Source: Dicyema japonicum (lineage: Eukaryota; Animalia; Dicyemida). Taken from it: a stretch of 64,000 nt of DNA. The stretch spans positions 484,811 to 548,810 of the forward strand of contig RDEW01000016.1 in NCBI GenBank assembly GCA_011109175.1, given 5' to 3'. Below, in pieces: positions 1 to 64,000 of the stretch (positions are counted from its first letter, which is position 1; every line of letters begins with the position of its first letter). The notes under the pieces are model-generated. The model saw only the letters and a program-made list of their open reading frames with translations. It ran no database searches and was not told where the DNA came from. The translations under genes and the position numbers were made by a program.

Positions 1-463
1 ACTAACATAAACCCGCATGTTAATCTTGCAAACTTTTTTTAAAACAGCGTGAAGTGTTTGCACAGGCAATCTCATGCCAAAGTCAGATTACGTCATACGG
101 ACGATTCTCTTCTGTTATTTCATGCTGTTTTCAGAAAAAAATCAATCTGAATCTTCCGTTCATTGACGAAGGCGAGGATCCCATATAAGAAAATCCGGTT
201 TTGCAGTGAGGTCACTGATGAGGCTTCACTCGTCAAACCGAAAAGCTTTCAATCTGAATTGACGTTAAAAAAGATTTGAATCCTAAATAAACCGATTTGT
301 TAGGCATTTATGACACTAGTTATCCGAGCTTTCGTCCCGAGATCGGACGTACTTCCTGTATCCACGAGTTACATTTGGAAATTTTGGATGCGTCCCGTTC
401 TCTCACAAGTGCCTCGAAAAGTTGGGTCTTAGCGGCAAGGAGAAACTTTTTATAGTCCTAGAG

Positions 464-1200
464 CAGAGGTTGTCAAACGGTGTGCCGCGAGACAATTTCT
501 AGTGCCAAATACAAATTTGAATAAATTTATATAACATTTTGACCTAATTAATTTAAAAAAAATAAACAAATTAAAATAATTACTAAAATTATAATCATTT
601 TTTTATATATATTAAATGACATTTACATTGGTTAACCATTAATTATTAATTTTTTAATAACGTGCGAATCAACGTGCTTATGTGTAAATCAGTTCGTCGT
701 TCTTATAATGATTCTTATTTGTCATTTGGATTTATATGCAAATAAAAAATAATAAACTACCTCAATGTCTAATTTGCATGAAGTCTTGGCGAATGATGCT
801 ATGATTCCTAGCAAACTAAAGAGAAATGTTACTTCCAAGCATCCAGACTATTCCGAAAAATCTGGGATTAACTTATCCATTTGAAAAAACAACAAAGTAT
901 TATTTAGTATTTTACTATGAATCGTAAATCTAGTCAATGATGTTCAGTGAAACTTTTGTAAACACAAAGGAATCATTGAAATGTTCATACCTGATCTCAG
1001 AATTGATAGCAAAAACAACTAAAACCTCACACAGTATTGGGGAAAATTTGATAATCCCTGCTTGTCGTATTATTGCTCGGACTATGGTCATAAATATGAA
1101 CAAAAAATAATGAAGATACCTTTCTCAGATAACACTGTTTCTCGTCGGATTTGTGCTTTGTTGGAAGAATATTGAAATAATGTTTCATTTTCTATTAAAG
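464..1200 (+). mobile_element. hAT (Buster/Charlie-like) left end plus degraded transposase N-terminus
   Basis: TIR-like CAGAGGTTGTCAAACGG at 464 after TCCTAGAG. Broken translation PQCLICHEVLANDAMIPSKLKR...KHP, HSIGENLIIPAC, IPFSDNTVSRRI matches Buster/ZBED5-type motifs. Confidence 0.8.
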
Positions 1201-1668
1201 AAACTCTTTTTTTTAATTATTGTCCGTATGTGATAGCGTTAAAAAAATAAATTAAAAATTGTGGCAGATTTTAAAAATTGGCCAATTTAATAAGGAGAAT
1301 AGGATCATGAAGTGTGTCAAATTGGCTTCCAAACTTCTGTATTTACACCTAGTGATTAGGTAAAATTTATTAACCTCAAGCTTGCAATCTTAGGCAAGCC
1401 CAGCACAAACAGTCATAATTAATAAATCCACGGAAGGAACCCAAGGGAGAACGTCTGCTTGTACCGACCAATTAAATTCTCCAATATTCCACTACAGGCT
1501 TCCGAAGAGAGGTTGCTTCATTCTTTAGCGGAGGAGTTTTCATAAAGTAATCTTCACCAGTTGATTTGGTATGGTGAAGAAAGGAAAATCCCTCTTAACA
1601 ACTGTCTCGTTCCAGAAGGACTCGTCGATATGGCTATTTGATTGACATTTTCTATTCTTTCAATCTGC

Positions 1669-1881
1669 TGACGTCATCAGATCCACCTCACTCAGAAGAC
1701 TCACACTGCCTGACCGGCATTCAAAATGTTTCATTTCTTCATTCCAATGTGAGACTACTTCACTTCTGTCGACGAGTTATGCTAAGACCTCAGTTTCTCA
1801 TGCTGTACCTGGTCGAGAGCTCCACTGGGACGCGTCTGGATCAAGGGATTAGTTAGCTTGTTTTTACTCTGTCTTTGGAAT
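1669..1881 (+). repeat. HDV-like-pseudoknot-headed short interspersed repeat, degenerate full-length copy
   Basis: TGACGTC-AT-CAGATCC-ACC-TCACTCA-GAA-GACTCAC-AC-TGCCtgaccGGCA-TTCAAAA head, and the family tail GGATCAAGG...GTCTTTGGAAT shared with 4479-4745 and 42293-42430. Confidence 0.6.
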
Positions 1882-2239
1882 ATTTTATTTAATTCTATTC
1901 AGTTCCCTTTTATTCCGTCATTATGCGAAGAATGAGGTCTTTTTTGGATCCCGGCCAGGTATTGGAATTTGATGGATACAATGACTCCTGTAGTAATAGA
2001 AGACAAAAGGTAGAACGGAAATCCTTTGACCACATCACCACACATTAACCACGTGGTTTATTTCAGACAATCACAAACGCGGACTTTAACAAGTGTTTAT
2101 ATTCCTTTACTGCCTAAGCACTGAAATAGGGTTAATTCATAAGTTATGAATATCCTTTTTTCAGATCAATTCCTGCGTTTGCAAGACATAAAGACGTCAA
2201 TTGTTAATAGAGATTAAAGTTCAGATGTTAAAGGTTAAC

Positions 2240-2425
2240 GGGCGTCATGAGATCCACTTGTCCAAGGCGACGCCTAGCGCCTGGACGGCATATAAGGCAT
2301 ATAAAGGATCTCGTTCTTCCCTACTCTAATGAAGTGGTTCCACAATGTTGGATTTGAATGGAAAAAATTCGCCTCATTCTGACTGTGGGATCACTTGTTA
2401 GTTGGAGTTACTCTCTGCGTCAAAC
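2240..2425 (+). ncRNA. Candidate HDV-like ribozyme head (2240-2312), best-preserved copy of the short repeat family
   Basis: P1 2240-2246/2269-2275 (7 bp, G1.U wobble), P2 2249-2255/2306-2312 (7 bp), P3 2256-2258/2266-2268 (imperfect), P4 2279-2281/2287-2289, in HDV order. L3 and P1.1 are non-canonical. Confidence 0.5.
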
Positions 2426-3419
2426 CTCGAAGGTATCCTGCGCGTTTTTAATCTGGTATTGCTCCCCCTGTTAGTGGATTAGATATGTGTAGTATTCCAT
2501 ACATTAGCGAGGTCTGAAATAAGCAAAAACAGACAATTTCTTTGATGTTAAAATAATTATGTTGTTCGGTGGTTGGTGTGCAACAGACATGCCAAATATT
2601 TAAATTTTTATTTTTTTAAATTTATTGAACCAGAAAACACCGTCATAGTCAGAATAAAAAAATCCTGTGTTCTCAGCTTCCCTCAGCAGTCTTCACATGC
2701 TCGGACTTGAAGGAAGTGCCGTCCAGGGGAACTCTTTTGAATATAATTGAGGATGAAGTTCCATGAGCCAAAATGGGAAGAGGAACAGAAGAATCAAAAA
2801 TAATCTTCATTTAATGTAGCCACATAGCCACCAACACTAACTTTGGCGCCACTTGGTATAGTTGCTAAAATAGGAATCAAATATTATGTCGCGAGCGCTG
2901 AAAGTGATGCCAGGTGATTTGCCAGGTGTCAACAGCTATCATGTTTATTGCAAATTAATCAATAATTAAGTTTCTGAATAATTTTGTGCATTTTTTTATA
3001 TAAAATCAATATTTTTACTAATAAAGATTAATCTTAGGTAATAATTTATTATTATGAGTAAAGTATTTTATAAAGATTTACGCCAATTTTTGCTGGCATA
3101 CCATAATTTTTGACAATAAAATCAAAAAACTAGCCAACATCAAGATGTCCTGATGCCTAATAAAGTTACCATAAAAACTACTGAAGAGAACAACATTATA
3201 AAATGCATGCTGGAGGGACAAGACCTGAATGTATCAGCAAATCGGAAGTATAGAATAGTTTTTATTTAATTAAAATTTAGGAGAAATAAACAGAAATTTA
3301 ATATTATCGTCGTATGCTCCCATGTTCCGGAATTCGCGGAAGTTGTAGAAAATCCCGACATTTATAATAAAGGTTTTTTATTGTTATTTATTAGTAAAGA
3401 TGATGAGTAACCAGTTAAA

Positions 3420-3720
3420 CTTTGAGAGGGTGAATTTGGAGTCTTCATATTATAGAAGAATGAATAGGAAGATAAGAGTCCATCGATCAAAATATGAGTT
3501 AGATGTTGGAGATATTGAATTCTATTTTTAATCGCTTAAAGGTTCGTATTAAAAAAAATTATGGGACGAATCCATCTCTTCGATTGAAAAAATTTTGAAC
3601 ATCCGTATGGGGATCCAGTTACTATTGTCGAGAAATTGTCTAATAATTTTGTCAAAGTCGAAGATAGTGCTGGTCTATTAAGAAAGTTCATTTAACGACG
3701 ACTAAATTCAAGACGACTTT
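3420..3720 (+). mobile_element. Possible Gypsy/Ginger integrase C-terminal relic
   Basis: Broken frame KFEHPYGDPVTIVEKLSNNFVKVEDSAGLLRKVH resembles the GPY/F region of these integrases. Confidence 0.3.
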
Positions 3721-4099
3721 GAAATAATAGTTAATTATCACTTGTTAGTTGTTAATAATTGACCTTAGTTAACTTTGATGTAATAAATTATTTTTATGAT
3801 CTCAGAGGTTTGGGGTTATTTTTAATTTGTAATTTTTTAAGTTAATGCCGATTTTTATATTTAAAATTTACCAATTTACTATGATTAACAAAATTTACCC
3901 AGTGATGTAGCAAGCGCTGTCCGCTGCGCCGTCATCAACTGGAGGTTCGATTGCCACCTACTTTGTCGAGGAATTCCTTTCTGGTCTTGTCTCCATCTAA
4001 CATGGAGGATACAACCTCTCGATCCCACTCTCAATGGATTCAAAAGACATCGGAAACCTGATAATTTAAAATAAGGGAGCGATTGAGTTATCAATGTCT

Positions 4100-4240
4100 G
4101 GGCTTGAATTCAAAGCTACCCCATATTGGAGGAACTCGGGTATGCCTGAACCGTATCTGATTGCTTATCGGGACAAGAGAGACAAAAGCTGGCTTATTGG
4201 GCGCATTTACTTACTGATCGTCAAGGGAAATAGGTTTTAA
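4100..4240 (+). mobile_element. CRE-like non-LTR 3' fragment
   Basis: RDKRDKSWLIGRIYLLIVKGN parallels the ERRWLFERISLAILRGN C-terminus of ORF 44354-45283. Confidence 0.45.
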
Positions 4241-4478
4241 ATTAAATTTGTTGAACCAGAAAAACACCGTTATAGCCAAAACGAAAAATTCAGATAATCC
4301 CGGTCACTTTCAGTTGCCTTCTATCTTTTCCTGGTGATCAGACTGTGTTCCGGCACATCTACGGTTAGGATATGGTTCACGCGCACGAATCTCTCTGCTA
4401 AAAAATTGCTCCAGTCGCATTAACAATTTTGGACAAAAAACCAACCTTAACTGAAAGCAACTTTTAGTTGTTAGATTT

Positions 4479-4745
4479 ATTCCAAAGACCAAGGGTAACC
4501 AAATTAACTAACTCCTTGATCCTGACTCGTTCCAGCTTTCCAGAGAAAGAAGTTAAAGTAAACAACTAATTAATGTATCCAGTTTCCACTTCTACAGAAG
4601 CAGAGTCCATCCGGAATCAGCATAAAAGGTAAGACGTCCATTACATGCAGTTGTGGAAACCCCTCCAGTGGAGTGGGGGAGAGCAAATGATCCTTTTTTG
4701 TGCCGGTCTGGCACTGGGCGTCACCTAGACAGGTGGATCACATGA
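4479..4745 (-). repeat. HDV-like-pseudoknot-headed short repeat copy
   Basis: Minus strand reads TGATCC-ACC-TGTCTA-GGT-GACGCCC-AG-TGCCagaccGGCA-CAAAAAA-GGATCA (4688-4740), then the family body and tail. Confidence 0.7.
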
Positions 4746-4829
4746 GTTGTTAATTATTATTAGCACTTTCACTAGAGCCATAATATTTATAGCCCCGCAT
4801 GTGCAGCAAAAAATATAAGAGAATTAGTT

Positions 4830-6330
4830 AGGTTGCTCCACGCTCTTCAGTTCTTTGCTAGGTTCCTTAGTGAGTCTAGATCGTCAACAGATGCCAATGT
4901 TTTCTTCACGGCCTTCAGATCGTTATTTAAAACGACCGGGAGGATAGCTATCGTTGTTCAACGAAAGCAATTTACATCGGAGGAGTAGTGATCTTCCTTT
5001 GCGATATTCGGTTGAGATATCAAGTCCAACCTCTGGAAGTCTTCGAAAATTTTCCAACGAGAGCTAATGATCTTGTGGCTTAATGGAGTAAAATCACGTT
5101 TATTGTGCGTTCCATTCTGCGAGATCCTGGATGGCCAGGACATTCCAGTTATGTTTCGTAGATGATTCCTGTGAAATGAGTCTAGCCTCTTCAATTCCTC
5201 TTTAGAGGTGGCCCAGGTCCCAGAGTTGTATAGTAAGATTGGTTTGATAAAAGTGTCGTATAACATAATCCTTTGTTTTATGTTATATCCTTTCCGTTTT
5301 AGCCAAAGATTTTTTAGCCTTTGTAATGCCGCATTTGCTAATGTTTTTCTCCGTTTGATGTCTTTGCTATCTTCTAGTAGAGAGCCAAGTTTCTTTATGT
5401 GTCTCCATTTTTCTTCGAGTGAGTTGTTCATTCGTCTTATTTCTGTCCGTTCTGTTTTTTCCCTGTTCACGGTGAGAAACCATTTCCCAAGTATATCTTG
5501 TGCATTTTCTAGTACATGCTCCAGGAGTTCTATGTCTTAAGAAATTAGGTCGACATCATCAGCATAAATCACTTCTTCTATTTTTCCTTGATATATGGTC
5601 TCAGTTCCCTCATAGCGGCCTCCAAGTATATTGTGAATAGTAGGGGAGAGAGGGAGTCTCCTTGAGGAGTGCCTGTGTTTGTTTCAAATTTTCTTGAGTA
5701 GGTTTTTCCAACTCTCACAAGGAGCTCTGTGTTAGATAGAAAGATTTGAATCATTCTTAGACTCGATTCGTCAATAAACCCTTCCAGCACTGTCATCAAT
5801 TTTTTCCTGTTAACCGAGTCAAAGGCTGTTGATAGATCTATTCCCAGAATGTGGATAGCATTGAAATATCTTTGATGTGTTGCACATCTCCATCTGTGAC
5901 TCCAGACTGCATCAGCTGTTGATCTTCCTTCTCTGAACTCACTTTGACTTTCTGGTAGGTATTCATAGGCGGGTCCTTTTATTCGTTCCAATACAATGTT
6001 AGCTAAGACTTTCCGTAGAGAATTTGATAATATAATAGGTCGTAAGTTTTCAACCGGTCCTTTGGGTTTATTGGGTTTTTGTATAGGTATTGGTAATCTC
6101 GTTCCCAGGGCAAGTTGAGTTAGTTGAAAACATTTCATTTTGTAGTGTAGCGATTTTTTCAAAAAGGGGGTCAGGCCTGTATTTCAGTAATTCTAGGTTT
6201 ATCGTATCTGGTCCAGGGCTTCTGTTATTTTTTAGTTTTTGACATGCTGTTTTTACTTCCAAAATTGAAATTGGTTCTTTTAAGGGTCTAGGCTTTCCTT
6301 TGAATGGGGGGATTGCTGTAGAGTTGTTAA
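4830..6330 (-). mobile_element. RTE-clade non-LTR retrotransposon, reverse transcriptase and 3' end, frameshifted
   Basis: ORFs 6068-6262, 5578-6162 and 4958-5470: NRSPGPD, LRPIILSN, DLSTAFDSV, GTPQGDSLSPLLF; YADD at ~5550-5570; RTE-type C-terminus IKPILLYNSGTW...FHRNHLRNI. Confidence 0.9.
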
Positions 6331-6675
6331 TTGTTTTTATTTAAATAATAAATTTTATAAAAAATAATTATTATTAATAATAAAATGTCAACAAAGTGCG
6401 ATTTCTTCTAAAGTATGTAAATAATAAAAAATTATGTAGATCTGATATCCAACACATGAGGACTTTCACAAATATGTGATGTCCTAAGTTATCTTAATAA
6501 TTCTCCTTCCTTGAATCACGGATGAGCTGATTTTTAGATTATTATGACATCAGTTTTCGCATACGTTATCTCAACGAGTATATATGCCACTTGAAAGACA
6601 CCAAATCGAATTTTTGAAATTAAAATTTGAGTCTGAGGTCTATGAGGTTTATGTGCATGTTATATCTGACAATTC

Positions 6676-6760
6676 ACCACAACTGCAAGGAATGGACGTC
6701 TTCTACCCTTTATACTGGTTCTGGATGGACTCGTGTGACGTTGAAGGATACATTGAATTC
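6676..6760 (+). repeat. Body-only fragment of the HDV-like-headed repeat
   Basis: CCACAACTGCAAGGAATGGACGTCTT...CTGGATGGACTC aligns with the reverse complement of ~4570-4660. Another body fragment lies at ~19645-19695 (-). Confidence 0.55.
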
Positions 6761-8035
6761 TGAAACTAAATGCGCTCTAAATGTGTGAAATACAGCCTTT
6801 AAAGCAAATCTGTTGTAAAATATTGTGTTAATCATTGGATCCTTAATATTATCGAAATATTACGTAATTTGTCACATGTGTCTCACAAACCAATACGATA
6901 TGCTGAATGTACAAATAAAGAGTCCTTCATCACTAAATCCTGAATATACACTGTTCATTAAAGCATATCCCAAGAAGCTTATATGTCGACAATCTTCTAA
7001 AAGCAAACTCCCTGTTTTATAATTTTGTTGTTAACTCATGAATTTTGCCACTGAGGAGGCTGGTTATGTTGGGATGATAGAATGTGTTTGTTTGAATGAG
7101 AGTACTGTGAGTAGTTTTGAAATATGTCTGAATATATAATTGATTCTCTGTTTACGTGTGAAGTTGAACTGAGGTTAGCAATAAGCGATCGTTCACTGGA
7201 AAGTGAGCTTTATATTAAATGTTGCACAACATTTTACGTGAAATTACAAAATAGCCAATAAATGTGGAAGGCACTGAGATTTAAGAACGTGATTGTGGCT
7301 AGAGTCTACAAGACTATTGAAGAGGGACAAAGACTTCCTTCTTGTTGAGGCAGCTGTCTCAAATCAATCTCATGGAACTAGAACGATAGAGAAGCGCTTA
7401 GTCTTCTTCCATTAAAGTTGATTTATTCGGAAATCACGTTATTTAAGTGCTACCACGTGTCAAAGTCATGTTCGGTCAGTCAGTCCTGTAAAGGTGACAT
7501 GTTAAATCCGTTGGTTGTTGGAAAGTTGAAATCATCGAGATTCCATAAAATATAAGATCTGAGGATTATGGAGTACTAATTTTAAATATCAATTTTCTAA
7601 ATCTTCATATTCAAATGTCCTCTATGAAGCAATTTGTATTCATGAAATTATTATGAGACTTTGTTGTAGATGCGACAAGTCATCGTATTTGTTGGAGAAG
7701 CGTGGAATCGAGCAACTAGAGACACGATGGATAATTGTTTGAATAAAATAGATGAATTTTGACAAAATGTTCCCGAAATTTGCCCAAGCATTCAATCTGA
7801 ATTTTTGGATATAAATTGTTTTACGGAAAACAGAATTTGGCTAATTGGTTTTTTCCAAAGAAATGTTGATTCCACGAAACATGTGAATCCAACGCAAAAG
7901 ATTTATAGAAACTATTTTTTAGACATTTAATTTTATTAATTTTATAATTTTTTGTAAAATAAAATATTTATAGTCAAAATCATAGCAAAAAGGGAGAATA
8001 AAATCCTAATGTAATGATTAGATAATATTCATTAC

Positions 8036-9496
8036 ATGGTAATTATAAGTTTGATTACTGAAAACGATGGATATTTCTTTACAGTCGAAGAATCTGTATA
8101 AATTTTACTAATGTAGACTACCGTCGAGGAATTCAAAGCGGTAATATCATTTACTGAGGTATTAGTCATGCCCTCATATGCATAGGGCATTAACCCAGAG
8201 AACCAACAGCTATTTCACGGTGGGCGATCTCTTCTGGACTCTGAGATCCTAAGCTCCCTTGGTATTATTAATTTAATCTTCATAAAATTAGATTTCGGGG
8301 AAAACACAATCTACTTGTACGGTCGGATTGCAAACGTAAGCATTTTGGCTTACGATAGTTAAACATGTTTAATTTTATTTCTAACGAAATAAAATTAAAA
8401 ATTTACCAACGTGTGACATTATACAAACACTTCCTCAAATGTGCTGGACGGATATTAAGCTCTTTGGAAGTTTGGTGGTAATTAAGACTTAGAACGATAA
8501 CAACGACGACGACTTCACCATTTATGACTATGTTGATGAGGAAGTCAGACGACATTCATCGAGTCCATTCATGCTCCATGCAGGGACTTATGAGAATATG
8601 TTTTTATCGTTTCTATTTGAAGTGACGACTTAAATCCATACATAAATGAGTTATATTCAACGTGTTTTGACCTACAACGGCGATTTAACACAATAAACGA
8701 AACTTCTACAAAAGTTTGGAAGGCGAAAACAACGTAATCTTGATTTTTAAGGATTTCCTTAATATAGAGACCGGATGCTGAAACGTTGAAAAAATTCGAG
8801 TCACGCAGAATTCGATTCACTCATTACATTTCTCATGTTCTTCACGGACTAACGGAGTTTATCATGGCTAAAAATTGGGAGGACCAATACCAGTTTTTTC
8901 TCTACAAGGATCCCAACCATAACATAAATGTCTTACCTTAATATTAGACTTAGACCAGAAGAAATTCACTGGTTTTCGATGACCAATATTTTAATACTAT
9001 GACCTCTGATCCCACGCATGTTCCTGAAAATGCTGTTATTCTTCATAATCGTCCTGGACTGAACTTGTTGACGAAACAACACCTTGCGAGTTCACAGAAT
9101 TCCGACAGAAAATATGTCTTTTATAACCAAATTGGGCATCGTCTTCCTCGACCAGTTGAGAATGACAACCCCCAAAGTACATTCGGAATGGATGTGGATG
9201 ATTCCGTTACAGCGATAGACAAGTTTTTGAGCTGCAATTCAAGCCATTTCCACGAACCAATAAAAGTTTTTTGAATTTAAATTTTATAGAATCATTCATC
9301 TCACGTTAATGTCCGCAGGTCTAGTAGGACTGAGATCCTTCCATCAGATTTGCCGATAAGATCCTTCTACCGGTCTCGTCAATCGCCGATTTGGATTGAA
9401 ACCAACGAAGATTCGTTGATTTCGCCACGGGTTTGGGGTTATCTGAAAAAAGGAAAATATAGAGACTGCTACTACCATCCCCCCATTGAATCTTGA
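8036..9496 (+). CDS. Spliced N-terminal UBL-domain protein, BAG6/Scythe-like (divergent), ~409 aa
   Basis: Removing 9 GT-AG introns (8096-8116, 8159-8185, 8262-8291, 8336-8358, 8470-8492, 8600-8622, 8734-8769, 8930-8953, 9266-9289) gives a 1230-nt open frame. The N-terminus TTVEEFKAVISFTEGINPENQQLFHGGRSLLDSEILSSL is ubiquitin-like. QRVTLYKHFLKCAGRILSSLEN and YISHVLHGLTEF recall the BAG6 DUF3538 region (from memory). Confidence 0.7.
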
Positions 9497-9538
9497 AAAT
9501 CAAGGTCTACGAGATATAAGATTTCGCTATCGGAATTC

Positions 9539-10140
9539 TTATTTACATGAGTTATTTTCAAAATTTTCTATACCTGTAGGAACTCTGATGAGAGAGCTCG
9601 AAGGATCTCTCGTGAAAGAATTATCATGATAGCTGATGAGATAGATGAAAGGATGACTTTGATGATAAATGAAATGATAACTGATGAAATTAGGAGGATA
9701 TATGGACCTTTCATGTATTAAATTTATTACCGTATTATAAGATCTAGGAATACGGAGTTTAGCACAGACACGGAGACTGATAGTAGCTCCACCGAAATCG
9801 AGGTACAGCAAGTGCTGAGCATTTTACTATTTGTAGGGTATTGAAGAGGATGAACGCGAAGATCATGAGTCTGATACAAACTTTCATTATTAACGGAATG
9901 ACATTTTGTTGTGTTAAATCTATTTTTTGAAATCAGATTTGTGTTTATGTCGTAGCAATCATGGATTTGGATTATGAATATAACGTTGCTTTCCTTGTTA
10001 GTTTATTAACGGAATAACCATTAAATATAATTCCTTCCCTGTACGCGTAGTGGAATTCTGTTGGATGGCAATATAATTAGTTTTGTATCTTACTTCGGGG
10101 ATGCTTTGACATTTGCTTGGATGTGTGGTGGGATGGTTGA
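9539..10140 (-). other. Convergent coding-like segment co-duplicated with the UBL gene (paralog ~27600-27985); product unknown
   Basis: ORFs 9539-9811 and 9998-10279 (-). Nucleotide similarity to 27600-27985 continues the duplication past the UBL gene stop. Confidence 0.3.
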
Positions 10141-10960
10141 CAGGAAACATCCCTATCATGCAGACGACCGCTGAGAGATTCCCTTGCCATGATGAACTGT
10201 CCTGATGACTATCAAAGACGACTGGTTTACCTACTTTCTGGGACATAACATAACATTTTTTTATTAAAGACCAAGACATAGTAATAAATATGGGGGATTA
10301 CGTTATTAAAACCATGCCGTGAGGCCAGGATTCTTTCGCAGTTTTACCCCTATAGCTTCACAGCATCTTCTGATTGAACGTGTCATCCACTTTGGTCCTC
10401 AGGAGAAAACCCCCAATCCGTTCCACTACCACGTCCCTTACTGATTTGATCAGGGTTACCTCCTCATCTAGTGGTTTCACCCCTTTTATAAAGTGCCAGC
10501 TTGATTTCCATCCTCCTCTTATTGTCTAAAAGATTGATTATTCTTTCTCCTTTGGGCAAAAAATACCATCATTCAGATTCGTAGACAAGAGAGGGAAAAA
10601 ATAAAGATAAACGTCTCCTTCTTCAAATTTAGTTTTCGTAGACACATAAAGGCTTGGTAAGCCTTTTTCTTTTTCATTTGACACCTTCAACATAATCTTC
10701 TCTACATCCAAAACAGACACCCAAATAAAGCAAATGATCAACATTGCTGATACCACTCGATGTGTGCTCCTGTTGAAAAAAAAACTTTCTATAATGTGAA
10801 ATTCTCATGTCTTTTGACTTTTCTATTAAGAGACTTAAGCCACGGGATTTACACCACCAGAGAATTTCCTCCAAAAATCCACGTAATCTTTCCTAAGACA
10901 CTACCGGACTTTTCGAGATGTCTGATATCAGTACGTCGTCCGCGTAAATAATCAAAAAAA

Positions 10961-12350
10961 CGTGGTCTTGTTGTGGTAATGCCTGTTGTGAGAAAATCAC
11001 CAAGAAAGAATATTATTATAAAGAAAAAGGTCGTGTCTGACCAAAGTGTTGAAAAGTTCTTGGAAAAGAACACTGAGGAGAATGCTAAAAATTTCCTAAG
11101 CGAAGTGATGAAAAGTCATCTTTAGAAGTAGCTGCCCAGCATTTGGATATGACTGACTTACTAGTGGTCTCTCTTGAGATCACTAATCCTGAGTTTGGAA
11201 AGATAAATTGTTTTAATACACTGGCCAATTTGGAGATTGCACGTAAAGCTCGAATTAGCCAGAGGAAATCCGGCTCTTTCACTCTTGAATTCTCGAATAC
11301 TAATGACCGTAACCATTTACTAAAGAGCTTGAAAAAAGCTTCCAGTTTGGTGTGGATAGACACAGAGTTTCCACACTGAGGTTACGCCCAGCTGAAGTGG
11401 TTCTGAAGGGGTTCCCCTCATGGGTTACAGACGAAGATCTTTTCGAATTCTTGTTGGAGACTCTTCAGCCAGGATTTTCTTTCAATCGCTTCAAGAAATA
11501 CGGCTACAACCTTACTGCAAATAAATTGACCGTCGAATCGAGAGCTGAGGCTAATACTCTCATTAGATCTGGATTACATGTTGGTTTCAAGAAAATCAGA
11601 TGTAAATGTACCAAGACTCTGCAATCACATATTTCAGATGCCAGAAATTTGGACACGTTGCATCTCGATGCATTGGAAAGGAGAAATGCTTGATTTGTGT
11701 GGATGAGCACGGAATGAGCAGCTGTCTTCCCAAAGAAAGATCAGAGAGGAAGTGCATTAACTGCGAGACTGTTGGTCACCTCGCGTGTTATGGAGGTTGC
11801 CCGGTGGCAAAGTCCTCTATTCAGAAATTGCGCGCCCATAATGCTAACCGTCATGAAGAAAACTTGACTGTGAATAAGAATACTACCAAACCTATCAGAT
11901 GTTAAAGAAGACGGCCCAATAAGTATGGACAAAATCTCGGCTTCTACTTGCGAGACTTTTACGCAAACTGAAGACTCTAAAAAGGCTATACAAACGGAGA
12001 AAATGATTCAAAATAAAATGAAGAATAAAGATTGGGAGAAAATCCCGAACCTAGGTGATAGTGCTCAAAAGAGATGACTTTCATTATCTCCAGGCTCCAC
12101 CACGAATGTTCTAAGGCAAATGTGGATTTACTGGATGTGGTAGCACTAGTTCTGAAGAGGCTAGACCACCTGAAAAGTTTTTGAAAGCAAGGAAATATAA
12201 AAATAATGCTGTGAATTCCAGATCCATTCTGAAAAGACATCATGAACTGGCATTACTGGTGAAAGCCGAGGAGCCTGATATTGTGGTCGTTAACAAGACT
12301 AAAATCAGAGAAGGGGAAGATTTCATCCTTGTGGCTTTTCGTCTGTAGGT
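10961..12350 (+). mobile_element. I/Jockey-like LINE 5' part: ORF1 (gag-like zinc knuckles) and start of ORF2 APE
   Basis: FRCQKFGHVASRC, CLICVDEHGMSSC, CINCETVGHLACYGGC in frameshifted ORFs 11143-11905. Then NSRSILKRHHELALLVKAEEPDIVVVNKTK (APE motif I/II) at ~12210-12310. Confidence 0.85.
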
Positions 12351-13289
12351 ACAGGATGAAAGGCAGGAGCTGCTACCGGCACGGGAACAAAATTTTAAGA
12401 GCCACTTTTTATAATAATGACAAAATTATATTTATCTAATTTATGAAATAATTGACCCTACAGTTCCTTCCTCAACAGTGTCATGTCTGGGTCGTAGCTT
12501 GCCATTTTAACTAGACAAGATTCCAAATTTGTATCAGTAATTTGACTTGCCACATTTCAAGACACCTTATTAGTTATACTCGCAATTGTTTTTGCGGATA
12601 ACGGTGTATTTTTAATTTAAATTCTCTGTTTTATTCGTAAAATTTTAAGATAGTCGTGACAATTTTAGTAAACAGGTTTTGATGTCACTTGGTTTTCCCA
12701 TTTTTTAAACCTCATGACTGACGATGAATCTTCCAATATTAGTAGTCCTGGCGGACTGCTTGCAATAATTAAATATTGAACCTTCAATTTTAATGTTTGT
12801 TTGGAGTATTCCAAGCTAGTTTTCGTACATCACCAATTGGAATTTTCTTGAAAAATCACCATGCTTTGAATTAAATTGTCTCTCCAGGTTTGAATTTTTG
12901 TTCTGGTTGAATGCTTCGTGGCAAGGGAGACATTATTATATAATAATTGAAGAACCACAAACAGAGTTGATGATTAAGCGAGTAAAATTTTTAAAATTAA
13001 AATATTCAAAAAATTAAGTAATAATTTAAATAATTTAACTATTCAATATAAAATAGCCTCTAAATATTATATATAGTCTAAAAAATACATAAAAAACATT
13101 TTAAAAGAAAAACACTATTTTGAAAATGTTTTTATTGGAGATTCATTCACGTGGAAGAATATTGCCAAAAGTTCTTGTAAAGCATTTAAGAGGCAGGCCT
13201 CCGTGTATACATGGCCAAGTAGAACGCTAACACCGGTTGAGGTGGTGACGACACCTCTATTGCACTATGTTTTATTCGTATTCCTTACC

Positions 13290-13430
13290 GACTTCTCTGG
13301 GATCTTTCAATTGCAGAGGACTTAAACAATTTTACAAGAAACACAACTGGTATGCGATCTAACCAAATATGACGTTTCTGTCTGCTGTCTACAAGAGACA
13401 AAAACGACCGTACAATGGTACTGTTTGGAA
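13290..13430 (+). mobile_element. RTE-type APE endonuclease N-terminal fragment
   Basis: CRGLKQF...DLTKYDVSVCCLQETKTTVQ. A related copy lies at ~36000-36150 (-). Confidence 0.6.
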
Positions 13431-14189
13431 ATTTCCACCGTCGGCCTGCCGACATTATGGTCTCGGATTTCAGTCCATCAGGACATGATTCACCGCGTTA
13501 CAAGACAGCATCTGATATTATAATGGAAATAGCGGACGACCTAGACTACATAAGAGAACATTGCGCACAGAAGATCATGGTCGAGCTGACGAAAGGATGA
13601 TTCGGAATACGGCACAAAGGAAACTTAATTAATTTTATGTTTTTTCGGGAGTGTTTTTAATAATAATAATAAAATAATAAAAAGAGCTACACAAAAAACT
13701 CAAAGAGCCACGGTTGCCGACCTTCCTGCACGTGATGGTTTGGATACAGCGAAATATTTTATAGTGAGCAAATTTATTGATTTATTGCATAGAACCTGAA
13801 AATGGCGGCGAAATTATAGAAGGAATACATATTTCCAGACTTGAATTGATTGATAATTTTTTTAACCAGTAAAACATTTCATATTTGGTATACGAGGAGT
13901 ATGGAAGCAAAGTATAGGAATTTGTCTCGACACACAAAGATTACGAAGTGCAATAGCTTTCTGTAGGTGGAATCCGTGCTACCGTAAGGATTTTTCCAGA
14001 TCAGAACCGTATCCTTTAGCCATCCAAACAGCCTACGCAGCATTCGTTGAACGACATCAAAGTCCCCATTGTAGCAAACCTCCTTCAACTCCACGAATTG
14101 TTGTGGTAGTCTGAAATCTTTGCTGAATACCCCGATACACCTATATCAACTGTAAAACCCCCAATTTTGAAGCCACTTTGACTTTGAAG

Positions 14190-14900
14190 CAGTCAATCAA
14201 ACTTTATTAAAACACAAAAATCAATCAAAATGACCCCCGCCGACATAATTGAAGTTGCGTTGACTTTCACGATAGCAACAGAGAGAAGCCACCGAGTCTC
14301 ACATGTGTCGTGGCTTTTTAATGTAACCAGGCGTCCCAGCCTCTTTAGAAAACGAAGTGATGTCCTGCTTATTTCTTCAGTTGTCTCAACTACTATGGGG
14401 CAGAGAGGTAACCGATTGTGTAGCTCTTTGTATTTCTTCTTCGTTTTCATTTTCAATCTGCCTGACAAGCTTATTTCCTTTCTGAATTAGTGTCAGTAGT
14501 CCTTTTCCATAACCTGATATGGTATTGGGGGCAAGTTCTTTAAGCACCACTAAAACAAAGTTAAAGTGGATGACATTATACGAGTAAGTTGTCCATAGCC
14601 ATCTGGCTCACGGAAACTGATATATTGGGATCGTCGACGAAGGATATGCTATTAAAGGATGCTGTTTGATCAAAAGTCTGAGCGAAGGAATTGAAAAAAA
14701 GAAAACCTTCTTTGACTTGTCTTGATAGCAGCGGATTGATCTTCTGCATTGAGGCAAATACTGACGTGGTGACTCTTCAGTCTTTTAGGCCTCTGTCATT
14801 GACCGTCCAAACGTGGATTAAACACGTGGAGATTGAGTTCACAACCTCAACTACTAAAGTTAACTACTTCTAGTCTTTATCAGTCAAATCAGGCACTAAA
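14190..14900 (-). mobile_element. CRE-like non-LTR 3' portion (RLE region)
   Basis: ORF 14193-14468: PIVVETTEEISRTSLRFLKRLGRLVT...ETRWLLSVAIVKVNA, homologous to the end of 44354-45283. Confidence 0.65.
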
Positions 14901-15136
14901 AGCGGCTGACAGGTTTGCGCAAATTTAAAACTGTCGAAATTTCGTTGCGACGACATAACGAACTATAATCGAATATAAACGTAACATCGCGAAATATGTG
15001 CGATATTCACGGAGATTCATTGATGGATGATAGAGTAAGGAAGAAGAACAGACTGGCGGCAACCAGGTACAGACAAAGGGTGAAATCGAAGATTAGGGAT
15101 CTAGAACATGTATTAGTGTGACTTATATTAGGAATG

Positions 15137-15445
15137 GAAGTAGTCTTACGATCCTTTTTAAAGTTATCATATTTTTTTAATAATTATTTTTACGTTTTAT
15201 TTTTAATATCTTCCCAGAGATAAACTTCGTGAGATTTAAAGACACATGCAATTACGGTAGCACTAAAATAAACGTCACAGTACTTGTGACTTTTTTTTTA
15301 AATTTATTATTTATTTTAAGTAATAAAAAAATAAAAATTTATTAGGCAATTAAATACAAAAAATAACATTTAGAATTACTGGCTGTTCTTATAACCGAGA
15401 ACGTAATTCTCCTGACGATTTGGAAAGAAATACGCTCGTTACCAG
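15137..15445 (+). repeat. ~310 bp dispersed direct repeat, copy 1 (copy 2 at 24830-25143)
   Basis: Near-identical from GAAGTAGTCTTACGATC to CGCTCGTTACC, including AT-rich tracts. Confidence 0.9.
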
Positions 15446-16601
15446 AGAATTAAAAGGAGGAATATTGCAAAAAACTGAAGGAAGTTGTTTTTAAGAGGTT
15501 CTTGGAGGATGTTCTCGCGGGGAAAGAGACGACCCCAGTTGACCGTGAGAAGATCAGATCGATGTCGTACCTTGAGTTTGTGGATTACATTAGAGCTATT
15601 TTCGACAATGCTTATTCATTCCAGTTTTAACCTTTTTTGGTCTTCTTTTTTGGGTTAATGTGGTTAAAATAGGATTGTTTAATTTACCCCTTCACATGTT
15701 AGCATACATTAAGTTGTTCAAAGGGTAGGACTTGACGTTAGGGGACTTGAATGACAGTAAAACCTTTTTTACATTTGAATAAAAATTCTAATTAATGCTA
15801 ATAGAGATGAGTAATTTAATTATAAGACACGTGGTAATTGTGAGTTATTAAGAGACGGGCATTTCTGGTAGATTGGAAGCATGAACTATAAATTATGTAC
15901 GATGACTTTGTTGGCAGTTTTTTGTTTGGTGGATAACTTGTGTAGGGAAGAGTTGAAAGCGGTCATTGACCACGAGGTACCTGAGTATATGAGTATTGAA
16001 CTTACAAATTGGAGGTAGATGGTGAACTGGCATTTAGTCTTGCCTCCAAGAGTTTATGATGTGATTTTTAAAATTGTTAGTTTCATCAGCGATGATGTCA
16101 CTATATCTCGCGAAAGAGATCCTTGGTCAAATGTGACTCCGAGAATGTCGATGTTGAATGTAAAGTTTTGTTGTCGATGAGAACGTTGGACTCAAAGTCG
16201 TAGTGTTTTTGCTAAGAGTCGCTATTGTGCAACCAATGGAATCAGTGTTCAGAATGTTCTGTATGATTCACGTGAGGTTCGATAGTGTCTATCTGTTGGA
16301 GTGAGGAGGATATCACGGGAATATAAGAACAGAAGATAGATTTCCAGGAGGTTGTACAAATAAATCGTAATTGTCAATCTGACCAAGTCCTCAGTGCCAA
16401 TAGGTTGTGAAATGAAGAGAGTACTCCCCTTATGATGTTTTGTTTGTTCAATAAGAGCATCTTCTGATCAAAAAATATATTTCTATCCACCAGTTACGCG
16501 ACATGGCAAAGAAGTTTCGTCCTCTCAGTAATTGAAAATTTTTCATTTTTAGAGTTTTTTGTACGAGCGTGTATCTCCTGGTCTTTTTTTCTATTATAAA
16601 T

Positions 16602-16853
16602 GATCATCCGGTTGCCGGGCTAGAGGCCTGAAGGTCGCTAGTTCGAATCCCATACTGTACATTCGGTCGAAGGTTCCACGCATCAATATGCTTTGGCTTT
16701 ACGAGTGACGCCGTCATCAGTGGATACTCACTGCGGAACCGGATCGTCTATAAAGGACATACACTCAAGAAAAAGAAGTGAAGTGCATTCTTTCGTTCTC
16801 CTCATCGACTAGCTATGATAACTGTTCTTTGCTTAAATAAAGTGTGTGTTCTG
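16602..16853 (+). mobile_element. tRNA-derived SINE with structured core, copy A
   Basis: B-box GTTCGAATCC at 16641, core GGTTCCACGCATC...GCCGTCATCAGTGG...CACTGCGGAACC (16672-16740), A-rich stretch, then AATAAAGTGTGTGTTCTG. Confidence 0.75.
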
Positions 16854-17218
16854 AAACCATAAACAGTGTTTACTGGTAACGCGGCTGATCATCCATAAGA
16901 CATGCATTAGGAGTGACTGATAAGTTGCCACAGACTGAATTTGGATTTGGAACCTCTGAAAATTCCATTGACTCTGATTTTTACTGATAATTGACATCAG
17001 CGAGTACTGCATTCCGAAGGCCGTTGATAACTTCGTGCAAACCATTGTCCAGGATTGATTAGCCTCATTGATTTCATATAACTCTGGAGAAAATAATATT
17101 AATAACACAATCAGCTACAACAGTCTTTCCAGAACATTGGAGTCTTAATTGTCCAGATCTCCGAGAACCCACAAGACAAGTCACTCATCTTGTTTAGGTC
17201 GCCTTCGATCTCTTAGAG

Positions 17219-17940
17219 CAATGGTTCCCAACCTTAAGGTGTACGCGGAACCCTTTTGGGTTAATTTATTTTTTGAGGAACCCTTCCAATTCAATTATTA
17301 GAATTTTCACTTAAAACATAATTGTAATAACCAAAAACAATTTTAATATGAACATCGTTTTGTGCCGGTAGCAATCTGGTGCGGCCGGAAGTATTACAGC
17401 CTCTTTCCTAAAGGAAATCGGAGGAAAATTGGCCCACCGCAAGAAAGACGTGCGGGAAGCGGTCTGGCTTAGGCAAAGAATTGGTATCGCAGTTGTTCGC
17501 GGAAACGCTTACTCCGTGATGTCAGCAGCCGCTTCCTCCATAGTTAATAAATAATATTTTATTGTTAATAAATTTTTGAAATAAAAAAAATATGAACATT
17601 GAGACAACTTTTTTTACCATAGCATAGTTGTATAACGTTAGGAGTTATTGTTGACAACTGTATCCTCATATCAGGGAAGTTTTAGTAAATGTATATATTG
17701 AAAACCCCGACTCGCATAAGTAAGTCGCTGGAAAAAGTACGTATTGGGTATTTTGAAATGCATGATCTCCAATATTAAAAAGGAGTCATTTTATATATCT
17801 GATTTGACGTTGATTTTGATATCACATCAAATTTCTTCCGAAAATATTTCGCAATGTCATCCAAAAAATACCAAATGATCTTTAAAATTTGCGGAACCCT
17901 AATTCTGGCTTCGTGAATCCCCGGGGTTCCCCGGAACTAA
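17219..17940 (+). mobile_element. Non-autonomous hAT element with nested CRE 3' fragment (~17345-17555)
   Basis: CAATGGTTCCCAACC TIR after TCTTAGAG. Subterminal GCGGAACCC / GGGGTTCCCCGGAAC near 17890-17937. The nested piece translates as EAVWLRQRIGIAVVRGNAYSV. Confidence 0.65.
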
Positions 17941-18169
17941 AGTTCAAATCAAAAATCTTGATTATCAGAATTTTATTTTTTATAGTGGCAACCCTAAATT
18001 TCTAGCGTGTTTCAGAATATTTTTTGTAGTGGTTTCTTACAGAGGATGTGTGAAAGGTGTCTACACCTCATACTTTCATTAATATGTAGATCCCTTCTTC
18101 ATCGTGATCCCAGCCTAGAATTCTTACCCAACTTCAATGACGTTATCATGACCTTAATGCTAAGGACTG

Positions 18170-19160
18170 TTGATAAACCGTTCCAGCATGGTTTCTAAAA
18201 GGATCGGTCCACAACAAGCTTCCTCACATCCAAGACTCCAGAAAACTGTGTTATGCTCACTAGACGTCCACAAAGCCTTCGAATCTGTGCCGAGGAAGAA
18301 TCTAACATGGAAAATCTACCAATCAGATATCCCTGAAAACCTCAAACGCTGGCTGACAAACTTCCTTAGCGGACGGAGAGGTAGAGTGTGCATTGGAAAC
18401 ATTCATTCTGTCTCCCATTTATTCACAAATGGAGTATCCAAGGGTTCGCCGCTATCACCATTTCTATTCAACCTATTTACAGCTGACATTCCGACGCCGA
18501 ATGGAGAAGTTACCTGCTTCTAGCTTATGCAGGCGACATCGTCTTAGCCTCACGGGATCAGAACACCCAAACAGCGACGGAAAGAATACAACACCACATG
18601 GATCGACTACTCGAGTGGTTTAGTGAAAATCAAATGTCAATCAACACCGAAAAATCTGTTACAGCTCTCTATACCTCGGACAAATAATTGTCGAACAGGA
18701 TAATAGAAGTTACTGCGCAGAAAAGTGGCAAATAATATTGGGTCTGACTTTCGATACACACATGAATTTTACGAGACACGTCACTAACGTGCTGAACAAA
18801 TGTGAGAAGAAAATCAACCTTCTGAAATGCCTGACAGGTCTATGGAAAATTGGATATTAAAACGCTCTACTCACAGTACATCGAACCATGCATATCATAT
18901 GCGTGAACTTCATGGGGACCACTGGCCTCTTATACGAACATCTAGAAAATCTCCGCAACCCAGAAAAGGGCCTTCAAACTAACCGAGAGATGGCATACAG
19001 GGAAAACGCTAAATCACCGACGTCCATGGAGACACTAATCGAAAAAAACAAAAATGGACACCAATGCCAAAAAGGAAGTGCTAGCCCGGAACGAACTTGT
19101 GTATGCTCAAGGGATCAACACCGAGCAAAGATGAGAGCCTTGATCCAATTTGTCGGGATC
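18170..19160 (+). mobile_element. I/Jockey-like reverse transcriptase relic
   Basis: LDVHKAFESV, WLTNFLSGR, GVSKGSPLSPFLFNLFTADI, YAGDIV (degraded YADD), with frameshifts. Confidence 0.85.
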
Positions 19161-19719
19161 ACTTAGTTTAGTTTTTTCGGTTTAACAGTTTGGAATTAAT
19201 GACTTTAATGCTAAGGAGTATTCGACTCAGTTAACAGACGAGGACAAACTCAGAACTCGGACACCTTGTCATACTAAACAACCAACACACAAGATGTGGA
19301 ACTCGTCCCGGGGATCCAAACGCATCCCCTGACCTTCCGATATGCTCATCCACGAACGCATTGCTGATTAGCCTAGGTCTCCAGGACCCTACGTCAAAGT
19401 AATGGATCTCTGGAGCGTTTTTCTACGGTTGCCAGTGTCCTAAATGTTAGCGAAATTGGTTAATAATTTAAGATGGAAAGTCCAGATCACCTAATTAATC
19501 AACTAATACGTTTGTTGTCCACCACCTGGATCACTTAATTAGTTTGCTTAACTCTTTCTTTCTTTGTGTTCTTAAGTTAAATAATATTAATCCGTCAAAA
19601 TGGAATAAGCTAGAGAAAATCCAAAGACGAATGACGTCCAATCCATTCCTTGTAGTTGTGGAAACCCCTCCAGTGGAGTGGGATGGGATTAAATAGTTTT
19701 AGATCATTTCATTATTTTC

Positions 19720-20292
19720 CGACAAAGGAAAAATCCGATGAGATTATCTGACAAAGGTACCATCATTATTTTGTTTGTTATGACCAAACATAGTCATAAT
19801 AATGATACGACAAGCATGGATTATCAGCTTTTCGCCAATGGTATGAGGTTTCAGATTTTTTGCTATCAATTCAGAAATATGAATTTTTTAATAATTCAGT
19901 TGAGCTCACAAAAGTATCACTAAACAACATTTGACTGGATCTACAATACATAGTAAAACTAAATAATACTTTTGTTGTTTTTTCAAATGCATAAAATAAT
20001 CCACAGATTTTTCTGAATAGTCCGGATGCTTGGAGTAAAATGTCTATTTATTTTGCTAGGAATCATAGCATCATTTGCAAAACATCGAATTTAGGCATCG
20101 GGTAGTTTTTTTATCATCGCATGTAATTCCAAATGAAAATAAAAATCTTTATATGAGCGACGAATTGATTTACTCATTTTAAACCAAAAAAATGTGAATA
20201 AATTTTTTCAAATTAGTATTTGTCTGGCGGCACACTACTAATTGTCTCGAGGCACACTAAGTGTGCCGCGCCAGACCGTTTGACAATCTCTG
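19720..20292 (-). mobile_element. hAT/Buster left end plus transposase relic, inverted paralog of 464-1200
   Basis: Reverse-strand TIR CAGAGATTGTCAAACGG ends at 20292. GCAAATGATGCTATGATTCCTAGCAAA...CAAGCATCCGGACTATT matches ~790-852. Confidence 0.8.
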
Positions 20293-20619
20293 TTTTAGAT
20301 AATTCAATTATGCTTCTCTGACACCTAAGCGAATGGAAGATTCAAAGAATTGTTCTAGTCAGTTGAGAAGTCACATAATTCGTTCTTAAATAGATAATTA
20401 TTTGTTTTAGAAGAGATTTAAATTTTCAAAAAACCGATTGAAGAAAATTCAAGTTTATACAAAGCTATAAATAGGAGACAATGTATATAATAATATTTTA
20501 TCATTTAATCGAGATGAGGTTAAACATATTAAATTAATAAATAAAAATTCCATATGATCTGTGGGAATGGCAAGGCTTAAAATTGCTAATTTAATACAGT
20601 TATTCTTTAAACTTGATAA

Positions 20620-21030
20620 ATTGATTGATATTCGCTTTCCTCTCTGACCACCGTTGCATTTTGGAGCTGACTGAATTCACCCAAGAGGATGGCACACGCC
20701 CCTACGAAACTATAACATTTCATTTTGATAATGGTTGGATCCTGGTTTGGGACGCTACATATGTTGTCGAAGAATTTGCCGTTTCACCATCGGATCCAGG
20801 TCATGCTTCAAAACAGAAGAGAAAGAAGTATCGAAGCATCTCGAGGATCACTTGTTTCCCATATGCTGTCAAGACGTCAGTAATCATAGGCCCACAAGCT
20901 GACGATCTACTACGCAAGATCGGCTCATGATCCAAAGGACTATCAAGGATCTAAGTGAGACTGGGTGGCTTCGAGAGTGTATCTCGACGGCCATTGTGAT
21001 AGGAAGCAGTACAGCTATTCGAGATCCCTA
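20620..21030 (+). mobile_element. CRE-like RLE 3' fragment (another at ~21530-21650)
   Basis: WILVWDATYVVEEFA, FPYAVKTSVIIGPQADDLLRKIG, ETGWLRECISTAIV. Confidence 0.7.
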
Positions 21031-21229
21031 AAAAAGTGCTCTTTTAACTGTTTAATTTTTTGGTTCTTATTTAGAATCTGATAGCCACTTTCCTGCAACA
21101 AAATCAATATATGAAATTTTTAGTTTACAAATAAATTTTTAATTATTAATTACCTACGATTAATTTAATTATTTATTTAATTTTTTTAAAATAATTGCAA
21201 CACATTTTGAGAAACCTTTCAATGTGACG

Positions 21230-21530
21230 ACAGCAATCCCCCCAAGGAAAGCCAAGACCCTTAAAAAAACTAATTAAAATTTTGGAAGTAAAAACAGCAT
21301 GGCAAAAACTAAAAAACAACAGAAGCCCTGAACCAGACACGATAAACCCAGAATTACTGAAATACGGCCATGACCCACTTTTTGAAAAAAATCGCTACAC
21401 TACTAAATAAAATATTTTCAACTTACTCAACTTTACCCCTGGGAACGGGATTACTAGTACCTACACAAAAGCCCAATAAACCCAAAGGACCGGTTGAAGA
21501 CTTAGGACCAATTATATTATTGAGTTGGTT
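21230..21530 (+). mobile_element. RTE fragment homologous to 6030-6320 (-)
   Basis: Direct nucleotide similarity (AAAAACAACAGAAGCCCTG..ACCAGA..CGATAAACC..GAATTACTGAAATAC; CCAATAAACCCAAAGGACCGGTTGAA). Confidence 0.8.
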
Positions 21531-21799
21531 CGTAAGATCGGCTCCATGATTCAAGCTGTGACAAGGATCCGCGAGAGACTGGTTGGTTCCGAGAACGTAT
21601 CTCGTTGGCTATTGTTAGGGGAAATAGCATGGCCATTCAGATGCCTTAATTTAATTTTTATTCATTTGAAGATTCTAAATTGAAAAAAAAATTATATTAT
21701 CAAATTCTCTACGGAAAGTCTTAGTTAAGATTGTATTGAATCGAATAAAAAGACCCGCCTATGATTACCGAAAGTTAAAGAAACATAACTGGAATGTCC

Positions 21800-22110
21800 T
21801 GGCCATCCAAGATCTCGCGGAAAGGACTGTACAATTAGTGTGACTGTACACCAATGAGTCTCGAGATCATTAGCTCTCGTTGGAGACTTTTTGGACACGT
21901 CCTGAGGTTGGACCCGATATTCCCCTGAATATCGCAATGGAAGATTACTACTCCTCCCATGTGAAACGCTTTCGTGGAAGACCGAGAACAACTCTCCCGG
22001 TCGTTTTAAAAAACGATCTGAAAGCCGTAAAAAAACATTGGCATCAACTGACGACCTGGACATACTGAGGGATCTGGCTAAGAACAGAAAAGCCTGGAAC
22101 TCCATCGTGT
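21800..22110 (+). mobile_element. RTE 3' end fragment
   Basis: IAMEDYYSSHVKRFRGRPRTTLPVVLKNDLKAVKK, homologous to 4840-5050 (-). Confidence 0.75.
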
Positions 22111-22413
22111 TGATTACAAATTAATTTCTTTGATTTGCGGCAAAATATGGAGCAATCTGCAAGACCAATATAAGGATACGTTCCGGTATTATTCGTGGTT
22201 ACATATCTATGTGCATGGTTAGAGAACTCTAATGTGAATTTTGTAAGATGCAATTCGCTTTATTTTTATGTGGAATTCTAAAATTGCGATGCAGAGAATC
22301 GCCAAAAACAATCTTGGCTGGAGTTCGACAAGTGTAGACTGGCACATGTATATCAGAGTTCTGAGCACATCAATTGATTACTTCGTTAAAATTGATATTA
22401 TCTGTTTAATGAA

Positions 22414-22455
22414 GGGATGACAGTAGAAATAGATGAAAGTCATTTTTCCAAGCTA
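22414..22455 (+). mobile_element. Possible Merlin/ISXO2-type transposase scrap
   Basis: GMTVEIDESHFSK matches the VEIDES motif; very short. Confidence 0.3.
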
Positions 22456-23619
22456 AAAATATTGCTATTAAATTAATTGTTGGTTAAATGAAGTGGGTTG
22501 GATATTACTATTAAATTTTCAAATTATTCGTAAGCGAATAAAAATTGAATATTTAATTTTTAACAAAATAATTTTTTTAACAATTAAACATTTAACTAAA
22601 AAAATTATCATATATTGATTTTTTTAGCAGATGGTTTATAGCATTAAAAAATTTGAAAAAATAAAATCATTGATAGATTAATAGTTAAAATCCCAAGGTT
22701 AAAACCACAAAAATGTAACCAAAGACCGGTACGTCATGTGAATTAATAAATGATACAGTGTATCTATTCGAACTGTTTAGAGCTTCCAAATTATAAAAAA
22801 AGTCTTCACAGCACGTGTTGATGGATTTTTGTGATTAAGGAAAAAATTAGTGAAAATTGCAATTTTGAGATCATCACTCTCAACGACGAAGTGGGGGCTA
22901 TTATATTTGCCAACATTGCGCCATTCTTACTTTCCTCTTCCTTAAAGTGTTTTTAAGGACGCCACTGAGGAATTGAGAGGAAAATTTTTAATGTGATTTT
23001 TTTAATTTAAAGTATTTCTGATTTAATATTAATAAACAGTTAAACAAAAAAATATCTAAAAGATGTCGTCGACTTTTGTGAGAAAGTTAAAAACGAGTGT
23101 CCCCAAGTAATGATGAGTTCAATATCTGTTGGTGAACTGACCAAAAAATTCTTCGATAAAAATCATTATTGATTTGTAAAAGGAAAGGATGAGACTGAGA
23201 TGACATCAATATACTCGTAACCCCCAATTTCTATTAGAGGTGGGGAATCTGATTAATTGATGTGAGGTCCACCCGTTTCCAGATTTGCCGGAGATTTCGC
23301 GTATTTTGTCTCTCGATGTATTATCTGAGTTACAGGCTTAGAATTATTTCACTCTCTGTCTCCTCAACTTTTTGTTTTAGTCATGGATCTCTTTATCAAA
23401 ATTTTAAATAATAAATTTCCAAAATTGTCCATTTCCCAAAGTAATTCATCATTGATGACGTATTCAACCAATCACTTGATGACGATGCTTTAACAGCGAT
23501 GAAGCGGTTAGATTCACTTATGCAGAATTTACGGCGTCAAGAAGTCAAAGAAACTAAAGACGCATTCTATCAATTCCATAGTCAATACCAGAGTTGAAAT
23601 CCGGGTGGACACATCCATA

Positions 23620-23960
23620 AAGACAGATTCTCAGTCAGGTTCAATAATATTTTTGTCCACCATAAAGTAAGAACTGAAATTTTACTTAATGAAATTGGAA
23701 TTACTTCTCAAGGGTTATTGAAGCACACTGAAGTAGAAATGTTTCAGAACTACGATTTATTGTTTGGAGAGCTCAACTTGCTTTATGGTGCTCCAGTCTA
23801 AGTCATACCTATTGTTTTAACCTGAGACGGTCTCGTTTCGAAGGATCTCACTTGGGAGCCATCGTAATCGATGCGCCAACAGAACATGCATCCAATCCGT
23901 TGTCCTCAAAAAAACGTTGAGAGCATGTTGGAGGAGTGTAAGTACGATCGAGGAAGAGCT
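23620..23960 (+). mobile_element. RLE-type (R2/R4/NeSL-like) non-LTR C-terminal relic
   Basis: EIGITSQGLLKHTEVEMFQNYDLLFGEL...VIPIVLT*DGLV. A paralogous relic lies at ~25510-25830. Confidence 0.6.
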
Positions 23961-24829
23961 GGTTACAGCAACCAATCACCTGGTGGAGTTGGCAGTCCAG
24001 TTCAATGACGTTCCAGGTAACCTGACTGAGGTGGAAGCGGATGGGATCCAGGTCAACGACTTCTCTTCTAAGGGGAGAAAGGTTTAGAAGCGATTAGTAA
24101 TTTTGATTTAATTGTGTCTCCTTAAAAAATAAAACTCGTTTTTTAATAAAAATACATTTTTGGAAATTTTAAACATTTTAAAAAAATATGAATTTATGTT
24201 CGTTTCAGTAAAAATTTTCTAGTTAATAAAATACTTAAGCGTCACATCGAAGCACGGAATTTTCTCAGCAAGAAACAATTGGGATTTCTCCTCAAATATT
24301 GATCTGGTTGGAGGACAAATTTGATTGCCGGATGATTGAGTGTTCGGTGACAGTGTGACCTCATTTGGTTATAAAATCGAACGTAATAATCCTCATGATT
24401 GTCTGCGGCACTTTACAGCGCTACTTTGGTAAGTAAATTCAATTCAGGCCGAGTTCGAATAATGGGGGAAGCAACACGGAAGTGATCTAGAAAAAAAGTT
24501 ATAATATTCAAATAATCGAGAAACTACTACGCACGTTAATTACCCACTCTATGGTATACCACACAACTGACGGTCCCATCCTACTATACAACATAAGAAG
24601 TCGTCTTCTATGATCCTCGTATATTATTATTATTACAGCACTTATCGCCTTGCCATAATAGTTATAGCAAAGCATGTGCAATACAAGAAACAATGTTATT
24701 AGTTAGCCTCTTCATCCTCCACGGTTACACGCAGTCGATCTCAGCATGTCCAGATCGTCCCGTCTTTAGGCATTTCTTCATCCTTTGGAGGTCTTTGTGC
24801 AGCATGATAGGTATCCTCGTATAACATTA

Positions 24830-25143
24830 GAAGTAGTCTTACGATCATTTTTAAAGTTATCATATTTTTTAATAATTATTTTTATGTTTTATTTTTAATA
24901 TCTTCCCAGAGATAACCTTCGGAGAGATTTAAAGACACATGCAATTACTGTAGCACTAAAATAAACGTCACAGTACTTGACCTTTTTTCTTTTTTTAAAT
25001 TTATTATTTATTTTAAGTAATAAAAAATAAAAATTTATTAGGCCAATTAAATACAAAAAATAACATTTAGAATTACTGGCTGTTCTTATAACCGAGAACG
25101 TATTTCTCCTGACGATTTGGAAAGAAATACGCTCGTTACCCAG
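24830..25143 (+). repeat. ~310 bp dispersed direct repeat, copy 2
   Basis: Near-identical to 15137-15445. Confidence 0.9.
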
Positions 25144-25509
25144 CTCCTTTCTCTTCTATCATTTTTCATCTTCGCGATGAGCGATCTGATTATGTTCAAC
25201 AGGGTCTGTGATTTTTATTATTAATAAAAAATGAAAAAAGTAAACACAGCGAATGTGACTGACCTTATTTACCACCGTCGCGTAATCAGTTTTGTTCAAG
25301 AGTGAATTTATGCTATTTCGATTCCTCCATGATTTGTAGAGAAAGTCTACTGTTTTTAGATGCCTTCATTTAAATTTTTGTCGATAATATTAAATATTCA
25401 AAAAAACTAAAGACTCACTCTGTCCAGTCAATAGTAATAACTATAATGCGGAGACTCGAGTTGAACTATCGGCTGATGTTAGATACAGCATGACAAGCCG
25501 GACTACGAT

Positions 25510-25830
25510 AGAAGTTGGAATCACTTTTCATGAGATGTTGAAGGTAGATGAGGTAGAAAAACTCAACAAATACGACTTTTTTGCCTGAGTGCTGTTTCAA
25601 ATATACAGCGCCGAAATTAGGATTATTCCTATTATGGAAGGGAATTGTGAGTAAATTCATAAGATGTTTTGGGAATGGAGATACTCTTAAGGGTGATGTT
25701 GGTGAAGTTATTCATTACCTACAACAAAAGTCTTTTGGACAGCCGTGGACAAAGTCTCGTAATTCACCCACGTGGCTTTGGAATCCAGTAGCCACAAATA
25801 TAGGGAGGAAGCGATGAATGGGACTTTTCT
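25510..25830 (+). mobile_element. RLE-type non-LTR C-terminal relic
   Basis: TIEVGITFHEMLKVDEVEKLNKYDFFA*...IRIIPI. Confidence 0.6.
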
Positions 25831-26011
25831 ATCATGGGGGATGTACAATAATATCAAATATATTACCAGTGAGCTAACACGTGCAATATTCTCTGTGATA
25901 ATTAATATAATAAATAATATTCCAAAACCTCCGTAAAAAATATTTATAGTCAAAATCATAGCAAAAAGGGAGAATAAAATCCTAATGTAATGATTAGATA
26001 ATATTCATTAT

Positions 26012-27508
26012 ATGGTAACCATAAGAGTGATTACTGAAATCACAGAATATTCCTTTACAGTCGAAGAATCTGTATAAACTTTACTAATGTAGACTACCGT
26101 CGAGGAATTCAAAGCGGCAATATCATCTACTGTGGTATTGGTCATGTCCTCATGCATAGGGCATTTGCCCAGAGAACCAACTGCTATTTCACCGTGGACG
26201 ATCTGTTCGGAACTCTGAGGTCCTAAGCTCCCTTGGTATAAATTATTGAATCTTCTAGAATTTAGATTTATGGGAAGACGGAATCTACTTGTACAGACGG
26301 ATTACTAACATAGCGACTGTCCCCCAATCGGCTAGTGGAAGCGTTAGCATTTTTATCTTCCGCTAGTCTCACTTTCTTAATTCCCATTCTGACCCAATAT
26401 TCTTCCAAATATGCAAACGTGTGACATTGTACCAACACTTCATCAAATATGCTGGACGGATATTAAGCTCTTTGGAGGTTTGGTGGGTAATTAAGACTTA
26501 GAACGATAACAACGACGACGACTTCACCATTTATGACTATGTTGATGAGGAAGTCAGACTACATTTATCGAATCTAAAATATCCCTTTGTAGAGAGTTCT
26601 GGTATTAGGTTTTTCCTCGTTTTTATTTCGAGGCCTGGCCAAACCTCATTCATAAATGAGTTATACACCACGTTTTCGACCTACAGCGGCGATTTAACAC
26701 AATAAACGAAACTTTCTACAAAAGTTTGGATGGCGAAAACAACGTAATCTTGATTTTATGAATATCCCTTAATTTAGAGACCGGATGCTGAGACATTGAA
26801 AAAATTCGAGTCACGCAGAGTTCGATTCACCCATTACATTTCTCACGTTCTTCACGGACTAACCGAGCTGGTTGGGATCATGACTAAAGAGGGGGAAGCC
26901 GAATACCAGTTTTCTCTCCATCAGGACCCCTCACTTAACTTAAATGTCTTCTTTAAGATTATTCGTAGACCAGAAGAAGAAATACACTAATTTCCGCTGA
27001 CCAATATTTTAATATGATTACCTACAATCCCATATTTGTTCCTGAAAATGCTGTTATTCTTCATAATCGTCCTGGACTGAACTTGTTGACGAAACAACAC
27101 CTAGCGAGTTCACAGAATTCCGACAAAAAATATGTATTTTATAACCAAATTGGGCATCGTCTTCCTCGACCAGTTGAGGATGACAACCCCCAAAGTACAT
27201 TCGGAATGGATGTGGATGATTCCGTTACAGCGATAGACAAGTTTTTGAGCTGCAGTTCAAGCCATTTCCACGAACCAATAAAAGTTTTTTGAATTTAAAT
27301 TTTATAGAATTATTCATCTCACGTTAATGTCCGCAGGTCTAGTAGGACTGAGATCCTTCCATCAGACTTGCCGATGAGATTTTTCTACCGGTCTCGTCAA
27401 TCGCCGATTTGGATTGAAACCAACAACGATTCGTTGATTCCGCAAGGGGTTTGCGGTTATCTGAAGATAGGAATATTCAGAGACTGCTTATACCATTCCC
27501 ACATTTAA
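26012..27508 (+). pseudogene. Second UBL/BAG6-like paralog with one apparent 1-nt deletion (~26672-26677); could be an assembly error
   Basis: Same tiny-intron positions as 8036-9496. MVTIRVITEITEYSFTVEESTTVEEFKAAISSTVGICPENQLLFHRGRS. The frame is open apart from ACGTTTTCGAC versus ACGTGTTTTGAC in copy 1. Confidence 0.7.
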
Positions 27509-29459
27509 TCGGGAAAATCCACAAGAACAGATTTCGCATTTTTTTAGAATTATCTAGTGTCATTAGGTCGCCTGATGCGATGGCGAGGATATTTGTTTTT
27601 TTCATATATTAAATTTATAGCGTGGTATAAGATCTGGGAATACGGAGTTTAGCTCAGATACGGAGACTGATAGTAACTCCACTGAAATCGGGCTACAGCA
27701 AGTGCTAAGCATTTTACCACTTTTAGGGGATTGAAGAGGATGAACACGAAGATCATGAATCTGACACAAACTCTCACTATTAACGGAATGACATTTTGTT
27801 GTGTTAAATCTATTTTTTGAAATCAGAAATGTGTTATCTGTCTTAGCAATCATCAAGTATGAATATAACGGAATAACCATTAAATATAATTCCTTCCGTA
27901 GTGGAATTCTGCTGCATGGCAACACAATCGTCCTTCGGTTATGCTTTGACATCTGCTTGGAACACCGATGCAAATGTGGTGGGATAGTTGACAGGAAGAC
28001 GTAGTCTATAGATCTTATATTTTTAATGTTGATAGTCGTGGAATATTTGTAGAAAATTGAGAATTGATTTTAGAACTTGTTTTAAATTCCTGAAATATTG
28101 TGGGAGTAAATTTTAGATAAACAAATAATTGCAACTGTTGGAATTGCCTTAGTCGAGGGTAATGGTACCTGTCTTTTAAATTAAATGGCAGTCCTCACTG
28201 AATCGCATGGAATTACGTTTTGTTTAATAAATTGACTTAAGGAAATTAAATAATCTATTTTCCTTAACATTAATTTTTTATAACAAAAATAAATAACTTT
28301 GCGTTATTCCTTCCATAGTAGAACATTGACTACAGTCATAAAACAAACACATCGGCCCAATCAACACAATAACCAATAAATGATATCAATACCTACAAAT
28401 TACACATATAAACGCACGTGGTCTTTCATTTCACAGTCAACAGTCCCACTCCCGTCGTTCAACCTCACACCCAGTGACCATCCAATTCCTCCATTACTGA
28501 ACGGAAAATTGGAAAGGACGTACTCCTCAAAGCAAACTTGTAAACTCAAGTACTCCGTAAAATCAAAGTGGTACTTCAGTGTCCTCAAAAGTTATCCCTT
28601 CAATCCACATCATAATCCGCAGTTTTGGAGGAATCTGAAGATTTCTAAGGTAACTTAGTGGAATACTAAAAGTTATTCACTTCACGAAAATTGTCGAAAT
28701 CGTTAGCATATTCCTCCTCTGCTCCACAATCCCTGAGAATGAGGATCAAGGCAACAGTAAATGTTTCAAAAATTAAGCATATTTGTAAGAAGTGGACTCC
28801 AGTATTTGAATATTTGGCTCTCAGCAGAAAAAAGCCATTTCTGCAAAGAATTGATCCGGAAACGACCACCAGAGTAAACTAAGCCAAAACCTTTGTGCCA
28901 GGACTAAGATCGGTCTTCAATTTAGGAATAAAGTCACATTCAGTAGCCTTGAGTTCTACTGTTCCATCAGTCAAACATAGTTAAATTATTTTGTGAGTCT
29001 CCTTTAAAAGCTACAAACCCCTTTTTGGAAAATTTCCCGATTCATCATTGGTTTCTTCTATTTGGAGTACTGAATGCAAAAGAAACGACTCACATCTGCC
29101 AGGGATTTTATCTGCATTTAGTCAAATTGTTAACCTGGAAATCAAAAGATCCTTTGATGAGGTCTTTTTGTGGTTATTACAGAGAAGAGAACGTTCTTGG
29201 AGTTTTTAATATCAGAGACAAGCCGAAGTATATCAACATTAAAATTGTGTTGTAATCAAATTAAGTAGTCTACATGAATTTTAAGTAAAATTTGATCGGA
29301 AGTAGTGAGCCACTCAGCACAATTTGAAATCCAACTAAAAATAATTGATATTGAAAAGTTCCATTATTTTATCAACATCGAATGAAACCGCAATTCCCGC
29401 CATTATTTGAATATTTATTTAATTTTATTTGAAAATAAATTTTTTATTTCATAAATAAA

Positions 29460-29830
29460 ACTCTAACAATTCCACCCTACATCGGAAGTCGTAAATGATA
29501 TTCTTCTCACTTATGCGGACGACATCGTCATAGCTTCACGTGATCGGACATCCAGACTGTTACTTCAAAATTGCAACAAACCTGGACCACCTTACCGAAT
29601 GGCTGCTGAAGAACCGCCTATCGACTTGCACTGAGAAGTCTGTCACAACTCTCTTCACATCAGACAAGAGTCTGGGAAGATGGACGGTTCATTTAAAAAC
29701 AAACAATAGTGTTTTCCAGTTTAGAAAATCTTAAAAGATCCTTAAGGTACACATGGCAATCTCCCCCTATGTTCGAAATTGTTGTAACAAATGTGAAAAG
29801 AAGACTAAGGTATAGAAATGTCTCGACCTC
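29460..29830 (+). mobile_element. I/Jockey-like RT fragment
   Basis: LTYADDIVIASR, WLLKNRLSTCTEKSVTTLFTSDK; similar to ~18520-18830. Confidence 0.65.
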
Positions 29831-30299
29831 TCTCAACAGTCTTTGCATCTTTATCTGGTGTTCATACTGTGCATCGGCATGTCTAAGGAGGGGTTCACGC
29901 GCACGAATCCTCCTCCAGAAAATTGCCCCACTCGCATTAATCATAGTATCAAAGCTTCTGGGGTGGTTTCTATGAAAGAAGACTTCTTCGAAGTTTCGTC
30001 ACCTTTGAGAGAACGTTATAGATCTCGGTCAAGTTCGTTACGACAATGTTTGTCCCCCAAGCAGCAAATGCGAGAAAAAGTTTTCCCATCTAACTTGACG
30101 TCAGTTTATAGGTACCCTTGTCTTCTCTATGATGTGGAAAAAGTCATACTTACTTTTCTGGACTGTCCTGTAATCTTCCCCTTGATAATGCTGACATCCA
30201 ACGACTATATAGTCGGCGTAGGACAGTAATGTGTCGTTGTCATCTTGTGGAATTGGTAGGTCATTCGTAGTAGATTGAATAAGAGGGGAGATTATGGGG

Positions 30300-31020
30300 A
30301 ACCTTTAGTAACGATTTGGTAATAGTCTTAATGCAGAACATCGATTGCCCTGACGTACTCAGGATATTCCCCAACTATAACTCAGGTTTGCGCCAATGTT
30401 CGAAGAATAAATTTTATGATTTTCCTTGGAAGAAACTCCAAATACTTTAGATTCCCCCTCGTGTCTGGTTGTTGTTTCCCATACAATGAAGGGTGTTTGG
30501 CGTTAAAGTCCTCGAATACTAACAAGTTTTCAAATTTTCGAGGTCAGACAAATCCACGAAAATCCTTTGGCACAAGATCTTTGAAGGGGAACATAGATTT
30601 TGCATGTCATCTGAACCGCGAGACGACGAGTTATTTATTTTCCTGATTACCGAGTGTACCATTGACGGGTTAAAGAAAGTCATGTTGGGACATTTATTCC
30701 TTCGACCATTGCCAGAACGAACATTCAGGATTTGGACATGGCTCTCGATGTCCAATTAAATGCGGAGAGCACTTCTTGAGCCTTCTTATCGATTTCCATA
30801 ATACAGTGGAGGAAGATTGTTACGTCCACTGATTGTCTTTCGAATTTATCAAATTATTTCTCGTTTGGATTAGAGCTCGCGTTTCAGCATCAATTGGGTG
30901 TGATGGACGTTGAGGACAACAACCCATCGGAATTTATCCTTTGCGAGCTCGGAGTATAATCTCGTTGAGGTATTTGACAGCAACATCGACATTCAGAAGT
31001 TCTTTATCTGGAAGGCCGCC
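30300..31020 (-). mobile_element. Rearranged LINE APE and post-APE fragments
   Basis: LLVFEDFNAKHP (APE GDFNA motif), and VAVKYLNEIILRARK...RALIQTRNNL similar to 53168-53611. Confidence 0.5.
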
Positions 31021-31064
31021 ACTTTTTTGCAATAAAATCAATATAATAATATTAACAGCCTTTT

Positions 31065-31150
31065 TACGAGAGCCATAATATTTATTGCTCCGCATAGGCA
31101 GGACACATTTATTTAAGTAAAGAACAGTTAATTTTAACTAATCGTAGAAC
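31065..31150 (-). repeat. Isolated 3' tail of the tRNA-SINE family
   Basis: GAGCCATAATATTTATTGCTCCGCATAGGCAGGACACATTTATTTAAGTAAAGAACAGTTAATTTTAACTAATCGTAGA matches ~49438-49520. Confidence 0.6.
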
Positions 31151-32289
31151 CAAATCAATATATGATAATTTTTAGTTACAAATTAAATATTAAATTTTTA
31201 TTTTCTTACGAATAATTTTATTTTCTATATAATAATTTTTTGAATTTATTATCTACAAATGTATGCCATTCGTTAAGTGTAATTTTTCGTCACTTCATAC
31301 TGGGTTTACGAGGAGTATAGGAGCAACATTTAAATGGGAATTCTTTCTCCTTCAATCAAGTGGAAAAAATGTTTTATTGCTAAAGTAAAGTTGTTGTGAC
31401 CTGCAGCCATTAAGCACTAAATGGGAGTAACCTCTCGTAATCACGAGCCCAATGTTCTGGAAAAGCCATCGCGTCATTCCAGGTTCGTCTTTTTTCTTCT
31501 CCGCAAGGCGTCTGAGAGATAAAAATTGTCTTGTCAAAAAGTAAATGGTAAGACAAATTTACTATTTCATTAAATAAATCAATTTCGTTTCCGTTGATGA
31601 ACATACCTAGGAATAGATCTTTTCAGGAGATCAACAAGGACAACAATTTGCGACTACAATTCACATCACAGTATACTGAGTAAGTCTTTTGGGGAGGACA
31701 AATCCGCAGAGTATTTTCACTCCCATATATAACACTTCCATCAACCAGACTCCCATCTACTTTGCATCCACATCCAACATGACAGCTATTCCCCACAATT
31801 ACTAAATCACCCACGTGGGCTAACATTAACTACTAAAATACCCATAATATCGATCATATTACAACTCCCAATAGAGGAGTACACCTCTATATTATGGAAT
31901 ACGACAACCTGCACCAGTCTTTAAGTGATTATAGTTCCCGATAGTGAGGACCGAGTTCTTAGAGCCTCTAAAATTCCAAATAACAAAACCTATTACAAAT
32001 AATCACATTTTCCTCGATTATGTTGTAGTTACCGATGACGACTGGGCCGCTCACAGCTATTATTTTACTGAGAGGGTGGATTATTACATTTGAGCCTGCT
32101 TTATGACTTAGTAATACCAATAGTTATGTTTCCAACCAATTCTGCCTCAGCAGCTATGAATGAAGTTGAATTTGACTTGGTACTAGATTATGTTTTAATT
32201 GTATCACCTCATTCTAGTGTACGCAATAATATTTAAATTTAGTTTTTATTTTATTAATAATTATTATCATTGACTATCGGAAATTTTTT

Positions 32290-33315
32290 GATTCCGTTAT
32301 ACATGACAAGCTGTGGTCCGCTTTAAAAGAATTTGGATTCGATGCCCATCTAATATCGCTTATCAAATCTCTTTATAAGGATCAAGGAGCTATTTTAGAA
32401 CAGTGTAGGGAGATACCGATTGGTTCAAAATTGGTAAAGGAATAAGATAAGGATGCTTATTATCTCCCATCTATTCAATATTTATGCCGAAATGATCATG
32501 ACTAAATTAAATACTGTATCAAATAGCGGGATTAAATTTGAAGGCAGGAACATCAATAATTTACTACCTTACTGGATTAAACAGAGGATGTCCTCAGGGA
32601 GTTGATTCTAAGATTCAGAGAAGAGAGCGCCGTATTTGGTTTATTGTTAAATGTCAAGAAGACGACTGCTAATAATGGAATAATGGAACTAAAAATTGGG
32701 AATGAGAAAATAGAGAGTTGTGATAATATTGTCATTTTGGGTTGTCTAATTAATCGGAATGGTGACGAAGGTTTTGAAATCAAAAGGCGAATTGCCATGG
32801 GACGAGACTTCCAGAGAATGAATAGAATTTGGGAAAGCAGATAGCTTAAGGACCAAATACAGACTGGTTAATGCAATCGTGTTCCGGTTTTTTTATACGG
32901 CGCAGAATCATGGATACTGAAATAGGCGGATAGACGAAAAATTGATGCTTTTGAACTTTGGTGCTGGAGGAGTTTACTAAGAATCTCTTGGACTTCCAAA
33001 ATAACAAACACCGATGTACTCAAACGGGTGGAGACGGATATTTCGCTTGAAGGAAAAATTGTAAAAAACAGATTGGCATTCTTTGGGCATGTTTCCGCTC
33101 TGATTCACTGGAAAGAAGCATTGTGCTGAGCAATATTACTGGAAGAGAAGACCTGGTCGACCGAAGACTCGGTGGCTATCCATGGTAGAAGACGTCACGG
33201 GAAACCTATACATCAAGGCTACTCCGAATTGCGACGGATCGGAGAAAGTGGAGAAAATTGGCTCATGAGATCTCCAAGGGTCAAACACGACTGAATTTGG
33301 ATAACATAACATTAT
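32290..33315 (+). mobile_element. RTE (BovB-like) RT 3' half with terminal CACGACTGA and ATAAC microsatellite
   Basis: HDKLWSALKEFG, KRRIAMGR, YGAESWILK*ADRRKIDAFELWCWRSLLRISWT, GSNTT then (ATAAC)n. Confidence 0.85.
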
Positions 33316-34059
33316 CATTTAATCCAATATCAATTCAAAAGTTTTAAGATAAGTTGACATTCATTGCACAAAATTTCTACTTTGCTTCATAATTTATGAA
33401 AATAACCGAACCGGACTTACGCCTCTTGAGGCCCTTATGAGACTAGACTCCAGATCACGGGAATGTGGTCCTGAAAATTCAGGCAGTCCTGTACGTTTAT
33501 GCGCGGGTACGAAGGAAGAACACATGCAAAGATGAGGTCTCTGTTAAAATGCATCGGGATCACGTGATAACTAGCTTGTTTTACCGTGGTCTTGGGTTAA
33601 ATAAATAAAAAGATAAGTAAAAGTCTAAGAAATCGAGATCACCTGACGGCCACGAATCCCCTTTTTAATTTATCTATGATTCTTAGTTATAATAAATAAG
33701 TAAAAATCGCGAGGACTGACACAATAGACCGAAGAAACTTAATTAGAAATAATAGGGATTTAATATCCCCCCTATATCACATCGAATTGTAGGATAAATG
33801 AAAGTAAATGATTCTTTAAATGCCAGGTACAAAGGGTGGTAGGCGCGGCAGAGATGTGCGAATTACGGGCCTATACTCTCGTGAATTCCTAGGTTGTGCC
33901 ACAAAAAGACGTTTCTTGCCAAGTTTGCTGATAGATTGATCTTTTTGGACAAGTATCTTGTTCTTATGCTCAAAAATTGTTTCCTGCTTACCAAAATGTT
34001 TTTCAACTTCCAAAGTTCCTCTTACTACGATGAAGAGACTCTCCTTGATGATTAAATTA

Positions 34060-34770
34060 AGTAAACCCTTGAAGCAATTACATATTTACATTATGATGAC
34101 TATGGACGGCTTCAGGCGACTTTGCCTGTTTGTTTTGGTGGATTTAGGATTACCGTACCTTTGGATGCCGCATTAAGCCACATTTGTTCTCTAATAGTTC
34201 CTAATCAGAAAGCGTATTCGAGACTTGAAAAAAGGGAGAATCTTGAGAGCACTGAGAATGCGAGAAGACATAGCCGTTTGATCTATCCACATAGCTAACA
34301 TCCACTGTTGTGCAGGTTGAGCGCAGGCCTTTTCCGTAGGCATGCCTGCCTCAACAGACGTTGAAAAACGCACTTTCCTCTGCTGGCCACCACTGCATTT
34401 TGGAGCCAATTGGTCTCATCTGAGAAGATGGAAAATGTCCAGACAGGATCAAAACATTCCCTTTTGCTAATGTTTGGAACCTGGTTAGGATGCACGGGTT
34501 TTGATAAATACTCTCAAAAAAATTTGGTTACCTCAGTCTCGGACCCATGTCATGTTCTAAGCAAACCGAAAATCAGAAGAGAATAAAGTACCAAAGCATT
34601 TCGGAGGATCACTTGATGTCTCATTTGAGATGAATCTTTGTTCCACAAGCTGACTGGCTCAATGATCTAAATGGTAACCAAGGATCCACGTGAGGCTGTA
34701 TGGATTCGATAATGTATCTCGTGAGCTATCGTCAGAAGTAACAGCACGGTCATTCAAGCTCCCTAAATTA
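34060..34770 (+). mobile_element. CRE-like RT-RLE fragments
   Basis: DDYGRLQATLPVCFGGF (compare DDDTWMQATLPVRFGGLG in 45178-45504); 3'-end motif at 34650-34760. Confidence 0.55.
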
Positions 34771-34959
34771 AGTGTTCTTTTGACATTTTTAATGAAGAAT
34801 AATAATTAGCGTGGAGTCACCGGATTCAACAATTCTGGAGGCGCTCAGAATGCTCTTAAAGCAGGGGTGGTCAACCGGTCGATCGAAGAGGATTTTTTGG
34901 TTAATCGCAAAGATCCTAGCCCATAGTGCTTGTTTCCACCTGGAAGGAAGATTAGTCGG

Positions 34960-35200
34960 AAGTTCCCATGTTGTTCTTCGATCCCGTTTATAAGTTTGGT
35001 CTCCTGAAGGCAGGCGATTGAAACCTTGTATTTTGAAAGATCCTCGACCAGTTCCTTCCGTTTCCAAACGCTAGAGAGTCCCCTGACGTTAAACGTGAGA
35101 AGGGAGAAGTCCGATGACTTGAAACTGTGTTTTCCAGACATTGAGATCAAGAGCCACGTCACCAGCTCAACCAAAAACAATACATGCCCCAATCTTGGAA
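34960..35200 (-). mobile_element. RTE APE N-terminal fragment
   Basis: LLTFNVRGLSSVWKRKELVEDLSKYKVSIACLQETKL...GGNKHYGLG. It abuts an hAT-type TIR CAGGGGTGGTCAACC at 34862. Confidence 0.8.
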
Positions 35201-36470
35201 AATAATTAATTATTTACCTGAGTTTTGGAGTCTTTACTTCTTTTGCCAGAGAGGAGCGCCACAGACATAAAATACTGATCCCATGATAAATAATTCTCAC
35301 GCTTTTGGCTTTTCATTTGTAGTTTAACAGTTTCAAATATTATTTATACTGACAATAATATTTAATAAATTGTAATATTGTTTCTCCGATTTAACATTTT
35401 TTTGCAAATTGAAAATCTCGGACCTAACAATGTGAGATCACCATTCCAGAATATGATTCTATCATTTTTTCATTCTAACATATTCCAGGCTTCAGAGAAC
35501 TCAGCACATCAGATCAAATTACTACTGTACCCTCATTCGAGGAATTAGTTCACTATGATGTTGACCAAAGTCAGAAACCACGGAACCCACTGAACTCTTT
35601 AGTTGATCTAGATAGGTATCGTTGAGAGGATACACCGTGCCACTCGAGTCAGCAATCAATTAGTTTATTGAATTTTAGAATTAACATTTTGATTACATTT
35701 ATTACTATCTACAACTACCTTCCGACATGTTATCAGCAATTTTTATTGTCCCAGGGGCTATGTGGTGGAGTAATTTCTGATTCATATTCAACAATCATTG
35801 ACATATTTGAGAGAACTGGAATTGCACATTGGTTAGTCATATCTGAATCAATAGAGTTTACATGACAAATCAACTTAATACAAGTATAAATTTATTAAAA
35901 TAAAGATTTGGTTATGGGAGTCTCATTTAGGACCTAATAGTCTCCCAAACCTGATCTGAATCCCCTATTATTAAAACGCACTCCCAAGAAAACATAAAAT
36001 TAGTTACTTTTCCTTTGTGCCTCATTTCTAAACAGTTCTGTACACTGAACGGTCGTTTTCGTCACTTTTAGAAAGCAGACAGAGATGTTGTATTTTGCTA
36101 GATCGTATGTCAGTTGGTGTTTCTTGTCCTTTGCAATTAAAAGTTCCCAGAGTAAACGGAAAAGTAGGTAAGGAATACAAATAAGACATAGAGACGTCAT
36201 CACCTCAACCATTAATTGCCTACAAAAAATAGTAAAGTTCCAACTAAAGGATGGAAGCGGTAATTTGATTTTAATCAAGTTCATCTGCCAGATTACTAGC
36301 ATATCTCATCGATTGATCGACAGTTCTACTAGAATACTTCTCTCGTCACTTGGGCAATTTTTGTCAATAAAGTAAAAAATTCACATGCCCTTAAAATTGT
36401 TTAAAACTTATAAAAATGTGATTTTTTAGGTCAATGTAGAAAACATTTTTATTGATTTTTGTTGATTCAT

Positions 36471-36958
36471 TTTTAGAGTTTTTGAATAACGTGTCATCAA
36501 CTGTTATGCATCAATCAATCAGAAGTCATTGAAAAGGTAGGACTGTTATTATAAAATATCCTGGTGAAGTTTTTTTAAACTTACATTTTATTAGTATTTT
36601 ACATTGTGCTACTGTAATATCTTGATTTTCTCATTTCCATCTACCTATCTAGGATCAGTGATGTCACTTGTGCTTAGAATATGATTTTCATGCATAAGTT
36701 GAACAGTAAAGTTTACAAAACCTTTTTTTGAAGGTATTGGATATCGACTTCTTCTATGCAAACGTGTCGAAAATCTTCCAAGGTAACTTGACCGAGCATT
36801 TGAGTTTTTTTACATAGTTAGAAAAATTGGTTTGATTTACGAAAAATCGATAATGTGAATACACATAAATTTCTTCCATAAACAGAAAATTTATGAACTA
36901 TTTTAAAAATTGTATTTCAGTAACGATTATGCGGAATTAAGAAGTATCTGAAATCTAG
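36471..36958 (+). pseudogene. Duplicated relic of an unknown spliced gene (paralog 43322-43788)
   Basis: Colinear similarity over ~470 bp with conserved AG/GT boundaries (TTTTAG|AGTTTTTG, GAAAAG|GT, CAAG|GTAACTTGACC); frames are broken. Confidence 0.35.
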
Positions 36959-37689
36959 TATTGTCATAGCGTTTGCAGTTGAGACACCTCAGCGGACCTC
37001 TTCTGTACTATTCGCATGTGATTGGCACGTGAGCAATGTTGAAACAAGTCGGACAAGCGATGTTGATTCCGCCTTTAATCCAACTGGAACCTTTACAAGA
37101 GGGAGTCTCCATCTGCCTTGTAGAAGCATAAGTTCGTGGTAGAGGGGGCTAATTCCTTGACAAATTAATGAAGGTCGTTATCATTTACCCATAAGGGCAG
37201 GTTGTTCAACTCAATTTCGGAAGATCTCGTCGGAGTTAACTAAGCAATAGATTCCAAGACCATAAGGTGAAGTAGGATCCACATGATCATAAAAGTTCTT
37301 TGTCCCTCCTTTCTGAATTCGAAGCGGAAGATCCCTGAGCCTTCGTGGCTCAATCTGATAAATCCTGTAAAAGTCGAACGAGTACAGCACGTTAGAAATT
37401 TTGATAGCCCCCATATTCGATGTCACAGAAATCTGAGTAAACACATTGCCAGAGTATACAAAGCTGGAGGATCATGAGGAATATACTACGTTTCAGTTCC
37501 TGTAGATGTGCAAACAGTCTGGATCTCGTCTTCAAACTTTTTCACAGATTTAGCTCCTGTAGCTCCTGAAAAGTAATAACTTTTACTGTCGCACTTTTTG
37601 ATTACATTTGAACTAACTTTTGAACCATTTTTTTCCGGCCATTGTCACAAAGACTTCACAACCACGTTTTTTTCAAAAATAGTTGTGTA

Positions 37690-37748
37690 CTTTTGATGCC
37701 GGCCAGGCATTGGGTCTCCTTAGTAAAGTGGATCCAATTACGCCATCA
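37690..37748 (-). repeat. HDV-like head, degenerate copy
   Basis: Minus strand: GGCGT-AATT-GGATCC-ACT-TTACTAA-GGA-GACCC-AA-TGCCtggccGGCA-TCAAAA. Confidence 0.55.
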
Positions 37749-38049
37749 GGCGTAATAAATTGTTTTTATATATTTTATTTATATAATTAAAATAATAAAA
37801 TAAATAATTCAAAAAATCTGTGTTGTATGTCACGGGATAGCAGTTCTTCTAGTTATCGAAGTAGAGATAGATCACATGAACGGTAATTAATAAAACACAT
37901 TGATAGATCAAGAAGGCGTCGTTCTAATAGAAGACATAGTCCTGAAGATAGAAGACAAAGAAAAATCTACTCTCGCAGTCATAGACGACATTCTAAGTAC
38001 AATTTTCTCATTATTGTGTTATAAACTGATTATATTTCTTTCATACTAA

Positions 38050-38750
38050 ATATTATATTTCCAAATAATTATTCTATTCCAATATGGCCTGATATTTCTC
38101 TTATATCCTCTTATTGTGCTTAATATAAAATTCCCATGCTAAATTTTTGTACCTCACCAATTATGCCTAACTATTGTTCCAGGACAGACGAAATGTTTCT
38201 CCTGCTAAATTTGCTATATATAAAATTCCCATGATAAATTTTATTTATCCTATTAATTATGTTTAATTATATTTTGATACATCGTAAGTTACTAATCCTC
38301 AACATTACACTAAATTTATATTCTTTCCACGATGAACGTTATTTAGCCTTCCAATATGGTTGACTACATTTGATAATTCGTAAAATTTTTCTCCTTAATA
38401 TTACACTAAACTTTAATATTTCCATGATAACTTTTGTTTAGCTGACTAATTATGTTTAACTACTTTTTGATGCTTCTTAAAATGTTACTTCAGCCAAATT
38501 TTGTTATACCTAAATTTTCCATGATAAAGTTTGTTTAGCCACCAAATATGGTTAATTACTATTTGATGCACCCTAAAATTACTACGTCTGCCAATTTTAC
38601 TAAACATACAAAATTTCCATGAAAGTTTGTTTAGCTTACCACTTATTGTTAATTACTGATTGATTTTTTTAATATAAAATTCCCATGGTATACTTTATTT
38701 AGCCTACCAATATGCTTACCTGCATTTGTTGCATCTTAAAATTTTTCCTT
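38050..38750. repeat. Degenerate ~97 bp tandem repeat (about 7 units)
   Basis: Anchor TTC(C)CATG at 38131, 38226, 38325, 38420, 38517, 38615, 38680 (spacing 95-99, last 65), each followed by TTTA/TTTGT and TATG/TATT elements. Confidence 0.7.
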
Positions 38751-38805
38751 ACCTATCATACTTGTGTGTTTTTTAATAAATATATATCTATCTAATCGCT
38801 TATAG

Positions 38806-40488
38806 TACTAGTGAATATAGCAGTGAGTATGGTAATCCGTCCAAAATTATAATGCTGCAACAACTTCCTCTTTTTGTTACTGAGAAAGACGTGTGGATAG
38901 TACTTTACCCTTAGATTATGGATAACATGTCTGATCAACGACCTCACTCCATTAGACTCCTCCCAGGTAGTCCGTACACTCATTCAAGGGACCTCACGTG
39001 CCTTGGTTGAATTTAAAAACACTCAGGAGGCCCAACAGTGGATGAAAACATGCAAGGTACCACAACCGTTCTAACACAGGGTACATGGTCTTTAATGGGT
39101 CGGTATGATGTCCCTCTTACCTACGCTGAGTCCCAACCCCTCGAGGAGATGCAGGACTGGACATGTAGTAAGGTAGTCTCCCTTGTGAGCACAGTGTCAT
39201 ATATACAACTTCAAAAAGAGGAACTTTTGCTTTCGGTGTAATATATCCCGCCAAGAATCCTTCGCCAATGTGGGGGAGAACCAAATTGCGAGTGATCCTA
39301 GCAGCAGTACTTCTCGATAATATGTAGCCCTCATACTGAGAGGACTGGATGAATTGACTGATGAGAGTTCCCTAATTTCGGGGTTTTCCAGAATAACCAG
39401 TACCCCCCTCATGAATATGCACGTAGTTAGGGATAGAGACACTCAAAAGTCAAAAGGATTTGCATTTGCCGAGTTATCCACCATCTCAGAAACTTCTGCC
39501 GTGGTGGAAGAGATATCTTTCGGCGGGAAAAGGTTGAGAGCTGATGGAAAAGATGTGCAAGTCGACTTTGCACGTGACTCATTCGACTCAATGTATGGCG
39601 GAGAGTTACAGTAGAATGAATTCGATGGAGAATTGGCCCAAGAAGCCAGAATTCCAGTATTCTGAGGTACTCTTTGGTCTTAGTTTGCGAGGGGTACCAA
39701 GCCGACACGAGCAATGTTGGAGCAGCAGCAGCCCAGGCAGCGATGAATAAGGGGAAGACTAAAAGGAAATCTAGTTGTACTCAGAACCGTGTGTTTTTGG
39801 TGTTATTTGGGGATAGAGACCTCTTCCTATGTTTATGATGAGTCCTCTGGTTATTACTACGACACAGTAAATGGGTTGTACTATGACCCTGTTTCCACTG
39901 TAAGGGATTTTTGTGGTTATTTGACAGTATTTTTACAATCCTATTACTGCACAGTATTTATATTGGAATGGGACCTCATTTGTGCTGCATGTCCAACAAG
40001 AACCTGATAAACAGCCTGAAAAGCCCGCCAAGAAAATTGAATTGAAAAAAGAAAGTGTACAAGTTAAGGCGGCAAAAAAGATCAAACGTGACATGGATAA
40101 GTAGGCCTCTAATCAGAATTCAGTTAAAGTGGACTCTTCCGTGAACATTGATGCTCCAACTCAGTTTGTCCTTCCAGTCGAAAGCCAGAAGGTTGAAATT
40201 GCTGAGAACTTGGTTAATTGGAGTCGTTTAGTGTGTCTTCTATGTAAAAGACAGTTTAATAGTCGTGAGGTGTTAGAAAAGCACGTTAGATTGTCACAAT
40301 TGCATGCGGTTGACCTTTTGATTGATTTCTAGAAAAATCTAGAAGCTTTGAATAAACCACATGGGACGACTGAGAGAGGGAATTTTTTCGATGTATCGGA
40401 CGAGCCAAGTCAGCGACAATATCGTGATAGAGCTAAGGAAAGGCGTGATAAATATGGAGTGTCTGAGCCACCTGGTGATGTTTCCTAA
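38806..40488 (+). CDS. RBM5: RBM5/RBM10-like RNA-binding splicing factor (RRM-RanBP2 ZnF-RRM-OCRE-C2H2), tiny introns, in-frame TAG, no G-patch
   Basis: Ten GT-AG introns (38891-38914, 38967-38988, 39057-39079, 39173-39194, 39307-39327, 39593-39614, 39667-39691, 39789-39816, 39900-39927, 40309-40332) join SKIIMLQQLP, DWTCSKCHIYNFKKRNFCFRC, TLILRGLD...KSKGFAFAE, YVYDESSGYYYDTVNGLYYDP, CLLCKRQFNSREVLEKHVRLSQLH and YRDRAKERRDKYG in one frame. RBM5 versus RBM10 is not resolved. Confidence 0.88.
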
Positions 40489-40659
40489 ATTACATTTTCT
40501 TTTATTAATAAGTTTCCTACATGTGAATTGTGACATCTTTATATGACTGGTGTTAACCATCTTGTAATATGTTGGAATAGTGGAATTGTTTAAATTACGG
40601 TTATGATTAATAAAATTGAGTCATTAATCATTATAAACGCCTGCCCCTTGCAACCTACT

Positions 40660-40805
40660 CCAAAGTGCCTCTGGAATTCTTGAGTCATCTAGGGAATCAG
40701 ATTTCTGCGTGAACAGGAGATCCTCATGAGCGCTGTTCGCTATTTGAGAGAATCTCGCTGTCCATCCTAAGAGGGAATAGCCTCGCAGTAAAGGTGGCCA
40801 CTGTA
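40660..40805 (+). mobile_element. CRE-like 3' fragment
   Basis: LEFLSHLGNQIS..TGDPHERCSLFERISLSILRGNSLAVKVAT, nearly colinear with the end of 44354-45283. Confidence 0.75.
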
Positions 40806-41339
40806 TGAACTATTGTTATTTTTATTTTGTCATCAATGAATCAATTTTATGAAAAAATTCTAAGATTTGATTATCTATTGAGTTATATTTTTATAAACAC
40901 TGAGAATAACTGCAGTCAACTTTAGCAAATTGGCCACTTTTTGGTTACTTAGAATTTGTGGCCAATTTGAAAAGTGGATAATCTGAAAAAATAAAATTTT
41001 AAAGAATTTTTTTAGAAAAACGACTTTGATCAAAAACGTATTTAATTCCTAATTGTTTTTTTCCTTAATTAATACCTTCTTTGTATTTTTTAATTAAAGA
41101 AATTAAAAAACTTTGTCCATTCTCATTATTAGCTAAAAGTTCCATCTCTATTGCAGTTAATAATAACAAAAATATTCATTTTGTCTAAGGTCTTTCCTTT
41201 TCCGATTCTTGTTCACTATTTTATGATTTTTCTAATGAATTTTCATTAAATTTTTAATTCCCTGTGTATTCAATGTTTAAAAAATCCTCAACTTTTAGAG
41301 GATCGAAAATGTCTGTTATTCTGATTGCTAATTTAATTT

Positions 41340-41690
41340 AATTAAAGCACATCCCCGTTACCAGTACATACTGTTTATGGTTTCGCTTGTGCCATGTTTT
41401 TTCGACTATCCTTTCCGTTAGCCTTCTCCATCCCTTTAGTTGTCGTGCTTGCCCCCTGATTTCGTCCAGATTGTCTGCATCCATCAGTCGGCAGCCAATC
41501 GCACATAATCCTCCAAAGTGACTTGGAAACAAAACTTCTTGGACGTCCTCTGAATGTAGAAGATTAAGTATGGTCGAAAAATTCTTCGTTGGTGGCATAA
41601 AATGGTGTTTCTTCACGCATCCGTAGAATATGTCCAAAAAGGTGCCAGCGGGCTTCAAGTACGTTAACGCCTGAGGTCCACAATCAGTGA
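41340..41690 (-). mobile_element. RTE 3' end relic
   Basis: Degraded RTE C-terminus (QADNLDEIRGQARQLKGWRRLTERIV). Confidence 0.5.
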
Positions 41691-42292
41691 AAATTGGTGT
41701 ATCATTAATGTCAATTTCAAGATTTTCGCTATTCGATTTAATTAAAACTCTGAAACGATTCCTGTCTTCGGATATGTCTTCCCACGCTACTTTTGGAAAA
41801 AACCGTATCTTTTAAAATCAATTTCTTGTAGGAATCATAGATCGAAACATTGTAAAAAAGACCTTCAATTAAAATAATTATGTTAATAGATTAGCCTGAG
41901 CATGGTATAATTACTCTTAAAGATTTTATAATGCCAATATTGATGGATTGAAGTAAACCGGTGAACGATGTGATCGTCAGAGCTCTGAAGGCTACAGGCT
42001 TCCCATCACAACTTTAAACCGTGGGTCTCGATCGAGGAAATGGTTTGCAATGTTGATAGTCCCGAATCCACTTGTAATTTATATTCCAGATATTTCCGTG
42101 GTCTTTCTTCGAATGGGAGGTAGTTAATGGTCCTTTTTTGCGGTGCATTAAGTGCACCCTGAGCGTATGCAGAACTTCCGCAACTGGTAGACCACATGAC
42201 GCCACGTTTGCGTTATTTTACATAACAATAAGATTATGATATCAATTTATTATATATTAAAAAAACACTAGTTTTATCAAAATTAAAGAACA

Positions 42293-42430
42293 GACGCCCA
42301 ATGCCTAGCCGGCATCAGGAGGATCCACTATCCTTTCCCCGGGACAATTTCGTCACCTGGAGACAAGTTCTGGGTCGCTGGAACTAGTCACGATCAAGGA
42401 GTTAGTTTGGTTACCCTTGGTCTTTGGAAT
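42293..42430 (+). repeat. HDV-like-headed short repeat (3' half of head plus tail)
   Basis: GACGCCC-AA-TGCCtagccGGCA-TCAGGA-GGATCC ... GCTGGAACTAGTCACGATCAAGGAGTTAGTTTGGTTACCCTTGGTCTTTGGAAT. Confidence 0.75.
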
Positions 42431-42839
42431 TATTTTAATTAATTTAATCTATTCCACGCGATAAATGAGTCACCTGAGTCTGCCACACCAGGAAATGGAA
42501 ATAATAAAAATTAAAATAAATTATGATTGTCCTCAAATTCCTAAAAGCCAAAAATATAGGCTCAATAAATTGTCTGAATCTTTTGAGTTTGAAGATGAAA
42601 AACAATTTACCTGAAAATGGATTAAGGATGAGATTTTCTACCTCTGGTCAAACAGAATTAAAGATTCTATCGATTCAGGTAACCACTGTTGCTGATCTGA
42701 AAATAGGCTGACCACTATTGGAGGCCATTTGGAAAAACAGGTTATACAGTCTTTTAAAAAAAATGTACGATTTAACGAGAAAAGAAGTTCAAGAAGTAAT
42801 AACTTAGTTCACCTTCTGTAAACCACAAGAATGATGTCG

Positions 42840-43020
42840 ACAGAACCTCCAATTAGGCCAATAATTGAAAAAAGACCTCGTGACATCTATCTAGCAGATC
42901 TTATTGACTTGCATGGGTATTATCACATAAACGACGAATACTCGTGGGTATTAAAAAAAGTAATTAAAAGGTTATGGCATTAATCGACAGTTTTTCAAAA
43001 TACGGAATTGTCAAACTACC
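42840..43020 (+). mobile_element. Ginger/KRBA2-like integrase fragment
   Basis: RPIIEKRPRDIYLADLIDLHGYYHINDEYSWVL resembles the first catalytic-D region of rve integrases. Confidence 0.45.
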
Positions 43021-43321
43021 CGAAAAAAGTAGAGTCACGTGAGAGGATTGTTTATAATGAAGAAGACACCTCACTAGATGACGCGAAAAGGCATACAAGA
43101 ATCGACATATTTGTGGCGAATATATGTCTAAAAAAGACGGTGGAAATTTGACAAAGAGGAGATCAATATTGGAGATTGTGTTTTGCCGTCATGACGCAGA
43201 TGCCAACATGCAAAATAGAAAATGCCCGCTAATTTCACAATACACGGAGATGGGAATATTATAAAAAATGTGCATTTTTCAGGATTAAAAATAATAAAAA
43301 CTTGATTATAATTTTTTTAAT

Positions 43322-43788
43322 TTTTAGAGTTTTTGAATAAAATACTGACGTGTGTCATCAACTGTCATGCGTCATTCAATCTGGAAGATCATTGAAAAGG
43401 TTATGACTGTTGTTAGAAAATATCCTGGAGATTTTTATCCTTTTATTGAAACGTTCGTCTAAAAAATTCAAATTACCAGGTTTATCATTTTATTACTATT
43501 TTTCAGATTTCACTGTGATTTTCTCATTCCATCTAAAGACCATAGATCAATGAGGTCACTAATGCTTACTCGAATCTGATTTTCTCTGCATAGGTTGAAC
43601 TTTAAAGTTTACGAACGTGTTTGAGGGTATTCCATATCGACTTCCTTCTATACAAAAGTGTAGAAAATTTATGCCAAAGGTAACTTGACCTGAGCCTATG
43701 CGTTTACCCGTATAAGATGTTGCTAGCATATTCAAAAATTGCATTTCAGTTACGATTTATGTGGAATTAAGAGGTATCTGGATTCTAG
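43322..43788 (+). pseudogene. Paralog of 36471-36958
   Basis: Colinear nucleotide similarity. Confidence 0.35.
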
Positions 43789-44305
43789 ACCGAAATTTTA
43801 ATCTAAAACGTTTTTCATTACATTATTCTATATTTTAATAAAGTTTTTGATTAGCAGTTTTCATATTAAAACTGTTTTTCTAGATAAATTTTTCATAACG
43901 TCAAAAATAAAGTCATTTTCATAAATTCGGATTTATAAAGTCAAAATAAATCGCCCAAGTAATAATATGGACTTTTTGATGGAAACATAAGACTAGCGAA
44001 CATATTGATGACTTACACTTTGGTGCAACCTAAAGTGTAGAGAATAATAACAGAATCTTCACTAAGGGAGGTAGTAAAAACACGTAAGAAAAAAATAATT
44101 ACTCCTTTTTTCGATAAAAATTTTTTTTTCATTATAATTATGATAAATTTACAACGGATTTGTGATCGTGCCTTGGACTCTGCTGGACACCGCTTCATAT
44201 TGTAGCCACTCGGACTGCTCAGAGGAGACGGAAAGACGTTGGTATGTGTTGTACCTACATTTACTCCCTTTGTCTTTCCTCAAAAGTCATATCAAGCTGA
44301 TATCC

Positions 44306-45536
44306 TTTTTTTTTTAATTTTTATTTTGGCTTTATAAATTTAAACAATAGAAGTCAGGTAGTTGCCGCCCTCACCGCGTGGCTGTTCCCTCTCAAAATTG
44401 CGAGCGAAATTCGCTCAAATAGCCAGCGGCGTTCACGGAGATCTCCAGTGCATGAGGTGATCCGGTTTCCAAGACGTCCGAAAAACTCGAGTGTAGAGGG
44501 GGAGTAGGATCCGGAAGTCTCCATAGCAAGGGGAACAAATTTGACATCATCGGGAAGGTCGACGTATTTAACGAGTTTGGCCTTCTCCGCCTTTACGGAT
44601 GCTGAACAGGCCCTTGTAGCACTCTCGTGAAGATTTTTCTGGGCAAACGTGTCTGTACATGTCACATCCCAAACCAGTGGTTTCCCGGCCTCAAATGGAA
44701 ATATGGTCATCCCGTCCGGTCGTTTCCCGTCACTTCTGCATAACCCGACCGGTTCAAGAATGGCCGAGTATCCAGCAGCATCCATAGCTCGCCTGACAAT
44801 TTCATTCAGAGCCTTGTGCCTTGGGGATCTGCCAGCGCTCCTCCTGCAGGCGAGAGGGTGCAGACCATAGCAGTCTATCAGGATGCCACATCGGCACGGG
44901 TGAGGTACACATACTTTTAGTCCCAGCCGCAGAGAGATACCAGTTCTAACGCATTCATCATCCAGAAAAGTGCCCAAAGCTCCATTGGGGATGGCGTTTA
45001 GCCAAGCTCCGCTCTCAGGGGAAGCCCCCGAAAGCAAATAAGCGCGTCGGTGCTGATTGGCAGATTCTAGTAAGAGTCCAAATGATTTCCAGCATAATAA
45101 GTTGTCCAGGTTTCGCTGGCGATCTTGGGAAGGAGGCAGGGGGAGGTTGGTGGCATTCCAGGCTTCTCGTGCGTGGATTATCTCTTGGTCAGTTGAGAAT
45201 TCGGGTGGGGAGTGTAGAATCCTCCTGACCAAAGGTTCGCAGGCCGTGAGTGATGATAAATGAGCGGGAAGTGAGACGTCCAAAGTTCGACGATTCCAAG
45301 ACCCCCGAATCTAACTGGGAGTGTAGCCTGCATCCATGTATCATCGTCGAATCGGACATTAAATATTTGCTCCGTCGAGCTGAGGAGAGACAAATCAAAA
45401 TTCTCGAGCAGCTCCAGTTGAGAATAATATGGAGCTGTCCTTAGTAGATAAGAGATTCTCTGGATGTTGAGACTTCTTTTCAATAGGAATAGTGCTGTGT
45501 GCAAGTCCAGCAGCTGTAATCAATAGGAATAGTGCT
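44306..45536 (-). mobile_element. 5'-truncated CRE-clade non-LTR insertion with poly(A) and TSD
   Basis: RLE ORF 44354-45283 (HPLACRR CCHC knuckle, KRPDGMT, LVWDVTCTDT). Poly(A) at 44306-44315. TSD GCTGATATCC at 44296-44305 and 45537-45546. Confidence 0.92.
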
Positions 45537-45606
45537 GCTGATATCCTACAATTATTATTTATCAATGAATTTAACTTTTAAATCTATGATCAAAAGAAAA
45601 AATAAA

Positions 45607-45688
45607 TACCAACAGTGGGATTCGAACCCACGCATCCGAAGATAACAGCACCTTAAGCTGCCGCCTTAGACCGCTCGGCCATGTTGGC
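45607..45688 (-). tRNA. trnL-AAG: tRNA-Leu(AAG), 82 nt
   Basis: Acceptor GCCAACA/TGTTGGT, D-arm GCC/GGC, anticodon arm GCAGC-TTAAGGT-GCTGT, long variable arm, T-arm GTGGG-TTCGAAT-CCCAC, oligo-T terminator downstream. Confidence 0.96.
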
Positions 45689-48272
45689 TTCCTATGCTAT
45701 TTATCCTCATAGAAGATTAATATAATATTTTCATTTTTTAATCAAATAAATCAAACAAATATGAGCAACAATTTTTTTAAATGATTGAAAATTCTTCAGT
45801 TAAACGATCAAAAAATTTTTTGTTTCACTTTATAAATTCAGTAAGTCAAGTTATTAATTTGTCAAGGTTGGAATGATGTGAGCTGAAAGCCTACCTTATT
45901 TGAAAAGCACGAATAACCGATAAAGTAACTTCGTTAATGAAAATTTGATAGATAAATCAAAATCCAAAAAATAGTTTGAAATTTTATTTAGTGAATTGCA
46001 TCAAGATGCTGCTGACGAGGACATTAGAAAAAGTTGCTTCGTCTACCATGATACTTCATTCATCGGTATTTAATCTGGTAGTCTTCAACAGCGACTTCAA
46101 GTAAGGCACGATTTACACTGCAGAAATCATGCGTATTGAATTGCCTCAAAAAATAACATGGATGATTGTGTCCATGATTTTGGTATATGGGAACGTTCAA
46201 TTATATTCATCCTACATCCGTCCTATGTTGTTATGATTGGATTTCTTCTTGAGTCTCGGATAAAGCCTTGGATCTAGCAAAAACTCTACAACCTGACTTC
46301 TCTCTAATGTTTCATAAGGACGGGCGTTTCATAGGAAATTAACTTTGAAGTTATCATAGATTTCTCACCCAAAATGTTAACAAAAAAGATCATATCAATT
46401 AATTGTTGAGACGACCACCAAAAATGAAAATATAGAATCCTAAGATTAATGAAACTCGATAACTTATACCCCACATTGAGATATTCCATGATCTACTGCT
46501 GACAATATTATTCTTTTTTATTCTGATATCACAAATTCTACTTCTGACAATCCCATCTCTCTATTTTTGAATAATCACGTGGCTCTTTTCAGCTCAACTC
46601 TTATGCTCTTTCCAATAATGATAAAAGTTGAGCATTTGTCTAGTACGGTAGTGTGTGTGTCCCTGCGCTATTGGTAACCCAACATGAGTAGAAATTTTTT
46701 TCAGACCGTTGAGGGACGAGATGACTCGAATTACAACGTCTGCCAACAGTACTCTGATCATCTTTCGGAATTCTCGTCCAGTATTGTTTTGATTGTGTTT
46801 ATTAATTTTCCCCTGTTTACTGTGTCAAATGGTCTTGAGAGGTCTATTCCGAGGATATATTTCTTTCTTGTACCTTCATGTCATAGCGAATCTTGATCAA
46901 TGGCCCATTGAAATTTTATTATGGCATCATTTTTTGGATAGCTTTCATTTGTTAACAAAAATTTTTAAAAATAAAAAATATGTAGTCAGTTTTCCAAACA
47001 AGATGAATAGAAAGCAATTATAAGAAAAAAATCACACGTCTTGTGGTGTCTTAAAAATGGAAAACGTGGAAAAGAAGAGATTTGAAATAATCAACAAAAT
47101 TGACAAAATAAAAGGACAATCCACTTTACAGTTTGTTCGTGAAGTTTCCATGTCTTTTGTCGGAATGATGAAAAAAATTATTGACTTTATAAAAATAGGT
47201 ATTGTCACTTCTACCAAAAATACCACATGCTCAGCTGTTCACGTTCCTTCTGAACAAGTGTCTTTGAAACATCAGAAAAGTACTTGAATTGGTTTCTAAT
47301 TTGTCGTCCAGACTCCCTATTAGGGGTTCACAAAGCTACTCGTATATATCTCGCAGACTGCCTGTACAAGTGTATTAGGAAGGCAGTCTCTTAAGCTTAC
47401 TGTGTTCAAGTTACGATTATGTGGATTATGCATACTCCATTGGAAGGGAAAAATCACTTACATCAATAGTGAAGGAATATATCAACATATTTTCATCGGA
47501 GGCTTATTGGTTGACTCCAAAAAACACAAAAATCCCAAAAATGCAAGACCTCATTTCTTAGAACATGAGTACCTATGGCGTCAGCTTGTGATGGCTACCA
47601 CAAAACTAATCAACCCCTGAAATAATTCGCCACATCTACACAGCTACTCCCATTTAATTAAAGGGAAAGAGGAATAAGCCTTATTGTTGTGCTCCCCCTC
47701 AGTATAGGATCCATGTGCATAGATCCTATGGAAAACCGTACTTATCAGCCAATACTTAACTTCCCCATTCTCTACAGTTAAAAAAGTGGACCCACCGGGT
47801 CATGATCTGTTCCGTCCCGGAATAGTCGATATCATAAGATATGTTATACACTTTTGAAGGTTATACATTGATGATTGCACTGTGGGCAGCCAACCAATGA
47901 ATGTGCTGTATGTCTGAGTAATTTAAGGTCAACAATTTATGATTTTTGCAACCTGAATTGAATTCGATCCTTTCTAGTTCAAAGAGATCATTCTGAAGGC
48001 CACAGAGACTCAAGAACAGGGTGGAATCAGTGACAAAGTGCAAAAAATAATCTAATTTCTTCGGGGGAACCTTAATCCTGAAAATGCAACAGCTCAAAAC
48101 AATCTACTACCGTTCGCTTCGGCAGTGAGAAATTTACTCCACCGAGGATTTAACGCACCCTACATATACTTGATCATGATGATTCTTCGAATTCCTAAAC
48201 CAACAGCAAACGCCTGTCTGGCCACTGGAGATGTTAGGGAACCACGCGTGGGTTAATGCTCTCCCTATCAAA

Positions 48273-48485
48273 GGCCGAATGGCGCAGAGTTACTAGTGCT
48301 GGACCAAAATCATGCGGTCCTGGTTCGAAACCCACTGCTTTCTATTCGGTTGAAGGTTCCACACATCTATGATGCTTTGGCTTGATCAGTAACGCCGTCA
48401 TCAGTGAACATCTCACTGCGGGACTGGGTAGTCTACAAAAGGACTCACACCAAACAAAAAAGAAGTTGAGACCATTTCTTGTTCT
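48273..48485 (+). mobile_element. tRNA-derived SINE, copy B
   Basis: A-box TGGCGCAG, B-box GGTTCGAAACCC, conserved core GCCGTCATCAGTG...CACTGCGG. Confidence 0.75.
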
Positions 48486-49425
48486 AGACGAAAAACGAAC
48501 GGACGTACAAAGGAACAGAGGACATCTTCCGTATCATCAGTTTATTTACGTAGGTATGTAGAGAGGAGTGTTTCCCTAAAGTATACTATCCACATTTATC
48601 TTGATGTCCATCGGAAGAAAGGATGATTGACTTACTTTGTCCTCAATCACTATGCAGTGGTTCATTATAAATCTGTATTATAATTAAGCAACACAAGTAA
48701 AAACATAAAAGCCATAGTGAGCGGTTCAACCATCAGCGGTCATGCCCAACCTCTCTCAAGTTCCCAATCTCATTTTTCTATTGACGTACTTGATCACATT
48801 CACTATCCCAGGAAGTGTGACTCGTGGGCGTTTACAGAAACGTTCTCAACCAAGTACTCCACCATCGCTATATTAGCTGGGGTATCCACTCCAAATCTCA
48901 ATATATAGCCTCCATCTCAAATCGGTGATCACGAGACTTAAAGGACCAGTTGAGCAAACATTATATAAAGCATTCTTGTCTATTTTCTTAGGCCAATTCA
49001 TTGTCCTGAGCTGCCTTCGATGAAAGGAGTCTATCTCCTGTTCTCAACAAGTGTTGGGATATGGATATTTATGAATATGCGATTTTTTGACAAGGATGTA
49101 ATTAAGATCAACGTGATTGTAAGATTCAATCAGAATGTGTGTCCGATGGGGGTATCACAGATTTGCGGATCAGGTGAGTATTATATTACCCATATGTTTG
49201 AATTCAACAATCACGGTGACGATTGAGAAGTCTTTAAACTTTGGAAGAATTGATTTTTCTGAATATTTCTGTTTCCTGTAAGGAAATATCAATTTTTGAA
49301 TGACAAGAAAGGCACGAGCGAACCCTAGGCATTTTACGTGCTTATGGCAACGCGGTAGTGCTTAATTTTTTAAGAAAAGCAACAAATACAATGGATTTGT
49401 GTTTAAGGCCATTTATAATAATGTT

Positions 49426-49740
49426 CGCACTTTCCGAGGAGCCATATCAGTTATCGCTCCCCGCAGGCAGAACACACACTTTATTTAGGTGAAGAACAGT
49501 TATATTAACTAATCGTAGAGGGAGAACCAAGGAATGCTCTTCACTTTTTTGTTTTCTTTCTCTTGTGTGTATGTCCCTTTAGACTATCCAGTTCCGCAGT
49601 GAATCTCCACTGATGACGGCACTCGTCAATCCGTTTAAGCAACGTAGATGCGTGGAACCTTCCACCAGGTGAACAGCAGCGAGAATCGAACCCGTGACCT
49701 AAGTCACTTAGCCCGACACTTAACCAATGTGCCAAGGCCA
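49426..49740 (-). mobile_element. tRNA-derived SINE, copy C (tail type A)
   Basis: A-box TGGCACATTGG, B-box GGTTCGATTC, core, AATAAAGTGTGTGTTCTG, then tail CCTGCGGGGAGCGATAACTGATATGGCTCC. Confidence 0.8.
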
Positions 49741-51789
49741 TTTATACGTTCAGATATTTCCCGTTTTGTAGAGTCCTGGGTTCTGTTCTTTGTTTCCAGT
49801 GATGATTAGGAAAAACCAATTCTATATTTGGAGCGAACAACTTCCCGCTTGGCGACAGCCATCATCCAGTTCGACTTCCTTGAAGAACAGGTGATAGGGC
49901 GTAGTGCGGTTTTTTTAGTTGCCGAATGGAGTCCAATTTTCGCCTGTAAAGGTATTCCACGTGAAGATCAAAAATCACGATGCAAGTGAAACCCAGTGAA
50001 ATATATCTGTCATACTCAAAATTAAACGAGTTGGAATACACATTTTGGTTTTGTTCAAAAAATCATTATTAACACAACGTCGATAATGTCGGGGGGGTCC
50101 ACTTTGGATGGATGGCTGTGTTAATTTAATTATTTAAATAATTTATATTTTATTATATAAACTTAATATTAGTCGGTTAGCCAAATAAGAAAAATTATAT
50201 AATTTTTTTTGAAAAGAGCGGGAAAAATGAAAAAATATTTCATCTGATTTAACGTTAGAAAAATTTTTTCCGTTCGTCTAAAAGAAAACGTTCCGATAGA
50301 ATTATGTTTAATGAGATAAAATCAAGACAAGAGAAATTGAAATTTAACCAAAATAACTTCTCTTCGCTTTCCCCGTATCTCAAATTATCAATTATAGACA
50401 CATTTGACAGTAACTTCGCTAAATATCATATATTAGGCCAAACTTTGGGATCCTTTAGTTTGACTAGTCACGAAAATCACGAAATTGTGACTTGGATGGT
50501 CAGAAATAGCAACAAACTAACGTTCTCAGCCGACCAATTCAAAAAGGATTTGCTTACTAGGAAAGAAAATTCGTGAAAACGCAAATTTTTATCGCAAATT
50601 TACTGTTTTATGGCCGATTCAGCAAAAAATGGAATTATTAGACGAATTCATAATAAAAGTACTTTAACTAACAACTTAGAACATCGACTTATGTTTAACA
50701 AACGATGTTGGAATTGGAAAATTTAGGGATATTTATGAACATTTTCACAAATTCCTGGACTCGCACGCAATTGAAAAATTTGTTCTCTCAGTTTTTTGAG
50801 AAGACTAGTATAGTCACATTCATAACCCGGACAATCGAGGCAATAAACGGTAATTAATTAAAAAAATTATTAGTTGACGTGGACAACTCAACAACGGAGC
50901 AACTGAGACTGCGAGTATTTTGCCAAAAAGTTATTCATTACCAAGGAATACCAACTGGAGTGGTTCTCCATGGCAACCGCATATTTGTCGCACTGTGAGA
51001 CGGCCAGGCTGCTATACGTAATTTTCGGACCCCTCTATAAAGGTGATCACAGTTGACATGGTAGGACTGATTCTGTGGCATGAAATGACTGAGAGCACAG
51101 CTGAGAGTCTTCAACAGGCCAACGAGCACTTCTCCCAACTGGCAGTGGTTCTTCTGTTTTTCACTCACGACGGGTCGGTCCCACGATAAACCAATGATAT
51201 AATAAGAAATCTAACTCGTAAAATAATTTCACATGTAGTGTTCCCCTTTGAATGGCTGCCTGAGAACTTGGCTTGTCTGTTGAATTTAGCTGGGTATAAA
51301 ATCACCGTCGATAAGCTTGAGGCTGACTTTCTTAGCGGACTTGTCATTGACGTGTCACAGACGATTGCCGCCTTCTTCTTTGTAAACAAGTTTAACATAA
51401 AAGATTTCCAAACGGTTCCTCCTTCAAAGCAGTTGGTTGTTTGCCTTCCTGAGAGACCTGATAAAATCAGCCGAGAATGCTGGAAAGTCATGCCTTAAGC
51501 AGCATTTGTTTGTAGGACTTAGTCAGGTGTTGATTCAAACTGCAGTGGACGCTAAAGACTATCAATTAAGTGAATGATTTGTTTATATTAACAGATCAAC
51601 ATTTTAATATGGCTGTAGATGGGATTCGACAATTTATAGAAGAATTAATGACAATCACGTTTCCTTAGTTTATTAAACAATGTTTGTTTATGTGGATTGA
51701 GTCATTTCATAATTATAAACATATAACTTGATGATTTTTATCAAACTATTGTGGACAAATTATAATGTCATACTTTGATATTGTAAACC

Positions 51790-52010
51790 ATCGGAATTAT
51801 AATTGGACATTTTCGAACCAGTCGCAGTGGAAACGTCAAGAATTATAGGAAGCAGGTCACTGATCCTGCTAAACAGATTCGGTTCGCTCATCCCAAAAAG
51901 GAAGAATCGGAGAGAAAGGAGCTGGCTCATTGAGCGCATTTCCTTGCAAATTGTCAGAGGAAATGCGTTCTCAATTATGAGAGCAGCCAGCAGTTGTTGA
52001 CAGTTAATTT
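51790..52010 (+). mobile_element. CRE-like 3' fragment
   Basis: FEPVAVETSRIIG...ERSWLIERISLQIVRGNAFSI. Confidence 0.75.
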
Positions 52011-52139
52011 TTGGCTATGATTGTACTAAACTATCATATCCTTCTATTAGACATTTACTTTAAAATTATTATCGCTTCTGTAAATATTTATTGATACAAG
52101 GCTTACAATCTTTGATAAGTCAAGCAAAAACAGTCATAA

Positions 52140-54430
52140 CTAAATAATCAAAATTTCTAGGCCTTTATTGAACATCTTAGCTTTGATGAAATCACTGCCC
52201 GGAACATTATTCTTGACAGCTCTTATTGCTATTTTCAGCTCTGCTAGAGAGATCTCTATAAATACTGTTTTCTCCGACAATGGTTCGTAACAAGTATTCT
52301 CCGCGATGACATCCACTTCAAATATCTTTTTAAGTTGTGTCTCAAAAACTAGAGGTATTTCTTCTTCAGCATAAGAGGTGCTATCCGGTTTCTTGAACAC
52401 AATCTTGTTTTCGATTGACTCTAAGTTCTTCGCTCTTCGGTATACCTTCCAGAAAGAAGCATTGTACTTGTTTAGCTTCCCTAGTTGAGAGTTCCACTTA
52501 TTCTCATTTCAACTTCCGAATTAGATAGATATTTTTATTAACATAACTTGGCCTGGTGGCCTAATAGCGCTCTTAAGAAGAGAGGACGGCCACCAAATAA
52601 ATCAGATATAACCAGGATTACCCTGGTTAATGCCCGCTTTCGTAGGAAACGGGCTCCGGGGCTGATAGCTTTTACCAGCGCTGTTGAGATGGATGAATTA
52701 ATTATTAATACAAAGATGAAAAAACCTGGAATTAGTAATATCCCTGGTTATAATTCGATTGATATTCCAAGGCGTCCAGGTGCCATATCTGGTACTGGCA
52801 TTTTTATACAAAAAGTGTATTAAAACGCGATTGCCAAGAATTATCGAAGAGAATGTCTGCGAATTATTACTAATTTATTTATTAACCCCGGGATCACCGA
52901 GAAAGAAAGACAAAAAATGTTAACTAGAGATTCTGTCAGCAGGGGAGGTATTTTTGTTCTACATTGTGGTCCCAGTCTTATGAATTGGAGTGATGAGCGA
53001 GTTCTTCCATATTTGAGGGATAGTGTTCCAGTTAACGGACAGGTTTAAAATTTCCGTTAGGTAGCTAATCGTATTTTCTTAAGTGTTTCGGGTGAATTGA
53101 AGATACTTTGTCCGGGCCACAGACCCGTGAGTTCTTTAATCCGTGATAACCTCTGAGACCTGCTTGTCTAAGAATAGTTCTTGGTAAGGTTCATTTTTCG
53201 GTTTGCGGGCACGTACTTTGATGTCCATTTCAACTTCGTAAGATGGCATTTTTTCATTTGGTTCCTTCGTTTTATGAGTGTAAGTGTCCGGGAATTGAGG
53301 GTAGGTATAAAATTCGTGTATGATGAGAGAGGAATAAATTTGTTGTCAGCCTTTTGAATGGCCACACTGATGATTTTTGAGGCTTCATCTATCAAACGTA
53401 TATGGGATGATAGTCCTTTGACCAATTCCAGGTCTACCAAGTCAGAAAAGCCAGACGAGTCAACCTTCTTATATTTCTTGAAACTTTTCACTTCGGTCAG
53501 CAATGTCCGGCGTCTCCGAAATCCTCTTAACGTAAGAAGGATTGGATTATGGTGGCTGAGAAACCATAGTTCACATCCAATGTAGTGATTCCTGCTAAAG
53601 AGGGAGAACATTAGGTTAAATCAAGAGAGGTGCAGCCATCAGTGCTCCTTAAAGGGGTTCTTGTGTGTAATTTAGGATCATTCAAGATAATCATATCAAC
53701 AAGATCATTTAGGATGAACTCGGTTCAGCTGTCAGAGGACTGTGAAGTTAGCCAAACGGGGTGTCGGGCATTTAGGTCACCTCATATTAGAGCGTTCTTT
53801 AGTACTGAGAGGCGGGGTATATTTAGGGTGCAGGATTTTGGGCAGGATCCTTGTGATGGAATAGATAGGTTATTCAAGTTGATCCAAAGGACGAGTACAG
53901 CTCCATTTTGATGGTGATCTGCTCCATGGAATCGTCCGTCGACTCACGTCAATGAAAGGTATACCGTTTTTTATAATTGAGAGTAGTCCTCCACCTGGTC
54001 TTCCCTAATGATCCTTACGGATTTATGTGTATTCCTGGAAAGAAGGTGTTGGCGTGAAGGATGAGAGCTTGGATTCGTGGATGAGAGCAAGGTCAGCTCG
54101 ATATGCTGAGAGGAGAGCTCGAAGTTCCAGAATCTTCCTTTTAATTCAAATGTATTTGGTTGTAGAATTATTATGTCTCCACGTGGACCAGGGTTTGTTT
54201 CAATGTCGCCACATAGCAGGATCCAAAGTCCAGAACAGTGATGACACAAGACGGAGTCGGATACACATAAGTTACGGGAACCCCCAAGAGGTGGGGAGAA
54301 GTTAATGGCTCTTTTCGTTCCTTTCCGAAATAGGTGACACCTTATCGGGTGAACCACAAGACACCACAGCACATAATCATGCAACCTCTGCCAATTATTA
54401 TGCATCGATTTGTACACTTCCATTGGTTGG
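52140..54430 (-). mobile_element. APE-type LINE relic with an N-terminal 2A-like motif; interrupted by a plus-strand APE fragment (52548-52823)
   Basis: ILLCGDIETNPGP (54184-54222), then APE remnants (DLALIHESKL, GGGLLSIIKNGIPF, SHHNPILLTL), and AIRAVKNNVPGSDFI (pre-RT) at 52140-52400. Confidence 0.75.
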
Positions 54431-54546
54431 AAAACAAAGTGGAATTTACTCCAAAAGATTAAGGAATTATTCGAGGATTATAAAAGATTTTTTCGTTAAT
54501 AATGAAAACCCAATCCTTGTGGGAGATTGTAGGTGAGTAAAAAGAG

Positions 54547-54852
54547 TAAGCACTACCGCGTTGCCATAAGCACTTAAAATGCCTAGGGTTTCGCTCGTGC
54601 AGAACACACACTTTATACAAGTAAAGAACAGTTATTATAACTAATCGTAGAGGGAGAACCAAGGAATGATCTTCACTTTGTTTTTTCTTTTTTTTGGGTG
54701 TATGTCTTTTTGACTATCCAGTTCCGCAGTGAACCTCCATTGATGACGGCGTCACACGTCAAGCCTTTTAGCATCGTAGATGCGTGGAACCTTCCACCAG
54801 GTGAACAGCAGCGAGAATCGAACCCGTGACCTAAGCCACTTTGCCACCCGGC
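54547..54852 (-). mobile_element. tRNA-derived SINE, copy D (tail type B)
   Basis: Closely similar to copy C through GTGTGTGTTCTGC, then a different tail ACGAGCGAAACCCTAGGCATTTTAAGTGCTTATGGCAACGCGGTAGTGCTTA. Confidence 0.8.
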
Positions 54853-55139
54853 TGGGAGATTGTAATGCAAAAAATATTGCATTTGGTTGTGTGAAAACTA
54901 GTTCTGATGGCTAATGTTTATTGGAAATAATGGAATCAGAAAATTCAGAAGTTTTTACGTCTAAAAAACTTAATCATTTCCAACAACGGAGTGCTGATAG
55001 ATTGGGTATTTTCGTTATGCAAGAAAACCTCGCTGTGAGCGGATCCCTATGTCGAAAATGATATAGGGACTTATAAACTTGGAGCTGCGAACTGGACCCG
55101 TTTTTGAAGATGAAATATTTCTTGGAGATAAAAATTTTA

Positions 55140-57370
55140 ACAACGTGGTGGTCTTGTAGTGAGTAATTGTAACATCATGGAGCGTCGTTCATATAATGGA
55201 GCAACACACATTACACCCAAGAGACTGGACACTACATGCTCTTTATGCGGTTATAGTAATGCACGCAAATATGGACTTTTCTGCTCGTCTTGCGGTGACT
55301 TTTTCCACCTTGGATGCATAAAGATGTCTCAGCGGGCTGCATGCTCGCTCTGCCTGTGGAACTGCAGTATCTGCATGGGCACTGGTCGGAAAACCCAGAG
55401 GATCATTCCAAACGAGCACGTCGAACCAAATGAGCCTTTAGACTTCAATGATATGGACAACCTCTTGCTCTTCTTGTCGGATCTAAGGAAAGCCAGGAAG
55501 ATCCCAATCAGGATCCCAAGACCCGTCCGGATTCCCGCGGCTACATGCCTGGCCTCTGCAATTGACTATACTTTCACGTCCGACGACCTGGAGGCCTACT
55601 AAAACTCCTCAGTTTTGCTCGATGGCCCTTGGAATTCCATTTATCGACTCAAAGGAGATCACAGAATACAGAGAAAGCACGACACTTAGGAACTCCCTTT
55701 CCTCAAAAATGAATAAGAACATCCAGGTTTTCTATTTGCATTCTCTCACCAAGACGGAAGTCATGAAATCAAACATTCTGATTCCAATCCTTTGGTTTAT
55801 TTGAATGGCCCGGACAAACTTGGAGAGAGAGTCAACCGCAAACTATGTGAAAGCAACGTCCGAGCGGCGTTGCGCGTCGTCGCCAGCGACGAAACTATTA
55901 TGGCTGCGACACCTAAGGTGTTGGAACTACTCAGACAAGAACATCCATGTCCTCCGGAAAATTACCGCCCATTCGTGCTTCCGGGAATTTTGTCAAGGAT
56001 GACCGTCACCGAAGGCGAAGTGCGACGCGGCACTTCGTCGTTTGCGGCGAGTAGCAGTGAAGGTATCGATGGCTTGTGGCCGGGTCACATCAAGATCTTA
56101 TGGTGGAGGCTACTGCATAATATGGCTGCAACCTTGTCAAGTCAATCACAAAACTGGTTATGCGTATTTTGAACGGAGATATTCTCCCCACGCAAGGGAG
56201 CTTCTTTTCAGTGCACATCTACTGGCCTTCTAAAAAAGCCCGAAGGAGGGGTCCGCCCCATCGCGGTCAACAACTATTTCAGAAGACTGACAGCAAAAAT
56301 CGAATGCACCACTGTCTGTCCGAAAATATCTGAAGAATTTTCCCCCTCCAACTGGGGGTTGGTGTAAGGAACGGATGCGAGGCTGCGAGGTGTTTTTTTG
56401 GACAGAAAGACGAACAGAATCCACACATTGGGGTCAAGCTGGACATTTGCAATGCCTTCAATTCATAGAGGAGGGATCAAATTTTCAAAACTACAAGCAA
56501 ACGAGCCCCGCAACTTATTCAACTTGTCTTCCTCGCTTACGGAACCAATTCTTCACTAATTTTCGGGGACAAGATTATCTGTTCGAGACCGGAGTTCAAC
56601 AAGGGACCCACTTGGTCCACTACTCTTGCGCTATTCATTGATGAAATTGTCCGCTCTATAAACACACAACTAAACCTCTGGTATCTTGATAACGTCACGA
56701 TTAGAGGGCCGTGGAGAAAAGTACACGACGTTCTATCACATGCCGTGCCGGCACTACGAAACCTCGGACTTGAGATAAACATAAAGAAATCGGAGCTAAT
56801 AAACATCACATACTCGGAGAGTGATTTCATCAACGTGGTCGAGTCTTTCAACTCGGTACTACCTGGAATTACTGTCGTACTCAGGGAACGGACATACTTT
56901 CTTGGGTGCCCACTTGACGAAAAGGAACTGCGGAGCCATCTACAGACAAAAGAGGATGAACTCTCCAGAGTCACGGAGAAACTCTCCTTACTCGATAGTC
57001 ATACAGCGTTCTTCCTTTTGAAGAATAGTATCGACTTGCCCAAACTCCTATTGCTCTCCGATGTTCTCCCTGCTTCAGACATCGTGACATCCTCCTTCAC
57101 TAGATAGGACATTGAGAAAATCAGCTGAATTGCTTCTAAACATCCACTTTGATGTGCCGAGTTGGAACCAATGCAAACTTCCTACACGCCTCTAAGGAAC
57201 GGGTCTCAGGTCGGCGCTGGAGATCGCCTATTAAGCATATGTGTCATCGCTCTCAAGTGGAAGCCTTCTGGTCCAAGAAATCCTACGTAAATTGTACAAA
57301 GGCCTGACTGAGGAAGAGAACAAACTTGTGAGGCCAGTAAGAGAGGATATTCAAAACTGGATGCTTAACT
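55140..57370 (+). mobile_element. CRE-clade non-LTR element with N-terminal PHD finger and RT, 3'-truncated, frameshifted
   Basis: CSLC...CSSCGDFFHLGC...WNCSIC; KKPEGGVRPIAVNNYFRRLTAK; GVQQG; LWYLDNVT; KKSELI; FLGCPL. Confidence 0.88.
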
Positions 57371-57465
57371 ATCTTGACTAGTAATTGGATATCAAGGAAA
57401 AAAAGGGTACCCGGATGAACAGTCCAGGCCAACCGGTGGACTGATAGTTATTTCAATATATTTTC

Positions 57466-58570
57466 GTGTTGTTGTGGACGGACGCACGTTATTATGATTA
57501 TGCCTGTTGTGAGAAAAGCACCTGAAAATAATTTTCCCACTTCGAAGAAAAAAGTACCAGTCAAGTCAACTGAGATGTGTTCGTCTTGTCGGCTTGTCAG
57601 AACTCGTAAGCGTGGGGTTTCCTGCTCTGCTTGTGGAGATTTCTTCCACCTCAGGTGTATCAAGCTATCCCAAGCCGCAGCGAGCGTGCTTGGAGTATGG
57701 CACTGCCAGTCATGCTTCAGCTTATGCAGGGAGGTTCCCCGTGCCCGTGCCAACGTTAACTCTCCCGTTAATTACCCATCAACCACGGACCCAGAAACAT
57801 TCATACGTCTCATCTCTGAATTACGTTCTTCACGGACCATCCCTGTGAGGATTCCCAAAGCCATACGACCTGTTTCTGCGGAGGCCTTTTCCAAAACGAT
57901 TGAAGATGCTTTCCGGACTAACGCAGTACATGATTGGATGCGCTTATTCAGTTTTGCGCTTTCCGCAAAGGGACTTGATCGGGAGGATCACGGAAAGGAG
58001 TCTCTCGCTACCATTATAAGGACCAACATTCGTTTTTTTTGGGAGGTATCCACATCCCCAGTTGTCCCATGGCTTTTAACAGTACGAGGGATACACGTGG
58101 TCATAACGAGGAAGTAGAAGGGCTCCGTCTTAAGAGAACTGTCCGGTCGAAGTTAATCGAATGTGACACCCGCGCAGCCATCATGGCACTTTCCTCGAGT
58201 GGATTACGAAAACCGACTCCAGACGCCTACAATATTTTACTGAACAAGCATCCACTGCCACCCCAAAACTTACGCCAAGTCGCTCCCGTATCCGGAGTGA
58301 TTCCTCTGATTGCATCAAACGATGAAGTTTCCTCGCAATTTGGAATTTTGCTTTTAGTAGCAGTGGCGGGGTCGACGGAATGAGACCTGGCTACCTGAAA
58401 GATCTAACCTCTTTGTCCGTAAGAGACCAGGGACTTCGTCTTACGAATTCAATTACTTAACTTATGAACCGGATCATGTCTGGAGTTCTTCTCGAAGTTA
58501 TCCTCCATGTCCTGTTCTTGACAATTTGATAGCCTGTGATAAGAAGGGAGGCGGTTATTTGCCTCTTGGT
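57466..58570 (+). mobile_element. Second CRE-clade element 5' part (PHD), head-to-tail with the first
   Basis: CSSC...CSACGDFFHLRC...WHCQSC; IPVRIPKAIRP; SKLIECDTRAAIMALSS; ends near DKKGGG. Confidence 0.85.
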
Positions 58571-58989
58571 GCAATTCCGTACCATTCGAAACTCTAAATT
58601 ATTTGCATTTTGTTATTTTATTTATTAAAATACATGTCATTTTAAAACACAACCTTGCTTGGCCGTTTTCGATAACCTTTTGTGTAAATTTTTTGACACC
58701 TCAAGAAATCCACTTATCTCATTCATTTCTCAAATATGATTTGAATGCAGAATTAACTCTTACATCCCACGGTTGAAGATATGGAATTGTTTTCGCAGGC
58801 GAGTCAGTTTTAGTCCTCAAGAACACAAAGAATATAAATATCTGAGTATTACTTAAATTCTTAAGTTCATTTTTATGCCCGATACAAAGCGACAAATTAC
58901 TGAAGACAAACGTAGAAGAGCAGCGTTATTATGTAAGACGTCTTTAAATGAAGGGATTTATGCTATTCGCTGCTAAACCACCACATAGG

Positions 58990-59160
58990 CATTGGCTTCA
59001 GATCTTGGTTTATGAGCAGATCTCAGAATGAGCAAAGTGAAGAAGGTATCTACACAAGTTACATCCCAAACCAATGATTTTCTCAAAAACTGTCACAAAG
59101 CTCGGGAATATATCTCGATGGCTATTAACAGTATATTGCTTTGCTATTCAAGCGCCTAGA
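58990..59160 (-). mobile_element. CRE-like RLE fragment
   Basis: KSLVWDVTCVDTF. Confidence 0.6.
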
Positions 59161-59467
59161 TTAGTATTTGTTTCATTTGATATATTTTATTAAAAAAATA
59201 GTAGCATAAAAAAGAATAACGACTTATGAAATTTAATAAGTCTAAATTTATTTGTGCACATTAATATTAAAATAATATTTTGGAATTCATACTGAGTAGG
59301 GACAAAATGAACTGGTCTCTAGTAAAAATAATACATCTGGCTGTGAGCCAATAGAACTGACACCTCTCAGCTGCAATCAAAATCAATAAGTGAATATTTT
59401 AAGTAAAATAAACTATTAACCCAATTTAACCAATAAAGAATCATAATTAGCTTAACTAAAGAAATGG

Positions 59468-60015
59468 TTAGGTGAAGAATGATTTTTTACGAGATTTCAT
59501 TTTGATATAAATATTACCAATGACGTCAGTAAGTATTATAAATAGTACCAATGACAACACTAGTCCGACAACTCCACACACGATTCCAATTATTCGATGT
59601 GTCGTCAGTTTTTTTATGGATTCACTTTCAGACGATATTAGTTCTTTAAAACTTATTTTATCTAAAATTCAAACAAATTTACTCACCATCTGCAATATTA
59701 TGATGTTTAATCGTGGTTTTTTTTCTTTAATTTCAGTAGATGATTGTGTTTCAAAGCATCCTTCATCTAAAATCAGACAGATTTATTAAAATTCTCCAAT
59801 AAATTCAAAAATCAAATCATTGCGGAAAAATTGAAATTTGAGAGATGAAATTTTGATAGTCACATTACTATAGCTTTGTGAGATGATTCCACATTGATAA
59901 AATCCTCCCATTTAGATTTGTTTAAATTGTTTTTGAAGTGAAACGCATTTATTTCTTCTATACCCAACACAAACAGAAAAATTATGAATATGATATTTAT
60001 TCTCAAATTTTTCAT
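59468..60015 (-). CDS. Candidate small type-I membrane protein gene or relic (signal peptide + TM + basic tail); splicing unresolved
   Basis: MKNLRINIIFIIFLFVLGIEEINAF; 25-nt GT-AG intron 59662-59686; IIGIVCGVVGLVLSLVLFIILT...KMKSRKKSFFT*. The internal frame is not continuous. Confidence 0.3.
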
Positions 60016-61027
60016 ACGCCATAATAGTTATTGTAGCATGTTTACTAGTCAATACATATTTATAGTAACTATAATAATATGTTAAAATATTATAATCATA
60101 ATCACTGAAATGCTCATCTGTTATCTAAGAATCAATGTTCACGTGTACAATTTTGTTATTGTCAATATATGAAATTTTGATATTTCCACTTATTACTCCT
60201 CTGATCCTCTTTTCTTTAAATAAAAACCAAATCGGCGTATTTGGGTCATTATTTGGGTTACAGTCGTTTGCTAAATAAATCTTAATTAAAACCTTTTCCA
60301 GTAAAATAATTCAAAAAACCATTATCGTGATATTGCAACTTGTTTGAATAAATTGTAACAGATAAATTATTCGTAAATCTAATATGAGTAAAACCACATC
60401 GGTAGTAATCCCCATATTTAGTTTGTGGTCTCTTTGTGATATTTTTATAATGTTTACCACCTTAAGTACAACAAAAAAGTACCATAAACAATTTCTGTTA
60501 TTAAGTCAATAGTATAAAACTCATCGTAAAAGTGTGGAATAAGTTTAAAATTCATATTATCTAAATATAAACTATAATCTCCAATAGTTTTCCAGTCATC
60601 TATATGTTGATCCCTATTTAACATCCATAAACTAGATTCCTAAAGTTAACGAAATATATACTTTAGAAGGAGTTTTCAGAATTGCATATGAGTCAATTAC
60701 TATATATCTCCAATCACATTTTATTTTAACGATTTTGCTGAAAAGAATAAATATTACAAAATGAATAGTTCTGTTCATGTAATCTAAATTTTATTAGGTC
60801 AAATTTTATTTTATTTAACATTTCAATATAATTTTTTTATTTAATTATTACTTAATATCTATAATAATAGATATTTTATAACGATTTTTTATTATTAGTC
60901 AAAAATTTTAGCATGACGAATTTCTCTTGATAAATATTTTTCAATATCTTGACAAGGCGGCAAACGCCTTGTTGTGTTATATAGTTATTTGATTAAATTT
61001 TTTTCGTTCTATCTAATGTTTTCATTA

Positions 61028-61247
61028 AATCCTACTAACTCAAGGGACGGCAAATGTTTGTCAGCATTCAAAAAAATAAACTATTCATCCCACAGGGAGA
61101 CAATTTCGTTCCCTGCCGACAAGTTCTGGAATTGATCTCAGCTTTTCGGTGGACGTCTTCTGGATCACTGTTCTTGTGTGATGGTTTTTCTGGAATACGT
61201 CAGGATCAGTAAATTTGATTGGTTTTACTTTTGGTTTTCGGAATAAT
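61028..61247 (+). repeat. HDV-like-headed short repeat, degenerate full-length copy
   Basis: CCTACTAACTCAAGGGACGGCAAATGTTTGTCAGCATTCAAAA head, GACAATTTCGT..CCTG..GACAAGTTCTGG body as in 42345-42375, GGATCA...GGAAT tail. Confidence 0.55.
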
Positions 61248-61699
61248 TATTTATTAATGGAAATTCACTATTATAAATAAATGTGTCAAATTCAGGACTT
61301 TGTGTATTCACGGTGCATGAAAAAGTAATTGTTTGACAAGATTTCAAAATAATAACAACAGCTTTTATTTAGAGGAATGTGAATGTTTCCACTTTTGCAG
61401 GAGGATATATATGTCGTGTCCCGCACGAGTTACTCTACCCATCCCGTGTTGGTTACAAATCACCTGTCAATCAACCCGTAGCCTGTCATTCAATCAATAT
61501 TAATTTTTTTATGATAACTGTTATACTGAACTAATTTGAAGAAAGAAAATAGAATAAAAGGTTATATAGAGGCTGCTCTTCTCGGCCTTCTCATTGGCAG
61601 AACAGCTCCAGAGACAGAGAGAATGCTCCAAACTCTATTGTAATAATCCTAAATTCTGGAACTTTTTTGGATAGGAAAGGTGAAAAGGTGAATCTTAAG

Positions 61700-62200
61700 T
61701 TTCCTGACGGCATTCGGATCCCAAAAGAAAAGTTCCTGATGTCTTAAGATAATAACTTGCAGAAATACAAGAATTGGGTCCTCTGTTAATTTTTCCCCGA
61801 GGCATACAAACTAGTTTTTTTTAAGAGGAGCCATCCTCGCTTGTGGAAGGCCTGTGTGGAACTATTTCTATGGAGGAGGTAATTCTTGCTATCAATGGAT
61901 ATAAAAATAAAGCTCCGGAATGGGATTTTATCCCCCCTGACTGTCTTCAAAAATGCTGGAATGCCATTATTGAAAACGTTATGGACTTTATTTAATTCTT
62001 CGTGGTGTTCTAGACATGTTCCTTCACGTGGATAAGGTCATTTGTACGGATGATCCCGAAGAAGAGAAAATCTAGTTTAAATCCAGAAAACTATAGGCCA
62101 ATAAACCTGATATGTAGTATTTCAAAAATCATGGAAAAAATCATTTTTAACAGATTATCTAAGTATATTGAAAATAAAAAATTTTTCAGTGGGGTTTTCG
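61700..62200 (+). mobile_element. LINE (Jockey/CR1-like) pre-RT and RT domain 1 fragment
   Basis: KNKAPEWDFI; IPKKRKSSLNPENYRPINLICSISKIMEKIIFNRL. Confidence 0.75.
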
Positions 62201-62297
62201 CCCCACTAGAAGGACTGGAGATTGTTTTTCAATATTATCAAATTTTATATGTATTGCGAAAAAGAATAGAGAATGTCTTACGGCTGTATGTCTAGAT

Positions 62298-62530
62298 TAG
62301 TGCTTCTCAGACTTTTTCATGCGGCACTTGGCGTAAAAATAATTTCATGCGGCACACCTTCACCAAATAAAGAGCGTACAATTATTTTGCTGGCAGAAAT
62401 GATTAAATTTTCTCCAATTGTATGGGCTTTCATTTGAGAAGCAATTAATTCCGCAACAACATAACTACATTTAATATACAGTAAACTTTTCCAAATTTGC
62501 AATTTTTGGTTCCAGCATTTTTTGCGGCAA
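62298..62530 (-). mobile_element. hAT/Buster relic with terminal sequence
   Basis: SYVVAELIASQMKAHTIGENLII; terminus TAGTGCTTCTCAGAC after GTCTAGAT. Confidence 0.7.
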
Positions 62531-62699
62531 ATTTCAGAATTTAATCAATAATTTAAAATAGTCATTGGAGAAATTTCTCGCCGATGAAAATAACTAAATT
62601 TGATTTTATTACAAATACAAAATTTTTTCAAAAAAGTATTAACTATTAAATTCTATCAAAATAAATTCAATTCCCAGATATCCCAATTTTTGACTATTA

Positions 62700-63110
62700 A
62701 AGTGGACCTTGAATGTTTTAATATATTTTCAAATCCATTGGCTGAGTTATTCCTGTAGCATTTTTAGGAAAAAAATTATTTTAATTTTTTCCAAATTCGA
62801 TGCCAAGCAATGAAAGGACAATTATCTATAAGGAGCGAAATTGACTTCTCTGCCCTCAAAGGGTTATTGAAGTTTATCATCCAGTTAGTAAAAATAAATC
62901 CGGTCATCCATTCTCTTTTGGAACTGTAATACGAAATAGCACACCGATAATCATATTTTTTTCGAAACACGTGGCATTTTAATTTTCCAATCAATAATGG
63001 ATTTAATTTATGATTTTCAGACGTATTTTCGCATAACATCACAGATACTCTATCTTTGAAGTAAGGTTTCGTCAAAATCAAATGCCATTTCATCAACCAT
63101 TGAATCAAGT
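62700..63110 (-). mobile_element. Tigger/pogo (DDE_1) transposase relic
   Basis: KDRVSVMLC, KLNPLLIGK, SSKREWMTGFIFTNW, LLIDNCP. Confidence 0.8.
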
Positions 63111-63505
63111 ATTTCTTTGACAGCTGGTAATATTAAGGACTCTCCAGTAGTATGAGGTATTCCTGATAACATCTGCATCAAATTTCTCAGGATGAAAAAT
63201 CTTAAGATGATTTGACATTCTTGAGGGTTAGGTAATCCCAGTTCCCGCAATCAAACGAGCCAGGAACGAAAAGAGCCATCAACTTTTCCCCACCACGGGG
63301 GTTCCCGTTTTACTTTTTTATCACAATCTATAAAATATTAAATACAATTAGAAAATATTTATAAATATATCAGTAAATAATTTTTTAGAAAAGTACACAC
63401 AAGAAAAGTATAATTAATTAGAACAAAAAAAATATTTATAATAATTAAAAAAATTAAAATTCCAGCGCCCCTAATATGTTCCAACGTCCCCGTTAAGAAC
63501 CACTG
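63110..63505 (-). mobile_element. hAT/Buster end plus transposase fragment
   Basis: Reverse-strand TIR CAGTGGTTCTTAACG ends at 63505 next to CTTTAGAA; PHTTGESLILPAVKEI. Confidence 0.7.
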
Positions 63506-64000
63506 CTTTAGAAGGATGGTACGATTCAAAAAAGAGAGACTCTATCCTCAAGAAATTTGAGAAAACGCAAAATTTTGCTTTAAAGCTTGCTTACAGGATA
63601 AGTCCTCCCATGGAAGGAAAAATTTCCTATAGTTGAAAGGAAAAATGTGCAAGGTTGGCGGAACTATAGAAAATCTTATTGAGGTTTCAAAAATTGCACT
63701 AAAGTATCTGTCACATCTTCAGAGATGACCCTGTGTTTACGGATTATTTTGGGAAGACTGTCGGGGTAGAAGTTGGTTGGCATGCCCTACCGTTTCATAT
63801 TATTTCCCCCATCACTTAATTTACAGTGTTTTTTATAATAGCTTACTTACACTTTATCTTTAAAATAAATTAGTCATGCTAACTAATTTTCTTAACTTTT
63901 TTGTCTCGTCAGTCTTTTATAGGCTCTGGTTTGGCATTCACTGAAGGCGGCGTCACTCGTTTCCTTCAAGATTTGTAAAGAAATTTGCTAAATAAGCACA

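Follow-up and report, generated by a model that had tools for sequence, protein, structure and literature searches.

Introduction

Short retroposons that are headed by a ribozyme or by a piece of a LINE are already known, and the family that is described in this study would be a new member of this group in a new host. The NARTc, RIME and SIDER elements of trypanosomatids have retained an HDV-like 5' module from their LINE, and many of the copies are inactive (PMC4035085, PMC3185411, PMC3383444). Like the family studied here, the elements of the L1Tc/NARTc, ingi/RIME and SIDER systems are short, non-autonomous and carry a 5' module, which in their case is ~77 nt long and common to them and their LINE (the Pr77 hallmark, L1TcRz). 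The L1Tc-type module further resembles ours in being an HDV-like double pseudoknot with a non-canonical P1 and P1.1 that has lost its fold or its activity in many copies (PMC4035085, PMC3185411). However, the cleavage and the promoter activity of the L1Tc type are experimental findings and its ribozyme starts with C1, whereas the present family is known from sequence alone; the two have no sequence similarity, and the host here is an animal, Dicyema japonicum.

According to reviews, diverse metazoans have HDV-like ribozymes in their LINEs and in non-autonomous SINEs (PMC6765202), and SIDEs of R2 have also been described (PMC3414825). The ribozymes of R2, RTE, Baggins and the R2 SIDEs have the order of the helices, a P1 that begins with G, a P3 of 3 bp, a short P4 and a C in J4/2 in common with the present family, in which six of the seven copies have this C. 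Their role is to free the RNA of a promoter-less element from co-transcripts (PMC6765202, PMC3414825), and the same role is proposed here. They differ in that they have a canonical L3/P1.1 (CC with GG) or a demonstrated activity, whereas in our family L3 is of the (G/T)(T/A)CT type, J1/4 is of the A(A/G/C) type and there is no Rfam match. In his study of bipartite non-autonomous LINEs, Kojima (2018) also discussed the truncation of SINEs by a 5' ribozyme (PMC5786205). Matetovici et al. (2016) described the TSD-flanked LP-SINEs of molluscs, whose head of ~70 bp is common to the 5' ends of Nimb and RTE and was likened by the authors to the promoter/ribozyme of L1Tc (PMC4758252). Both the LP-SINEs and the bipartite LINEs resemble the family studied here in being short, flanked by TSDs and devoid of a small-RNA head; theirs is a ~70-bp head from the 5' end of a LINE, and their tail is common to LINEs and SINEs (PMC4758252, PMC5786205). 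The LP-SINE heads were interpreted as promoters and not as ribozymes, and their likeness to the present family is by description only.

The genome of D. japonicum collected from Octopus sinensis appeared in 2019; it has a size of 67.5 Mb, a GC content of 36.7% and 49% of repeats (PMC6736024). The window analysed here, i.e., the whole stretch of 64 kb, is AT-rich eukaryotic DNA with a GC content of about 36-37%. An initial annotation had proposed that it contains a short non-coding element with a self-cleaving head, possibly a new HDV-like structural variant; the family proved to be real, but its type was not new, as the NARTc/RIME/SIDER elements, R2 SIDEs and LP-SINEs show. The reading that we hold to be probable is that positions 2240-2362 are a copy of an old non-autonomous non-LTR retroposon with a 5' module of the HDV double-pseudoknot type, which likely derives from the self-cleaving heads of LINEs, and that the copies found here are relics.

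A dispersed family of short retroposons

Self-comparison and profile searches of the 64-kb window revealed a dispersed repeat family with seven heads, four common tails and two TSDs (Table 1). The copies are 70-84% identical to one another and the family is therefore old. Its architecture comprises a 5' module of ~65 nt, a body that varies and a LINE-type tail of ~75 nt with the sequence GGATCAAGGAGTTAGTT ... TCTTTGGAAT, which ends in GGAAT plus A/T-rich repeats. All of the related heads that had been listed in the initial annotation (1669, 4688-4745(-), 37690-37748(-), 42293, 61028 and a weak one at ~1935-1970(-)) were matched by nhmmer, and the body pieces that it had placed at 6676 and ~19650 were found as well. 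It had also counted five copies with the tail, of which the profile search bore out only four (1669, 4744, 42293 and 61028); the 2240 and 37748 copies had no match to the tail or body. An extra weak match to the family tail was observed at 33548-33602 (+) (E 0.001) with neither a head nor a body close by.

Table 1. Coordinates of the family copies and of the parts of the 2240 copy in the window
Feature	Position	Strand	Remark
P1, 2240 copy	2240-2246 / 2269-2275	+	GGGCGTC/GACGCCT, 7 bp, G.U first
P2, 2240 copy	2249-2255 / 2306-2312	+	GAGATCC/GGATCTC, 7 bp
P3, 2240 copy	2257-2259 / 2264-2266	+	CTT/AAG
L3, 2240 copy	2260-2263	+	
P4, 2240 copy	2279-2281 / 2287-2289	+	GCC/GGC
J4/2, 2240 copy	2290-2305	+	
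Tandem duplication of the 9-mer GGCATATAA	2287-2304	+	lengthens J4/2 or the P4 loop of the 2240 copy
Start of element body, 2240 copy	2313-2362	+	homologous to copy 4744(-)
Head, 2240 copy	2233-2316	+	nhmmer, E 9e-20
Head, 1669 copy	1663-1744	+	nhmmer
Head, 4744 copy	4754-4675	-	nhmmer
Head, 37748 copy	37751-37674	-	nhmmer
Head, 61028 copy	61011-61092	+	nhmmer
Head, 42293 copy	42289-42341	+	nhmmer; 5'-truncated, begins inside the module
Weak head remnant	1992-1928	-	nhmmer, E 0.005
Tail, 1669 copy	1815-1892	+	~75 nt, profile search
Tail, 4744 copy	4548-4468	-	~75 nt, profile search
Tail, 42293 copy	42368-42442	+	~75 nt, profile search
Tail, 61028 copy	61178-61250	+	~75 nt, profile search
Copy 1669	1658-1892	+	flanked by 8-nt direct repeats; has head, body and tail; P1 and P2 broken
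Copy 4744	4474-4744	-	best-preserved core (P2, P3, P4 intact), J4/2 CAAAAAA; first 5-6 nt of P1 missing
Copy 37748	37674-37751	-	head only, no body or tail by profile; P3 and P4 kept, P1 and P2 broken
Copy 42293	42289-42442	+	5'-truncated, starts with the 3' strand of P1; body and tail present
Copy 61028	61011-61250	+	decayed; head, body and tail
Body-only fragment, 4744-type subfamily	6677-6759	+	blastn, 77% over 92 nt, E 1e-11
Body-only fragment	19692-19636	-	blastn, 93% over 41 nt; nhmmer, E 0.011

TSDs, which had been suggested as a check, were found around two of the copies. The 1669 copy is flanked by TTCTATTC (1650-1657 and 1893-1900), and the match to the tail profile stops exactly at the repeat; as bounded in this way, 12 nt of the element precede the position of P1. 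The 4744(-) copy is flanked by TAACAACT (4745-4752 and 4466-4473) and, of the 5' strand of P1, has kept only the final one or two bases, with which it opens. Using ARAGORN and Rfam, no tRNA-like head was found beside any of the copies, nor were 5S- or 7SL-type heads with A and B boxes, which agrees with the earlier description of a short non-coding retroposon family without a tRNA-type head. The single RNA gene that was detected in the window, tRNA-Leu(AAG) at 45607-45688 (-), is unrelated to the family; it adjoins a 309-aa ORF at 44354-45283 (-) that has no Pfam match. Within the 64 kb, no LINE that carries the family head or tail was found.

The shared heads and tails, the TSDs and the lack of a tRNA-like head support the assignment of the family to the short non-coding, non-autonomous non-LTR retroposons, with a conserved module that lies at the 5' end or close to it. 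It has the features of the bipartite non-autonomous LINEs and the LP-SINEs, being short and having no ORF, no small-RNA head, TSDs and a conserved LINE-type 3' tail; the tRNA-, 5S- or 7SL-derived head of a classical Pol III SINE is lacking. As the TSDs and the 5' truncations show, the copies were inserted by the target-primed reverse transcription of a partner LINE.

The 2240 copy

The helices of 2240-2312 pair exactly as had been claimed (sequence reading and pair table), and the 2240 copy is the only one in the window in which all four of them are intact. A local alignment of 2245-2362 with 4745-4637(-) had 85 identities in 106 positions, with a score of 85 versus 22 +/- 3.5 for shuffled sequences. 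The element had initially been drawn as far as 2425 and credited with the common tail; we found that the homology ends at 2362, that nothing in 2313-2480, after the head, matches the tail or body profile and that no TSD could be found around the copy. The locus was covered 18-32x in three whole sequencing runs (138-186 Mb of contigs each). Paralogous contigs pile up over 2284-2367. At 80% likeness none were placed on 2228-2283, whereas the head of the 1669 copy draws ~25 times the base depth; the head at 2240 has thus diverged from the rest of the family.

The copy has three peculiarities in its core. J4/2 had been annotated as (T)CAAAA, and six of the seven copies do have the putative catalytic C followed by a run of A's; in the 2240 copy, this C is a T (TATAAA vs. 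TCAAAA). In the viral HDV enzyme, the C75U change results in an inactive molecule (PMC13635239). Moreover, the 9-mer at the 3' side of P4 is duplicated (Table 1), and 9 nt at 2287 are absent from the contig of one sequencing run. Finally, in this copy only, the L3 segment GTCCA (2260-2264) is complementary to the P4 loop TGGAC (2282-2286), and the nested MFE fold uses the resulting hairpin (-25.8 kcal/mol; each of the two nested halves of the HDV model reaches about -13). The T in place of the would-be catalytic C, the duplication and the stronger L3/P4-loop hairpin speak against a functional 2240 copy, and the locus itself likely has no function. Positions 2240-2362 are a dead, 3'-incomplete copy, i.e., a neutral relic that has kept its helices and lost the junction cytosine.

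Evidence for a double pseudoknot

We searched for the HDV helix order using a descriptor that required G at position 1, 7 bp in P1 and in P2, 3 bp in P3 and in P4 and allowed flexible joints. The strict version had two matches in the window (2240 and one AT-rich site) compared to a mean of 0.7 in 20 dinucleotide shuffles, and because of this the topology of a single locus proves nothing; in 128 kb, at this stringency, the helix order at one locus is no rarer than expected by chance. Looser versions matched about every 4 kb, and the descriptor was dropped as a finder of further modules because it was too unspecific. When metagenomes were scanned for the pattern of the module, 19 loci were found, and these were without exception chance matches in bacterial contigs with a GC content of 60-76%.

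The real support for the fold comes from the family and not from the single locus, namely from the pair-preserving changes between the 2240 and 4744(-) copies and from the complementarity of the P1 strands across copies. Between these two copies, 5 of the 26 positions of P2, P3 and P4 differ, and all five changes preserve the pairing. In a simulation, random substitutions were equally pair-preserving in 0.16% of the trials, or in 1.2% when a strong transition bias was assumed (p 0.0016-0.012). From 2240 to 4744(-), an A-T pair of P2 became T-A, which is the compensatory change that had been pointed out in the initial annotation, a G-C pair of P2 became G.U, and, in addition to what had been noticed, a T-A pair of P3 became C-G. 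The MFE fold of the 4744(-) copy consists of P2, P3 and P4. In the case of P1, the 5' strand GGCGT is present in the 2240 and 37748 copies and the 3' strand GACGCC in the 2240, 4744 and 42293 copies; apart from 2240, which alone has both of them, the strands are complementary only across copies. The P4 stem was kept in five copies while its loops vary, as the pair table confirmed.

The complete nested double pseudoknot P1-P2-P3-P3'-P1'-P4-P4'-P2' was found in the 2240 copy; P2, P3 and P4 pair in the 4744(-) copy, and the order is broken elsewhere. P1 pairs in one of the four testable copies and P2 in two of the six, and in the abundant paralogues nearest to the 1669 copy, the 3' strand of P1 reads GACTCC and is thus not complementary to GACGTC. 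The broken P1 and P2 helices of the other copies are as expected under neutral decay. The seven decayed copies, which have indels in J4/2, provide no dependable alignment columns for a covariance model.

The putative catalytic core

The Rfam models of the HDV type (HDV, CPEB3 and drz) had no match in the window at the gathering threshold or at E<=1, and none in 2225-2325, 4660-4770 and 1600-2500 at E<=10, which is a weak negative because the HDV models are narrow. The initial annotation had described P1.1 partners of AA/AG and an L3 without CC and G25 as unusual. Indeed, none of the copies has the canonical P1.1 (CC/GG), and L3 lacks the canonical CC and G, but such a core is not new. A possible P1.1 would be formed by U:A plus C:G in the 4744(-) copy and by U:A plus C.A in the 37748 and 42293 copies. 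Crystal structures are available for fast HDV-like ribozymes in which P1.1 consists of U:A plus C:U or U:U (PMC13635239), and the L1Tc-type ribozymes depart from the canonical P1/P1.1 (PMC4035085). For these reasons, the core of the family is neither new nor does it exclude activity. The P1.1 of the fast ribozymes, a U:A and a non-Watson-Crick pair, shows that A-for-G partners are compatible with activity (PMC13635239); the comparison is by description and descent is not claimed.

The starts of the copies differ in relation to G1. The 1669 and 37748 copies have a CTGMT leader in common directly before P1, and the paralogous contigs align from 1664 or 1650, i.e., upstream of P1; the 4744 and 42293 copies are truncated within the module. 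The 12-nt leader that is delimited by the TSD of the 1669 copy and the leader common to two copies argue weakly against cutting at G1, the leader evidence being that of two or three copies.

Origin of the module and alternative explanations

The comparison with the described systems suggests that self-cleaving heads of LINEs are the most likely ancestors of the 5' module, which is a nested double pseudoknot like that of the HDV ribozyme. In the source elements, it may fold co-transcriptionally, and the cut, if the module is active, is predicted just 5' of P1, where it would free the RNA of the element from read-through transcripts; the copies in the window are neutral relics. A more specific proposal, that the intact source copies cleave themselves by means of an atypical HDV core (L3 lacking CC and G25; P1.1 of U:A plus C:R) and in this way define the 5' end of a short retroposon that has no promoter, seems unlikely to us. 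If the intact copies were to cut, ribozyme-headed non-autonomous retroposons, which are known from trypanosomes and from insect R2, would also occur in a lophotrochozoan parasite, and the family would be a natural test of how far the HDV core (L3, P1.1) can drift. An active atypical core would represent a structural variant that is new to the class, in a dicyemid parasite of an unstudied phylum. The family head and the conserved LINE-derived head (~70 bp) of the mollusc LP-SINEs, which is unexplained, might then be one and the same device, and this would provide a concrete hypothesis for the latter.

The head could instead be a module that is truly structured, as RNA or DNA, but has no cleavage activity. 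It might be bound by the protein of the LINE, act in stabilisation or translation, or be a promoter within the element, and its HDV-like helices would be an inheritance. The atypical core without an Rfam match is consistent with this, as are the leader kept in the 1669 and 37748 copies and the paralogous contigs that extend beyond P1. Other systems offer parallels: the LP-SINE heads were interpreted as promoters (PMC4758252), a promoter was likewise proposed for Pr77, and the R2 protein binds the pseudoknot of the ribozyme (PMC6765202). However, a J4/2 with a C followed by A's and a P1 of 6-7 bp that is initiated by G are what a cutter requires, a weak P1.1 is tolerated by fast ribozymes (PMC13635239), and the leader is seen in two or three copies. 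We consider a non-cutting module rather unlikely. The preferred origin from self-cleaving LINE heads also has to be weighed against mere coincidence of the helix order, with a head that was conserved by common descent and had no selected RNA structure. The counts of the strict and loose descriptors and the broken P1 and P2 of most copies would fit such a coincidence, but the substitutions between the 2240 and 4744 copies keep the pairing and the MFE fold of 4744 recovers three of the helices; furthermore, the chance matches of the descriptor are AT-rich or coding, whereas the 2240 match has GC-rich helices inside a repeat head. We regard a coincidence as quite improbable.

It is extremely unlikely that the copies are merely 5'-truncated LINEs or an untranslated region of a LINE and not a separate short element. 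Such a reading could be prompted by the 4744(-) copy, which lies 200 nt downstream of the ORF of a reverse transcriptase (RT) at 4958-6162 (-), but this copy has its own 8-nt TSD, and its assignment to the 3' UTR of the adjoining RT was ruled out on this basis. Moreover, three copies begin a few bases from P1 with unrelated flanks, and none of the copies in the window continues into an ORF, a continuation that the initial annotation had said would reduce the element to a LINE 5' UTR.

Genomic surroundings

The RT fragment (RVT_1, E 2e-21) is unrelated to the 4744(-) copy that lies directly 3' of it. Among its named relatives, the best are uncharacterised O. sinensis proteins with a protein identity of 59-65%, which is too low to suggest a recent transfer between host and parasite. 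We also searched four ~20-kb loci with RT homologues, two from O. sinensis and two from ENA assemblies. They contained no family copies, apart from one weak head match (E about 0.02), and had no repeats in common with the window; about 40 kb of O. sinensis DNA was thus without a family copy. N-termini that resemble LINE endonucleases (FNVRGL ... CLQETK type, weak Exo_endo_phos match) were observed at 34845-35192 (-) and 36000-36302 (-), and no family head was found upstream of these LINE starts. A 2A-like motif, CGDIETNPGP, is present at 54195-54233 (-) in a 150-aa ORF at 53971-54423 (-), which probably represents the beginning of a 2A-type LINE that has decayed. Within 300 nt upstream of 54423(-), there was neither an HDV-order fold nor a family head, and the downstream ORFs had no Pfam domain.

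Family copies flank an RBM5/10-like gene on both sides, at 37.7 kb and 42.3 kb. This gene (39300-40360 (+)) has RRM, OCRE and zf-C2H2 domains within 1 kb and an in-frame TAG at 40102-40104 with no frameshift around it. Its OCRE is split by a GT-AG intron of 28 nt (39900-39927), across which the reading frame joins exactly, a feature that, along with the GC content, the small size of the runs and the year of sampling, fits a dicyemid genome and not that of an octopus; among animals, introns of such a size are known only in myxobolids and D. japonicum (PMC13644364).
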